In this document: piece by piece, positions 1-64,000 of the stretch
Numbering within the stretch: position 1 is the first letter of the stretch
Layout of the letters: every line of letters starts with the position of its first letter
From: Squalus acanthias
Taxonomy: Eukaryota
Reading direction: 5' to 3'
DNA length: 64,000 nt
Assembly: GCA_030390025.1 (NCBI GenBank)
Contig: CM059432.1
Span: forward strand, 30,630,001 to 30,694,000
Position numbers and translations under genes: made by a program
Notes under the pieces: generated by a model
Told to the model about the DNA's origin: nothing
Seen by the model: only the letters and a program-made list of their open reading frames with translations
The model's database searches: none

Positions 1-1060
1 ATCCCTTGCAAGTTTTTTCATATTCCTTTCTACATCTCTTATTACTTTCTTTGTATCCCTTTATTGCTTTTCAAAGCTCTCCCAGTCCACTGGATTTCTA
101 CTTTTCCTTGCATTCGTGCCTTATCGATATCCCTTTCCAGTTCTCTTTGGTCTTCTACATTCACTGCATTTCCTCCATTTACCATGTCTGTTGCCTTCTC
201 AAAGAATTCTATTTGGTTTGAAAGCATAATTGTCCCTTTTGAACTCCGTCCTGGTTACTTCTAATTATTTTCTCTTTATCTAGTTATCAATATTGACCCT
301 CTGCCTATTTTCTTAACTTTTCTATTCCTCCTAAATATAGTATATCTCCATATGTTCACTTTCTGCTCTTATCCAGTTTGCAGCCAGATTTCTTTATTGC
401 TATTTAGTCTAGATCTTCCTGTAAAATAATTGCTTTCAGTCCCCCAGTTTATTCTCCACACTCTGTGCATTGCAATAATTGCACTTTAACTATCTACTAC
501 CTTTCCCATGATTTCTTTTTGTCTGAACCAATCTATTTGATTTCATCCATTTGCTCCATATCTCTTTTGCTAAATATGTTCTGCATTATTATTATGCTCA
601 TCTATTTCTCCCTTCACCATTAACTAATCCTGGTTAGTTTTATTTTCCTACCCTCCCATCCCCCATCTCCCACAATCACTACCCTGTTTAACCACTTTGT
701 CAGCATATTAGCTTCCGTCTGATCAGATGTAGCTCGTCTTTGCGTAATAGCTCCCCTCTGTCCCAGAACTTGTGCCGATGCCCAACAAAGTGGAATCCCT
801 TTTCCTGACACCACACCTTTAGCCATGCATTGATTTCCCTCATCTTCCTGTCCATCCCAGCATGGCTGGGTAAGTAATTCTGAGATTATCACCATGAAGG
901 CCTGCTTCCTGATCTCCTAAATTCATCTTTCAAGTTTTTAGACCTTTCTTTACCTAACTTGTTACCTCCCAGGTGGACCATGATGACTGGTTGCTCTCCC
1001 TCCCCTTGCACAATTCTTTCCAGTGTACGCGATGTGTCCCTTACCCTAGCACCTAGGAAG
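1..1060 (-). mobile_element. Highly decayed CR1 LINE fragment (ORF1 esterase and RT remnants)
   Basis: Minus-strand peptides IEFFEKATDMVNGGNAVNV and VIISELLTQPCW resemble LEFFEEVT..VD.G..VDV and VIISGLLPEPRA in the intact CR1 copies of this window. Confidence 0.55.
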
Positions 1061-1064
1061 TAAC

Positions 1065-2560
1065 TTTTTTTTTATTTGTTCATGGGATGTGGGTGTCGCT
1101 GGCAAGCCCAGCATTTATTGCCCATCCCTAGTTGCCCTTCAGAAGGTGGTGGGGAACCGCCACCTTGAACTGCTGCAGTCTGTGTGGTGAAGGTACTACT
1201 ATAGTACTGTTAGGGAGAGAGTCCCAGGATTTTGACCCAGTGACTATGAAGGAACGGCGATATACGTCCAAGTCAGGATGGTGTGTGACTTGGAGGGGAA
1301 CTTCCAGATGATGGTATTCCCATGCACCTGCTGCCCTTGTCCTTCTAGGTGGTAGAGGTCGCTGGTTTGGGATGTGCCGAAAAGCCTTGGTGAGTTGCTG
1401 CAGTGCATCTTGTAGATGGTACACACTGCAGCCATGGTACGCCGGTGGTGGAGGGAGTGAATGTTTAAGGTGGTGGATGGGGTGCCAATCAAGCAGGCTG
1501 CTTTGTCTTGGATGGTGTCGAGCTTCTTGAGTGTTGTTGGAACTGCACTCATCCAGGCAAATGGAGAGTATTTCATCACATTCCTGACTTGTGCCTTGTA
1601 AATGGTGGAAAGGCTTTGGGGAGTCAGGAGGTGAGACACTTGCCACAGAATACCCAGCCTCTGACCTGCTCTTGTTGCCACAGTATTTATGTGCCTGGTC
1701 CAGTTAAGTTTCTGGCCAATGGTGACCCCCACCCAGGATGTTGATGGTGGGGGATTCAGCGATGGTAAAGCCGTTGAATGTCAAGGGGCAGTGGTTAGAC
1801 GCTCGCTTGTTGGAGATAGTCATTGCCTGGCCCTTGTGTGGCGTGAATGTTACCTGCCACTTATTAGCCCAAGCTTGAATGTTGTCCAGGTCTTGCTGCA
1901 TGCAGGCATGGACTGCTTCATTATCTGAGGAGTTGTGAATGGCACTGAACATTGTGCAATCATCAGCAAACATCCCCACTTCTGACCTTATGATGGAGGG
2001 AAGATCATTGATGAAGCAGCTGAAGATGGTTGGGCCTAGGACACTGCCCGGAGGAACTCCTGCAGCAATGTCCTGAGGCTGTGTTGATTGACCTCCAACC
2101 ACCACAACCTTCTTCCTTTGTGCTAGGTATGACTCAAGCCAGTGGAGTGTTTCCCAACCGCCCCCCCCCCCCCACCCCCGATTCCCATTGACTTCAGTTT
2201 TACTAGGGCACCTTGATGTCACACTTGGTCAAATGCTGCCTTGATGTCAAGGGCAGTCACTCTCACCTCACCTCTGGAATTCAGCTCTTTTGTCCATGTT
2301 TGGACCGAGGCTGTAATGAGGTCTGGAGCCGAGTGGTCCTGGTGGAACCCAAACTGGGCATCAGTGAGCAGGTTATTGGTGAGTAAGTGCTGCTTGATAG
2401 CACTGTTGATGACACTGTCCATCACTTTGCTGATGATTGAGAGTAGACTGATGGGGCAGTAATTGGCCAAATTGGATTTGTCCTGCTTTTTGTGGACAGG
2501 ACATACCTGGGCAGTTTTCCACATTATCGAATAGATGCCAGTGTTATAGCTGTACTAGAA
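1065..2560 (-). mobile_element. 5'-truncated LINE-B (CR1/L2-group non-LTR retrotransposon) with frameshifted RT and 3' tail
   Basis: RT motifs NYCPISLLS, QFGF, ALDIKAAFDQV, GVPPGSVLGP and FADD are split over ORFs 2219-2524, 1704-2222 and 1244-1732. Tail GGGATGGGCAATAAATGCTGG followed by a poly(A) at ~1065-1130. Confidence 0.9.
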
Positions 2561-2583
2561 CAACATATCATTGTGACTAATAC

Positions 2584-3245
2584 AAAAAGAAAATACTGCA
2601 GATGCTGGAAATCTGAAATAAAAACAGAAAATGCTGGAGATACTCAGCAGGTCAGGCAGCATCTGTGAAGAGAGAAACAGAGTTAATGTTTCAGGTCGAT
2701 GACCTTTTATCAGAACTGGAAAAATGCAGGAAATGGAACAGATTTTTAAGCAAGTGTAGGGGCCGGGAAAGGGGGAGGGGATGAACAGACAAAAGGGAAG
2801 GTCTGTGATAGGATAGAAGGCAGGAGAAGTTAAGAGACATTAAGAGATATTCAAGGCAAAAGGAGATGGTAATGGGACAGGTTAAAAAACAAAGGATGGC
2901 TCTAGATGAAGTGTAAATTGCACTGGCAGAATGAAAGATAGCTGCCATGTGGGAGAGAAGAAAAGACACAAACAAAAGGTGTGGATAAAAAATATATATA
3001 TGATAGGAGCCGACGTTATGATCTGAAATTGTTGAACTCTATGTTGAGTCCAGAAGGCTGTAAAATGCCTAATCAAAAGATGAGGTGCTGTTCCTCGAGC
3101 TTACACTGAGCTTCATTGGAACAGTGTAAGAGGCCGAGGACGGTGAGGTCTGAGTGGGAGTGGAGCAGTGAATTAAAGTGACAGGCGACCGGAAGCTCGG
3201 GGTCCCCCTTACGGACTGAACGGAGGTGTTCCGCAAAGCGGAAAG
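2584..3245 (-). mobile_element. Penelope-like element 3' fragment (GIY-YIG endonuclease C-terminus plus pLTR terminus)
   Basis: ORF 3073-3264 RFAEHLRSVRKGDPELPVACHFNS..HSHSDLTVLGL...KLEEQHLIF matches the C-terminal part of PLE GIY-YIG domains. It is followed by a hammerhead-like motif. Confidence 0.85.
2681..2717 (-). ncRNA. Degenerate minimal hammerhead ribozyme in a Penelope terminus
   Basis: Minus strand reads AGTT-CTGATAA-A-AGGTC-ATC-GACCT-GAAA-CATT-AACT. Stem I (AGTT/AACT) and stem II (AGGTC/GACCT) are intact. The core differs from CTGATGA, and ACAT replaces the expected ACGT palindrome. Confidence 0.55.
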
Positions 3246-3492
3246 ATTGGGTGACCGTAGGCATCGGAAAATACGGGCCAATAAATTAACTCTTGAAAAT
3301 CATTGTTAGACGGCCTCAACCTCGTTAACTGTTAACAACTTATTGATTGCATGCTTTGACAGTTGGTTGGAGGGAGTTCACGCCTAATTCTGGGTAAACG
3401 AGGACACAGTGGTCTGTGTAAGATAATGGCTGGTTGAAGCTAGACAGAGTGGAGCCAATGAGTTTTGGCTGGTGCAGAGACATGCATGCACA

Positions 3493-3964
3493 ACAGAAAG
3501 AAAGACTTGCATTTATATAGCGCCTTTCATGACCACTAGACATCTCAAAGCACTATTGCAGCCAATGAAGTACTTTTGAAGTGGAGTCACTGTTGTAATG
3601 TGGAAAATGCGGCAGCCAAATTGCGCACAGCAAGCTCCCACAAACAGCAATGTGATAATGACCAGATAATCTGTTATTGTTATGTTGGTTGAGGGATAAA
3701 TATTGGCCAGGACACCAGGGATAACTCCCCTGCTCTTCTTCGAAATAGTGCCTTGGGATCTTTTATGTCCACCTGAGAGAGCAGACGGGGCCTCGATTTA
3801 ACGTCTCATTCAAAAGACGGCACCTCCGACAGCGCAGCACTCCCTCAGCACTGCACTGGAGTGTCAGCCTAGCTTTATGTGCTCAAGTCCCTGGAGTGGC
3901 ACTTGAACCCACAACCTTCTGACTCAGAGGTGAGTGCGCTACCAACTGAGTTACAGCTGACACA
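3493..3964 (-). mobile_element. Full-length tRNA-derived SINE family A (DeuSINE/SacSINE1-like)
   Basis: Minus-strand head has A box TAACTCAGTTGG and B box GGTTCAAGTGCC. Tail AGGCGCTATATAAATGCAAGT. Many copies in the window. Confidence 0.85.
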
Positions 3965-4214
3965 CAGAGCCATAAGGAAAGGGATATAAATGAAAGCTCT
4001 CACGACTATCTCTCTTTATATACCTTGCTGACATAAAGCAGTTTCAGCTCGTCAGTCAGCCCTCAACTACACAGTATCTAATTAACACATGGCCAATGAC
4101 CTGCTTATAGTTGACTGACAGTTAACTGCCAACCGACTTAAACAAATTACAGTAAGTAAATTGTTTCTAAGTTTAAAAAATGCTTAGAACAATAGGGAAA
4201 ATAGTTAGAATATA

Positions 4215-4815
4215 TACCTCATCCATGCCTTTGTTACCTCTAGATTCAACTATTCCAATGCTCTACTGGCCGACCTCCCACCTTGCACACTTCATAAACT
4301 TGAGCTCATCCAAAGCTCTGCTGCCTGAATCCTGATTTGCACCAAGTCCCATTCACCCATCACCCCTGTGCTCGCTGACCTACAATGGATCCCAGTCCAG
4401 CAATGCCTCGAAATTAAAATTCTCATCCTTGTGTTGAAATTGCTCCGTGGCCTTGCCCCTCCCTATCTCTGTAACCTCCTCCAGTCCTACAACCATCAGA
4501 GATCTCAGCGCTCCTCCAATTCTGGTCTCTTGCGCATCCCCGATTTTCATCGCTCCACCATTGGCGGCAGTGATTTCAGCTGTTTAGGCCCTAAGCTCTG
4601 GATTTCCCTCCCTAAACCTCTCTGACTCTTTGCCTCTCTCTCTCCTCCTTTAGGATGCTCCTTAAAACCTACCTCTTTGACCAAGTTTTTGGTCACTGGT
4701 CCTAATATCTCCTTATGTGGCTTGGCGTCAACTTTTGTTTGATAAAGCTCCTGTGAAGCGTCTTGGGATGTATTATTATGTTAAAGGTGCTATATAAATG
4801 CAAGTTGTTGTTATT
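4215..4815 (+). mobile_element. L2 LINE 3' fragment
   Basis: Encodes LIHAFVTSRF.YSNALL and ITPVLADLQWIPV...KILILV, typical of the L2 ORF2 C-terminus. Ends AAAGGTGCTATATAAATGCAAG(TTG)n. Confidence 0.85.
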
Positions 4816-4965
4816 GCTGTATTACAGATCAAGTAAAAGTTACATAAAAGGATAGAAGGCAAAGAAAATGTTATAGTTAGACGCTGGACTTTACCCAAAA
4901 GGTCTCCTGATCGGCTGCGATAACTTCAGTGGAAGATCGGTGTGCCCAGACAAACCACATAAACC

Positions 4966-5050
4966 TGTCCTAATATCTCCTTATATGGCTCGGTGTCTGC
5001 TCCTGTGATGCGCCTTGGGACATTTTACTACGCAAGTTGTTGTTGTTGTT
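4966..5050 (+). mobile_element. Short L2 3'-tail fragment
   Basis: GTCCTAATATCTCCTTAT..GCTCCTGTGA..CTTGGGA..GCAAG(TTG)n repeats 4699-4812 with deletions. Confidence 0.6.
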
Positions 5051-5068
5051 GAAAAGTCTGATTTGATA

Positions 5069-5219
5069 ACAGAAATTGCTGGAAATACACAAGCAGATCT
5101 TTTCGCATCCAGGAAAAGGAATTGCAGGTTAATATTTTGGAACATTGACATAACATTAGCCTGTCCTTTCTCTTTTCAAATGCTGACAAGCCTGCTGAAT
5201 ATTTCCGAGCATTTTCTGT
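5069..5219. repeat. Old inverted pair of Penelope termini (family seen at 2584-2720)
   Basis: Left arm ACAGAAATTGCTGGAAATA...GGTTAATAT, right arm AACATTAGCC...TATTTCCGAGCATTTTCTGT. Both resemble 2623-2690. Confidence 0.5.
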
Positions 5220-5599
5220 CAATTGAAAAATTGGCTTGATAATCGAAAACAGAATGTAAAGACAAATAAAAAAAGCATTGGAATGGGATTGGAGGTCAGT
5301 GACTGGCTGAGTTCCATAGTGGTTAATTATGGGTCTCTTGCTATTCATACATTGTCTGACAAATATAGAGCAGGATATTTCCAGCAATAGTACAAATTGT
5401 GCTGGTGGCAGTAACTTAACTGGCCTGGTGACAAGGGGAAAGAAGACTGCTCGTATTCGAAGGAATTTGGACCAAAGAAAACATGGGCTAAGGAATAGTA
5501 AATTAAAAAGTTAATTCAAAACATATTCTAAAAATGTTTCAGAGAGTGATAAATGTTAGGAATAATCTATTAGGCAGGTTAATGGAGACAAAGAAGTCC

Positions 5600-8026
5600 T
5601 GAGCAGCGGGAGAGCAGGATAATGCCCGGAGCAGCGGGAGAGCGGGAGAAGCCCGGAGGAGCGGGAGAGTGGGAGAAGCCCGGAGGAGCGGGAGAGTGGG
5701 AGGAGCCCGGAGGAGCGGGAGAGCGGGAGGAGCCCGGAGTAGCGGGAGAGTGGGAGGAGCCCGGAGCAGCAGGAGAGCGGGAGCAGCGGGAGAGCGGGAG
5801 AGCAGGAGAGCGGGAGAGCGGGAGCAGCGGGAGAGCGGGAGAGCGGGAGAGCGGGAGAGCGGGAGAGTGGGAGAGTGGAAGAAGCCCGGAGCAGCGGGAG
5901 AGCGGGAGAGCAGGAGAAGCCCAGAGCAGCGGGAGAGCGGGAGAGCGGGAGAGCGGGAGAGCGGGAGAGAGGGAGAGCGGGAGAGCGGGAGGAGCCCGGA
6001 TCAGCGGGAGAGCGGGAGAGCGGGAGAGCGGGAGAGCGGGAGCAGCGGGAGAGCGGGAGCAGCGGGAGAGCGGGAGAGCGGGAGCAGCGGGAGAGCGGGA
6101 GAGCGGGAGCAGCGGGAGAGCGGGAGCAGCGGGAGAGCGGGAGAGCGGGAGAGTGGGAGAGCGGGAGAGCGGGAAGAGCCCGGAGCAACGGGAGAGCGGG
6201 AGCAGCAGGAGAGCGGGAGAGCGGGAGCAGCGGGAGAGCGGGAGAGCGGGAGAGCGGGAGAGCGGGAGCAGCGGGAGAGCGGGAGAGCGGGAGCAGCGGG
6301 AGAGCGGGAGAGCGGGAGCAGCGGGAGAGCGGGAGCAGCGGGAGAGCGGGAGAGTGGGAGAGCGGGAGAGCGGGAGAGCAGGAGCAGCGGGAGAGTGGGA
6401 GAGCGGGAGAGCGGGAAGAGCCCGGAGCAGCGGGAGAGCGGGAGCAGCAGGAGAGCGGGAGAGCGGGAGCAGCGGGAGAGCGGGAGCAGCAGGAGAGCGG
6501 GAGAGCGGGAGCAGCGGGAGAGCGGGAGAGCGGGAGAGCGGGAGAGCGGGAGAGCGGGAGAGCGGGAGAGCGGGAGAGCGGGAGAGCGGGAGAGCGGGAG
6601 AGCGGGAGAGCGGGAGAGCGGGAGAGCGGGAGAGCGGGAGAGCGGGAGAGCGGGAGAGCGGGAGAGCAGGAGCAGCGGAAGAGTGGGAGAGCGGGAGAGC
6701 GGGAGAGCAGGAGCAGCGGGAGAGCGGGAGAGCGGGAGAGCAGGAGCAGCGGAAGAGTGGGAGAGCGGGAGAGCGGGAGAGCAGGAGCAGCGGGAGAGCG
6801 GGAGAGCGGGAGCAGCGGAAGAGTGGGAGAGCGGGTGAGCGGGAGAGCGGGAGCAGCGGGTGAGCGGGAGAGCGGGAGCAGCGGGAGAGCGGGAGAGCGG
6901 GAGAGCGGGAGAGCGGGAGAGCAGGAGCAGCGGAAGAGTGGGAGAGCGGGAGAGCGGGAGAGCGAGAGAGCAGGAGCAGCGGGAGAGTGGGAGAGCGGGA
7001 AGAGCCCGGAGCAGCAGGAGAGCGGGAGCAGCGGGAGAGCGGGAGAGCGGGAGCAGCGGGAGAGCGGGAGAGCGGGGCAGCGGGTGAGCGGGAGAGCGGG
7101 AGAGCGGGAGCAGCGGGAGAGCGGGAGAGCGGGAGAGCGGGAGCAGCGGGAGAGCGGGAGAGCGGGAGCAGCGGGAGAGCGGGAGAGCGGGAGAGCGGGA
7201 GAGCGGGGCAGCGGGTGAGCGGGAGCAGCGGGAGCAGCGGGTGAGCGGGAGAGCGGGAGAGCGGGAGAGCGGGAGAGCAGGAGCAGCGGAAGAGTGGGAG
7301 AGCGGGAGAGCGGGAGAGCAGGAGCAGCGGGAGAGTGGGAGAGCGGGAAGAGCCCGGAGCAGCGGGAGAGCGGGAGCAGCGGGAGAGCGGGAGAGCGGGC
7401 AGCGGGTGAGCGGGAGAGCGGGAGAGCGGGAGCAGCGGGAGAGCGGGTGAGCGGGAGAGCGGGGCAGCGGGAGAGCGGGAGAGTGGGAGCAGCGGGTGAG
7501 CGGGAGCAGCGGGTGAGCGGGAGAGCGGGTGAGCGGGTGAGCGGGTGAGCGGGAGAGCGGGTGAGCAGGAGCAGCGGGAGAGCGGGAGAGCGGGTGAGCG
7601 GGAGAGCGGGAGCAGCGGGAGAGCGGGAGAGCGGGAGAGCGGGAGAGCGGGAGAGCGGGAGAGCGGGAGCAGCGGGAGAGCGGGAGAGCGGGAGAGCGGG
7701 AGAGCGGGAGAGCAGGAGCAGCGGAAGAGTGGGAGAGCGGGAGAGCGGGAGAGCGGGAGAGCAGGAGCAGCGGGAGAGCGGGAGCAGCGGAAGAGTGGGA
7801 GAGCGGGAGAGCGGGAGAGCGGGAGAGCAGGAGCAGCGGAAGAGTGGGAGAGCGGGAGAGCGGGAGAGTGGGAGAGCAGGAGCAGCGGGAGAGCGGGAGA
7901 GCGGGAGCAGCGGAAGAGTGGGAGAGCGGGTGAGCGGGAGAGCGGGAGCAGCGGGTGAGCGGGAGAGCGGGAGCAGCGGGAGAGCGGGAGAGCGGGAGAG
8001 CGGGAGAGCGGGAGAGCAGGAGCAGC

Positions 8027-8059
<33 letters not shown>

Positions 8060-9480
8060 AGAGAGCAGGAGCAGCGGGAGAGTGGGAGAGCGGGAAGAGC
8101 CCGGAGCAGCGGGAGAGCGGGAGCAGTGGGAGAGCGGGAGAGCGGGAGCAGCGGGAGAGCGGGGCAGCGGGTGAGCGGGAGAGCGGGAGAGCGGGAGCAG
8201 CGGGAGAGCGGGAGAGCGGGAGAGCGGGAGCAGCGGGAGAGCGGGAGAGCGGGAGAGCGGGTGAGCGGGAGAGCGGGAGAGCGGGGCAGCGGGTGAGCGG
8301 GAGCAGCGGGAGCAGCGGGTGAGCGGGAGAGCGGGAGAGCGGGAGAGCGGGAGAGCGGGAGAGCAGGAGCAGCGGAAGAGTGGGAGAGCGGGAGAGCGGG
8401 AGAGCAGGAGCAGCGGGAGAGTGGGAGAGCGGGAAGAGCCCGGAGCAGCGGGAGAGCGGGAGCAGCGGGAGAGCGGGAGAGCGGGGCAGCGGGTGAGCGG
8501 GAGAGCGGGAGAGCGGGAGCTGCGGGAGAGCGGGTGAGCGGGAGAGCGGGGCAGCGGGAGAGCGGGAGAGTGGGAGCAGCGGGAGAGCGGGAGAGCGGGA
8601 GAGCGGGAGAGCAGGAGAGCGGGAGAGCGGGAGAGCGGGAGAGTGGGAGAGCAGGAGAGCGGGAGAGCGGGAGAGCGGGAGAGCGAGAGAGCAGGAGCAG
8701 CGGGAGAGTGGGAGAGCGGGAAGAGCCCGGAGCAGCGGGAGAGCGGGAGCAGCGGGAGAGCGGGAGAGCGGGAGCAGCGGGAGAGCGGGAGAGCGGGGCA
8801 GCGGGTGAGCGGGAGAGCGGGAGAGCGGGAGCAGCGGGAGAGCGGGAGAGCGGGAGCAGCGGGAGAGCGGGAGAGCGGGAGAGCGGGAGCAGCGGGAGAG
8901 CGGGAGAGCGGGAGAGCGGGTGAGCGGGAGAGCGGGGCAGCGGGGCAGCGGGTGAGCGGGAGCAGCGGGAGCAGCGGGTGAGCGGGAGAGCGGGAGAGCG
9001 GGAGAGCGGGAGAGCAGGAGCAGCGGAAGAGTGGGAGAGCGGGAGAGCGGGAGAGCAGGAGCAGCGGGAGAGTGGGAGAGCGGGAAGAGCCCGGAGCAGC
9101 GGGAGAGCGGGAGCAGCGGGAGAGCGGGAGAGCGGGCAGCGGGTGAGCGGGAGAGCGGGAGAGCGGGAGCAGCGGGAGAGCGGGAGCAGCGGGAGAGCGG
9201 GTGAGCGGGAGAGCGGGGCAGCGGGAGAGCGGGAGAGTGGGAGCAGCGGGTGAGCGGGAGCAGCGGGTGAGCGGGAGAGCGGGTGAGCGGGTGAGCGGGT
9301 GAGCGGGAGAGCGGGTGAGCAGGAGCAGCGGGAGAGCGGGAGAGCGGGTGAGCGGGAGAGCGGGAGCAGCGGGAGAGCGGGAGAGCGGGAGAGCGGGAGA
9401 GCGGGAGGAGCCCGGAGTAGCGGGAGAGCGGGAGAGCGGGAGGAGCCCGGAGTAGCGGGAAGCGGGAGAGCGGGAGCAGC
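5600..9480 (+). repeat. G-rich satellite of GCGGGAGA 8-mers and GCGGGAGCA 9-mers, with 27-bp units at the ends
   Basis: Directly visible tandem array of ~3.9 kb that is almost free of T on the + strand. Confidence 0.98.
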
Positions 9481-9529
9481 GCTGGTCCTGTGAGGGGGGA
9501 AAAAAATAAAATCTAAGTGTGACGTCACA

Positions 9530-12296
9530 TACAGGGGTATTCAGTATTTAGGAAGGATCGACAAAAAAGAAAGGGAGGAGGGGTAGCATTGCTGGTAAAA
9601 GAGGGGATAAATGCAATTGAAAGGAAGGATATTAACTCAGTTAATACAGAATCTATATGGGTGGAGCTAAGAAATAGCGAGGGGCGAAAAACATTAATAG
9701 GAGTGGTATATAGGCCTCCAAATAGTAAAACAGAGGTTGGGGAGGGCATCACGAGGGAAATTAGAGAAGCGTGCAATAAGAGCACAGCTGTCATCATAGG
9801 TGACTTTAACTTACATATAGATTGGACTAGCCTAATCAGTAAAAATAATGAGGAGGAGGAATTCCTTGAGTGTTTAAGGGATGGTTATCTGGATCAATAT
9901 GTCGAGGAACCAACTCGGGAACAGGCTATATTGGACTGGGTACTGTGCAATGAGAAGGGTCTAATTAGTAATCTTGTTGTACGGGGACCCTTGGGTCAGA
10001 GCGATCATAACATGATCGATTTCTCACTCGAAATGGAGAGCGAAGAAATTGACTCAGAGACTAAGGTCCTGAATTTAAACAAGGGGAATTATGATGCCAT
10101 TAGACGGGAACTGAGTAGGTCTGATTGGACAACGTTCCTGGGAGGACTGGAGGTAGATAAACAATGGCAAGCATTTAAAGATAGAATGACAAAATTGCAA
10201 AAATTGTTTATACCAATCTGGCATAAAAGGAAATCTAAAAAGGTGATTCAACCGTGGATAACAGGGGAAATTAGAGACAGCATAAAATCCAAAGATAGGG
10301 CGTATAAAATAGCCAAAAAAAGCGCCAGAGCGGAAGATTGGGAACAGTTTAAGATAGAGCAAAGGAGGACAAAGGGCTTAATCAAGAGGGGCAAAATAGC
10401 TTACGAAAGCAAGCTGGCGGAAAATATAAAAACTAACTCCAAAAGCTTTTATAAGTATATCAAGAGGAAAAGACTGGTGAAAACCAAAGTTGGCCCATTG
10501 CAGTCAGATACGGGGGAATATATAACGGGAAATAAGGAAATGGCAGACCAACTAAATGCATACTTTGGGTCAGTCTTTACGAAGGAAGACACAAAAAACC
10601 TCCCTGGGATATCGGGTAAAATAGGGACATTTGCAAAGGAGGGACTGACGCAAATCAATATCTCTAAGGATATGGTGTTAAGGAAGCTAAAGGGATTGAA
10701 GGCGGACAAATCCCCAGGGCCTGATAACATGCATCCTAGGGTGCTGAAGGAGGTGGCCCTAGAGATAGCGGATGCACTAAGTATGATTTTTCAGAATTCA
10801 TTAGACTCGGGAACAGTGCCCATGGATTGGAGGGTAGCTAACGTTACCCCACTATTCAAAAAGGGGGGTAGGGAAAAAGCAGGTAATTACAGACCTGTAA
10901 GCCATACATCAGTTGTGGGCAAAATGCTGGAGTCCATCATTAAGGATGAAATAGCGGAGCACTTAGCAAATGGGGACAGGATAGGACAGAGTCAACATGG
11001 ATTTACAAAGGGTAAATCGTGCTTGACTAATCTATTGGAATTTTTTGAGGGAGTAACTGGTAAAATAGATGGGGGAGAGCCAGTAGATGTGGTGTACCTG
11101 GACTTCCAAAAGGCCTTCGATAAGGTCCCACATAAAAGATTAGCAGGGAAAATTGAAGCTCATGGGATAAAGGGGAAAGTATTGACGTGGATAGAGAACT
11201 GGCTGTCAGATAGAAAACAGAGAGTTGGAATAAACGGCTCATTTTCGGAATGGCAGGCAGTAACAAGTGGGGTACCACAGGGATCTGTCCTGGGTCCCCA
11301 GCTGTTCACAATTTACATTAATGACCTGGATCAGGGAGTCGGATGCAGCATTTCCAAATTTGCAGACGACACTAAACTAGGAGGGGGGGTGGGCTCAGAG
11401 GAGGAGACCAGGAAGCTCCAGAGCGATTTGGACAGACTGGGTGATTGGGCGGATAAATGGCAGATGCACTATAATGTGGACAAGTGCGAAGTTATCCACC
11501 TTGGGTGCAGGAACGGGAGGGCAAATTATTATTTAAATGGCAATAAATTGGGAGAGGGGGAAGTACAGAGAGACCTGGGTGTTCTTGTACACCAGTCACT
11601 GAAGGCGAGCATGCAGGTGCAACAGGCGGTCAAGAAGGCAAACGGTATGCTGGCCTTCATAGCAAAAGGGTTGGAATACAGGAACAGGGATACCTTGCTG
11701 CAGCTGTACAGGGCACTGGTGAGACCACACCTCGAGTACTGTGTACAGTTTTGGTCGCCTCATCTGAGGAAAGATGTTCTTGCCATGGAGGGGGTGCAGC
11801 GGCGATTCACCAGGCTGATACCAGGAATGGCGGGATTGACCTATGAGGAGAGACTATGTAGTTTAGGGATGTACACACTGGAGTTTAGAAGATTGAGAGG
11901 GGACGTCATAGAAGTGTATAAAATTCTGACAGGTCTAGACAGACTAGATGCAGAAGGAATGTTTCCCTTGGCAGGTGAGAACAGAACTAGAGGACATAAT
12001 TTAAGGATAAGGGCTAAACCATTTAGGACAGAAATGAGGGGGAATTTCTTCACTCAGAGGGTGGTGAACCTGTGGAACTCATTGCCACAGAGGGCAGTGT
12101 ACGCCAGCTCATTAAATATATTTAAGAGGGAATTGGATATATTTCTACAGGCAAAAGGGGTTAAGGGTTACGGAGAGAAGGCGGGGACGGGATACTGAAT
12201 TGGAGGATCAGCCATGATCTCATTAAATGGCGGAGCAGGCTCGAAGGGCCGGATGGCCTACTCCTGCTCCTATCTTCTATGTATCTATGTATCTAT
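9530..12296 (+). mobile_element. Young 5'-truncated CR1 insertion with 6-bp TSD GTCACA
   Basis: GTCACA at 9524-9529 and 12297-12302. Begins inside the endonuclease (IQGYSVFRKDR) and ends in (TATCTATG)n. Confidence 0.93.
9589..12198 (+). CDS. CR1 ORF2 (APE endonuclease, N-truncated, plus reverse transcriptase), uninterrupted frame
   Basis: Motifs VYRPP, GDFN, SDHN, QHGF, YLDFQKAFDKVPH, GVPQGSVLGP, FADD. The first endonuclease motifs and native start are missing, so it is probably not translated. Confidence 0.85.
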   Translation: MLVKEGINAIERKDINSVNTESIWVELRNSEGRKTLIGVVYRPPNSKTEVGEGITREIREACNKSTAVIIGDFNLHIDWTSLISKNNEEEEFLECLRDGYLDQYVEEPTREQAILDWVLCNEKGLISNLVVRGPLGQSDHNMIDFSLEMESEEIDSETKVLNLNKGNYDAIRRELSRSDWTTFLGGLEVDKQWQAFKDRMTKLQKLFIPIWHKRKSKKVIQPWITGEIRDSIKSKDRAYKIAKKSARAEDWEQFKIEQRRTKGLIKRGKIAYESKLAENIKTNSKSFYKYIKRKRLVKTKVGPLQSDTGEYITGNKEMADQLNAYFGSVFTKEDTKNLPGISGKIGTFAKEGLTQINISKDMVLRKLKGLKADKSPGPDNMHPRVLKEVALEIADALSMIFQNSLDSGTVPMDWRVANVTPLFKKGGREKAGNYRPVSHTSVVGKMLESIIKDEIAEHLANGDRIGQSQHGFTKGKSCLTNLLEFFEGVTGKIDGGEPVDVVYLDFQKAFDKVPHKRLAGKIEAHGIKGKVLTWIENWLSDRKQRVGINGSFSEWQAVTSGVPQGSVLGPQLFTIYINDLDQGVGCSISKFADDTKLGGGVGSEEETRKLQSDLDRLGDWADKWQMHYNVDKCEVIHLGCRNGRANYYLNGNKLGEGEVQRDLGVLVHQSLKASMQVQQAVKKANGMLAFIAKGLEYRNRDTLLQLYRALVRPHLEYCVQFWSPHLRKDVLAMEGVQRRFTRLIPGMAGLTYEERLCSLGMYTLEFRRLRGDVIEVYKILTGLDRLDAEGMFPLAGENRTRGHNLRIRAKPFRTEMRGNFFTQRVVNLWNSLPQRAVYASSLNIFKRELDIFLQAKGVKGYGEKAGTGY

Positions 12297-12463
12297 GTCA
12301 CAGGAAAGCAGGTAAGTGATTGGCTGGTGAGTATTCCTCTATTTCTCTTTTTTTCTAAACTTGGGCATTGGTTCAAAGTGGGAGCCGTGATTACAGATTA
12401 AAAGCTATACATAGATCATTGAAATTTCAAAACTTGAAAACCTAATTAAATAAAATACATTAG

Positions 12464-13300
12464 ATGGCAGGACAGGCGATGTGTTGCAGCTGCAGCATGT
12501 GGGAGCTGGTGGAACCCAGTGTGATCCACAGCGACCACACCTGCACTAAGTGTTGGCTGCTCCAGGAACTTCGGCTCAGAGTTGATGAGCTGGAGTCCGA
12601 GCTTCAGACACTGCGATACATCAGGGAGGGGCCGAGTTACCTGGACACTGTGTTCCAGGAGGCAGTCACACCCCTTTGGTTAAATACTTCAAATTTGGTC
12701 TGTAGTCAGGGACAGGAGGGTGTGACTATGAGTGAGGCAGGTATGGGGATCCAGAAGGTAACATTGGAGGAGCCTCAGCCCTTGCAATTGTCCAATAGGT
12801 ATGAGGTTCTTACTGTGGGGGGAGTAAAAAGAAATCTAGTAGTGGTAGTGATACTGTTCTCTGCAGCTGAGAGCATGAGACCCGAAGGCTGTGTTGCCTG
12901 CCTGGTGCCAGGGTTAAGGACATCTCCTCTGGGCTGGAGAGGAACTTAGAGTGAGAGGGGAAAGATTCAGTTGTCGTGGTCCGCGTAGGTACCAATGACA
13001 TAGGTAGGACAAAGAAAGAGGTTCTGCTGAGGGAGTATGAGCAGCTAGGGGCTAAATTAAAAAGCAGAACCACAAAGGTAATAATCTCTGGATTACTACC
13101 TGAGCCACGAGCAAATTTGCATAGGGTAAATAAGATCTCAAAGATTGGTGTGGGAGAAATGGGTTTCGATTCATGGGGCACTGGCACCAGTACTGGGGAA
13201 AGAGAGAGTTGTTCTGTTGGGATGGGCTTCACTTGAATCCTGCTGGTTCTAGTGTCCTGGCGAATCGAATAACTAGGGCTATAGATAGGGCTTTAAACTA
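12464..13300 (+). pseudogene. CR1 ORF1 (zinc finger, coiled coil, SGNH esterase), disrupted
   Basis: CCSCSMWE...HTCTKC, LQELRLRVDELESELQTL and VGTND. Has deletions and frameshifts relative to 43712-44395. Confidence 0.85.
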
Positions 13301-13368
13301 AATAGTGGGGGGGGAAGGGTTCAGGTGAGCGGAAATTTTAAAAGTCAAAGAGAAAGGAGAAGGCAATA

Positions 13369-16297
13369 GTGCAGGGTAGCGATAGGGGTAATGATAACCA
13401 GAGTGTGACAGGAAGGGACACAACGTATAAACATAAGAATGCATCAGAAAGTGGTGTCAGAGTAGGCAAAAATGGTAAAAAGACAAAATTAAAAGCTCTT
13501 TATCTGACTGCACGCAGCATTCGTAACAAGATGGATGAGTTGTCGGCACAAATAGAAATAAATGGGTATGATCTGATAGCCATTACAGAGAGGTGGTTGC
13601 AAGGTTACCAAGGCTGGGAACTGAATATTCAAGGGTATTTGACATTTCAGAAGGATAGGCAGAAAGGAAAAGGAGGTGGGGTAGCTCCGTTAATAAAGGA
13701 TGAGATCAGTGCAGGAGTGAGAAATGATATTGGCTCAGAAGATCAAGATGTAGAATCAGTTTGGGTGGAGATAAGAAATAATAAGGGAAAGAAGTCACTG
13801 GTGGGAGTAGTCTATAGGCCCCCTAACAGTGGCTACACTGTAGGACAGAGCATAAATCAAGAAATAATGGAGGCTTGTAAAAAAAGGTACTGCAATAATC
13901 ATGGGCGATTTTAATCTTCATATTGATTGGACAAATCAAATTGGCCAAGGTAGCCTTGAGGAAGAGTTCATAGTGTATATTTGGGATGGTTTCTTAGAAC
14001 AATATGTTGTGGAACCAACCAGGGAGCAGGTGACCATAGATGTGGTACTCTGTAATGAGACAGGGTTAATTAATGATCTCATAGTAAAGGATCCTCCAGG
14101 AAAGAGTGATCATATCATGATAGAATTTCAAATTCAGTTTGAGGGTGAGAAAGTTGGGTCTCAAACCAGTGTCCTGAACTTAAATAAAGGCATTTACAAA
14201 GGTATGAAGGCAGAGTTGGCTAAAGTTGACTGGGAAAATAGATTAAAGGGTAAGATGGTAGATAAGCAGTGGCAGACATTTAAGGAAATATTTCATAACT
14301 CTCAGCAAAGATATATTCCAGTGAGAAGGAAAGACTCTAAGAGAAGGATGAACCATCTGTGGCTAACTAAGGAAGTAAAGGATGGCATCAAATTGAAAAC
14401 AAAGGCATACAATGTTGCAAAGATTAGTGGCAGGCCAGAAGATTGCGAACTGTTTAGAAACCAGCAAAGGATGACTAAAAAAATAATAAACAGAGAGAAG
14501 ATAGATTATGAGAGTAAACTAGCAAGAAGTATAAAAACAGACAGTAAGATCTTCTACAGGTATATAAAAAGGAAGAGAGTAGCTAAAGTAAACGTTGGTC
14601 CCTTAGAGGATGAGACTGGGGAATTAATACTGGGAAAGAGGGAAATGGCAGAGACTGAATAAATATTTTGTATCGGTCTTCACGGTAGAAGACACTAAAA
14701 GCATCCCAATAATAGATAATCAAGGGGCTACAGGGAGGGGGGATCTTAAAACAATCACTATCACTAGAGAAAAAGTACATGGTAAAATAATGGGACTAAA
14801 GGTGGACAAGTCCCCTGGACCTGATGGTCTGCATCCTAGGGTCTTAAAATAAATGGCTGCAGAGATAGTGGATGCATTGTTTGCAATCTACCAAAATTCC
14901 CTGGATTCTGGAGAGGTCCCAGCGGATTGGAAAACCGCAAATATAACGCCCCTATTTAAGAAAGGAGGGAGACAGAAAGCAGGAAACTATAGACCAGTTA
15001 GCCTAACATCTGTCATTGGGAAAATGCTGGAGTCTATTATTAAGGAAGTAGTAGCAGGACATTTAGAAAATCATAATACAGTCAAGCAGAGTCAGCAGGT
15101 TTTATGAAAGGGAAATCATGTTTGACAAATTTGCTGGCATTCTTTGAGGATGTAACGAGCAGGGTGAATAAAGGGGAACCAGTAGGTGTAGTGTATTTGG
15201 ATTTCCAGAAGGCATTCGATAAGGTTCCACATAAAAGGTTACTGCACAAGATAAGAGTTCATGGGGTTGGGGGTAATATGTTAGCATGGATAGAGGATTG
15301 GCTAACTAACAGGAAACAGAGGGTCAGGATAAATGGGTCATTTTCTGTTTGGCAAACTGTAACTAGTGTGGTGCCACAGGGATCAGTGCTGGGGCCTCAA
15401 CTATTTACAATCTATATTAACGACTTGGATGAAGGGACTGAGTGTAATGTAGCCAAATTTGCTGATGATACAAAAATAGATGGGAAAGCAAGTTGTGAGG
15501 AGGACACAAAGAATCTGCAAAGTGATATAGATAGGCTAAGTGAGTGGGCAAAAATTCGACAGATGGGGTATAATGTGGGAAAATGTGAGGTTATCCACTT
15601 TGGTAGGAAAAATAAAAAAACAAATTATTATTTAAATGGAGAGAGATTACAAAATGCTGCAGTACAAAGGGATCTGGGGATCCTTGTATATGAAACACAA
15701 GAAGTTAGCATGCAGGTACAGCAAGTAATTAGGAAGCCAAATGGAATGTTGGCCTTTATTGCAAGGGGGATGGAGTATAAAAGTAGGAAAGTCCTGCTAC
15801 AACTGTAAAGGGTATTGGTGAGACCACACCTGGAGTACTGCATACAGTTTTGGTCTCCTTATTTAAGGAGAGATATACTTGCATTGGAGGCAGTTCAGAG
15901 AAGGTTCATGAGGTTGATTCCTGAGATGAAGGGGCTGGCTTATGAAGAAAGATTGAGCAGGTTGGGCCTATACTCATTGGAGTTTTGAAGAATGAAAGGT
16001 GATCTTATTGAAACATATAAGATGCTGAGGGGGCTCGACAAGGTAGATGCAGAGAGGATGTTTCCCCTCATGGGGGAATCTAGAACTAGGGGGCATAGTT
16101 TCAGAATAAGGGGTCGCCCATTTAAAACTGAGATGAGGAGGAATTTCTTCTCTCAAAGGGTCGTGAATCTTTGGAATTCTCTACCCCAGAGAGCCGTGGA
16201 GGCTGGGTTATTGAATATATTTAAGATGGAGATAGACAGATTTTTGAACGATAAGGGAGTCAAGGGTTATGGGGAGTGGGCAGGGAAGTGGAGATGA
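13369..16297 (+). pseudogene. CR1 ORF2, frameshifted with premature stops
   Basis: Endonuclease and RT motifs are spread over ORFs starting at 13369, 13901, 14853, 15104 and 15992. Confidence 0.92.
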
Positions 16298-18037
16298 GGC
16301 CAAGATTAGATCAGCCATGATCTTATCGAATGGCGGAGCAGGCTCGAGGGGCCAAATGGCCTACTCCTGCTCCGATTTCTTATGTTCTCATGTTCTAATC
16401 CCATTAAGATACATCGGGGTCGATCTTAGTAACCAATGCATGTCAGGCATGTGGAGGATGAGGTCAGCGGGAGGCCTGATCCATGTTCATGGTTGGAGGT
16501 GGGGGTGGGAAAGGAATCCAGCAGCTCCTCCATGGATCCATCCGGAATTCCTCATTAAATGAGGTGCGGGCTGGGGGTGACAATCCTGTAAAGGGACCAT
16601 GGAAGAGCTGGCAGCTGGTAAGAAGACTTTAATGGGGCCAAGAGGAGTATAAAGCTTTTTTGCAAATTTATTTGGTAGCGGCCTGCAATGGTCCCTTTTA
16701 AGGTCCACTTGTTTGGCTACTCTATGCTCAGTTCCATTGGGTGGAGCGCGCGCAGCCAGTGGCAGGCCTAACACGTCTTAGGACTACAATTAAAATATAC
16801 TATAGAGGCTTGCGCAATTTCAGACAGGAGCATTGGCCGTCTAAATCGAGGTCCACTCCAAAATCGAACCAGTTGGGCCTTGGGCAGCAAGTGAGCAGTA
16901 AGTTTATTTTTTTATTTACATTTGAAGCTCACTACTGCCACGTTCACGCTTGATGCTTTTTGGCGAATTGCTGGGGCTATAAATTTCTTAAAAGAAAATA
17001 GTTGAACATAATTGATTTGGTTTCTGTGTTTGAAAGCAGCTTACTGATTCACTTGGGATTGCTGCTTTTTTTATTTTCATGTGGTATTCAGCTTAATATT
17101 TTGAGACTGAAATGAAATGTAATGTTTGATTTATTTATCGCTCATTCACCATCCACTGAAAATATCCATTCAATGTGAAGCTGTTCTCAACAAGGCACCT
17201 TAAGGGCATTTGATCAAATGTCAAAACTAATTTATCATAACATTGTACAGATAACTGGCAATGGCGCATTTGGAATACTGTTGTGTAACTTTGGGCTCCG
17301 TAACTTCAACAGAACGTTAACGTTTTACAGAGGAGTCAGAGAAGAGCATCAAAGGTAATCCCAAGACAGAGCCATAAGTGATGAAGAGGGCCCCCAAATT
17401 GGAACTTTTCACCAGAGAAGCAAGATCTTGGGTTAACTTTCATCTGGTGGTGCATTGCTTACCACAGTCATATAAAGTTCCCATGTGTGCTATTTTAACA
17501 CAGTCGCTTACCTATTTGGTTACCAACTGCATTAAAGTAGCACACAAAGGAATTTTAAATAAATATGTTAAGGGGTATGATACCAGAGGAAATGAAACCT
17601 CAGCAAGGATATAGGAACATAGGAATCGCTGGACAAAAAAGACCAAGGTCCATCTAGTGCACCAATTAACATTGTTAGGAGATGTTAATGAGGTATTTTC
17701 ATTAAATGTACTTAGGTTTAAATTTAACATCTCCAGCATGGGTTTCCCGGGGCTCGGGTAACTGACCAGTGAAACAGACACAAGATTGAGTGGCTGTTCA
17801 GGTGGTTATTTAAACTTGTGATTGCCCCATCTGAATAAAACTTCATTTATTACAGCTGGTGTCTCAGTTCCTTCCTGAGAAAGTTCTTGTGTGGATACAG
17901 CTTTTTCTAAACTTTGGAGGCTTTGAAATTGACAAAATCTGGATGGGACACGCATTGGATGTGTTTGACAGCACATTAGAAGAGAAAGACCATCACTATC
18001 CACGGCAGCAATGACGTGCTGTGGTGGGATCAGCATA

Positions 18038-18188
18038 TGCACAGGAGGGAAGAGCACAGGAGGGAAGTGCACAGGAGGGAGGTACACAGGAGAGAGGTGC
18101 ACAGGAGGGAGGTACACAGGAGGGAGGTACACAGGAGGGAGGTGCACAGGAGGGAGGTGCACAGGAAGGAGGTACACAGGAGGGAGGT
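18038..18188 (+). repeat. 15-bp minisatellite (consensus CACAGGAGGGAGGTR), about 10 copies
   Basis: Directly visible tandem repeat. Confidence 0.95.
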
Positions 18189-18228
18189 CAAGGCCGCAGG
18201 AGTCACTACCCATGCCACAAGGTTTATA

Positions 18229-18362
18229 TTGTGGAGATGCCGGCGTTGGACTGGGGTGGACAAAAATGAGAAGTCGCACAACACCAGGTTATAGTCCAAC
18301 AGATTTATTTAATTTTACAAGCTTTCGAAGCAGTTCGCTCCTTCATCAGGTAAGTTAGCAAT
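18229..18362 (-). mobile_element. Tiny Penelope-terminus insertion (family 2) with 7-bp TSD GTTTATA
   Basis: GTTTATA at 18222-18228 and 18363-18369. Removing the insert restores transposase YPCHKVY|RQRLSFHDL. Sequence is shared with 50194-50287. Confidence 0.75.
18315..18353 (-). ncRNA. Minimal type I hammerhead ribozyme with intact core
   Basis: Minus strand reads TTAC-CTGATGA-A-GGAGC-GAACT-GCTTC-GAAA-GCTT-GTAA. Stem I TTAC/GTAA, stem II GGAGC/GCTTC (one G-U pair), palindromic AGCT stem III. Confidence 0.75.
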
Positions 18363-19983
18363 GTTTATAGACAGAGGCTCAGCTTCCATGACCTCAGGTC
18401 AATAGTGCTTCCATAGGCTGAGGTTGTCACTTCAGGTGGTGGTAGACATCTGCAACCTCCTAGAAGAAGACCTGCTGGACCTGGCAACCATTACCCTCAA
18501 TTTTTTTGCCTCTGGTTCCTTCCAGGGCGCTACCGGAGACATTCTGAGGGTCTCGCAGTCCGCTGCACATAAGTGCATAAGGCAGGTGACGGATGGATTG
18601 TTTGCCAGGGCTGGGAGTTATGTAAACTTCCTCTGTGATGACAATAGCCAGAATTAGCGGACATTCCAATTCGCAGCCTTGGCTGGATTCCCAAAGGTAT
18701 AGGGTGCCATCGATTGCACACATGTGGCAGTCTGAGCACTACCACAGCAGCTAGGAGTTTTTATAAACCGCAAGAGATATTCAACCATCAAAGCACAGCT
18801 GGTGTGCAACCACCAAGAAAATGTTTGTGCAGGTCTGCGCCAGATTCCCTGGGAGCTGTCATGATGCATTCATACTGCAGCAGTCCAACATGCTAGACCT
18901 TTTCTTTCCAGAAAGCATGCTTAAGTGCTACTCTTAGGAGACAAGGGATACACCCTTCAAACTTGGCTCATAACACCTGTGATGAACCCCACCAATGAGG
19001 CGCAGGAGCGCTACAACAGGACCACCAGATGTGTCATAGAGTAAGCCATCGAAATGTTGAAAGTGTGCTTCAGGTGCCTAGATAGGTTTGGAGGTGCATT
19101 TCAGTACTCACCAGCGAGAGTGTCCAGAATAATAGTGGTGTGCTGCATCCTGCACAACATTGCACAGCAGAGAGGATTGCAGGTGGAGAAGGATGAAGGG
19201 GCATATCATGCATCTCCAGATGAGGAGAACATAAAGGAGGAGGAGGAGGAGGAGGAGGAGGAAGACGGGGCACCCATTGACAGACCAGCCACTTACATTG
19301 CTGCCCGGGATGCCATAATATCACGAAGGTTCACCTAGTGTTGACTCACACAGCAAAAATAAGAGGTGAAATCCTGCAGTCCTCTCCCACCACCAGAACC
19401 ACCTCCAACCCCTCCCTTTGCATTAAACAGTCCTTCAACCACTAATCCACCCATTGCCCGTCTGCCCAATGGGTCTCATCATGTATTGACATTTATCATG
19501 AAACAAGGTCAAGTTGGTACTCGGGATGTAATAATGGTCAAGACTTGAAAGTGGTGCTAATCAATACATTTTATTTGGCATTATAGAAAAAGGAAAACTT
19601 AACAACGATACAGACCGGTGAGTGAGTGACGGTCAGGTATTCACCCCAGGCGTGGTTGGCGATAGCGGAGGAGGTGAGCAGCAGGAGCATTGTGCCCAGG
19701 TCTTGGTTGCAATGCAGGAAGTGGTTTAATGACCTAATCTGTTTAATGCAGTGCATTCAGTGAGGGTGACTATGAGACAGATGCATCACCTTGCATAAGG
19801 ACTGGGATAAGTGGCAATGGTGGCTAGATAAATGGGGAGGTGATAAAGTGCACAGAAAGTGAAGGCTGGGTGCTGCTGAAAGTTGAGTGGGTGTGAGGAG
19901 TGATGCGATGGAGAATGCTTGGCAAGACAGAGTGAAAGGGATTGGGGGCTTAACCCAAAGGATGTAGGTGAATCAGCAAAGGT

Positions 19984-20232
19984 ACTCACTCTTCCTGACC
20001 TGGTTAGGTCATTAAACTGCTTCCTGCATTGCAACCATGACCTAGGCACCATGCTCCTGCTGCTTACCTCCTCAGCTACCTCCAACCCCACCTTCTTGGT
20101 GAGAGCTGCAGGTTTCTTCCACACATTGCTGCGGGAAAGTATGTCCCTCCTGCTCTTGACTGCACACAGCAGTAATTCCAGCGATGCAGCATTGAATCTG
20201 GGTGCTGCCCTCGCTCTATGTGCACTATTCAT
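19984..20232 (-). pseudogene. Harbinger Myb/SANT-like DNA-binding protein, first exon
   Basis: RARAAPRFNAASLELLLCAVKSRRDIL...EVAEEVSSRSMVPRSWLQCRKQFNDLTRSGR, followed by a GTGAGT donor. Convergent with the transposase, as in Harbinger elements. Confidence 0.85.
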
Positions 20233-21029
20233 TGTGATCACTTCCAATTTCCATTTATGCATTGTCCCTTTAAATACTGAGATCGCGTCAAGAGGGTGCA
20301 CATCACATCTGCTGTGCAGCTTGGAGTCACAAATTCCAACAGTAAAAAACTAATTGCTTCAACGCAGTTGCGATTGCAGATTCCAACCCACTGATGTGAC
20401 TTCCAGGTTTCGCCCATGCAATTCCACCCCTCCCCACTTGGAAGCTGCCCTCAGATTAGTATCGGTGCCATTGTTTCCGCAGATTATTTTTGAATTTACC
20501 CTCCTTCAAGATCAGGCTGTGTCCTCTGGTTCTACTGTTTTGGACAAGATGAAATAACTTTTCATGATATACGTTATCTAGTCACTTTAGAATCGGAAAA
20601 ATAGCAATTATATCACCTCTCAACCTTTTCTTTTCCAGTGAGAATGTGCCCAATTAGCTCCTCATAATCCAATCCCTCAATCCCTTAAATTATTCTGGAT
20701 ATATGGTCTTTTAAAATTCGAATCCACAGAAATGTAGCTGCAAGTTGATTATTCAAAGGAGGAGGAGAGTTTAGGGATTAAAGTACTCCTCCAATATCAA
20801 TTTAAAAATAAATATCTATGTGTACATATAACGAAGTCTTGTGTATAGCATACCCATCACACCTCAAACTTCATACTTGAAAGTGCGACACCTGCAAAAT
20901 TATGTCACCCTTGCATCTGATTAGCTCAAGTATCATATTCATAAAACAGCAACAAATCACGATGAAATGATCTTAAAAATAAGAAAAAGAAAGCCAGACA
21001 TTTCTTATTGGGTTCAGATGGCATGGATA

Positions 21030-23424
21030 ACATAAGGAACCAACTAGGAAACAGGTTATTTTACATCTAGTATTGTGCAATGAGAAAGGGTTAATTAATA
21101 ACCTTGTAGTAAAGGAGCCTTTAGGGAAGAGTGACCATAATATGATAGAATTTTATATTGAGTTTGAAAGTGATTCAGTTAAATCCGAACGAGGGTCTTA
21201 AATCTAAACAAAGCAAATTACGTAGGTATGAGGGGAAAGTTGGCTACAGTAGATTGGGAAACTACATTAAAAGGTATGACAGTAGACAAGCAATGGCTAG
21301 TATTTAAAGAATGAATACATAATTTACAACAAATATACATTCCTTTAAGGCACAAAAACCCCACAGGAAAAGTGGTCCAACCGTGGCTAACAAGAGAAGT
21401 TAAAGATAGCATTAGATCAAACGAAGAGCCTTATAATGTTGCAAAAAAGAGTAGTAAGCCTGAGGATTGGGAGGATTTTAGAATTCAGCAAAGGAGGACC
21501 AAGAAATTGATAAAGAAAGAGAAAATAGAATATGAGAGTAAACTAGCGAAAGACATAAAAACAGACTGTAAAAGCTTCTATAGGTATGTAAAAAGGAAAA
21601 GATTAGCGAAAGTAAATGTGGGTCCCTTACAGGCTGAGACAGGAGAAATTATAATGGGGAATAAGGAAATTGCAGAGAAATTAAACAAATACCCCCCTTT
21701 GTGTCTGTCTTCATGGAAGAAGACACAAAAAACTATCCCGGAAATCGTGGAGAACCAAGGCTCTAGTGAGAATGAGGAACTGAAAGAAATTAGTGTTAGT
21801 AAAAAAATAGTATTGGAGAAATTAATGGGACTGAAAGCCAATAAATCCCCTGGACCTGATGGCCTACATCCTAGGGTTTTGAAAGAGGTGGCTATAGAGA
21901 TAGTGGATGCATTAGTTGTCATTTTCCAAAATTCCATACATTCTGGAACAATTCCCGTGGATTGGAAGGTAGCAAATGTAACCCCACTATTTAAGAAAGG
22001 AGGGAGAGAGAAAACGGGGAACTACAGACCAGTTAGCCTGAAATCAGTAGAAGTGAAAATGCTGGAATCTATTATTAAGGACGTGGTAACAGGGCACTTA
22101 GAAAATAATAATAGGATTGGGCAGAGTCAACACAGATTTATGAAAGGGAAATCGTGTTTGACGAATCTGTTAGAGTTTTTTGAGGTTGTAACTAGCAGAA
22201 TGGATAAGGGGGATCCAGTGGATGTGGTGTATCTGGATTTTCAGAAGGCATTCGCGAAGGTGCCACACAAGAGGTTATTAAACAAAATTAGGGCTCATGG
22301 GATTGGGAGTAATATACTAGCATGGATTGAGGATTAATTAATGGACAGAAAAAAGAGAGTAGGAATAATTGGGTCATTTTCGGGTTGGCAGGCTGTAACT
22401 AGTGGGATACCACAAGCATCAGTGCTTGGACCTCAGCTATTCATAATCTACATCAATGATTTGGATGAGGGGATCAAATGTAATATATCCAAGTTTGCTG
22501 ATGATACAAAGCTAGGTGGGAATGTAAGTTGTGAGGAGGATGCAAGGAGGCTTCAATTGGATATAGACAGGCTAAGTGAGTGGGCAAGAACATGGCAAAT
22601 GGAATATAATGTGGAAAAATGTGAAGTTATCCACTTTGGTAGGAAAAATAGAAAAGCAGAGTATTTTTTAAATGGTGAGAGATTGGGAAATGTCGGTGTT
22701 CAGAGGGACCTGGGTGTCCATGTACATGAATCACTGAAAGTTAACATGCAGGTACAGCAAGCAATTACGAAAGCAAATGGTATGTTGGCCTTTATTACAA
22801 GAGGATTTGAGTATAAGAGTAAAGGCATCTTACTGCAATTATATACGGCCCTGGTGAGACCACACCTGGAGTATTGCGTACAGTTTTGGTCTCCTTACCT
22901 AAGGAAGGATATACTTGCCATAGAGGGAGTGCAACGAAGGTTCACCAGACTGATTCCTGGGATGAGGAAATTGTCCTATGAGGAGGGATTGAGTAGACTA
23001 GGCCTATATTCTTTAGAGTTTAGAAGAATGAGAGGTGATCTCATTGAAACATACAAAATTCTTACAGGGCTTGACAGGGTAGATGCAGGGAGGATGTTTC
23101 CCCTGGCTGGGGAGTCTAGAACCAGGGGTCACAGTCTCAAACTAAGGGGTCGGCCATTTAGGACTGAGTTGAGGAGAAATTTCTTCACTCAGAGGGTGTT
23201 GAATCTTTGAAATTCTCTACCCCAGAGGGCTATGGAGGCTCAGTCGTTGAGTATATTCAATACAGAGAGCGATAGATTTTTGAATATTAAGGGAATCAAG
23301 GGATATGAGGATAGTTCAGGAGAGTGGAGTTGAGGTAGAAGATCAACCATGATCTTATTAAATGGCAGAGCAGGCTCAAAGGGCCAAATAGTCTACTCCA
23401 GCTCCTATTTCTTATGTTCTTATG
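21030..23424 (+). mobile_element. 5'-truncated CR1 LINE, ORF2 with a few stops
   Basis: ORFs 21372-22337 and 22341-23210 carry RT motifs. CR1 3' UTR ends TTCTTATGTTCTTATG. Confidence 0.92.
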
Positions 23425-23709
23425 ATCTCTTCTCTAAAGGGAGGAGCAGAGGTTTTACAAGCAGCTACCAAAATAATGACAAACTCTCCTTAGCAGCAGC
23501 AAATAATATCCAATTCAGCTTAGTATGCACTTAATTAGAGCACTTCGCCACAAAGAAGTACAATTTATGGCCTTAAAGAAACAGGTCAAGCTAAGCACAG
23601 CTCCATGTTGCTGTCTGAGAGCTTTCCTCATGATAGTCCCTTTATATGTATTGAAGATGTCAATTTTGTGATCCTATGAAATAGTCTCCTCATAATGATC
23701 TAATTCATA

Positions 23710-24210
23710 GCATAGAATAGAATCATACAGCATAGAAGAAGGCCATTCGGCCCATCGTGCCTGTACCGGCTCTTTGAAAGTGCTATCCAATTAGCCCTAC
23801 TCCCCTGCTCTTTCTCCACAGCCCTGCAAATTTTTCCTTTTCATTTATATAGCCAATTCCCTTTATCAAGGCAGTGCATTCCAGATCATAACAATTCGCT
23901 GCGTAAAAAAACCATTTCCGCATCTTCCCCCTCGGTTCTTTTACCAATTGTCTTAAATCTTGTCCTCCTGCCAGTGGAAACAGTTTTTCCAAATCTACTC
24001 TATCAAAATCCTTCATAATTTTGAACACCTCTATTAATTCTCCCCTTAACCTTCTCTGCTCAAAGGAGAACAATCCCTACACCCTTTCCAAAGTCTTGAC
24101 AAGCCTCCTAAAGTGTGGTGCCCAGAACTGAACACAATACTCCAGCTAAGGCCTAACTAGTGCTTTATAAAGGATTACCATAACTTCCTTGCTTTTGTAC
24201 TCTATGCCTC
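23710..24210 (-). mobile_element. CR1 3' fragment (different subfamily)
   Basis: FSFEQRRLRGELIEVFKIMK. Tail repeats at ~23705-23730. Confidence 0.8.
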
Positions 24211-25234
24211 ATTGCCTGGCATTTAGTAGTGTGAATGTTAGCTGTCTCTTGTTGGCCCAAGACTGGATGTTGACCAGGTCCTGCTTTGGGTTAGTATGAG
24301 CTGCTTCACTATCAGAGGACTCCTGAATGGAGATGGATAATGTGGAATCATTGGCAAGTGTAATGTATTTAGTATGAGCATGTTCAGTTCGCTCTGGCCT
24401 AGTAAACAAGCACTTAGACTAGCAACTCATTGTGTCTCTGTCCTTCATTTGTTCTACCCACAGATATTACATTTTGGTGATGAGAATGGGATCCCAAAGC
24501 CATTTTTAAGGATCATGGAAGGACACAGTGTTCAACCTTCGAGGGGAAAAGTTTAAGGTGAATTTGTGACACCTAAACTGAATTTTTGAGATGTTTTACT
24601 GTTAATGCTCATGCAGAATCATCTGTGCTTTGCCTTTACGTGTATGCATACACGGCAACAGTGGTGTTGATTCTCACAGGTACACAGATAGCATGCTGAG
24701 TCACTGTTTGACGGGATCGAGACAATCATGGCCGCGCCTACGGGATTCATTGGAAGCCTCGGCATGTATGACTGAGCTCGCAAACCAGTCAGTTCTCACA
24801 TTGAGCGGATGGAGATATTTTTTAGGGCCAATAACATTGTTGAGACCGAAGGTGCAGATGAGAATGTTCAAGCTCAAAATAAAGTAATTCGTGAACGGAA
24901 AAAAGCAATTTTTCTAACGGAGATCGGGCCAGCTGTCTATGGAAGCACGAAAGCATGTTCACAGACAGTTATGAAGGCATCACTGGGTATGACGTGCATA
25001 TCCACATCACATCCAACACGAAGTCTGTCTATTGTAAGGCAAGGCCAGTCCCCTATGCGTTGAAAAGTCAGGTGGAGGAAGAGCTAGAGAAACTCAGAGA
25101 GAACGGAATGCTAGTAGAAACTGACAAAAGTGAATGGGCTACCCCGATTGTGGTAGTGCCCAAAGCAGACAAAACTGTACGCTTGTGCGGTGACTACAAA
25201 GTTACTATCAACCAAGCAGTTGATGATGAGCAGT

Positions 25235-25453
25235 AAAAAGAAAAGAAAGACTTACATTTCTATAGTGCTTTTCACGACCACTGGACATCTCAAAGTGCTT
25301 TACAGCCAATGAAGTACTTTTGAAGTGGAGTCACTGTTGTAATTTAGGAAACGTGGCAGCCAACTTGCGCACAGCAAGGTCCCACAAACAGCAATGTGAT
25401 AATGACCAGATAATCTGTTTTTGTTATGTTGGTTGAGGGATAAATATTGGCCA
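25235..25453 (-). mobile_element. SINE family A 3' half inserted in the Gypsy RT
   Basis: Matches 3493-3710 and splits RT between DDEQ and YP-like codons. Confidence 0.85.
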
Positions 25454-27065
25454 CCCGTTATCTACATCCCACGATTTGTATGCAGCACTCTCTGAGTCAA
25501 AGGTTTTCTCCAAGCTTGACCTGTCGCATGCTCACGCTCAGCTGAATGTTAACAAAGAGAGTCAATAGTATCTCACTAACTACACACACAAGTGACTGTA
25601 CTCATACACCAAGTTGCTGTATGGTGTAAAGTCCTCCCCCAAAATCTTCCAGGCTACGATGGATAAGATTTTGCAATGAATTCCAAATTGCTTATGCAAT
25701 CAAGACGATGTGCTGATCGCAACAAGCAGCAAGGAAGATAATCTAGAAGTGTTAGATTTAGTGCCTCAAAGGTTGAATTCCCACAATGTCAAATTGAAAA
25801 GGAGCAAATGTGCTTTTGTGCAGCCCAAGGTTGTGCACCTTGGTCTGAAAGTTGATGCAAATGGCTTGCAACCAGTGAAAGAAAAGGTTAGATGCTGTCA
25901 TCAATGCTCCAAAGCCACGGAACATGTCTGAGTTAAGATCTTTCCTTGGAATGGTCCAGTACTATGTACGTTTCTTACTTGAGTTAGCGACCATGTTAGC
26001 TCCATTGCACGAGCTCATCAAGAAGGATGTCCAGTGGAAGTGGACAAAAGCACAACTGGAAGCTTACGATGCTTATAAGAGAAGTCTCTCTAGCAATGCT
26101 TTACTTGTGCACTACGACACAGAGCGTGAGCTTAAGTTAGAATGTGATGCTTCCAGTTAAGGTGTGGGAGCTGTTATAAGCCACAAAATGGATGACGGCC
26201 AAGAGAAACCAATCGAGTTCGCATCGCGAATCCTCACAAAGAGCGAAAGAAACTACATGCAAATTGAAAAGGAAGCACTCGCCATAGTGTTTGGAATCAA
26301 GAAATTTCAACAGTTCCTGAGCGGCAGAAAGTTTGCCCTGATAACCGATCACAAACCGTTCCTAGCAATATTGGAGCCCAAATCTGCCAACCCTGCAATG
26401 GCTGCATCAAGAATGCAATGTTGGGTAGTGTTGTTGTCACAATATGACTACGCGATTGAATATCGTACTTCAAAGCAAAACACAATTGAAGATGCCTTGT
26501 CCAGGTTGCCACATGAGGACTCGTGTTGGGAGTGAAGGTAAGATTTTCACACTAGGTGCAGTTGACAAAGACTTTCCCATGAATGCAACTGAGATTGAAA
26601 ATGAGACTCAAAAGGACTCAATACTGAAAAGAGTGTATGAAAACACCTTGAATGGATGGACTGATCAGTGTCTAGACACAGAGTTGAAACCATTACATAA
26701 CGGTCGTACTGAATTGTCTTGTGAGCAAGTTTGTATCAAGTGGGGAAACAGAGTGGTAGTACCTACTTCTTTGAGAGATAGAATTCTAGCTGAACTTCAT
26801 ACTGAACATCCAGGAATCATCAGTATGAAATCAATTGCAAGAAGCTTTGTTTATTGCCCTGGATTGGACAGTGAGCGTGAGTTACTTGTCAGCAAATACA
26901 GCGTTTGCTAAAATTGCAGAAACAAGCCACCCAAAACTCCACTACAACCCTGGTCACGGCCAAGTAGACCTTTTCAGAGAGTACATGTAGACTTCTTCGA
27001 GAAAGCAAATGATTATTTCCTGGCACTTGTAGATAGTCACTTAAAGTGGATTGAAGTGAAACACA

Positions 27066-29263
27066 TGTCCCGCGATTTCGCCATCGGAGACGGGATCATG
27101 GCAGGAAGGGTCGTTGGCAGGTCCTGGTCCCGCTCCTGGCTCCAGCCGCTCTGTGAAAATGATTTTACGTAGATTGGGCTTGTTAAACCCGTCCTGCGAG
27201 GTTCCCGGCCAATTAAAAGGAAGCGGGTCTGATGATGTCATTTGATGATGCGTCATCAGCCGGTCTCCTTAAAGGGACCATGGCCACATTCATTTTGACG
27301 GTTGTTCTGTCAGTGTTCTGCAGCAGGAGCTGCAAACACTGACAATCACTGCACAGAGGTGCACAGCTGCACCCAGGCTCTCCCATGATTCCCTCCATAT
27401 GCTTATGGAGAGAGTCACAGCACACAGAAAGGTTCTCTTCCCTTCCAATGGGCGGAAGAGACCTCCCCAGGACACCAACGCAGCCTGCTTGCACATTGCA
27501 CAGGAGGGCAAAAGCAGGGATGTCGTCAGGAGGACCAGGCTGCAGTGGTGCAAACCTTTCATTGATCTCAGTAGATCATGAAACGTTACTGCAAATCCAT
27601 ACCCAACCTCATCCTGCTGTGCCACTCATCACATCCCCATCACTCTGTCTTCCCTTCAGTACTCCTGCACATCCTTACTCACACCAACTTACCTTGCACC
27701 TCCACCCATCCCTCTCTATCTACATTATCACTTCCCCATCTCAGTAGCCACCCCTCATACTCACCCTCATCCTAGTGCAATCATACCAACTAACAACACA
27801 CAAGGGTAGGCACTTGGGTGTTTTATGCAATGTTCATGTAAATTTTCTGTTAATGTGTTGTCAGACATTGAAATCTTTATTTTCAACACTTTGCCTTATT
27901 GGACAGATCTGTGCTCACCTTTGGATGTGTCTTAGTGAGTTGCAGTAAATATTGAGACATAACTTCTCCCCACTCCCTCCCCGCCCCAATGGCAATGAGT
28001 GTGAAAGGACGGCTTGGACATTTTAGGGATGCTTTATGATGCTGGTGTGGGGTGCTGTCAACCTGGCGCATCATGTGGCAGCCAGGGTGTGCAGTGTCAA
28101 GTGAAGTAAATTTGACCACGGTGAGGCCATCGCTGGCCTCCCGGGCGGTAATGTGGTCGGGTGCTGATTCCCTGTGTCCTGTGTAGCATCAGGTGGTTGC
28201 GGAGATTGTTGGTGTTGTTGTTGGTGATATTGGTGTTGGGGCTGATCATGGAGGGATTCTGAGGACCAAGGTGAGATTTTTTAAGGGCAGCGATGTTGCT
28301 GGAATAGATGGCAGCTGAAGTTGAGATGACAGAAGCGATTTGTCAAGCGATTTGTCAAGCGATGGAGAGTTTCCTCCAAATAACTTCCAAACTGCAACCA
28401 GCTCAAAAGTGTCTTCCAAGTCCTGAAGGCTCAAGCATCTGACATTGGAAAGTGAACAGCTGTGAAATGGTAGCTTTTATACTACTTTTGCAGCTGTCAC
28501 CTATTCACAGCAATGTGGAGACATAGAGAACCCGACCTACTTACCTGACGTGATCTCCGAATGACATGAACCTCGTTAAAAAAGTGGTAAAATATAAATA
28601 GGCTAGCAAAATAGTAGTTAACAAGCATTTTACAAGCATTTAACTATCTTAAATGCCTCCCCCGCCGCTTGGTGTCGGGTCTGTTCTGAAATCGCAGGCA
28701 ATGCCGGGGCGTGATCGGCAGCGCTCCGCAGAGGCTCCACGGAGTGCTGCTGCATTTCAACGCCCCTCCCCTTCAGTTAAAGCGGAGGGCCATTGCGGAC
28801 TCTGCAGGGCCTCTGATGGCCCACATTAGGCCACGAGCGCGGCGTGGTGCCGCGGCCGCAGCCCGGCACCGAGATGCGGTGCCGGGCTGCATGATGGTGG
28901 CTAGGACCACACCACGGCCAAAAAAAGAAAATGGCAGCGTGGGTCACGTCCGCACCTCCCCTTTAAATACCACTCTGCGAGTGGCGGTTGGCCCGGTTTG
29001 CGACCCGCGAGGTTGGCGCTGACATTGCCCTTGGCAGCTTCGCGGGGCACAGCTGAATTTCTGCCGCGGGGCAGTAAGGGGTCACGGTGCACGGCGATGA
29101 TGTCATCGCCGGTGGCGCAGCGGCTCGGGGCGCGATGCTATTGAGTAGTGCCTCAGCAACGCCCCACTTTTTCACCCCCGCCCTGGGCAATAAGCTGTTT
29201 GCGCCCCATTAGCGCCCCCTGGAGGTACTAACAGCAGGTGCAAAAGAGCCAAATTTCTCGCCC
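27066..29263. mobile_element. Harbinger-derived segment(s) with a Myb/SANT remnant, replacing the Gypsy 3' region
   Basis: ORF 27399-27581 LMERVTAHRKVLFPSNGRK...VVRRTRLQWCKPFIDLSRS is homologous to the 19984-20232 protein. TIR-like end AAATTTCTCGCCC at 29263. Confidence 0.65.
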
Positions 29264-29344
29264 ATTGTGTCTCTGTCCTTCATTTGTTCTACCCACATAT
29301 ATACAGCAAGCAGCCCCATTCTTGACCTTATGAGAAAAGAAAAA

Positions 29345-29785
29345 AAAGCAACCACTTGACATCCCAAAGTGCTTTACAGCCAATGAAGTACTTTTTGAAA
29401 TGTAGTCACTGTTGTAATGTAGGAAACGTGGCAGCCAATTTCCATACAGCATGCTCTCACAAACAGCAATGTGATAATGACCAGATAATCTGTTTTGGTG
29501 ATTTTGATTAAGGGATAAATATTGGCCAGGACACCAGGGATAACTCCCCTACTCTTCTTTGAAATAATGCCATGGGATCTTTTACATCCACCTGAGAGAG
29601 CAGACAGGGCCTCAGTTTAAAGTCTCATCTGAAAGACAACACCTCTGACCATGCTAGCACTCCCTCAGTACTGCACTGGAGTGTCAGCCTAGATTTTTTG
29701 TGCTCAAGTCTCATGGAGTGGGACTTAAACCCATTACCTTCTGACTCTAGAGGCAAAGGTGCTACCTACTGAGCCACAGCTGACA
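29345..29785 (-). mobile_element. SINE family A, near full length
   Basis: Colinear with 3493-3964, including the tRNA-like head. Confidence 0.85.
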
Positions 29786-29786
29786 C

Positions 29787-30445
29787 CAGCTTGATGGAGG
29801 GAAGGTCATTGTAATGGAGCAGCTGAAGGTGGTTGGGCTGCAGATGCTTACCTGAGGACCTCCTGCTGTAATGTCCTAGGGCTGTGATGATTGGCCTCCA
29901 ACATCCATGACCATCTTCATTTATGTCAGGCATGACTCCAGCCACTGGCAGGTTTTTCATTTGACCCCCATTGACCTCAGTTTTGCTAGGGCTCCTAGGT
30001 GCCATATGCAGTTGAATGCTGCCTTGAAGTCAAAGGCAGTTACTCTCACTTCTGCTCTGGCATTATACTCTTGACTCTGACATGGCTGGAGAGGAACTTT
30101 CCAGAGTTTTTTTTCTCTTATTGGCACTGTTTTTCCCCCGTTTTTTTCCTCCCCAAGGAGATTACATGGCTGCCGGGGAGGGGGGGTGGGGTAGCGTTGG
30201 GGGAGGGCGGATTAGGAAGTGTCTTCTGTCATCATGAGTGTCGGGTAGGCTTGGTGGACCAGCTGGTCTTTTCCTGCCTGTCATTTTCTCTAAAGCTGCT
30301 TGGTTCTGAGCATTGGTGAGCATGTTATTTGTGAGTCTGTGTTGATGTTTTCATTGATGAATACTTCTACCACTTTGCTGATTATTGCAAGGAGGCTAAA
30401 AGGGTAATACTTGGCCAGGTTAAATTTGTCTTGCTGTTTGTCAAT
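29787..30445 (-). mobile_element. LINE-B RT fragments, interrupted by a CR1-like 3' end at ~30060-30290
   Basis: Similar to 1990-2490. Continues the LINE-B piece at 24210-24358 and 29311-29332 that hosts the Gypsy element. Confidence 0.7.
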
Positions 30446-30983
30446 AGCAAACCTTTGCACCAATGTTCCCTTTAAGCTGCTTGGCCACGCAGCTCTCGGG
30501 ACCTCCTGCACAGCCGGCTCACTGGCTTTCCAATGTGAATAACCGTGCATGCACGGTATCTTGAATGGGCCATGCAGCCCCTTAAAAGGGCCGCGCAACC
30601 AAAAAAAAAGTAAGAGGGAACATTGTTGTCTTGGGAATGTATTCGGCATTTGGTCCCATGACTTATGGATACAGGAGACCGCATTCACTCTGTATTCTTC
30701 CTCCTGCCATACCTGCTGCTCTATTAGGACGAATCCTCTCTACCCCAAAATAGCCACTTCTTCCAGTTGAAACTCTTCAGTGAAGGTAGCAGCTCTTTCA
30801 GCTCTTCCACCCACCTTCTTTATCTAGCAGGCAGTCTCCGTCCAAAATTGTGCAGCATGTTCCCCTTATATGGCAACTGCTGCTGTACTGAATTCACTGT
30901 CTCACTTTCCCTATTGAATGACCTCCTGGCGACATGCCTGATCCAGTATATCATTTCCAGTGGCAGGTCCAATCTAAGATAAT

Positions 30984-32798
30984 GGGAGGAATTTTAACTT
31001 AAAAAAACAGGTTATTAATGACTTAGATGATGGCATAGAAAGCCATATATCCAAATTTGCCGATGACACAAAGATAGATGGCATTGTAGGCAGTGTAGTT
31101 GAAAGCTTAAAATTACAAAGGGATATCGACAGATTAAGTGAATGGGCAAAACTGTGACAAATGGATTTCAATGTAGGCAAATGCGAGGTCATCCACTTTG
31201 GACCAAAAAAGGATAGAACAGGGTACTTTCTAAATGGTAAAAAGCTAAAAAAAAACAGTGGATGTCCAAAGAGACTTGGGGGTTCAGGTACCTAAAATGT
31301 CATAATAGGTACAGAAAATAATCAAAAAGGCTAATGGAATGCTGGCCTTTATATCTAGAGGACTAGAATACAAGGGGGTAGAAGTTATGCTGCAGCTATA
31401 CAAAGCCCTGGTTAGACCACACCTGGAGTACTGTGAGCAGTTCCGGGCACCACACCTAAGGAAGGATATATTGGCTTTGGAGGGAGTGCAGCGTAGGTTT
31501 ACCAGAATGATAACCAGACTTCAAGGGTTAATTTACGAGGAGGGATTACACAAATTAGGGTTGTATTCCCTAGAATTTAGAAGGTTAAGGGGTGATCTGA
31601 TCGAAGTTTTCAGGATAATAAGGGGAACAGATAGGGTAGAGATGGTTGGGGATTCTAGGGGGCATAGTCTAAAAATTAGAGCCAGACCGTTCAGGAGTGA
31701 AATTAGGAAACACTTCTACACACAAAGAGTGGTAGAAGTTTGGAACTCTCTTCCGCAAATGGCAATTGATGCTTGATCAATTGTTAATTTTAAATCAGAG
31801 ATTGATAGCTTTTTGTTAACCAAAGATATTAAGGGATATGTGCCAAAGGCAGGTAAATGGAGTTAGAGCGCAGATCAGCATGATCTCATCGAATGACGGA
31901 ACAGGCTCGAGGGGCTGAATGGCCTACTCTTGTTCCTGGGTTCCTATGTTGGGGGCGTGTGGGTAGTTAAAGTGTTAAAAATCTGAATCCCAACCTGAAC
32001 CCGCCTCCAACCCACCCACTTCTGGTTTTATCGGGGGCGGGCTGCCAGGAGGCGGGTCGTCTATTTAAATATTATAATGAGGCTGGAAGCCTCTGCTTTA
32101 ACCTGCATTTTGTATTTAACTTTAACTGGTCAGGTTTTGCAGGCCTCGTGAAACCCGCCAGCTAAAGCAAGGCGAGGACAGCTGGATCCAGGAGGTAAGT
32201 GCCTTTAGACTAATCTCCTGAATCCAGAATCCCTGCCTAACCCAACCCCGTGATCAGAGACTCCCCCCCGGGCCTCCGATCCCCTCATGGGGCCTTCTCC
32301 CCCTGCTCCTCTGGCCGCTCCACAGCCCACAATCTTCTGGCGACCCAACCCCTGATCCTCTGGCCAGCCTGCGATCACGATCTTCTGGAGACCGCCTCCT
32401 TTGCTCCTCCAGCCTGCCTGGGATCATGATCTTGTGGACCTCACCCCGCTCCAGCCTGCAATCACGATCTTATTGACCCCCCCCCCATCCTGTTCTCCTC
32501 CCAGCCACGATCTTTCATCAACTCCCCCCCCCCCGCCCCAACCCCACATTTCTCCTCCGGCTGCTACCGGCCCCCTCGCGATCCTTCCCTCTCTCCTCTG
32601 TGCGGCCTAGTGCTGCAGGCCTACCTGCCCGGAGCCAGCCAGCCTGCCAATCTGGCTGGCTGCGGGTGAGAAACAGAGGCTTCTCATGCAAATCAGACCC
32701 TGCCGTTAAACCCATTCTCCCGGGTTTCTCGACCACTTCGGAGACCCCCTTGCCCCCTCCCCCGCTCCCAACCCGTCTTCTCCATTAAAATTCAGCCT
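30984..32798. mobile_element. Harbinger-type MITE interrupted by a CR1 3' fragment
   Basis: Imperfect TIRs GGGAGGAATTTTAA / TTAAAATTCAGCCT. Body 31950-32798 is homologous to 39775-40070 plus 41702-42259. Confidence 0.65.
31010..31950 (+). mobile_element. CR1 3' fragment
   Basis: INDLD...KFADDTK, LVRPHLEYC, and a CR1 3' UTR. Confidence 0.9.
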
Positions 32799-35700
32799 AT
32801 AATTAGAGTGAGCTGAGAGGATCTGTTGGGGTCAGCCATTCCTAATTCATAGAAGCGTAAAGCTGTGCAGCACACTGGTGCCACAGCCTGAGGGCCAGGT
32901 TGGCTCGGAAAATCTACCTTTTAATTTCCAATGGTAAGGCTTTGCTTAACCGCTCGTAAAATTTCTTCTGTGCTATTTTCATTAAACCATTTTAAATCAC
33001 GAGAGTAGGGAAGAAATGGGGTGAAAATTGGGGAGGGAAGACTTTGAGAATTGATAAATAAACACAGGAGGGATTCCTTTCTCACTTACACTTGAAGTAA
33101 GCTTCATTCACATCTGATAGCATTTGGAACATTAATGAGCCATTAAGTCACAAATTTAATAAAGCATTAACAAAATAAACAAAACAATAAAATAGTGGAA
33201 TCACTTTTCCTAATGCTGAACAGATGTATGGTATTTTATCAACAGCACACAACCTGCCAAGTGGGCTAACTCAAGCGGCTGCGTTGAGCTGGCACAGCTG
33301 CACCAGTATGTCCAGAACTATGGACAAGTGCAGAGTTCACGAGTGCCCTATGAAGTAGCCAAACACTCCTCTAACTAAGCTTCTAGGATGTCAATAGCAT
33401 TATCTTGCCTTGCCTAAATAATGGCCTTACATCTACAGCTCTAGTGGCTCAATAGATCAGCACTCTGTAATAATGTGACAGTACAGGCTTAGGCAATGTC
33501 AAGTTGTGAGCTTGAGCCTTACCTAGCATAGCCAATCCTTTTTGGCAAAAAAGGCTCAAGGGGCTGAATGGCCTACTCCTCTTCCTTTGTTCCTCTTCAC
33601 TGTTCTTTCACATCAGTTTTCCAAGACAGATCTTTCCAAATGCTTATTGATGGTAATGATTGGAACATGATGATGGGGGAGAGGCAGAATAAGGTCAGTA
33701 AGGAAGCCACTTTTTACAAAACCTGACATTAAATTTTCTGTTGCATGAAGCCATATTTGGTAATTCTCCTTCCAAATATGCTTCTGCACCAGATGAGGAA
33801 GACTTTATTAGCTGGTTCTTTAGCCTCAGAAAGTTGGTTCTCAAATGGGACCTTGGAGATGGATGTAAGATACTTAACATAACAGAGAAAACAAACATAG
33901 AGCAATAGTTTCAGTTACAGGACAATAGGGCACAGTTAAGGATTATGAGGGCAAGTTTAGGGTACAGGTCAGGAGGTACACAGAGAATGATTAACAGATG
34001 AAGCGGATTGCCAGGAAGGATGTTTAAGGCCTGAACTCTGGACTCATTTAAGAAACGGTTGGATGCTGTAATGGGAAGGTGGTAGTGATTTGTATTCTGG
34101 ATGGAATAGATGAAGGGTCTTCATCTGTACGTATCTTATGATCTCATTGGCCTGGATATTAACAGGGGCGGGGTACGTAAGTGGAGGGGGGTGGGGTCGG
34201 AGTTTCGGACAGGCTGTTTTAACTCCACAGCTTGCATCTTCTGTCATTCACAGGTTCTCTGCCCGGAAGTCAGCCTGATTGACAGGCTTGGTTTCCAGTC
34301 GGGCGGGGAGCACTCCGGAGCAGGCCGCAGGAGTAGGTAGCTTCAATCCACAACCCAGGTGGGGGGGCGGGGAGGTCCGATGCCTGGGAGCGGGTTGGCT
34401 GCCCGCCCCTTGTCCCCTTAAACTTGGAAGTGGGTGGGTTGGAGGTAGGTTGGGGTCGGGGTTTAGATTTTTAAAATGTTAACATCTGTCCCGACCCCAT
34501 AATGTTTGTTGTGCAGTCTGGGCAAACATTGCTCATAAAGTTAAATCAGTTTGGTCGAAACTAAAATAAAAATAATGAGGACACCTGAACAACTTACAAA
34601 GAGCTAATAGGAGAAAATAAGCTGTGAAAGGTTTGACTACAGTTGAAGCCTGGCAGTGGACTGTGGAACAGACTCCAAGAAAAGGTAATTGATTTGGGGT
34701 CAATAAACATCTTGAAAAGATAACTGTATCAATGTCTATTAAGAAGGAAGATTGAGCGATATAAACATATTAATAGCATTGTTTGATTTATTTTCTCCGG
34801 GTAGGTCAGGGAATTCAAGGGGTGATTTTATGAACTTGTCTTCCCAGTACGGACCCTTGCATTCTGGCATGGAGCTCAGCAGGCTCAGTATTAATTTTTG
34901 AAACCCTATGCCAGCGGCGCAAATTTGTAACATGAAGCAGGGAATCAAGAGGTTGTGTGGAAAGGGGTGGGATGTGAGAAAGTCCACTATAGAATAATGC
35001 TACATGGATTTATGGGCCAAATGGCCTTCTCTCACCTCGGATCTTTTTATGTTCTAAGAAGCCAAGCTAATTAGTGAGGTCTATAGCTTGGCTCCCCCAT
35101 GGTGTTGCTCAATGTTAGTCCACAGATGAGCTGTTTTATAATGAAAGTATGTATTACACCACATAATGCACAATATGTTATTCTGTTGCTAAAGTGGAGC
35201 TGCATTTACATTGCTTTTTCCCTTCAATGTGTCAACAATCTAATTCCAAAAATTAAACAAAGCTCGGGGCCAGTCAGAGTCTAATTGTTGTTTGCTGAGG
35301 AAAGTTTGCAGTGGCAGGTGCTGGTAAGTTTCTGGCTCCACTTCATGGGGGAAAAACCCCAGCTAGGAATGATAGCCTTCTTCCTCTCTTTTGTTCTACT
35401 TTTGACACTTTGAAGTGTGGCAACAGAAACGTGCTGCACACTCTCAAAACGGTTATATAGATTTATTAGTTCGTTGGGAAGACTTCAGAGCGAGGAACAA
35501 AAATAATTTTAGCACTTGAGGATCTAGGATTATGAGAAGAGACTCAAAGAATCAGTGTTCACTGAAGAAAATTGAACAGGAACACTATGCAGGTCTTCAA
35601 CACGGTGAGAGGCATTCATATTGTAGATGTAAATAGATTACTTAACATTCAAACCCCTCAACAGTCGTGTTCTCCCTCATTTGAGAAATCTTCTCCAGCT

Positions 35701-37471
35701 GTACGTCCCTACATGCATCCTTCACTCTTCCGACTGGGTTAGTGTTCATTATCTGATCCACCCATTCTACCATGAGTGGCTGAACTTTTATTCATTGCAT
35801 CTCAGTCCTCTGGATCTCCTTCTTTCAAAATCTCTTTACTTTGACACTTCTTTGTTTACAAAATCTTCCTAAAAACCCTCCTCTGTGATTATGCCTTCAG
35901 CCTCTATCCAAAATCATGCTCCTCCATTTTTTCCTGCTCAGTGTCCACCTTATTAAGTAGGAGGAGCACAATTGAACTGAAAGCTGGTGTACTAGAGTGT
36001 GAGGATAGTGCTTGCGGGTGCGGGAATAAACTTTAGCATAATATTTTCCACACACAGTACTGGATATGGGGAATGTATGCCCAAAAAAGCAATTAATACC
36101 GTGTTGAGCTGAATAAATATCTGTTGAAAAACTGGAATAAAGGTTCAAAGGATAAGGATAAACACAGATGGTCAAACACAGAGATTCCTGTGGCATTTTT
36201 ACAGTGGATAGGCACTTTTATGTGGCTGCACTGGTTTTGGAGAGTGATGTTATACTCATTTACATTCCCATCTGGCAGAATTCTCCATCAGATGCCAATC
36301 AAAACAGTTGAGCTGCAGCCAAAATTGCTGGAGATTCAGGGGTCACTTTAGTCCCTGCCCCCATCCCCCACCAAAGCTTTAGGTTGTCATAAGTCCTTCA
36401 TTTGTTCTATTTAATAGAAATGAAGCAATGAGAAGTGCATTAAACATAAATGCACGTTACTGATCCAAAAGAAAGGTGTCATCCTTGAAATGAGACTAAG
36501 CTGGCATGTGTGTGAATGGAATGTTTTTTCACCGTGTCCCAATGCAAATCAAGTACTTCCAGGTCACATGCAGAGCACACACCACCCCACCCCCACTGCC
36601 TGCTACATAACCTGACAATGGCCCTCAACAGAGTTCACTTCTACCACCTTGACCAACAACACACTGGCATGAGTTTTCCATTTCCCATATTCCTATCATG
36701 GCATCTCAGAGTCGATTGGCAAACTAGTAAGTTTGTGATACATTTGAGGCCAACTTGGCGCTTATGGGCATTGGTGTACAGCACAGTGTCTTCAGACACT
36801 GGCTGCCCCATATTGTTTTCAGTGAGCACTTGCTACTGCTTTCAGAGAGAGAGAATTCCAAGCTGGGCTCAATTTATGACCAACTTTGAAGCTCAGCTAG
36901 ATCTATCCAGTGATGACTTTATCCTTTTATGCTTTAAATTTGAGGCAATGATTATAAAACATTTTCTATTTAACAAATCATCCCCTTTCACAATAAAAGT
37001 TTACTGAATTGAAATGCAGGGGTCAAACTTAGGGGTGCTTTTTGTGAGTTTTGGCGCTGAGGCACATTGTTTTATCTTGCACCTAGCCATGGCAAGGGAA
37101 TGCTTGATATTGACCCATGGTACAAAAACTAGCAAGTGTTCTATTTTCCAATGCTAACATCTCTCACCTTTCTAAGCACAAAGTTTCCCCCGAGTTATAA
37201 AAGGTGATGCTTTCCTTTATATACAGTTGGTATTTGAAGAGAAATTATAGTCAGCAATGATAATCTTGGGGAGTGAAGACTCTATAACTCTCCATCATGG
37301 AAAATACAAGGAATTGTTGTGGGTAAGAAGACCCAGTGTTTCAGGCAGAGCTAGAGAACAGCCAGACTACTGTGCCATGTGCCCAATAGCTCTGCAGCCT
37401 GGGCAAAGACAGCTTGCAGCCTACATTTAAAGCCAAAAAACTTCATTGTAATCCTATTCTAGGCTGACATT

Positions 37472-37880
37472 TACATAGTATTACATAGTATTTACAACAC
37501 AGAAACAAACCATTTGGCCCAACAGATCCATGCCAGTATTTATGCTCCACACGAACCTCCTCCCACCCTCCTTCATCTAAACCCATCAGCATATCCTTCT
37601 ATTGTTTTCACCCTCGTGTTTATCTAGCTTCCCCTTAAATGCATCTATGCAATTCACCTCAACTACTCCTTGTGGTAGCTCGTTCCACATTCTAACCACT
37701 CTCTGGGTAAAGAAGTTTCTCCTGAATTCCCTATTGAATTTATTAGTGACTATCTTATATTTATGCCCCCTAGCTCCAGTCTTGCCCGTAAGTGGAAACA
37801 TCTTTTCTACGTCTACCGAATTAAACCCTTTCATAATCTTAAAGACCTCTATCAGGTCACCTCTCCGTCTTCTCTTTCCT
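37472..37880 (-). mobile_element. CR1 3' fragment
   Basis: RRRGDLIEVFKIMKG...RRNFFTQRVVRMWNELP. Confidence 0.85.
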
Positions 37881-37884
37881 TGAG

Positions 37885-38760
37885 AAATACTGTGTAATAC
37901 TGAGGGAGCACTGCATTGTTGAAGGTGCCATTTTCGATGTGACATTGAACTGAAAGATCCATCTGCTCTCTCAAGTAAAAGATCCCATGGCACTATTTGA
38001 AGAATAGGGGAGTTCTCTGCGTGACCTTATCAGCATTTATCTGTCAGCCAATACCACCAAAAACAGATTAACTGGTTATATATCTCATTGCCGCTTGTGG
38101 GACCTTGGTGTATGCAAATATATGGGTACAGTAGCATAGCAGTTACATTACTGGACTAGTAATCCAGAAAACGTGAGTTCAAATGATGCCATGGCTGTTT
38201 GAGAATTTGAATTTACTTTAAAAATCTGTAAATAAAAAGTTGGTATTAATGAAAGTGACCACGATGCTGTCGGATTGTCATAAAAACCCAACTGGTTCAC
38301 TAATGTTCATTAGGGAAGGAAACTTGCTGTCCTTACCCAGTCTGGCCAATATGTGACTCCAGACCCACAACAATGTGGTTGTCTATTAACTGCCTTGTGC
38401 CACTCAGTTGTATTCAAGAAGGCGGCTCACCACCAACTTCTCGAGGGCAATTAGGGATGGGCAATAAATGCTGCCCTTGCCAGCGTCGCCCACAGCCTGT
38501 GAATAAATTTAAAAAGTCCCACAACAACTTGGTTGACTCTTAACTGCCCTCTGAAGTGACCAAGCAAGCCACTCAGTTGTATAAACTGCAACTAAGGATG
38601 GGCAATAAATGCCCACATTCTGACAATGATTTTTTTAAATTTGGTGACTATTATAGTTGCCTATAATACAACGGTGACTACACTTCAAAAGTAATTCATT
38701 GGAGGTGAAGCACTTTGCGACATCCTGAGCATGTGGAAGGTGCCATTTACATGAAAGAAA
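37885..38760 (+). mobile_element. SINE family A split by a family B SINE
   Basis: Family A body at 37885-38120 resumes at ~38640-38760. Confidence 0.65.
38123..38515 (+). mobile_element. tRNA-derived SINE family B with LINE-B 3' tail (partial tail duplicate at 38520-38640)
   Basis: Head GGGTACAGTAGCATAG...GAGTTCAAAT. Tail TTCAAGAAGGCGGCTCACCACC...GGGATGGGCAATAAATGCTG as in LINE-B. Confidence 0.8.
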
Positions 38761-39269
38761 AGTTGAAAAGCAGGCAGAAATAAGGAGCAGTGCAACTTAT
38801 GGTATAAAACTAAAATAATAAAAAGAACGCTGTGTGCTCTTAATTGGCACAGAGTTTCAATAACAGTAACCTTCCATGTGGGTCATTATTGTACACCTAC
38901 TGTGCTACAATTTAAATGTTGACAGCCAGTGCTCTAATATATTTTAAAATGAAGAGGGATTATTACAGTTACAACAACGGATCATTTATCCAGGACTAAA
39001 ATCAATAGCAGGTGCATCTGCTGGGAGACTGGTGTTTCCTGCCGGTGGCTATGATTCCTAACATTTTTTTGGATTCTTTGCCTTTTAAAATGACACTCCT
39101 CTAAAACCACACACAAAAACAAATTCCTATAGTTTAATCTGCAGCTCTTTGCTATCCTGTTGAAATGACACTGTATGGCATTAGCAACATGTTCATATAG
39201 AAAGAAAGAACTTGCATTTATACAGCACCTTTCATGGCTTCAGGATGTCCCAAAGTGTTTAACAGCCAA

Positions 39270-39643
39270 TTTTTTTAATTCATTCATAGGATGTGGGTGA
39301 CACTAACAAGGCCAGCATTTATTGCCCATCCCTAATTGCCCTTGAGAAGTTGGTGGTGAGCCGCCTTCTTGAATACAACTGAATGGCACAAGGCAGTTAA
39401 GAGTCAACCGCATTGTTGTGGGTCTGGAATCACATATAGGCCAGACCAGGTAAGGATAGCAGATTTCCTTCCCTAAAGGACATTAGTGAACCTGATGGGC
39501 TTTTACAATAATCTGGTAGTTTCATGGTCACTGATATTTTTAATTCCATATTTATTTAACTGAATTTAAATTCCCCAGCTGTCATCATGGGATTTGAACT
39601 TATATCGCAGTCCAGTAACATAACCACTATGCCACGGTACCCC
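39270..39643 (-). mobile_element. SINE family B inserted in a family A SINE
   Basis: Reverse complement of 38123-38515. Family A sequence at 39201-39270 resumes at 39644-39737 and again at 42260. Confidence 0.8.
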
Positions 39644-39737
39644 TAAGCACTTTTGAACTACAGCCATTATTGTTATGCAAGGAAATTTACACACAGCATA
39701 GTCCCATAAAGGGCAATGAGATAAATGAGAAGATAAT

Positions 39738-42259
39738 GACTGGAATTTTCCCATTTAAAAATGGGTGGGTTTGGAGCGTGGGGGGCAGTTAAAGTGTTAA
39801 AATTAGGATTCCAGACCTGACCCCGCCTCCACTCCAACCCGCCCACTTCTGGTTTTGCCAGAGGCGAACAGGGGGGGGGAGTGGTGGCGGGGCCTGGGCA
39901 ACCAACCCGCTGCCAGGGGGCATTATCTCAATTTAAATGTTGTAATGAGGCTCGAAGCCTCTATTTGCCCCTCCATTTTTTGTTTAACTGTCTGTGGACG
40001 GGTTTCACACAATTCGTGAAACTCGGCAGTTAAACAAAGGCAGGGTCTGCTGCATCCAGGAAGTAAGTGGCTTTTGTAAGGTTTCCAAAATTTGCAGATC
40101 CCCAAAACCTAAGGAAAAAGGACTTTGGAACTACCTCAGAGTGATACAAATGCATTTGGGCCTAACCTAAGGAATTTAAGACCAAAAACCAAGTTTTGGC
40201 ATTTTAAAACCATGTCTGGGCCTGTAAAGGGACAAGGAGGTGGGCTCGACCTCTGTAAAAGCAGTTTGGCTATTGCAGTTAATTACACTGTCTGGGGAAC
40301 CGTGATGACCTCACTCAAGCCCCAGCAGAAATTAACATTTGAACAATAGACCCTGGGAGAAGACAGTCCCACCCAAAATACAGGCCCCATCAAAACCGAT
40401 TACAGGGCCCATCAGAAACATGCATAATAAAACCCACTCAGGACCATTCTATAGAGTCCAGCCTAGAAACCCAAACACGAAATCAATCACCAGTGATCAA
40501 CCAAGGAGAGCGACAGGATGCAAGCCATCCCAAAAGCCATTTGACACTTACAGAGCAGTTACTGGTGACAGGCCCGCCAAAATCAGACAATGAACTGAGC
40601 AGATTTGGCAGATAGATAAGGCCATGTCCAATGGGTGAGATTGAAGGCCTGTTAAAAAAACTAGTTAACACGCTAGTAAGTCGTTACCGATTAACAGGCC
40701 CGCCAAAATCAGACAATGAACTGAGCAGATTTGGCGGGTAGATAAGGCCACTTCAATTCAGTATAATTGAAGGCCCGTTAAGCAGTTCAGAGTGGTCATC
40801 AGAAGAAGAAGAAACAAGGAAGAAGACCAGCCGAGCTGTAAGCGAGTCGGCATCGCTCACCACTCAGACACACATGAGTCCAACTCGTGAAGATACCACC
40901 TCGACGGACCTCCAACAACGGTCCCAACACAGTCATCCGGAGAAACAAGCAGCAACAAGTCACCGACGGCTCCACGAGGTCGACCGACACACTAGACAAG
41001 GCCTAAAACCATCGCGGAAACCAAAGGCCTCAAGAAACCAACAATCACATATTACCCCCAACTGACCAGGTAATAGCAGGCCACCGCGACCAACAAAGAC
41101 CAACTCAAGGGAAGAAAACCCGAAGAACTGCAAAGTTACCACTCTACAATCTACTCCTGACTTACCCCTGGGTAAGATTTTCCCCAAAGACTCTAAACCC
41201 TACTGCTAAACCAAAGAAATTGGGTACTCACCAGATAAATCCAAAACGACATCCTACCGCATCAGCGGACTCGCGGAGACTGACCAGATACGCAGGTGAA
41301 GTCCTCTACCGCGTACGGGGTACGGCAGACACTAACTGCCATAAACAGCGAACCCCAAAACCGCGATTTAGCCCAACTGTCAAAGGATTGGTGAGCATTA
41401 TCCCTGGTCCTTCAAAACCTAACTTAGCTAGTAAAGTGGGGTTGGGAGGGGTGAAGTTTTGATCTACTGTCTTTTCCTTCGCTTGTACCGAAGTGTTCCC
41501 CACCTTAAGAGTGTTAAGAGTGTTGTTATTTGTGTTTTACCTTTTAATAAAGATTGAAGTTCTTTCATCAAACTCAGTTGTCTGCTGCACCTTTTGTCAC
41601 AACCCCCAAATAAGTCCAAGGTCTAGAACCAAGGGAGTGGGAGCGATTCGAACCGTTCAGAAGTCAGAGGTGAAGCTGACACAAAACCACCACCCCCTAC
41701 ACTTTATACCTACCTTCTGAATCCAGGGAACCTACCTAACACACTCCCCGCAATTGGACACCCCACCACAAGGCCTCCAATAACCTTCCCAGGCCTCCCT
41801 CACACCCCCCCAGGTCTCCACCCCCACCCCCAACGATGATGATGAGGCCGGCCACGATCCTCCAGTGGCTGGCCCAGATCCTCCGCCCCTCCTCCCCCCA
41901 AACCCTGGCTGACCCCCCCACGATCCCCAATCCCCTAACGCGATCCCCGACCAGCCCCCATCGCCTGCCGATTCCCGACCCCCTGCTGACCCTCTCTCCC
42001 CCTCCCACTAATTGCCGACCCCCTCCCGCCGATTCCCGACCCTCCTCCCGATCCCCGACCCCCCTCCCGCCCCCGGACCGACCCCTCGCAACTGAGGCCT
42101 ACCCGCCCGCAGCCTGCCAACCTCTTAAGCTGGCTGGCTGCGGGCGGGAAACTGAGGCCTCACATTCGAATTGGCCCTTGTGGTAAAATCCCGCCTCGGA
42201 GCACCCCTCCCCCCTCCCCCACCTGCTCCCAACCCGCCTCCCCAAAGAAAATTCTGGCC
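39738..42259. mobile_element. Harbinger-type MITE, TSD AAT, containing a solo LTR
   Basis: Ends GACTGGAATTTTC / GAAAATTCTGGCC. AAT at 39735-39737 and 42260-42262. It splits SINE sequence GATAAT|CTGTTTT. Confidence 0.75.
40075..41701 (+). mobile_element. Solo LTR (~1.6 kb) with 4-bp TSD CTTT
   Basis: TGTAAGG...CCCTACA ends. CTTT at 40071-40074 and 41702-41705. AATAAA at ~41546. The host MITE is continuous once the LTR is removed (compare 32185-32226). Confidence 0.8.
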
Positions 42260-42868
42260 AATCTGTTTTTTTTCCTAATGATGTTGGTTGAGGGATAAAT
42301 ATTGACCAGGGTATCGGGAGATCTTCCGTGCAGACGGTTTAATGTCTCTTCCAAAAGATGGCACCTCTGACAGTGAAAAGAAAGACTTGCATTTATATAG
42401 CGCCTTTCATGATCACAGGATGCCCCAAAGCAATTTACAGCCAATGAAGTACTTTTGACGTGTAATCCCTGTTGTAATGTTGGAAACAGTGACTGCGACA
42501 GTGCAGCTCTCTTACTCTCAGTACTGCACTGAGGTGTCAGCATAGATTATGTGCCCAAGTATGCTACATATTCAACTAGGAAGGATGCAGTGGTGGGTCT
42601 GATTCTGGATAATGATGCAGAGCATATAAGTGATGTGAAGGTAGGAGAACCCTTGGGAAATAATGAGCAGAACCTAATTAGTTTTATATTGAAGATATAT
42701 AAAGAAAAAAAGGAATCAAAGGCTAAGATTTGGACTGGAAAATAGCACAGTGGGACATAAGGGAATCTAGCCTAGATAATTTGGCGAGAAAAAGTAGAAG
42801 ATCAAACAGTGGACCAGCTGTGTGAGATATTTCAATATGAGATCAATAAAATACAAGTTAAATACATT

Positions 42869-43021
42869 GGCCCTGAATTTCTGGAGTGTTCTCCCAAAAT
42901 CCTGCTATAATTTCAGTGGAAGATTGACAGAAACCCTGGAGAAACAGTGTAAACCAGTCATTTACGCCATTTGACCAGCAGTTCCACAGTTCTCCCAGAA
43001 CCACTGTGGAAATTCCAGGCG
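42869..43021. mobile_element. Short MITE, TSD ATT, in an old CR1 fragment (relatives at ~4883-4965 and ~51085-51252)
   Basis: Ends GGCCCTGAATTTC / GGAAATTCCAGGCG. Shared internal motif TAAYTTCAGYRGAAGAT. Confidence 0.6.
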
Positions 43022-43711
43022 ATTCTGACTAACAGTAAAGAGGGTCAGTGAATTGGTAGAGATTTTGGAACAAAAATTTGTTTTAAAAGGAGGTATATAA
43101 TAAATATAGGTGTGGAGGGGGATATTACAGAATAAAACTATAAGAAATACAATAACAATATAGGAAGGCAAAAAGGAGATTAAGAAGGCTAAGAGGAACT
43201 ATGAAAGAAGATTAGCAGTCAACATAAAGGGAAATAGCACGGATTCTTGATGGATCATTAAGGATACTTGAAGGGATGGGAACACTCAAGCTGTCCATTT
43301 TGAGAGTGAGGGAATAGCAGAGAACCCATAATAACTTTTAAAAGGGAAATGAAAAAGATTTTTTTAATGTAGAGGGAAAGGACAGGAGAAAGGGATCTAT
43401 TAGTGCAGGTGGGGTAGAGCAGGGTCATCAGTTTACATATGGAAATTCCCCTTGTGCCTGTGGATCATATTGTCAAGGGGAAGCCTATAGATAAGGAAGA
43501 GAATGGGGCCAACTCGTGATCCTTGGGACTCCTGGAGGGTAGGTAGGAATTGAAGCATGTAAGGTGGAGGATGGAGGAGAGGCATTGGAGAAGAATGGCA
43601 CGGTCAACTATATCAAATGGCAGAACATTAATATTGAAAGCTACTTATCAAGTTCAAAGATAAATTCCCAGGCATTGTCACCCTGCAGCCATGTTTCTGT
43701 AATGACTACGA

Positions 43712-44395
43712 GTGAGTACAGGGATCCAGGAGGTAGTGTTGGAGGAGCCGCAGCCCTTGCTCTTGTCCAACAGGTTCGAGGCTCTTACTCCCTGTGTGGA
43801 TAGGAGCGGGGACTGCAGGGAGGATGAGCAACCTGGCCACAGCACCGTGGTAAGGGGGGCCATTCAAGTGGGGGGAGTAAAAAGAAATGTTGTAGTGGTA
43901 GGGGATAGTATCATTAGGGGGATAGATAGGGTTCTTTGCAGCCAAGAGCGAGAGTCCCGAAGGCTGTGTTGCCTGCCCGGTGCCAGGGTTAAGGACATCT
44001 CCTCTGGGCTGGAGAGAAACTTGGAGTGGGAGGGGGAGGATCCAGTTGTCGTGGTCCATGTTGGTACCAATGACATAGATAGGACAAGGAAAGAGGTTCT
44101 GCTGAGGGAGTTTGAGCAGCTAGGGGCCAAATTAAAAAGCAGAACCTCGAGGGTAATAATCTCTGGATTACTACCTGAGCCACGAGCAAATTTGGCTAGG
44201 GTAAATAAAATCAGGGAGTTGAATGCGTGGCTCAAAGACTGGTGTGGGAAAAATGGGTTTTGCTTCTTGGGACACTGGCACCAGTACTGGGGCAGGAGAG
44301 AGCTGTTCCGTTGGGACGGACTTCACTTGGCCAGTGCTGGGACTAGTGTCCTGGCGAATCGAATAACTAGGGCTGTGGAGAGGGCTTTAAACTAA
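43712..44395 (+). CDS. CR1 ORF1 C-terminal SGNH/GDSL esterase domain (N-truncated)
   Basis: VVVGDSIIRG, CLPGA, VHVGTND and DGLHL blocks are all present in one frame. Confidence 0.85.
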   Translation: MSTGIQEVVLEEPQPLLLSNRFEALTPCVDRSGDCREDEQPGHSTVVRGAIQVGGVKRNVVVVGDSIIRGIDRVLCSQERESRRLCCLPGARVKDISSGLERNLEWEGEDPVVVVHVGTNDIDRTRKEVLLREFEQLGAKLKSRTSRVIISGLLPEPRANLARVNKIRELNAWLKDWCGKNGFCFLGHWHQYWGRRELFRWDGLHLASAGTSVLANRITRAVERALN

Positions 44396-44433
44396 TTAGT
44401 GGGGGGGAGGTTTCAAGAGAGCAAAAAATAAAA

Positions 44434-47385
44434 ATGACAACAGAGAGGGTCATAGACATAGGTAGCAGTAGGGGAATCACAAATCAGAGCGTGGCAGGAA
44501 GGGACAAAGTGTGTGGAGTAAAAGGTAAAGTGGTAAAAAGTGAAAAAGCAGGAACTAAGTGCCACAAAGCATATTTGAAAGTTCTCTATCTGAATGCATG
44601 TAGCATTCGTAACAAAATAGACGAGTTAATGGCACAAATAACTACATATGGTTATGATATTGTGGCCATTACAGAAACATGGCTGCAGGGTGACAATGCC
44701 TGGGAATTAAACATACCAGGTTATTTAACGATCAGGAAGGACAGGCAGGAAGGAAGGGGAGATGGGGTGGCTATGTTAATAAAGGAAGGAATCACTGTAA
44801 TACAGAGTAATGATATTGGGTCAAAAAATCATGATAATGAAACAGTTTGGGTGGAGATAAGGAATAATAAGGGGAAAAAAACACTAGTGGGCGTAGTCTA
44901 TAGGCCTCCGAACAGTTGCAACTCTGTTGGACGGAGTATCAATCAGGAAATAGTTGAGGCATGTAATAAGGGAACATCTATAATTATGGGGGATTTTAAC
45001 TATCATATTAATTGGACAAATCAAATGGGGCAGGGCTGCCTTGAGGATGAGTTCTTTGAGTGTATTAGGGATGGGTTTCTTGAGCAGTATGTAACTGAAC
45101 CGACCAGAGGGCAAGCAACCTTAGATCTGGTCCTGTGTAACGAGACAGGATTAATTAAAAATGTCCTAGTAAAGGATCCCCTTGGAATGAGTGACCATAA
45201 CATGGTTGAATTCCATATTCAATTAGAGGGTGAGAAGGTTGGATCTCAAACAAGCGTGCTAAGCTTGAATAAAGGAGACTATGAAGGTATGCGAGTGGAA
45301 TTGAGTAGAGTGGATTGGGAAAATAGATTAAAGGGTAAGACGACACATGATCAGTGGTGTACATTCAAGGAGTTATTTTACAACTTCCAAAAAATATATA
45401 TTCCACTGAAAAGAAAAGGGTGTAAAAGAAAGGACAGTCATCCGTGGCTAAGTAAAGAAATTAAGGATAGTATTCGACTAAAAACAAGGGCATATAAGGT
45501 AGCGAAATCTAGTGGGAGGACAGAGGATTGGGAAAAATTTAAAAGGCAGCAAAAAATAACAAAAAGATTGATTAAGAAAGGGAAGATAGATTATGAAAGT
45601 AAATTAGCAAAAAATATAAAAACAGATAGTAAGAGTTTTTATAGTTATATAAAAAGAAAAAGGGTGGCTAAAGTAAATGTTGGTCCCTTAGAGGATGAGA
45701 CCGGGAAATTAATGGTGGGAAATATGGAGATGGCAAAAACACTGAATGAATATTTTGTATCAGTCTTTACAGTAGAGGACACTAAGAATATCCCAACACT
45801 GGACAAACAGGGGGCTATAGGGGGAGAGGAGCTAAACACGATCAAAATCACTAAGGAAGTGGTACTCGGTAAAATAATGGGACTCAAGGCGGATAAATCA
45901 CCTGGACCTGATGGCTTACATCCTAGAGTCTTGAAGGAAGTGGCGGTAGGGATTGTAGATGCATTGGTAATAATTTTTCAAAACTCCCTGGATTCCGCTA
46001 AGGTCCCGGCAGACTGGAAAACTGCTAATGTAACACCCTTATTTAAAAAGGGCAGTAGACAGAAGGCTGGTAACTATAGACCGGTTAGCCTAACATCTGT
46101 GGTAGGTAAAATTTTGGAGTCCATTATTAAGGAAACAGTAACAGGACATTTGGATAATCATAATTTAATAGGACAAAGTCAGCATGGTTTTACGAAGGGG
46201 AAGTCATGTTTGACAAATTTGCTGGAGTTCTTTGAGGAAGTAACATATAGAGTGGATAAAGGGGAACCAGTGGACGTAGTGTATTTAGACTTCCAAAAGG
46301 CATTTGACAAGGTGCCACACAAAAGATTATTGCTTAAGGTAAAAAATCACGGGATTGGGGGTAATATTCTGGCATGGATAGAGGATTGGCTATCTAACAG
46401 AAAGCAAAGAGTTGGGATAAATGGTTCATTCTCAGACTGGCAATCAGTAACTAGTGGTGTTCCACAGGGGTCAGTGCTGGGTCCCCAACTCTTTACAATC
46501 TATATTAACGATTTGGAGGAAGGGACCAAGTGTAACATATCAAAATTTGCAGATGATACAAAGATGGGAGGGAAAGTAGTGAGTGAAGAGGACATAAAAA
46601 ACCTGCAAGGGGACATAGACAGGCTAAGTAAGTGGGCAGAGATTTGGCAGATGGAATACAACACTGGAAAGTGTGAGGTGATGCACTTTGGCAGGAAAAA
46701 TCCTAGAGCAATTTATTATCTTAATGGCAAGAAACTGGAGAGTACTGAAGTGCAAAGGGATCTGGGGGTCCTGGTGCACGAAACTCAAAAGGTTAGTATG
46801 CAGGTGCAGCAAGTGATTAAGAAGGCAAATGGAATGTTGGCTTTCATTGCTAGGGGGATAGAATATAAAAATAGGGAGGTATTGCTTCAGTTGTACAAGG
46901 TATTGGTGAGACCGCACCTGGAATACTGCATACAGTTTTGGTGTCCTTACTTAAGGAAAGACATCCTTGCTCTCGAGGCAGTGCAAAAAAGGTTCACTCG
47001 GTTAATCCCGGGGATGAGGGGGTGGTCATATGAGGAGAGGTTGGGTAGATTGGGACTCTACTCATTGGAGTTCAGAAGAATGAGAGGCGATCTTATTGAA
47101 ACATATAAGATTGTGAAGGGGTTGGATCGGGTGGATGCGGGCAGGATGTTCCCGATGACGGGTGAGACTAGAACTAGGGGACATAGTCTTAGAATAAGGG
47201 GCTGCTCTTTCAAAACTGAGATGAGGAGGAACTACTTCACTCAGAGGGTGGTAGGTCCATGGAATATGCTGCCACAAAAAGCTGTAGAAGCTACATCATT
47301 AAATAAATTTAAAACAGAAATAGACAGTTTCCTAGAAGTAAAGGGCATTAAGGGTTACGGGGAGCGGGCAGGAATTTGGACATGA
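44434..47385 (+). CDS. CR1 ORF2, full-length 983 aa endonuclease/reverse transcriptase
   Basis: ATG start and no stops. Motifs YLNACS, ITETWL, VYRPP, GDFN, SDHN, YRPVSLTS, YLDFQKAFD, GVPQGSVLGP, FADD. Confidence 0.93.
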   Translation: MTTERVIDIGSSRGITNQSVAGRDKVCGVKGKVVKSEKAGTKCHKAYLKVLYLNACSIRNKIDELMAQITTYGYDIVAITETWLQGDNAWELNIPGYLTIRKDRQEGRGDGVAMLIKEGITVIQSNDIGSKNHDNETVWVEIRNNKGKKTLVGVVYRPPNSCNSVGRSINQEIVEACNKGTSIIMGDFNYHINWTNQMGQGCLEDEFFECIRDGFLEQYVTEPTRGQATLDLVLCNETGLIKNVLVKDPLGMSDHNMVEFHIQLEGEKVGSQTSVLSLNKGDYEGMRVELSRVDWENRLKGKTTHDQWCTFKELFYNFQKIYIPLKRKGCKRKDSHPWLSKEIKDSIRLKTRAYKVAKSSGRTEDWEKFKRQQKITKRLIKKGKIDYESKLAKNIKTDSKSFYSYIKRKRVAKVNVGPLEDETGKLMVGNMEMAKTLNEYFVSVFTVEDTKNIPTLDKQGAIGGEELNTIKITKEVVLGKIMGLKADKSPGPDGLHPRVLKEVAVGIVDALVIIFQNSLDSAKVPADWKTANVTPLFKKGSRQKAGNYRPVSLTSVVGKILESIIKETVTGHLDNHNLIGQSQHGFTKGKSCLTNLLEFFEEVTYRVDKGEPVDVVYLDFQKAFDKVPHKRLLLKVKNHGIGGNILAWIEDWLSNRKQRVGINGSFSDWQSVTSGVPQGSVLGPQLFTIYINDLEEGTKCNISKFADDTKMGGKVVSEEDIKNLQGDIDRLSKWAEIWQMEYNTGKCEVMHFGRKNPRAIYYLNGKKLESTEVQRDLGVLVHETQKVSMQVQQVIKKANGMLAFIARGIEYKNREVLLQLYKVLVRPHLEYCIQFWCPYLRKDILALEAVQKRFTRLIPGMRGWSYEERLGRLGLYSLEFRRMRGDLIETYKIVKGLDRVDAGRMFPMTGETRTRGHSLRIRGCSFKTEMRRNYFTQRVVGPWNMLPQKAVEATSLNKFKTEIDSFLEVKGIKGYGERAGIWT

Positions 47386-48799
47386 GTCTAGGTTCGGATC
47401 CGGTCATGGCCCTGTGGGTAGTGGAGCGGGCCCAGGGACCGTGTAGCCTGATTCTGCTCCTATTTCGTGTGTGCAATTCTGTTAGATGCAGGAGATGGTT
47501 CTGTGATAGATAGTAGATTGGCGGTTAGGATCAGATCAGCCATGATCTTATTGAATGGCGGAGCAGGCTCGGGGGGCCGATTGGCCTACTCCTGCTCCTA
47601 TTTCTTATGTTCTTATGTTCTTAAAACAGAGAGATATTACTTGTTCACATGCATTAGTTTATATAATGAAAGTCAAGTAAATGGAAATTTTTATATGGTT
47701 ATAAAATCTGTCCACGTAAAATGTATGTATGTAAAATCAGCTTATATAATAACTTTTCTATAATAATTCTTTCTTATATCTGTAACTTTTAGTTTCTTGA
47801 GAAAATTATTATTTTTTAAACAGTCTGTTTCTTCGATGTTGTAGATGTCAGTGTTGTCCTGGCCTCAATGAAACCACTGCAGTGGCTGAAAAAAAGGTGT
47901 TTATCCACATCCATCTGGCTCCCATGCCTAATTGTGTGATAAAAAGAAAAGAGATATACCAGTGTGCTAAAAAAAGGCAATAATACAGCTGCAGAAATGC
48001 AAGACAGAATATCTGTGTGGAAATGGATGGTTTCATAGCGGAATGCTAAAGTGCCTTCTTCACCATTACACAAGACCCAGAAAAAACAAAGAAACTGGAG
48101 GAGAGAGAGATTTATTAACCATACACGGGAAAAAAATACATAGAGGATGCTTTAGGGAGTTTGAGGTAAAGTGTATCTTAGTTATCACAGTGCTCCTAAT
48201 AACTCATTCACAGCTTCTTACTTGTGAATTATCCTATGTTCAACTAGCTTCCATGGTTCCCAGGTGAAGCATATCAGTTATTTATTCATCTATTTGTACA
48301 AGGCTACTAAAGCAACCGTCCTCAGAAAATGCAGAATAGTTCTACAGAATGCATATTAAGTTATAACGTTTCAGAGTTGGCTCTCAAGTCAACCAGCTTT
48401 CTGGTTTCGATTAGCTGTACACAATCTGTCAGTGCCAAGAATAAAAGCTTGTAAAACAATGTATACTCTGTGCTGATGTTTCTCTTTCCTAATACGGATA
48501 TAGGACACAGAATTAGTCGCTACATTTATTTTAGTGTTATTTTATTTATTCAAATGCTATTTCCAATGGCAAAAATAAAAATATATGAATGAACATCTTG
48601 GCTTTCAAAATTCCATCAGTGAGACTATCTCATCTGCCAATTGTTAACCAAAGGTCTGTTTTTTTCAGTAAGATGTCCAGAAATTTCTAAAAGATAAACC
48701 AAATACTGTTTTTCCCCCACTTACATCCCTGTTTCATGGTGTGGAGGTGTTAAGTAATGAGGTTTCAAATGAATTTTCATTATATTTAATTTATGTTTT

Positions 48800-49200
48800 T
48801 AAAAATGTGTTATTGAGATGGGACCAACATTCATTGCCTGTCCCTAATTGCCCTGAGAAGGTGTTGCTGGGGCTTCTCCTTGAACGACTAGCAATTGTTT
48901 AAAATTGGATGGTTTACTAAAACACTTCAGAGAGCATTAAGAGTCAACCCTATAGAGTGGGACTTGGAGTCACATGTAGGCAGGTAGGGCTAGTAGGATC
49001 CCTTCCCTGAAGGACATTGGTGAACCAGTTGGGTTTTTGCAACAATCCAGCAGCTCTCATGGTCAGTTTTTCTCCTTGGTGCTAGTCCATAAATTACCAG
49101 ATTTATTGAATTAAATTTGACAGCTTGTCATGGAGTAATTTGAACTCATGATTGCAGGTTTGTCAATTCAGTATCTTAACCGTTATGCTACCCTACATGT
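48800..49200 (-). mobile_element. SINE family B, diverged
   Basis: Similar to 39270-39643 (CCCTAATTGCCC, TAAGAGTCAAC, CCTTCCCTGAAGGACATT). Confidence 0.7.
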
Positions 49201-50187
49201 CTTTTAGAACCCAAGCTGTAATCCTACCTTTTTATCCCATGTCTCCCCATCTAATTTTGGACTCTTTGCAAAAGATGGCAAACCTACGTAACCATGGCTC
49301 CCTGCCAGAGCCACAGTTGTACCCACCAAAATATCCAGAATTTTCCATATGGATACATATTCAAAATATGGCTGTGGTGTGTTTGGAACATTTTCCATTG
49401 AGGTCTGCTTGGAACTGGGACAAAAATCTGTTTTTACCAAGTGTGCACTCTTTGCTTTCTACAATGGTCAGTTATAATCTGAGACAAGACTGGATCCGGA
49501 TAAAGGATAAATAAGGGGCACTACTCTGGTCAGTGTTCCTTTGAAATAAACTATCCTACAAGCTTATCCTCCTCCCTCCATCTTCACTGTGTTGAAACCA
49601 AGACTCCTATTGTTATTGTATCTTTCCCATAAGCTCAAACCAGTCTTCCCTTCTTCGTATAATTTTCTGGCTTTTAAAACCCAACCTTGGCATCACCGCA
49701 CCACTACTTTCTGATTTACCTGGTCTTCATTTCTACTGTTTTCACCCATGCTGATCCAGCACTATGGACCTTGGCCAGTTCCCTAGGCTGTTAAATAATA
49801 AGGCTTTTCATGGAAACTTGGATCTATATCTAAAGTTGGGTCTAGATATACAAGTATATCTCTACTTGAAGCAGTTGGAAATGAAATAATCCCAACCATC
49901 AGATCATCTCATTAAACAAAATGGATTCAAGTGCAGTGCATTTGGAATCAATTGGTTGTTGGGAAAATGCCCTTAAAGCAAGCAAGTAAGCAAGACTTGC
50001 ATTTCTATAGCGCCTTTCACGACCTCAGGACATCCCAAAGCGCTTCACAGCCAATTAAGTACTTTTTGAAGTGTAGTCACTTTTGTAATGGAGGAAAAAA
50101 CATTTTCTTGTTAGTAACTTGCATCAGCTATTTTTGTATATTACTTCAGAAACACTTGCCACAGGAGTTAGTGCTTAACCTATTGTT

Positions 50188-50344
50188 CATGATGCGGAGA
50201 TGCCGGTGTTGGACTGGGGTGGACAAAAGTGAGAAGTCGCACAACACCAGGTTATAGTCCAACAGGTTTATTTGAAATCACAAGCTTGTGATTTCAAATA
50301 AAGCTGTTGGACTATAACCTGGTGTTGTGCGACTTCTCACTTTT
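50188..50344. mobile_element. Penelope-terminus fold-back insertion flanked by the 13-bp direct repeat TTAACCTATTGTT
   Basis: Homologous to 18232-18324. 60+60 bp palindrome at 50225-50344. Direct repeats at 50175-50187 and 50343-50355. Confidence 0.8.
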
Positions 50345-50616
50345 AACCTATTGTTGTCATTGTCTCTGTTGTGTTATATCTACAGCAGAGTCTCACAGAT
50401 ATCATTCTCTTAAGGTTGTCACAGGCAGACGTGACCTCATGTTAATGTATCAGTAAAAAAAACCACAGCCAACAATGTAGCACTCCCTCTGCCATACACT
50501 GAAGTGCCACTCTCGATTCAGTGGTCAAGTCCTGTATTGAGGTGTGAACCCCAAATTACCTTACTCAGAGATGTGAGTGCTGCCAAGTGAACTAATCTGA
50601 CACTTATGTGCTATAT

Positions 50617-51060
50617 AAGAACAAAAGAACATAAGAATTAGGAGCAGGATTAGGCCATACGGCCCTTCGAACCTGCTCCACCATTCAGTAAGATCATGGC
50701 TGATCTTCGACCTCAACTCCACTTTCCCGCCCGATCCCCATTTCCCTTGATTCCCTTAGAGTCAAAAATTGACCTATCTCAACCTCGAATATATTCAACG
50801 ACTCAGCATCCACAACCCTTTGGGGGTAGAGAATTGCAAAGATTTACAACCCTCTGTGTGAAGAAATTCCTCCTCATCTCAGTCTTAAATGGCCAACCTC
50901 ATATCCTGAGACAATGCCCCCTAGTTCTAGACTCTCCAGCCAGGGGAAACAACCTCTCAGCATCCACCCTGTCAATCCCCCTCAGAATCTTATCTGTTTC
51001 AATGAGATCACTTCTCGTTCTTCTAAACTCCAGAGAATATAGGCCCAATCTTCCCAATAG
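50617..51060 (-). mobile_element. CR1 3' fragment
   Basis: RLGLYSLEFRRTRSDLIET...; (AAGAACAT)-type tail at ~50617-50637. Confidence 0.88.
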
Positions 51061-51707
51061 GCCCAATCTACAATCTGCTACAGAGGGGTAGAACTGCCCA
51101 TGGGATTCTCCCAATCACCTGATGTAACTTCAGCAGAAGATTGGTGGAGATCTTGGTGAAAATTCTACTTATGCTGTTTATGCAGGGCTTCTGCTATTCT
51201 TCCACGGAAGTTATGTTAGGAGATCAGGAGATCCTCCTTGGAAATTTCAGGCAAATGTGTTTTCGAGGACTGATTTCCACATCCCCAGCTCTTCCACTGA
51301 CCTCAACTTGATGGCGTAGCCATTCATTCACTTGCCCCAAGTCCTTCCTAGCCCGATGATCCAAGATATGAAAAAGGTTACATAACTATAACATTAATTT
51401 ATGTTCATTCTTTATAGATTCTGACTGATCTGCTGTGATTTTGTTTCAGATTTCTGGGATTTGCAGTCTCTTTTTATGTTTCTTGTTGTTTGGCCTTGAC
51501 TGCTTCCTGGCCCATCCTGAGTGTCTCTTAGTTCACCTGGGTATCTGCCACAAGTGCTATTAGCCTACTTTCTCACTCGCCGGTTTTTAGTATTTGCTCT
51601 CCAACAGTCTCAAAAGGTATTTTCCTTTGTCTTTTTCATCAGCGTGAAATTCACACTTCAAATGAAGCTCTGTGGAAAGAATCACTTTTTAAAAAGGATT
51701 CTACATT

Positions 51708-52452
51708 ATCTTCTTCTTCTCTTCTTAGCCAGTCCCTCGGAACCGAGGATGACTTGCTTCCACATTAAAAATGAGTTCTCAGGTGACTGATGAGTCCAAT
51801 GCGGGACCTACAGTCTCTGTCACAGGTGGGGCAGATGGTGGTTGAAGGGGCGGGTGGGTTGGGTGCTTGGGTTGACGTGCGCTCCTTGCGCTGCCTGCGC
51901 TTGGCTTCCGCTTGCTCCCGGCGAAGAGACTCGAGGTGTTCGGCGCCTTCCTGGATGCTTCTCCTCCACTTTGTGCGGTCTTGGGCCAGGGATTCCCAGG
52001 TGTCGGTGGGGATGTTACACTTTTTCAAGGAGGCTTTGAGGGTGTCCTTGAAGCATTTCCTCTGCCCACCTGGGGCTCTCTTGCTGTGCCGGAGCTCCAA
52101 GTAGAGCACTTATTTTGGGAGTCTCGTATAGGGCATGCGGACAATGTGACCCGTCCATCGGAGCTGATCGAACGTGGTCAAAGCTTCGATGCTGGGGATG
52201 TTGGCCTGAGCGAGAACACTGACGTTGGTGCGCCTATCCTGCCAATGGATTTGCAGGATCTTGCAGAGGCAGCGTTGGTGGTACCTCTCCAATGCTTTGA
52301 GGTGCCTGCTGTACATGGTCCATGTCTCTGAGGCATACAGCAGGGCGGGTATCACTGCTGCTCTGTAGACCAAGAGATTAGTGCCGGGTTTGAGGTCCTG
52401 GTCTTCAAACACTCTCTTCCTCAGGTGACTGAAGGCTGCACTGGCACACTGG
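51708..52452 (-). mobile_element. RTE-clade LINE 3' fragment
   Basis: LLYASETWT, QLRWTGHIVRMP..RLPK, GGQRKCFKDTLK and a C-terminal CPTC...HLRTH zinc finger. (AAG)n tail. Confidence 0.88.
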
Positions 52453-53060
52453 CACTACATTATAATGATACAAAGTTAGGTGGACAGTAAGCTGTGAGGA
52501 GAGCACAAAGAGTCTGCAAAGGGATATAGATAGACTAAGTGAGTGGGCAGTAAGGTGGCAGATCGAGTATAATGTAGGGAAATGTGAGGTGATTCACTTT
52601 GGTAGGAAAAATAAAAAAACAGAATATTTTTTAAATGGTGAGAAACTTTCAAATGTTGGTGTTCAGAGAGATTTGGGTGTCCTCGTGCAAGAAACACAGA
52701 AAGCTAGCATGCAGGTACAACAAGCAATAAGGAAGGCAAATGGCATGTTGGCCTTTATTGCAAGGGGGTTGGAGTATAAGAGTAAGGAAGTCTTGCTACA
52801 ATTGTACAGGGCCTTGGTGAGACCACACCTGGAGTACTGTGCAATTTTGGTCTCCTTATTTAAGGAAGGATATACTTGCCTTGGAGGCGGTGCAACAAAG
52901 GTTCACTAGATTGATTCCTGGGATGAGAGGGCTGTCCTATGATGAGAGATTGTGTAGAATGGGCCTATTCTCTCTGGAGTTTAGAAGAATGAGAGGTGAT
53001 CTCATTGAAACATACATGATTCTGAAGGGGATTGACAGGGTAGATGCTGAGAGGTTATTT

Positions 53061-54191
53061 TGAAGGGATAATTACTAGTCCTAGCCCCTTTAGGGCTACC
53101 CCGGATCAGGCGTATTTCTCAGATGTTCACTTTCAACTAAAGTTTGAGGTAGCCAAACCCTAAAGACGCTTAATTGGGTCTAAAGGTCCGGGCTATCTCT
53201 TCCTAAAGGAAAGGAACAACCCGAGAATGTTACCGTCCTCCAGATAGCGCTTTTAATAAGTTTAGCTAGACTGTAACGTTCCGGATATTATGAGGGTTCG
53301 GAAAACTCCCTCAGAATTCTGCAACTCCTCACCAAAGAGTGTACAGAGATTGAGTTTGTGAGTTTTTGATACAGAAGTCTTATGTGAGACAATTCTAAAA
53401 ATATATAGATTTATTAAAGAACCGACATGTAATTTACAGTTGGTGAGTCAATCAATCGCAACATTAACAGTTCTAAAAAGAGAAAAAATGCTATCTTATT
53501 ATTAACAGAGAATCTTACTTTTAAATCTTAACTTCACTCCAGTATTACAGTCTTAAAGTTCTTATACAGGATATCCACCAATATCAAATACCTTTGATCC
53601 CCGAGGTACAAAGAGTTGGAGACTACAAAGCTGCCTCTGAAGCCAAGAATCGCTTTGCCCGATTAAAGCGAGTCTGTTATCCCATTTGAGAGTTCAATAT
53701 TTATACCATTTTCCAGTGGTATTTCCTTTCGGGTTTTCTGTTGATGCAAGCTAATTATCTCTCGTAATTTTTCTGCTGACCTCTGCAACTCTTACTGCCA
53801 CCTCAGCCAGAATCATGTCTCATCTCTAGGTGTTCTAAGTTTACCATATAAAAACGGTGTGACGGCAGGTGTTCCTTACTTTATGTCATCTTTACGAGGG
53901 CAGATGTTCCTTATCTTATGTGCTTCTTTACTAAGTGTAAATTAGAACACCTTGTTTTTTTCCCAAAAGATCAGCCTGTCGGAGCCCTTCACCTTCTGTT
54001 TCAATAAGGTTATTTATTCAGGGTCAACAACTGTCTTATCTCAATAGCCAGAATGCCTTCATAACTATTTCATAGTTAGGTTTCTAAATTTCCAAATTTC
54101 CAAACCCAGTTTGTCATGTTTTAATAAGGCCAGAATTCTTTCATAAGATAGTGTATTTTTCTGAATAGGTTATATGGCTTATTCCTTCACA
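53061..54191 (-). mobile_element. Solo LTR (~1.13 kb) with 4-bp TSD ATTT
   Basis: Inverted ends TGAAGGGATAA...TTATTCCTTCACA. ATTT at 53057-53060 and 54192-54195. Minus-strand TATAAA at 53700-53705 lies upstream of AATAAA at 53410-53415. Confidence 0.8.
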
Positions 54192-54344
54192 ATTTCCCCT
54201 GGCTGGTGTGTCTAAAACTAGGGGGCATAGTCTCAGGATAAGGGGTAGGCCATTTAAGACTGAGATGAGGAACAATTTCCTCACTCAGAGGGTTGTGAAT
54301 CTTTGGAATTCTCTGCCCCAGAGGGCTGTGAATGCTGAGTCTTT

Positions 54345-54793
54345 GGGCTGGATTTTGAATGACCCGTGGAGTCGGGTTTGGAGGCGTGTGGGGGGTTAGA
54401 GTAGCAGATCCCGACTCCCGACTCCCGACTCCGACTCCCGACTCCAACACACCTCCACGCAATTTTGACAAAATGGGTCGCGGGATTCCTGACTCCGTCC
54501 CGCCTTTAAGAGGTGCGAGAGGCCATTAACGCTCTTAACTATCCCTAAATTGGCTCTGTAATGCCATTTTGAAACGTTTTAGCTAGTTTAACCCTTTTCC
54601 GACATGAAATATGCCTGATGTGAAACACGCCAGTGAAACCTGGCGGGAGCACATGTGGATAGCTGACTATCAGCTGCAGGTCCACTATTACAACAGAGAT
54701 GTGATGAAGGGACAGTAGTAATATTAGGTGTAAAAGTCACCTCTGATGCTGCTGCATGGAATGGCATTTGCTGTGAGAGGACCTGGATGCACA

Positions 54794-54830
<37 letters not shown>

Positions 54831-55068
54831 ATTTTGCATCCAGGTCCTCTCACCAAAAGCCAGGCAGTTAGTCTCTGACCTGCAATGACGACATCATCAG
54901 AGGCGACTTTCAGACTGAAACCACTAATTGGTTCATGGGTTCCCACATGCTGGAACTCAATTACCCAATTAAGTGAAAATTGCATCATTCATCCACATTC
55001 ATCCACATTAATCTGGAGTCGAGGGGGGTAACACGACCCCAACCCGACCCCAAGACAAAATCCAGCCC
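54345..55068. mobile_element. Harbinger-type MITE with perfect 13-bp TIR GGGCTGGATTTTG
   Basis: TIRs at 54345-54357 and 55056-55068. Internal (CCCGACT)n and (CT)n tracts. No clean TSD. Confidence 0.85.
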
Positions 55069-55774
55069 AAATATTGAAGGCTGAGATAGATAGATTTTTG
55101 GACTCTAGCGGAATCAAGGGATATGAAGATCGGGCGGGAAAGTGAAGTTGAGGTTGATGATCAGCCATGATCTTATTGAATGGCGGAGCAGGCTCGAGGG
55201 GCCTTATGGCCTACTCCTGCTCTTATTTCTTATGTTCTTATAAGGATGAATACGTCTAGGGACTGATAATGCGATGGCAGGCTCCTCATATTATCAGGCA
55301 CGGAGGCCCAAGGTATTCATTATGTCCAAGGCACCTAACATGCCACGATATGGGCAGCTAGCATCTACCAAGGGGCATCCCCATAATGCACCTGGAGGGC
55401 CTGAGTAGTAATTGAATTACAAAGTGTCCATTTATTACAGGTACTGAAAAGGAATAATTGTGAATCGGTCCAATTGCCTAGAAGCTGATTGAAGCTGAGA
55501 AAAAACTGGGGGGTGGAGGGGGGGAGTGGAAGGACCATGCGTCCCCCATGGATGAGTGCCAATTTTTGGGCGCATCGGATAGGGGAGTGCCAATGATGCA
55601 CCCAAAGTGATGCTTGTACCTGCCTACTCCATCTAAATTAGCTCCCCTTCACTGACCTACAAACTCTGGTGGGGTCAGTGTTGGAGGGCAGCATCAGGCA
55701 TGATCCTGACGATTCAAGGAGCCTACTTCCACTTAAGAGAACATTGTCCAGTTGTGGCACTACTTCAACCTGAC

Positions 55775-56090
55775 CATTGCAAAAACCCTCATCCACAACT
55801 TCATCAACTCAAAGCTCAACTTCGACAAAACTTTCCTCATCAGCCCCACCCTATATAAACTCCAGCTCTGCAGTCCATATCTACCTATCGCAAATTCTTA
55901 TACCACCCACCTTCACTGTCCCCATTGATCTCCAACTTCGATCGCCTGGGCTTCTCCACTTCCTCTACTCCACCATCAATGGCAGAGCCTTCAGCTAACA
56001 CACTTTCATCTGGAATTCTTTTCCTAAATTTTTTTCCTTGCTAACTCCCTCGCTGATTTAAACGCCTTCTGAAAACGTTAACCATGCCTT
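55775..56090 (+). mobile_element. Decayed L2 3' fragment
   Basis: Similar to 4215-4690 (CTCATCCA..., CTCCACCATCAATGGCAGAGCCTTCAGCT). Confidence 0.55.
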
Positions 56091-56119
56091 TAACTGTTCT
56101 CTCATTACCTGATGGTATT

Positions 56120-56575
56120 AATTGCTTCCTCAGTGGTAGCACTCTCTGTCAGAAGGTTGTGGGTTCAAGCCCCACTCCAGAGACTTAAGCACAAAATCTC
56201 GGCTGACACTTCAGCGCAGTACTGAGGGAGTTTCACACTGTTGGAGATGCCGTCTTTCAGATGAGATGTTAAACCGGGGCCCTGTCTGACCTCTCAGGTG
56301 GATGTAAATGATCCAATGGCACTATTTAAAAGAAGAGCTGGGGAGTTCTCCCCCATGTCCTGGTCAATATTTATCCCTCAACCAACATCACTCAACAAAA
56401 CACAGATTATCTGCTCATTATCACATTGCTGTTTATGGGACCTTGCTGTACGCAGATTGGCTGCCATGTGTCCTACATTACAAGAGTGACTACATTTCAA
56501 AAGTACTTTATTAGCTGAAAAGCACTTTGGGAAATCCTGAAGTCATGGAAGACGCTATTAATGTTAGTTTTTTCT
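56120..56575 (+). mobile_element. SINE family A, full length
   Basis: Head CTCAGTGGTAGC...GGTTCAAGCCCC. Reverse complement of 3493-3964. Confidence 0.85.
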
Positions 56576-58174
56576 TGAAAAGGTAGACCAGGACATTTTG
56601 TTACGTGAAGGCGCTATATATATTGCAACGTTCTCACATTTAATCTAATTACCTCCGGGAGGAACTTGTGGAACTTTTTTATCCATGGGTTGACTGAAAA
56701 GCTGTAGGTGGTGGGTGGAAGGAGCATTGTCAATGGGTTAAAGAACCTCTCCATATACCATGACTTCTTATGCTCTTGCCTTCTTGGCACTGGTCATTTA
56801 AGATAAAGTATAATTAATCACAAGCGACAGAGCAAGTAAGAGGATCCAACTACATTCAGAGTAGGAACAACTGGCTTTAATTTCACAGTAGGTGTCGATT
56901 CTCTTTGCCCTATATTACACTCTTACCTCTGGCAGTTCAAAATCTTCTGGCTCCAATTTGCTCAATGCAATGATTGTGCATTAAATGACAGTTAATCATT
57001 TTTTTTTTTTAACCAGGTTTACTCATTGTGCATTCTCTGGACTTGGTGCTTCATAGCTAATACACAACTGAGCAGCCAATAAGGTAAAGTCCTACAGTAA
57101 TGGTATGAGATCTTCTGGTAAACCCACTGAGTTGGCATGTAAGTACTGTAAAATATACTCCATGTGTGAATCCAGCTGTGGAGTGTACCAATTGCAATGC
57201 TGAAGGGAGGATAATGTGTAGAAAAGTCCACTTTACTGATGAGGCCCTTCAGATTGTTCTGATACCCTGAGGGAACAGAGAAATACCCTGTACAATTTAG
57301 CAAGCACCATTAAACAGAGGGTCAAGTGCAGGAGTCAAAACGTCCTTGCTAACCTCCTGTGCTTGCAATGATGTGGAAAAATAAGAGTCCATTTCAGGAA
57401 AAGTGCCAAGATAAACAACGGATCTCACAGTCAGTCTCACAATGTCACATATGGGTAGGACTGTCAATTATTTTACATTACTATATATGGGTGTGACTGC
57501 CAATTAGCTTGCCTCGGTAGAAAAGACTATCCAAGGAGGTTTATATGAGGTTGTGGAATGTAGTGAGGCTCAGGGGAAGCACACTTACATTGCTTTAATT
57601 GACTTTCCTAAGGCTCTCAACCTAGGGCCTCACACATCTCTCATGAAGAAACTCAGAGCTATGGAAGTATTTGGATATTTTCCAGGATGTGGACTGTAGC
57701 TGCAGCATCATGTAAGAGTAGACAACAGGTTCACTAAGCCTTTAGGGGTAGGAATTGGTATGAGTTACACCCATTTTTTAGTGGTCAATTTAGCAATGGA
57801 ACGGCCCATCAGTGCAGGCGTTGGTCCCACTGCTAAATTTGTAGGTCCATTTTTTAGGTGTCCCAGACGGACATTGAAGAACCCCTTTACAAGATTAGTT
57901 ATCGATGAGCGAGGCAGGCGTTTGGCATGGCCGGCTTCTATTGGAAGCATTAATGCTGATGAGTTCAATGCAATCACACAGCGACTAGATAGTGCAAATG
58001 AGGAAGAATTGTGTTGGTATCAGAAGGTAGGCCAAGGTAAGTGTGGGGCTCAGCAGGTATTGGCACAAACATAAGAACATAGGAATTACTAGACCAAAAA
58101 AGACCAAGGTCCATCTAGTTCACCTTCTACCATCTTGGTCGTCGCATGATACAACGATAATGGAGTTGTTGACT

Positions 58175-58582
58175 CTCTTCTTTCTTTTGTATGGTAGTAG
58201 TAAAACAAATCAGATGTCAATATCTATGTCAGCTATCCAGGCCAAAGCTTCCGGTGCAACAGCATGGACATCTTGCAAATTTCCTCTGAGGGCAGTGCTC
58301 AATAATGTGCTCCAGGGTCTGATCAGGAACTCCACAGACACATGATGGGGTTGCTTTAGAAGAAGGTGGCAACATCTACCATGACCAGTTCTGAGGTGGT
58401 TGATGGTTGTCCACTGTTTGCGAGGAAGGTTTGATCCTTCAGGTTGTACTGTGGGGTCCTCTATAAAGAATCCATTCCGTATGTCACAGTTCTTCCAAGC
58501 ATTTCGCCATCGGTCATCAAGGCTGAGGGGAAATCGCTGAAGGGCTTCGGCAATGGTCAAAATGGCCTTCGCGATTTGAGAC
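58175..58582 (-). mobile_element. Vingi/Ingi-like LINE 3' fragment with 7-bp TSD GTTGACT
   Basis: DPTVQPEGSNLPRKQWTTINHLRTGHGRC...ALAWI. 3' end CCATACAAAAGAAAGAAG. GTTGACT at 58168-58174 and 58583-58589. Confidence 0.75.
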
Positions 58583-58729
58583 GTTGACTAATCATGGCAA
58601 TCAATCCCTATCAATTAATGTACAACATGACGCAAGGATAATCCCCGTGGTGGAAAGCTTTTCCCAAGCATGCTACACTTACCATATTTTATTCCACTTC
58701 ACCCACAAAGCAAACATTCATCCTAGAGG

Positions 58730-60231
58730 TTTATTCATCACCCTGGTTCAATGAGGAGTGTAGAAGAGCATTCTGGGAGCAGCACCATGCGTACCAGAAA
58801 ATGAGATGCCAACCTGGTGAAGCTACAACACAGGAATACGTGCATGCTAAACAGCAGAAGCAGCATGCTATAGACAGAGCTAAGCAATCCCACAACCAAC
58901 AGTTCAGATCAAAGCTCTGCAGTCCTGCCACATCCAGTTGTGAATGGTGGTGGACAATTAAACAACTAATGGGAGGAAGAGGATCCATGAACATTCCCAT
59001 TCTCAATGATGGAAGAGCCTAGCATGTGAGTGAAAAAGACAAGGCTAAAGCGTTCGCAGCCATCTTCAGCTAGAAGTGCCAAGTGGATGCTCCATCTCAG
59101 CCTCTTCCTGAGGTCCCCACCATCACACATGCCAGTTTTCAACGAATTTGATTCACTCCACGTGATATCAAGAAACAGCTGTGCACACTGGATACAGCAA
59201 AGGCTATGGGCCCCGACAACTTCCTGGCTGTCGTGCTGAAGACTTGTGATCCAGAACTAGCCACGCCTGTAGCCAAGCTGTTCCAGTACAGCTACAAACT
59301 TGCATCTACCCAACAAATTGGAAAATTGCCCAGGTATGTCCGAGCCACCAAAAACCAGGACAAATCTAATCTGGCCAATTACCGCCCCATCAGTCTATTC
59401 TCAATCATCAGCAACGTGATGGAAGGTATCATCATCAGTGTTATCAAGCGGCTCTTACTCACTGATAGCCTGCTCACTGATGCCCAGTTTGGGTTCCGCC
59501 AGGACCACTTGTTTTTGTTTTTATTCGTTTATGGGATGTGGACGTCGCTGGCAAGGCCAGCATTTATTGCCCATCCCTAATTGCCCTTGAGAAGGTGGTG
59601 ATGAGCCACCTTCTTGAACCGCGGCAGTCCGTGTGTTCCCGACCTCATTACAGCCTTGGTCCAAACAAGGAAAAAAGAGATGAAATCCAGAGGTGAGGTG
59701 AGAGTGTGGCATCAAGAGCCCTAGTAAAATTGAAGTCAATGGGGATCAGGGGAAAAACTCTCCATTGGCTGGAGTCATAGCTAGTACAAAGGAAGATGGT
59801 TGTGGTTGTTGGAGGCCAATCATCGCAGCCCAGACATCACTGCAGGAGTTCCTCAGGGCAATATCCTAGTCCCAACCATCTTCAGCTGCTTCATCAATAA
59901 CCTTTCCTCCATCATAAGGTCAGAAGTGGGGATGTTTACTGATGATTACACAGTGTTCAGTTCCATTCGCAATTCCTCTGATAATGAAGCAGCCCATGGC
60001 TGCATGCAGCAAGACCTGGACAACATCCAGGCTTGAGCTGATAAGTGGCAAGTAACATTCACGTCACACAAGTACCAGGCAATGGCAATCTCCAACAAGA
60101 AAGACTAACCATGTCCCCATGAAATTCAATGACATAACCATTGTTGAATTCCCCCACCATCAACATCCTGGGGATCACCATTGACCAGAAACTGAACTGG
60201 ACCAGCCACATACTGTGACTACAAGAGCAGG
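58730..60231 (+). mobile_element. LINE-B fragment containing a reverse-oriented LINE-B tail at ~59510-59635
   Basis: GPDNFLAVVLK, NYRPISL, QFGFRQ, GVPQG and FTDD motifs. Confidence 0.88.
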
Positions 60232-61741
60232 ATGCTGTGTGACTTGGAGGGGAACTTGGAGGTGATGGTGTTCTCATGCGCCTGCTGCCCTTGTCCTTCT
60301 AGGTGGTAGAGGTTGCAGGTTTGGGAGGTGCTGTTGAAGAAGCCTTGGCGAGTTGCTGCAGTGCATCTTGTAGATGGTACACACTGCAGCCACGGTGCGC
60401 TGGTGGTCGAGGGTATGAATGTTTCAGGTGGTGAATGGGGTGGCAATCAAGTGGGCTGCTTTGTCCTGAATGGTGTCGAGCTTCTTGAGTGTTGTTGGAG
60501 CTGCACTCATCCAGGCAAGTGGAGAGTATTCCATTACACTCCTGACTTGTGCCTTATAGATGGTGGAAAGGCTTTGAGGAGTCAGCAGGTGAGACAGACG
60601 CCGCAGAATACCCAGCCTCTGACCTGCCCTTGTAGCCACAGTATTTATGTGGCTGGTCCAGTTAAGTTTCTGGTCAATTGTGACCCCCAGGATCTTGATG
60701 GTGTGGGATTCGGCAATGGTAATGCCATTGAATATCAAGGGATGGTGGTTAGACTCTCGCTTGTTGGAGATAGTCATTGCCTGGCACTTATGTGGTGCGA
60801 ATGTTACTTGCCACTTATCAGCCCAAGCCTGAATGTCGTCCAGGTCTTGCTGCATGCGTGCACAGACTGCTTCATTATCTGAGGAGTTGTGAATGGAACT
60901 GAGCATTGTGCAATCATCAGTGAACATCCCCAATTCTGACCTTATGATGGAGGGAAGGTCATTGATGAAGCAGCTGAAGATGGTTGGGCCCAGGACACTG
61001 CCCTGACAAACTCCTGCAACGATGTCATGGGGCTGAGATGATTGGCCTCCAACAACCACAACCATCTTCCTTTGTGCTAGGTATGACTCCAGCCAGTGGA
61101 GAGTTATTCCCCGATTCCCATTGATTTCAATTTTACTAGGGCTCCTTGATTCCACACTCGGTCAAATGCTGCCTTGATGTCAAGGGCAGTCACTCTCACC
61201 TCACCTCTGGAATTCAGCTCTTTTGTCCATGTTTGGATCAAGGCTGTAATGAGGTCTGGACCCGAGTGATCCTGGCAGAACCCAAACTGGGCATCAGTGA
61301 GCAGGTTATTGGTGAGTAAGTGTCACTTGATAGCACTGTCGACAACACCTTCCATCACTTTGCTGATGATTGAGAGTAGACTGATGGGGCTATAATTGGC
61401 CGGATTGGATTTGCCCTGTTTTTTGTCGACTGGACTTACCTGGGCAGTTTTCCACATTGTCAGGTAGATGCCAGTGTTGTAGCTGTACTGGAACAGCTTG
61501 GCTAGAGGCGCGACTAGTTCTGGAACACAAGTCTTCAGCATGACAGCCGGGATGTTATTGGGGCCCATAGCTTTTACTGTATCCAGTGTGCTCAGCTTTT
61601 TCTTGACATCACATGGAGTGAATCGAATTGGCTGAAGACTAGCTTCTGTGATGGTGGGGATCTCAGGAGGAGGCCGTGATGGATTAACCATTCGGCACTT
61701 CTGGCTGAAGATGGTTGCAAATGCTTCAGCCTTGTCTTTTG
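60228..61741 (-). mobile_element. LINE-B internal segment, reverse orientation
   Basis: ORFs 61323-61778 and 60424-61155. Colinear with 1275-2560. Confidence 0.9.
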
Positions 61742-61881
61742 TGAGAGTACCTTCAGAACATGGACTGTAGTGGTTCAAGAAGGTGGCTCACTACCATCTT
61801 CTAAAGGGCAATTAGGGATAGGCAATAATTGATCGACTTGCCAGTGATGCCCTCATCTGCCGAATGAATAAATTAAAAAAA
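61742..61881 (+). mobile_element. LINE-B 3' tail, forward orientation
   Basis: GTACCTTCA...GGTTCAAGAAGGTGGCTCAC...GGGCAATTAGGGATAGGCAATAA followed by an A-run. Confidence 0.8.
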
Positions 61882-62805
61882 CACTTTCGAATGAGTTAAT
61901 CTTCTTCGACTCAACTGCTCTTGCTCTGAATCAACTCTACACATCTACTTCTCTGTGAGGGAAAACAAGTTTTATTTTATAATTTCACTTGAGGCAGTTT
62001 AATTTTAAACCTCTTGTCTAATTCAAATAGCCTGCTTATATCTACATCAGCTATACCTTCCAGTATTTGAAATGCGGTGCTGCATGAGGCCATTTCTTAC
62101 CTCTTGATGTTCAAGTACAGCGAAGAAGGAGCATGGTGAAAATTAGTTATTAACATCAACCATGAAATAGTGGCTCACACCACTGACTAGATCATCCATG
62201 CACATTTTTTTTTGTTAACACTTTAAAAGAAATAATCCTGTACTATCACATTGTATTAACCAATTCACTAAAAATAGTACGTAGAGGATATTAAACCCAT
62301 AGGAGTCAAAACAAAGCCTCAAGCCACAATGATGTACCATGGTTACTGCTGCTAGGCTCAGGATACCAATACCGCGGTGGTGATGCCACTGCTACATTAA
62401 TGCCCTTGCCCGAGTTTGCTAGGTTAGGGCATTTGCAATATTACAAAATGCTCCCTGCACAGGCCAATGGAAGGATGGGATATACTTAAGGATGCTAGAA
62501 AATTTAAAGGGCAGCCACTTAAAAAGTTAAGTAGACACTTGGGGAAGGGGTAAATAATTCTTTCAGCTTTTAAAAAGGCGGAAAATATTTGTCAACCTTT
62601 CCAAAGGCAGTGTGGGGAAGAAAGAAGTGTGATGAAGCAAGCAAATTAAGGGGTCCCTGCGTTGGGACCAGAAACATAGTATGTGAGCAGTCTATGGAGC
62701 GGCAAAGCCAATGACGACTGTTTGATGGCTTGTAAAGTAAATGAGCTGCTGTATGAAGTGGATGTGAGTAGTTTTAGCCCTGCTTGACTCTTCAGGGGAC
62801 TCTCT

Positions 62806-63650
62806 GGGCTGGATTTTCTGAATGGAGACGTGTTGGAGGTGGGACTGCTGCTTGCCGGGTCACAGTCCTGCCTCCATCATCTTCTGGCCAACCATCGGGA
62901 TTTTCTCCTGATTGACCTTGTTAAGCCTACCCTGCGGGCTCAGCAGGCCAATTAGGGGGAAGTCACTGACAGAGCATGTCAACGTCTGACGTGCCATCTG
63001 TCAACATTTCTTGAAAGAAGAAATGTCAGCATTTGACAGCTCTGTGAAGCTGTCAAACACTGACATTCTGTGTAGTTTGATGAGCCCTTGTGTTCAGGAC
63101 TCATCAAACCTTTCTACTTTGTAGAAATCAGATGACTGTTGGTTCGGAGGATCCAACAGCCAGTCTGTGAAATCTACAATGAAGATGTCAGAACTCCGGA
63201 TTCAGAGCGGCTGAAGGCTGTAGGCAGAAACAAAGGTAAGTGAACATTTTCTAACACTTTACACTCACCTCACATACTTACCACTCCACACTTGCACCCA
63301 TCACTCACCTCTACATTGCACTTTCAGACCCTTCCGACCCCCGCAGACCTCCTACTCGACTCCTCCACCCCGGCGGGGTTCTCCGAGGTTAGGAAGCCTG
63401 CACTTAAAAAGGTAAAATGGGACTAATCCTTTTTTCTGCCTGTTAACTACCTGTTAACAGGAAGTTAAAAGGATTTAATCCCTTTCCTGCCTTGAGGAGA
63501 CGGGACCCGGGCCAGGACGGCTTCCCGCCTCCTGGCAAAAGGGCACAAAGGCGGGATGGGGTCGGGCTTGCCAGCCGTCCCCACTTTCTGCAACTTTACC
63601 AGCAGTCCCGCCTCCATACCCACCTCCTCGGGGCTGGCAAAATCCAGCCC
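62806..63650. mobile_element. Harbinger-type MITE, 12-bp TIR GGGCTGGATTTT, TSD TCT
   Basis: TIRs at 62806-62817 and 63639-63650. TCT on both sides. Confidence 0.85.
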
Positions 63651-63679
63651 TCTTTCTAAGCTGGCAGTACACCTTGCCT

Positions 63680-63990
63680 GACACCCGGTGCGGCAGGGGA
63701 GCGGGCAGGTCGGAGGACCTCCTTGTAGGACTGCTCCTGGGCCTGGCCAAGAAGGCCATTAATTGGTCCAGGCAGCGGGCGGTCGAGGGGGTCGTTCGGC
63801 CCGATTGCCTGCCTCTCTTCCGCGGCCATGTTCGCGCCCGGGTGGCCCTGGAGATGGAGCACGCGGTGTCCGCCGGCACGCTTGAGTTTTTCCGCGACCG
63901 GTGGGCGCCGCGGGGACTGGAGTGCATCGTCACCCTGGACAACCAAATTTTAATTTAATTTATTAAGTTTCCTTTAAAGTTTTAATTGAT
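63680..63990 (+). mobile_element. Tx1/L1-clade LINE 3' end
   Basis: LLVGLLLGLAKKAINWSRQRAVEG...LFRGHVRARVALEMEHAVSAGTLEFFRDRWAP resembles Tx1-type ORF2 C-termini. GC-rich island followed by an AT-rich 3' UTR. Confidence 0.7.
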
Positions 63991-64000
63991 TTACAGTCAT

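Follow-up and report, generated by a model that had tools for sequence, protein, structure and literature searches.

Near 50.2 kb of the 64-kb stretch of DNA analysed here (the window) lies a spacer-less palindrome, whose centre matches the palindromic stem of a hammerhead motif that a related copy carries elsewhere in the window. The locus raises the question of what kind of insertion it represents, and whether its fold was set by ribozyme cleavage, as the initial annotation proposed, or by other events during or after reverse transcription.

Architecture of the Palindrome Locus

Direct comparison of 50225-50284 with 50285-50344 bears out the initial description of the arms, which pair as reverse complements in 59 of their 60 bases, without any spacer and centred on AAG/CTT. 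The sole mismatched pair is 50266/50303. The perfect palindrome core measures 18 + 18 bp, against longest arms of 6-10 bp in 30 shuffled windows, and AAGCTT is the only perfect 6-bp palindrome within 50189-50287, where about 1.4 would be expected by chance. The direct repeat reported around the palindrome proved to be exact and 13 bp long (rough chance 2e-6), its right copy overlapping the right arm by TT. On the left side, 36-37 extra nucleotides without a mirror (50188/9-50224), which the initial annotation does not mention, separate the repeat from the arm. Folding predictions likewise agree with the near-perfect hairpin that had been anticipated upon transcription (-98.2 kcal/mol for the palindrome region). 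The locus holds no ORF and consists of two stubs only. Its features are as follows:

50175-50187, + strand: target-site duplication, left copy, 13 bp, AT-rich; exact direct repeat
50188-50224, - strand: Penelope-like element (PLE) "tail" of 36-37 nt, the outer 3' end of the element, on one arm only; outside the palindrome, also in the 18.2-kb copy, family ends piling up at 50187-50189
50225-50284, - strand: left arm, pLTR segment downstream of the hammerhead, antisense; matches the 18.2-kb copy
50282-50287, no strand: AAGCTT junction, equivalent to hammerhead A14, stem III (AGCU) and U17, as numbered from the 18.2-kb copy
50285-50344, + strand: right arm, the same pLTR segment by reverse complementarity, sense, to the tail-less terminus; last TT common to the target, family tail-less ends at 50345
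50343-50355, + strand: target-site duplication, right copy; exact direct repeat

This structure is likely a 155-bp head-to-head insertion of two PLE ends inside 13-bp target duplications. It shows the features of PLE (EN+) insertions, namely an inverted pLTR, a tail of 30-40 nt at one end, and an AT-rich target-site duplication; tails of this length are described in several accounts of these elements (PMC3846280; PMC8557442; PMC11167929). Its identity as a PLE head-to-head stub is highly probable; no PLE protein was recognized by eye among the 74 long frames of the window. The initial assignment to a PLE end with a minimal hammerhead and an inverted pLTR thus finds support in the pLTR match, the tail, the duplication, and the hammerhead motif of the 18.2-kb copy.

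Two other classes were considered and rejected. A MITE, i.e., a DNA transposon, does not account for the 36-37 nt without a mirror at the left end or for the solo, non-inverted occurrence of the same sequence at 18229-18358. A non-LTR retrozyme is built of head-to-tail tandem units with a complete hammerhead in each (bioRxiv 10.64898/2026.07.22.740005), whereas the arms at 50.2 kb are head-to-head and the hammerhead core is absent.

Head-to-head PLE insertions with a tail and a junction palindrome have been known since 2013. In the Pen2 and Pen3 elements of Adineta vaga, the inverted pLTR is ~37 bp shorter than the tailed one and the junction overlap is short; palindromes of 18-38 bp occur at the head-to-head junction, target duplications measure 8-10 bp, and self-priming was the favoured origin (Arkhipova et al., 2013; PMC3846280). 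The 50.2-kb locus has in common with them the shorter inverted pLTR, the tail, the junction palindrome, and the target duplication. It differs in consisting of two stubs without an ORF and in having a junction tied to hammerhead stem III, a motif that was unknown in 2013. The same inverted architecture has also been described for Naiad elements, which lack canonical hammerheads (PMC8557442). The locus is a well-preserved, clean example of a described structure and one of very many stubs.

The Solo Copy at 18.2 kb and Its Hammerhead

The left arm and tail of the 50.2-kb locus match 18230-18324 at 91.6% over 95 bp. The initial annotation had linked the arm to this hammerhead-bearing element and had reported the catalytic core to be missing from the palindrome. 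The 18.2-kb copy comprises two features:

18229-18358, - strand: solo copy of this pLTR, truncated at its 5' end, which has the tail and a complete minimal hammerhead; identified by alignment, reaches 40 nt past the cut site
18315-18353, - strand: minimal type I hammerhead motif with 4-bp stem I, CUGAUGA, unpaired A, 5-bp stem II, GAAA, palindromic AGCU, and cleavage triplet CUU

This copy has its own 11-bp duplication with one mismatch (18218-18228 and 18359-18369). In hammerhead numbering, C3 is at 18349 and G12 at 18326, followed by A14-A15.1-G15.2-C16.2-U16.1-U17, with H17 at 18319 and G1.1 at 18318. Stem I pairs UUAC with GUAA, and the five pairs of stem II follow an unpaired A. Minimal hammerheads of metazoan PLEs have an unpaired base after A9, a G10.1-C11.1 pair, and a palindromic 15.2-16.2; their stem III forms only in dimers, and opposite-strand hammerhead pairs occur 100-700 bp apart (Cervera and De la Peña, 2014; PMC4209133). 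Judged by motif and stems alone, the 18.2-kb sequence fits this class and is a putative ribozyme. Compared with these minimal hammerheads, the 50.2-kb copy has retained no more than stem III and one strand of stem I, the 3' one, and by its sequence cannot be a ribozyme.

Searches with Rfam returned no match at gathering score in the 64-kb window and, on 18200-18420, no hammerhead at E up to 10 but one chance match. The predicted lowest-energy dimer fold of the motif differs from the catalytic fold. With respect to stem I, the 18.2-kb strands lie at 18315-18318 and 18350-18353 (UUAC/GUAA), the 50.2-kb arms read GUG(A), and family loose ends in the read contigs described below carry CAC or UCAU upstream. 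Changes on one strand are matched on the other so that the two still pair, a hint that the fold is under selection. The 18.2-kb copy sits at the start of a decayed transposase frame with several stops (18359-19350), presumably of Harbinger type by its family motifs, and a 15-bp tandem repeat lies next to it at about 18040-18190.

Position of the Fold Relative to the Predicted Cut

In standard numbering, hammerhead cleavage falls after H17. The predicted scissile bond lies at 50287/50288 on the right arm and at 50282/50281 on the left arm. The palindrome had been described as folded exactly at the cleavage site; its centre is indeed AAG/CTT within stem III, but its dyad is that of the dimer-only stem, 3 nt upstream of the predicted cut. 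All six AAGCTT bases belong to the 5' cleavage product and both arms run through them, which indicates that the template was uncut at the junction. Copying of ribozyme-cleaved RNA would place the 5' end of the element on the base that follows H17, which is not where the insertion begins. A cDNA made on such RNA would lack AAGCTT, and two cDNAs of this kind would join as CAC/GTG. The 18.2-kb copy runs through the cut as well and was also counted in favour of an uncut template. On these sequence grounds the 50.2-kb insertion was probably copied from uncut RNA. The idea that reverse transcription ran to a ribozyme-made 5' end is not borne out, all six bases being retained as in uncut RNA. The direct link that had been drawn between ribozyme cleavage and the inverted terminus is not supported at this locus; AAGCTT is kept, and most displayed junctions of the family, described below, lie elsewhere.

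Family-Wide Ends and Junctions in Read Contigs

Contigs from four of the 23 read runs listed (X3, X6, X7, and X12, from organisms A, B, C, and D, respectively) were aligned to 50095-50615 at a likeness of 82. The aligned contigs numbered 14,095 (X3), 2,624 (X6), 2,619 (X7), and 2,307 (X12), and 9,729 of the 14,095 X3 contigs were less than 99% alike to the 50.2-kb copy. Summed contig depth of the family exceeds a million, compared with ~8 on the flanks, a measure of great abundance and not of copy number.

The loose-end rows displayed (24 of 513) fall mainly into three groups, i.e., tail ends, tail-less ends, and continuations into the hammerhead core. Tail ends with varied flanks accumulate at 50187-50189 (68 + 70 + 85 contigs in X3) and, in organisms B and C, also at 50196. 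Tail-less ends with varied flanks occur at 50345 (56 contigs in X3), 50337, or 50334. Loose ends at 50282/50287 continue into the hammerhead core in all four runs (61 + 36, 41 + 17, 24 + 5, and 36 + 8 contigs), and the hammerhead motif is present in loose-end consensus rows of each run. None of the 24 displayed rows ends at the cut (50281/50288).

All 15 displayed joints, of 42, run from the left arm into the right one. Both arms end 8-57 nt downstream of the cut in 14 of these, and in the remaining one the right arm starts at AAGCTT; positions are measured against the 50.2-kb copy and not against the sequence of each copy itself. The joints were called at a likeness of 82% and have sides only 19-28 letters long, whereas the tool advises caution under 95% and 30 letters. 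Within those terms seven share no letter, three share one, and five share two. Several have 1-7 extra letters between the arms. Displayed joints skip at least 32 letters; junctions near the centre appear as gaps instead, and those upstream of AAGCTT are invisible on this reference.

The palindrome centre is crossed by 5 of the 32 displayed contigs (of 21,932, in a biased display), from organisms A, B, and D. X3 record 14 has a different flank, a tail-less start, and a net gain of five letters. Net losses are found in X3 record 15 (7 letters), X6 record 23 (2 letters), and X12 record 7 (8 letters); the gaps in X12 record 7 and X3 record 15 would represent junctions at the cut itself if AAGCTT is what they remove. 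X12 record 6 ends 15 letters past the centre, as would be expected of a perfect hairpin in a 31-mer assembly; on one side of the centre, both this contig and X6 record 23 extend for less than 31 letters, so that they serve as hints only. As judged from the displayed rows, family junctions appear to recur near the hammerhead without being confined to it. Given the five centre-crossing contigs, a junction hot spot at the hammerhead may exist.

Hammerhead Families of Other Animals

Metagenome contigs were scanned for hammerheads with an intact core, a requirement that excludes AAGCTT-centred copies, and yielded at least 122 matches at 121 or more loci. Among the matches listed, 53 have a stem II of at least four pairs, and 52 of those have enough upstream DNA; six of these 52 matches, in five loci, have an inverted partner. 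Relative to the cut, these partners start at -63 (the limit of the query), -31, -30, -22, and +39 among the matches listed, so that none of the five starts at the cut, in a scan that cannot contain AAGCTT-centred copies. A 21-letter word of the present family was found in no stretch of the metagenome and viral contigs.

The hammerhead of locus L065 is similar to the 18.2-kb one (84% over 38 nt) and lies ~750 bp after an open reading frame. Among the Atlas clusters nearest to this frame (score 0.97) are two in which 31-34% of the members carry GIY-YIG; Pfam gave no match for it or for the frames of L062. In L062 (886-1000), a marine metagenome contig, a hammerhead and downstream pLTR visibly similar to the family end stand between bacterial-looking frames, and the contig is possibly chimeric or animal DNA. 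Head-to-head hammerhead pairs of unrelated families are present at L055 (1201-1282), L069, and L049, with junctions just upstream of or inside the core. L025 and L026 lie on one contig, 2,365 nt from each other and equally oriented; each is a hammerhead whose stem I has 8 bp, and together they may represent a PLE unit or a tandem of the retrozyme kind.

Origin of the Head-to-Head Structure

The reading that we favour, at about even probability, is that two cDNAs were primed at two staggered nicks on uncut RNA, from two start sites, and annealed at AAGCTT. The endonuclease would nick both target strands 13 nt apart; one primer would start at the tail end and the other at a tail-less site 36-37 nt inside. 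Both cDNAs would reach or pass stem III, and their ends would pair over 6 bp at AAGCTT, after which flaps would be trimmed and gaps filled. The part of the hammerhead would be to offer microhomology through its palindromic dimer stem, catalysis not being needed. On this model the mirror arm ends at the second terminus of the family because two RNA start sites exist.

Several observations are consistent with two primed cDNAs. On its outer sides the insertion stops at the same two termini as the family at large, the one with the tail at 50187-9 and the one without it at 50345. Annealing of two cDNA ends at AAGCTT is computed at -6.2 kcal/mol, compared with +3.2 for a terminal fold-back. The displayed joints, with 0-2 shared letters and in some cases extra letters, look like end joining. 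For PAc, a Poseidon-type PLE from Anolis carolinensis, nicks are made in both strands and extended, two sites at which reverse transcription starts delimit the tail, and the protein is a predicted dimer (Frangieh et al., 2024; PMC11167929). PAc and the present family are alike in architecture, with a pLTR hammerhead, an AC-rich start region ~90 nt past the cut, a tail, and an AT-rich target; the tail end at 50.2 kb lies 93-94 nt past the cut and the anole start region 85-92 nt past it (111-118 minus 26, PMC11167929). The inverted junction is not treated in the passages of the anole study consulted here.

L1 provides a further parallel, in that both nicks prime cDNA, the inverted structure lies within target duplications, and the junction is microhomologous or end-joined. 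Twin priming of L1 yields non-overlapping parts of one RNA, and "dual priming" by two RNAs has also been proposed (Meyer et al., 2010; PMC2837659). Unlike the products of twin priming, both arms here are the same segment, which needs two RNA copies or self-copying, and poly(A) is absent. Against the two-cDNA model, dual priming and snap-back yield the same sequence, and one locus cannot separate them. Likewise, the 59/60 identity of the arms, in a diverse family, would be expected if one arm served as template for the other, and equally if two transcripts came from a single source.

Self-priming on uncut RNA is the main alternative, though a less probable one. The tail-primed cDNA would reach stem III, fold back, and copy 57-60 nt, its end being resolved at the tail boundary by the endonuclease or through TT microhomology with the second nick. 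To explain the palindromes at PLE junctions, self-priming has been put forward, in that case with an antisense template (PMC3846280), and in R2 insertions the 3' end of the cDNA is seen to prime synthesis on itself before the 5' junction forms (PMC11371274). The near-identical arms and the TT at the right junction also agree with it. However, the AGCT loop would be closed by a stem of only 1 bp, at a predicted +3.2 kcal/mol, and 7 of the 15 displayed joints, of 42, share no letter. An extra rule would be needed for copying to halt at the tail-less terminus seen across the family, a position that follows directly from two RNA start sites; mirror arms in R2 would, by comparison, have no second fixed terminus. 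The snap-back on AGCT envisaged at first may have occurred on uncut RNA and fits the arms, but is energetically the poorer option in these computations.

Later deletion is improbable. It supposes a longer head-to-head insertion with two hammerheads that lost its centre by slippage or microhomology repair between AAGCTT direct repeats. A 6-bp direct repeat at the base of a hairpin is a plausible deletion site, but repair usually breaks perfect palindromes instead of making them. Arms and duplication carry almost no mutations, so that there would have been little time for such a loss, and no longer allele is seen among the displayed contigs of organism A. Twin-hammerhead head-to-head copies of the kind required do exist, as at L055 and in the opposite-strand pairs of PMC4209133.

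Less credible still is the cleavage-linked sequence of events, which starts with ribozyme cleavage, continues with reverse transcription up to the 5' end so created, and closes with a snap-back of the cDNA at AGCT. The centre is only 3 nt from the predicted cut, the enzyme might jump the nick onto a still-paired 5' product, and two centre-crossing contigs (X12 record 7 and X3 record 15) are short of 7-8 letters. Against this, AAGCTT is absent from the 3' cleavage product and cut-RNA cDNAs would give CAC/GTG. The displayed loose ends (24 of 513) include no row at 50281/50288, and inverted partners in hammerhead families of other animals start at the cut in 0 of 5 loci among the matches listed. 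For the anole element, cleavage is reported to be dispensable for insertion in vitro, with no RNA-seq ends at the cut (PMC11167929).

Reality of the Insertion and the Empty Site

In organism A, both flank junctions are present at the flank depth of ~8, i.e., single-copy, in contigs that reach only 21 and 25 letters into the insert, below the 31-letter rule. A contig of 3,023 letters from organism D, at a depth of 12.4, aligns to the right flank from exactly 50343 onwards; left-flank depth is equal to it. Organism D, a relative, thus appears to carry the empty 13-bp site, which would predict this alignment start, the skip row not being among the rows displayed. Flank contigs end at 50182 and 50374 in organism B and at 50374 in organism C, which has no left-flank cover, with 24-28 unaligned letters. 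Another repeat or rearrangement may occupy the same site (50183-50373) in these two organisms.

An assembly or chimeric-read fold-back artefact is the least credible explanation, since a fold-back read would mirror the flank, whereas here unique DNA resumes beyond the 13-bp duplication, which is exact, there is a one-base difference between the arms, the tail is missing from one of them, and both flank junctions occur at single-copy depth, even though no listed contig spans the centre, the two junction contigs enter the insert so shortly, and X3 may be the source sample. The exact duplication, one-sided tail, arm mismatch, and contigs of organisms A and D indicate that the insertion is real and an assembly artefact unlikely.

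Implications for PLE Insertion

A wider and rather doubtful reading is that stem III of PLE hammerheads acts as a junction hot spot or a template-dimerisation signal. Two RNAs of the element would be kept antiparallel by stem III and so offered to a dimeric RT-endonuclease, with priming at both nicks. The two cDNAs would come to a halt at the hammerhead and meet there, which would create sharp junction hot spots at stem III for uncut RNA and at the cut site for cut RNA. If true, the ribozyme would gain a structural role, and head-to-head insertions with a single tail would be explained. Hints come from the 50.2-kb locus and from the 5 of 32 displayed centre-crossing contigs, one of which ends 15 letters past the centre; the scattered joints and the inverted structures of Naiad elements without canonical hammerheads (PMC8557442) speak against it. 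No statement linking PLE junctions to hammerhead stem III was found in the open-access library searched.

The junction sequence itself separates uncut RNA, in which AAGCTT is kept, from cut RNA, which gives CAC/GTG. A genome-wide count in this abundant family could test the part of hammerhead cleavage in PLE insertion, and the same count could test whether the inverted pLTR originates by self-priming or from two primed cDNAs.

Other Features of the Window

The 64-kb window is rich in LINE remnants. Long stop-free LINE frames occupy 9523-12198 (891 aa) and 44371-47385 (1,004 aa), both presumably CR1-like, and a 4-kb purine-rich tandem array at about 5580-9520 precedes the first of them. At 58800-61880, two LINE fragments of opposite orientation, with ~650 nt between them, make up a large inverted repeat that is imperfect, most of its blocks being 81-89% complementary; these are probably independent copies. 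Polyprotein fragments of an LTR element lie at 24895-26911, presumably Gypsy-like by their RT, RNase H, and integrase-like motifs.
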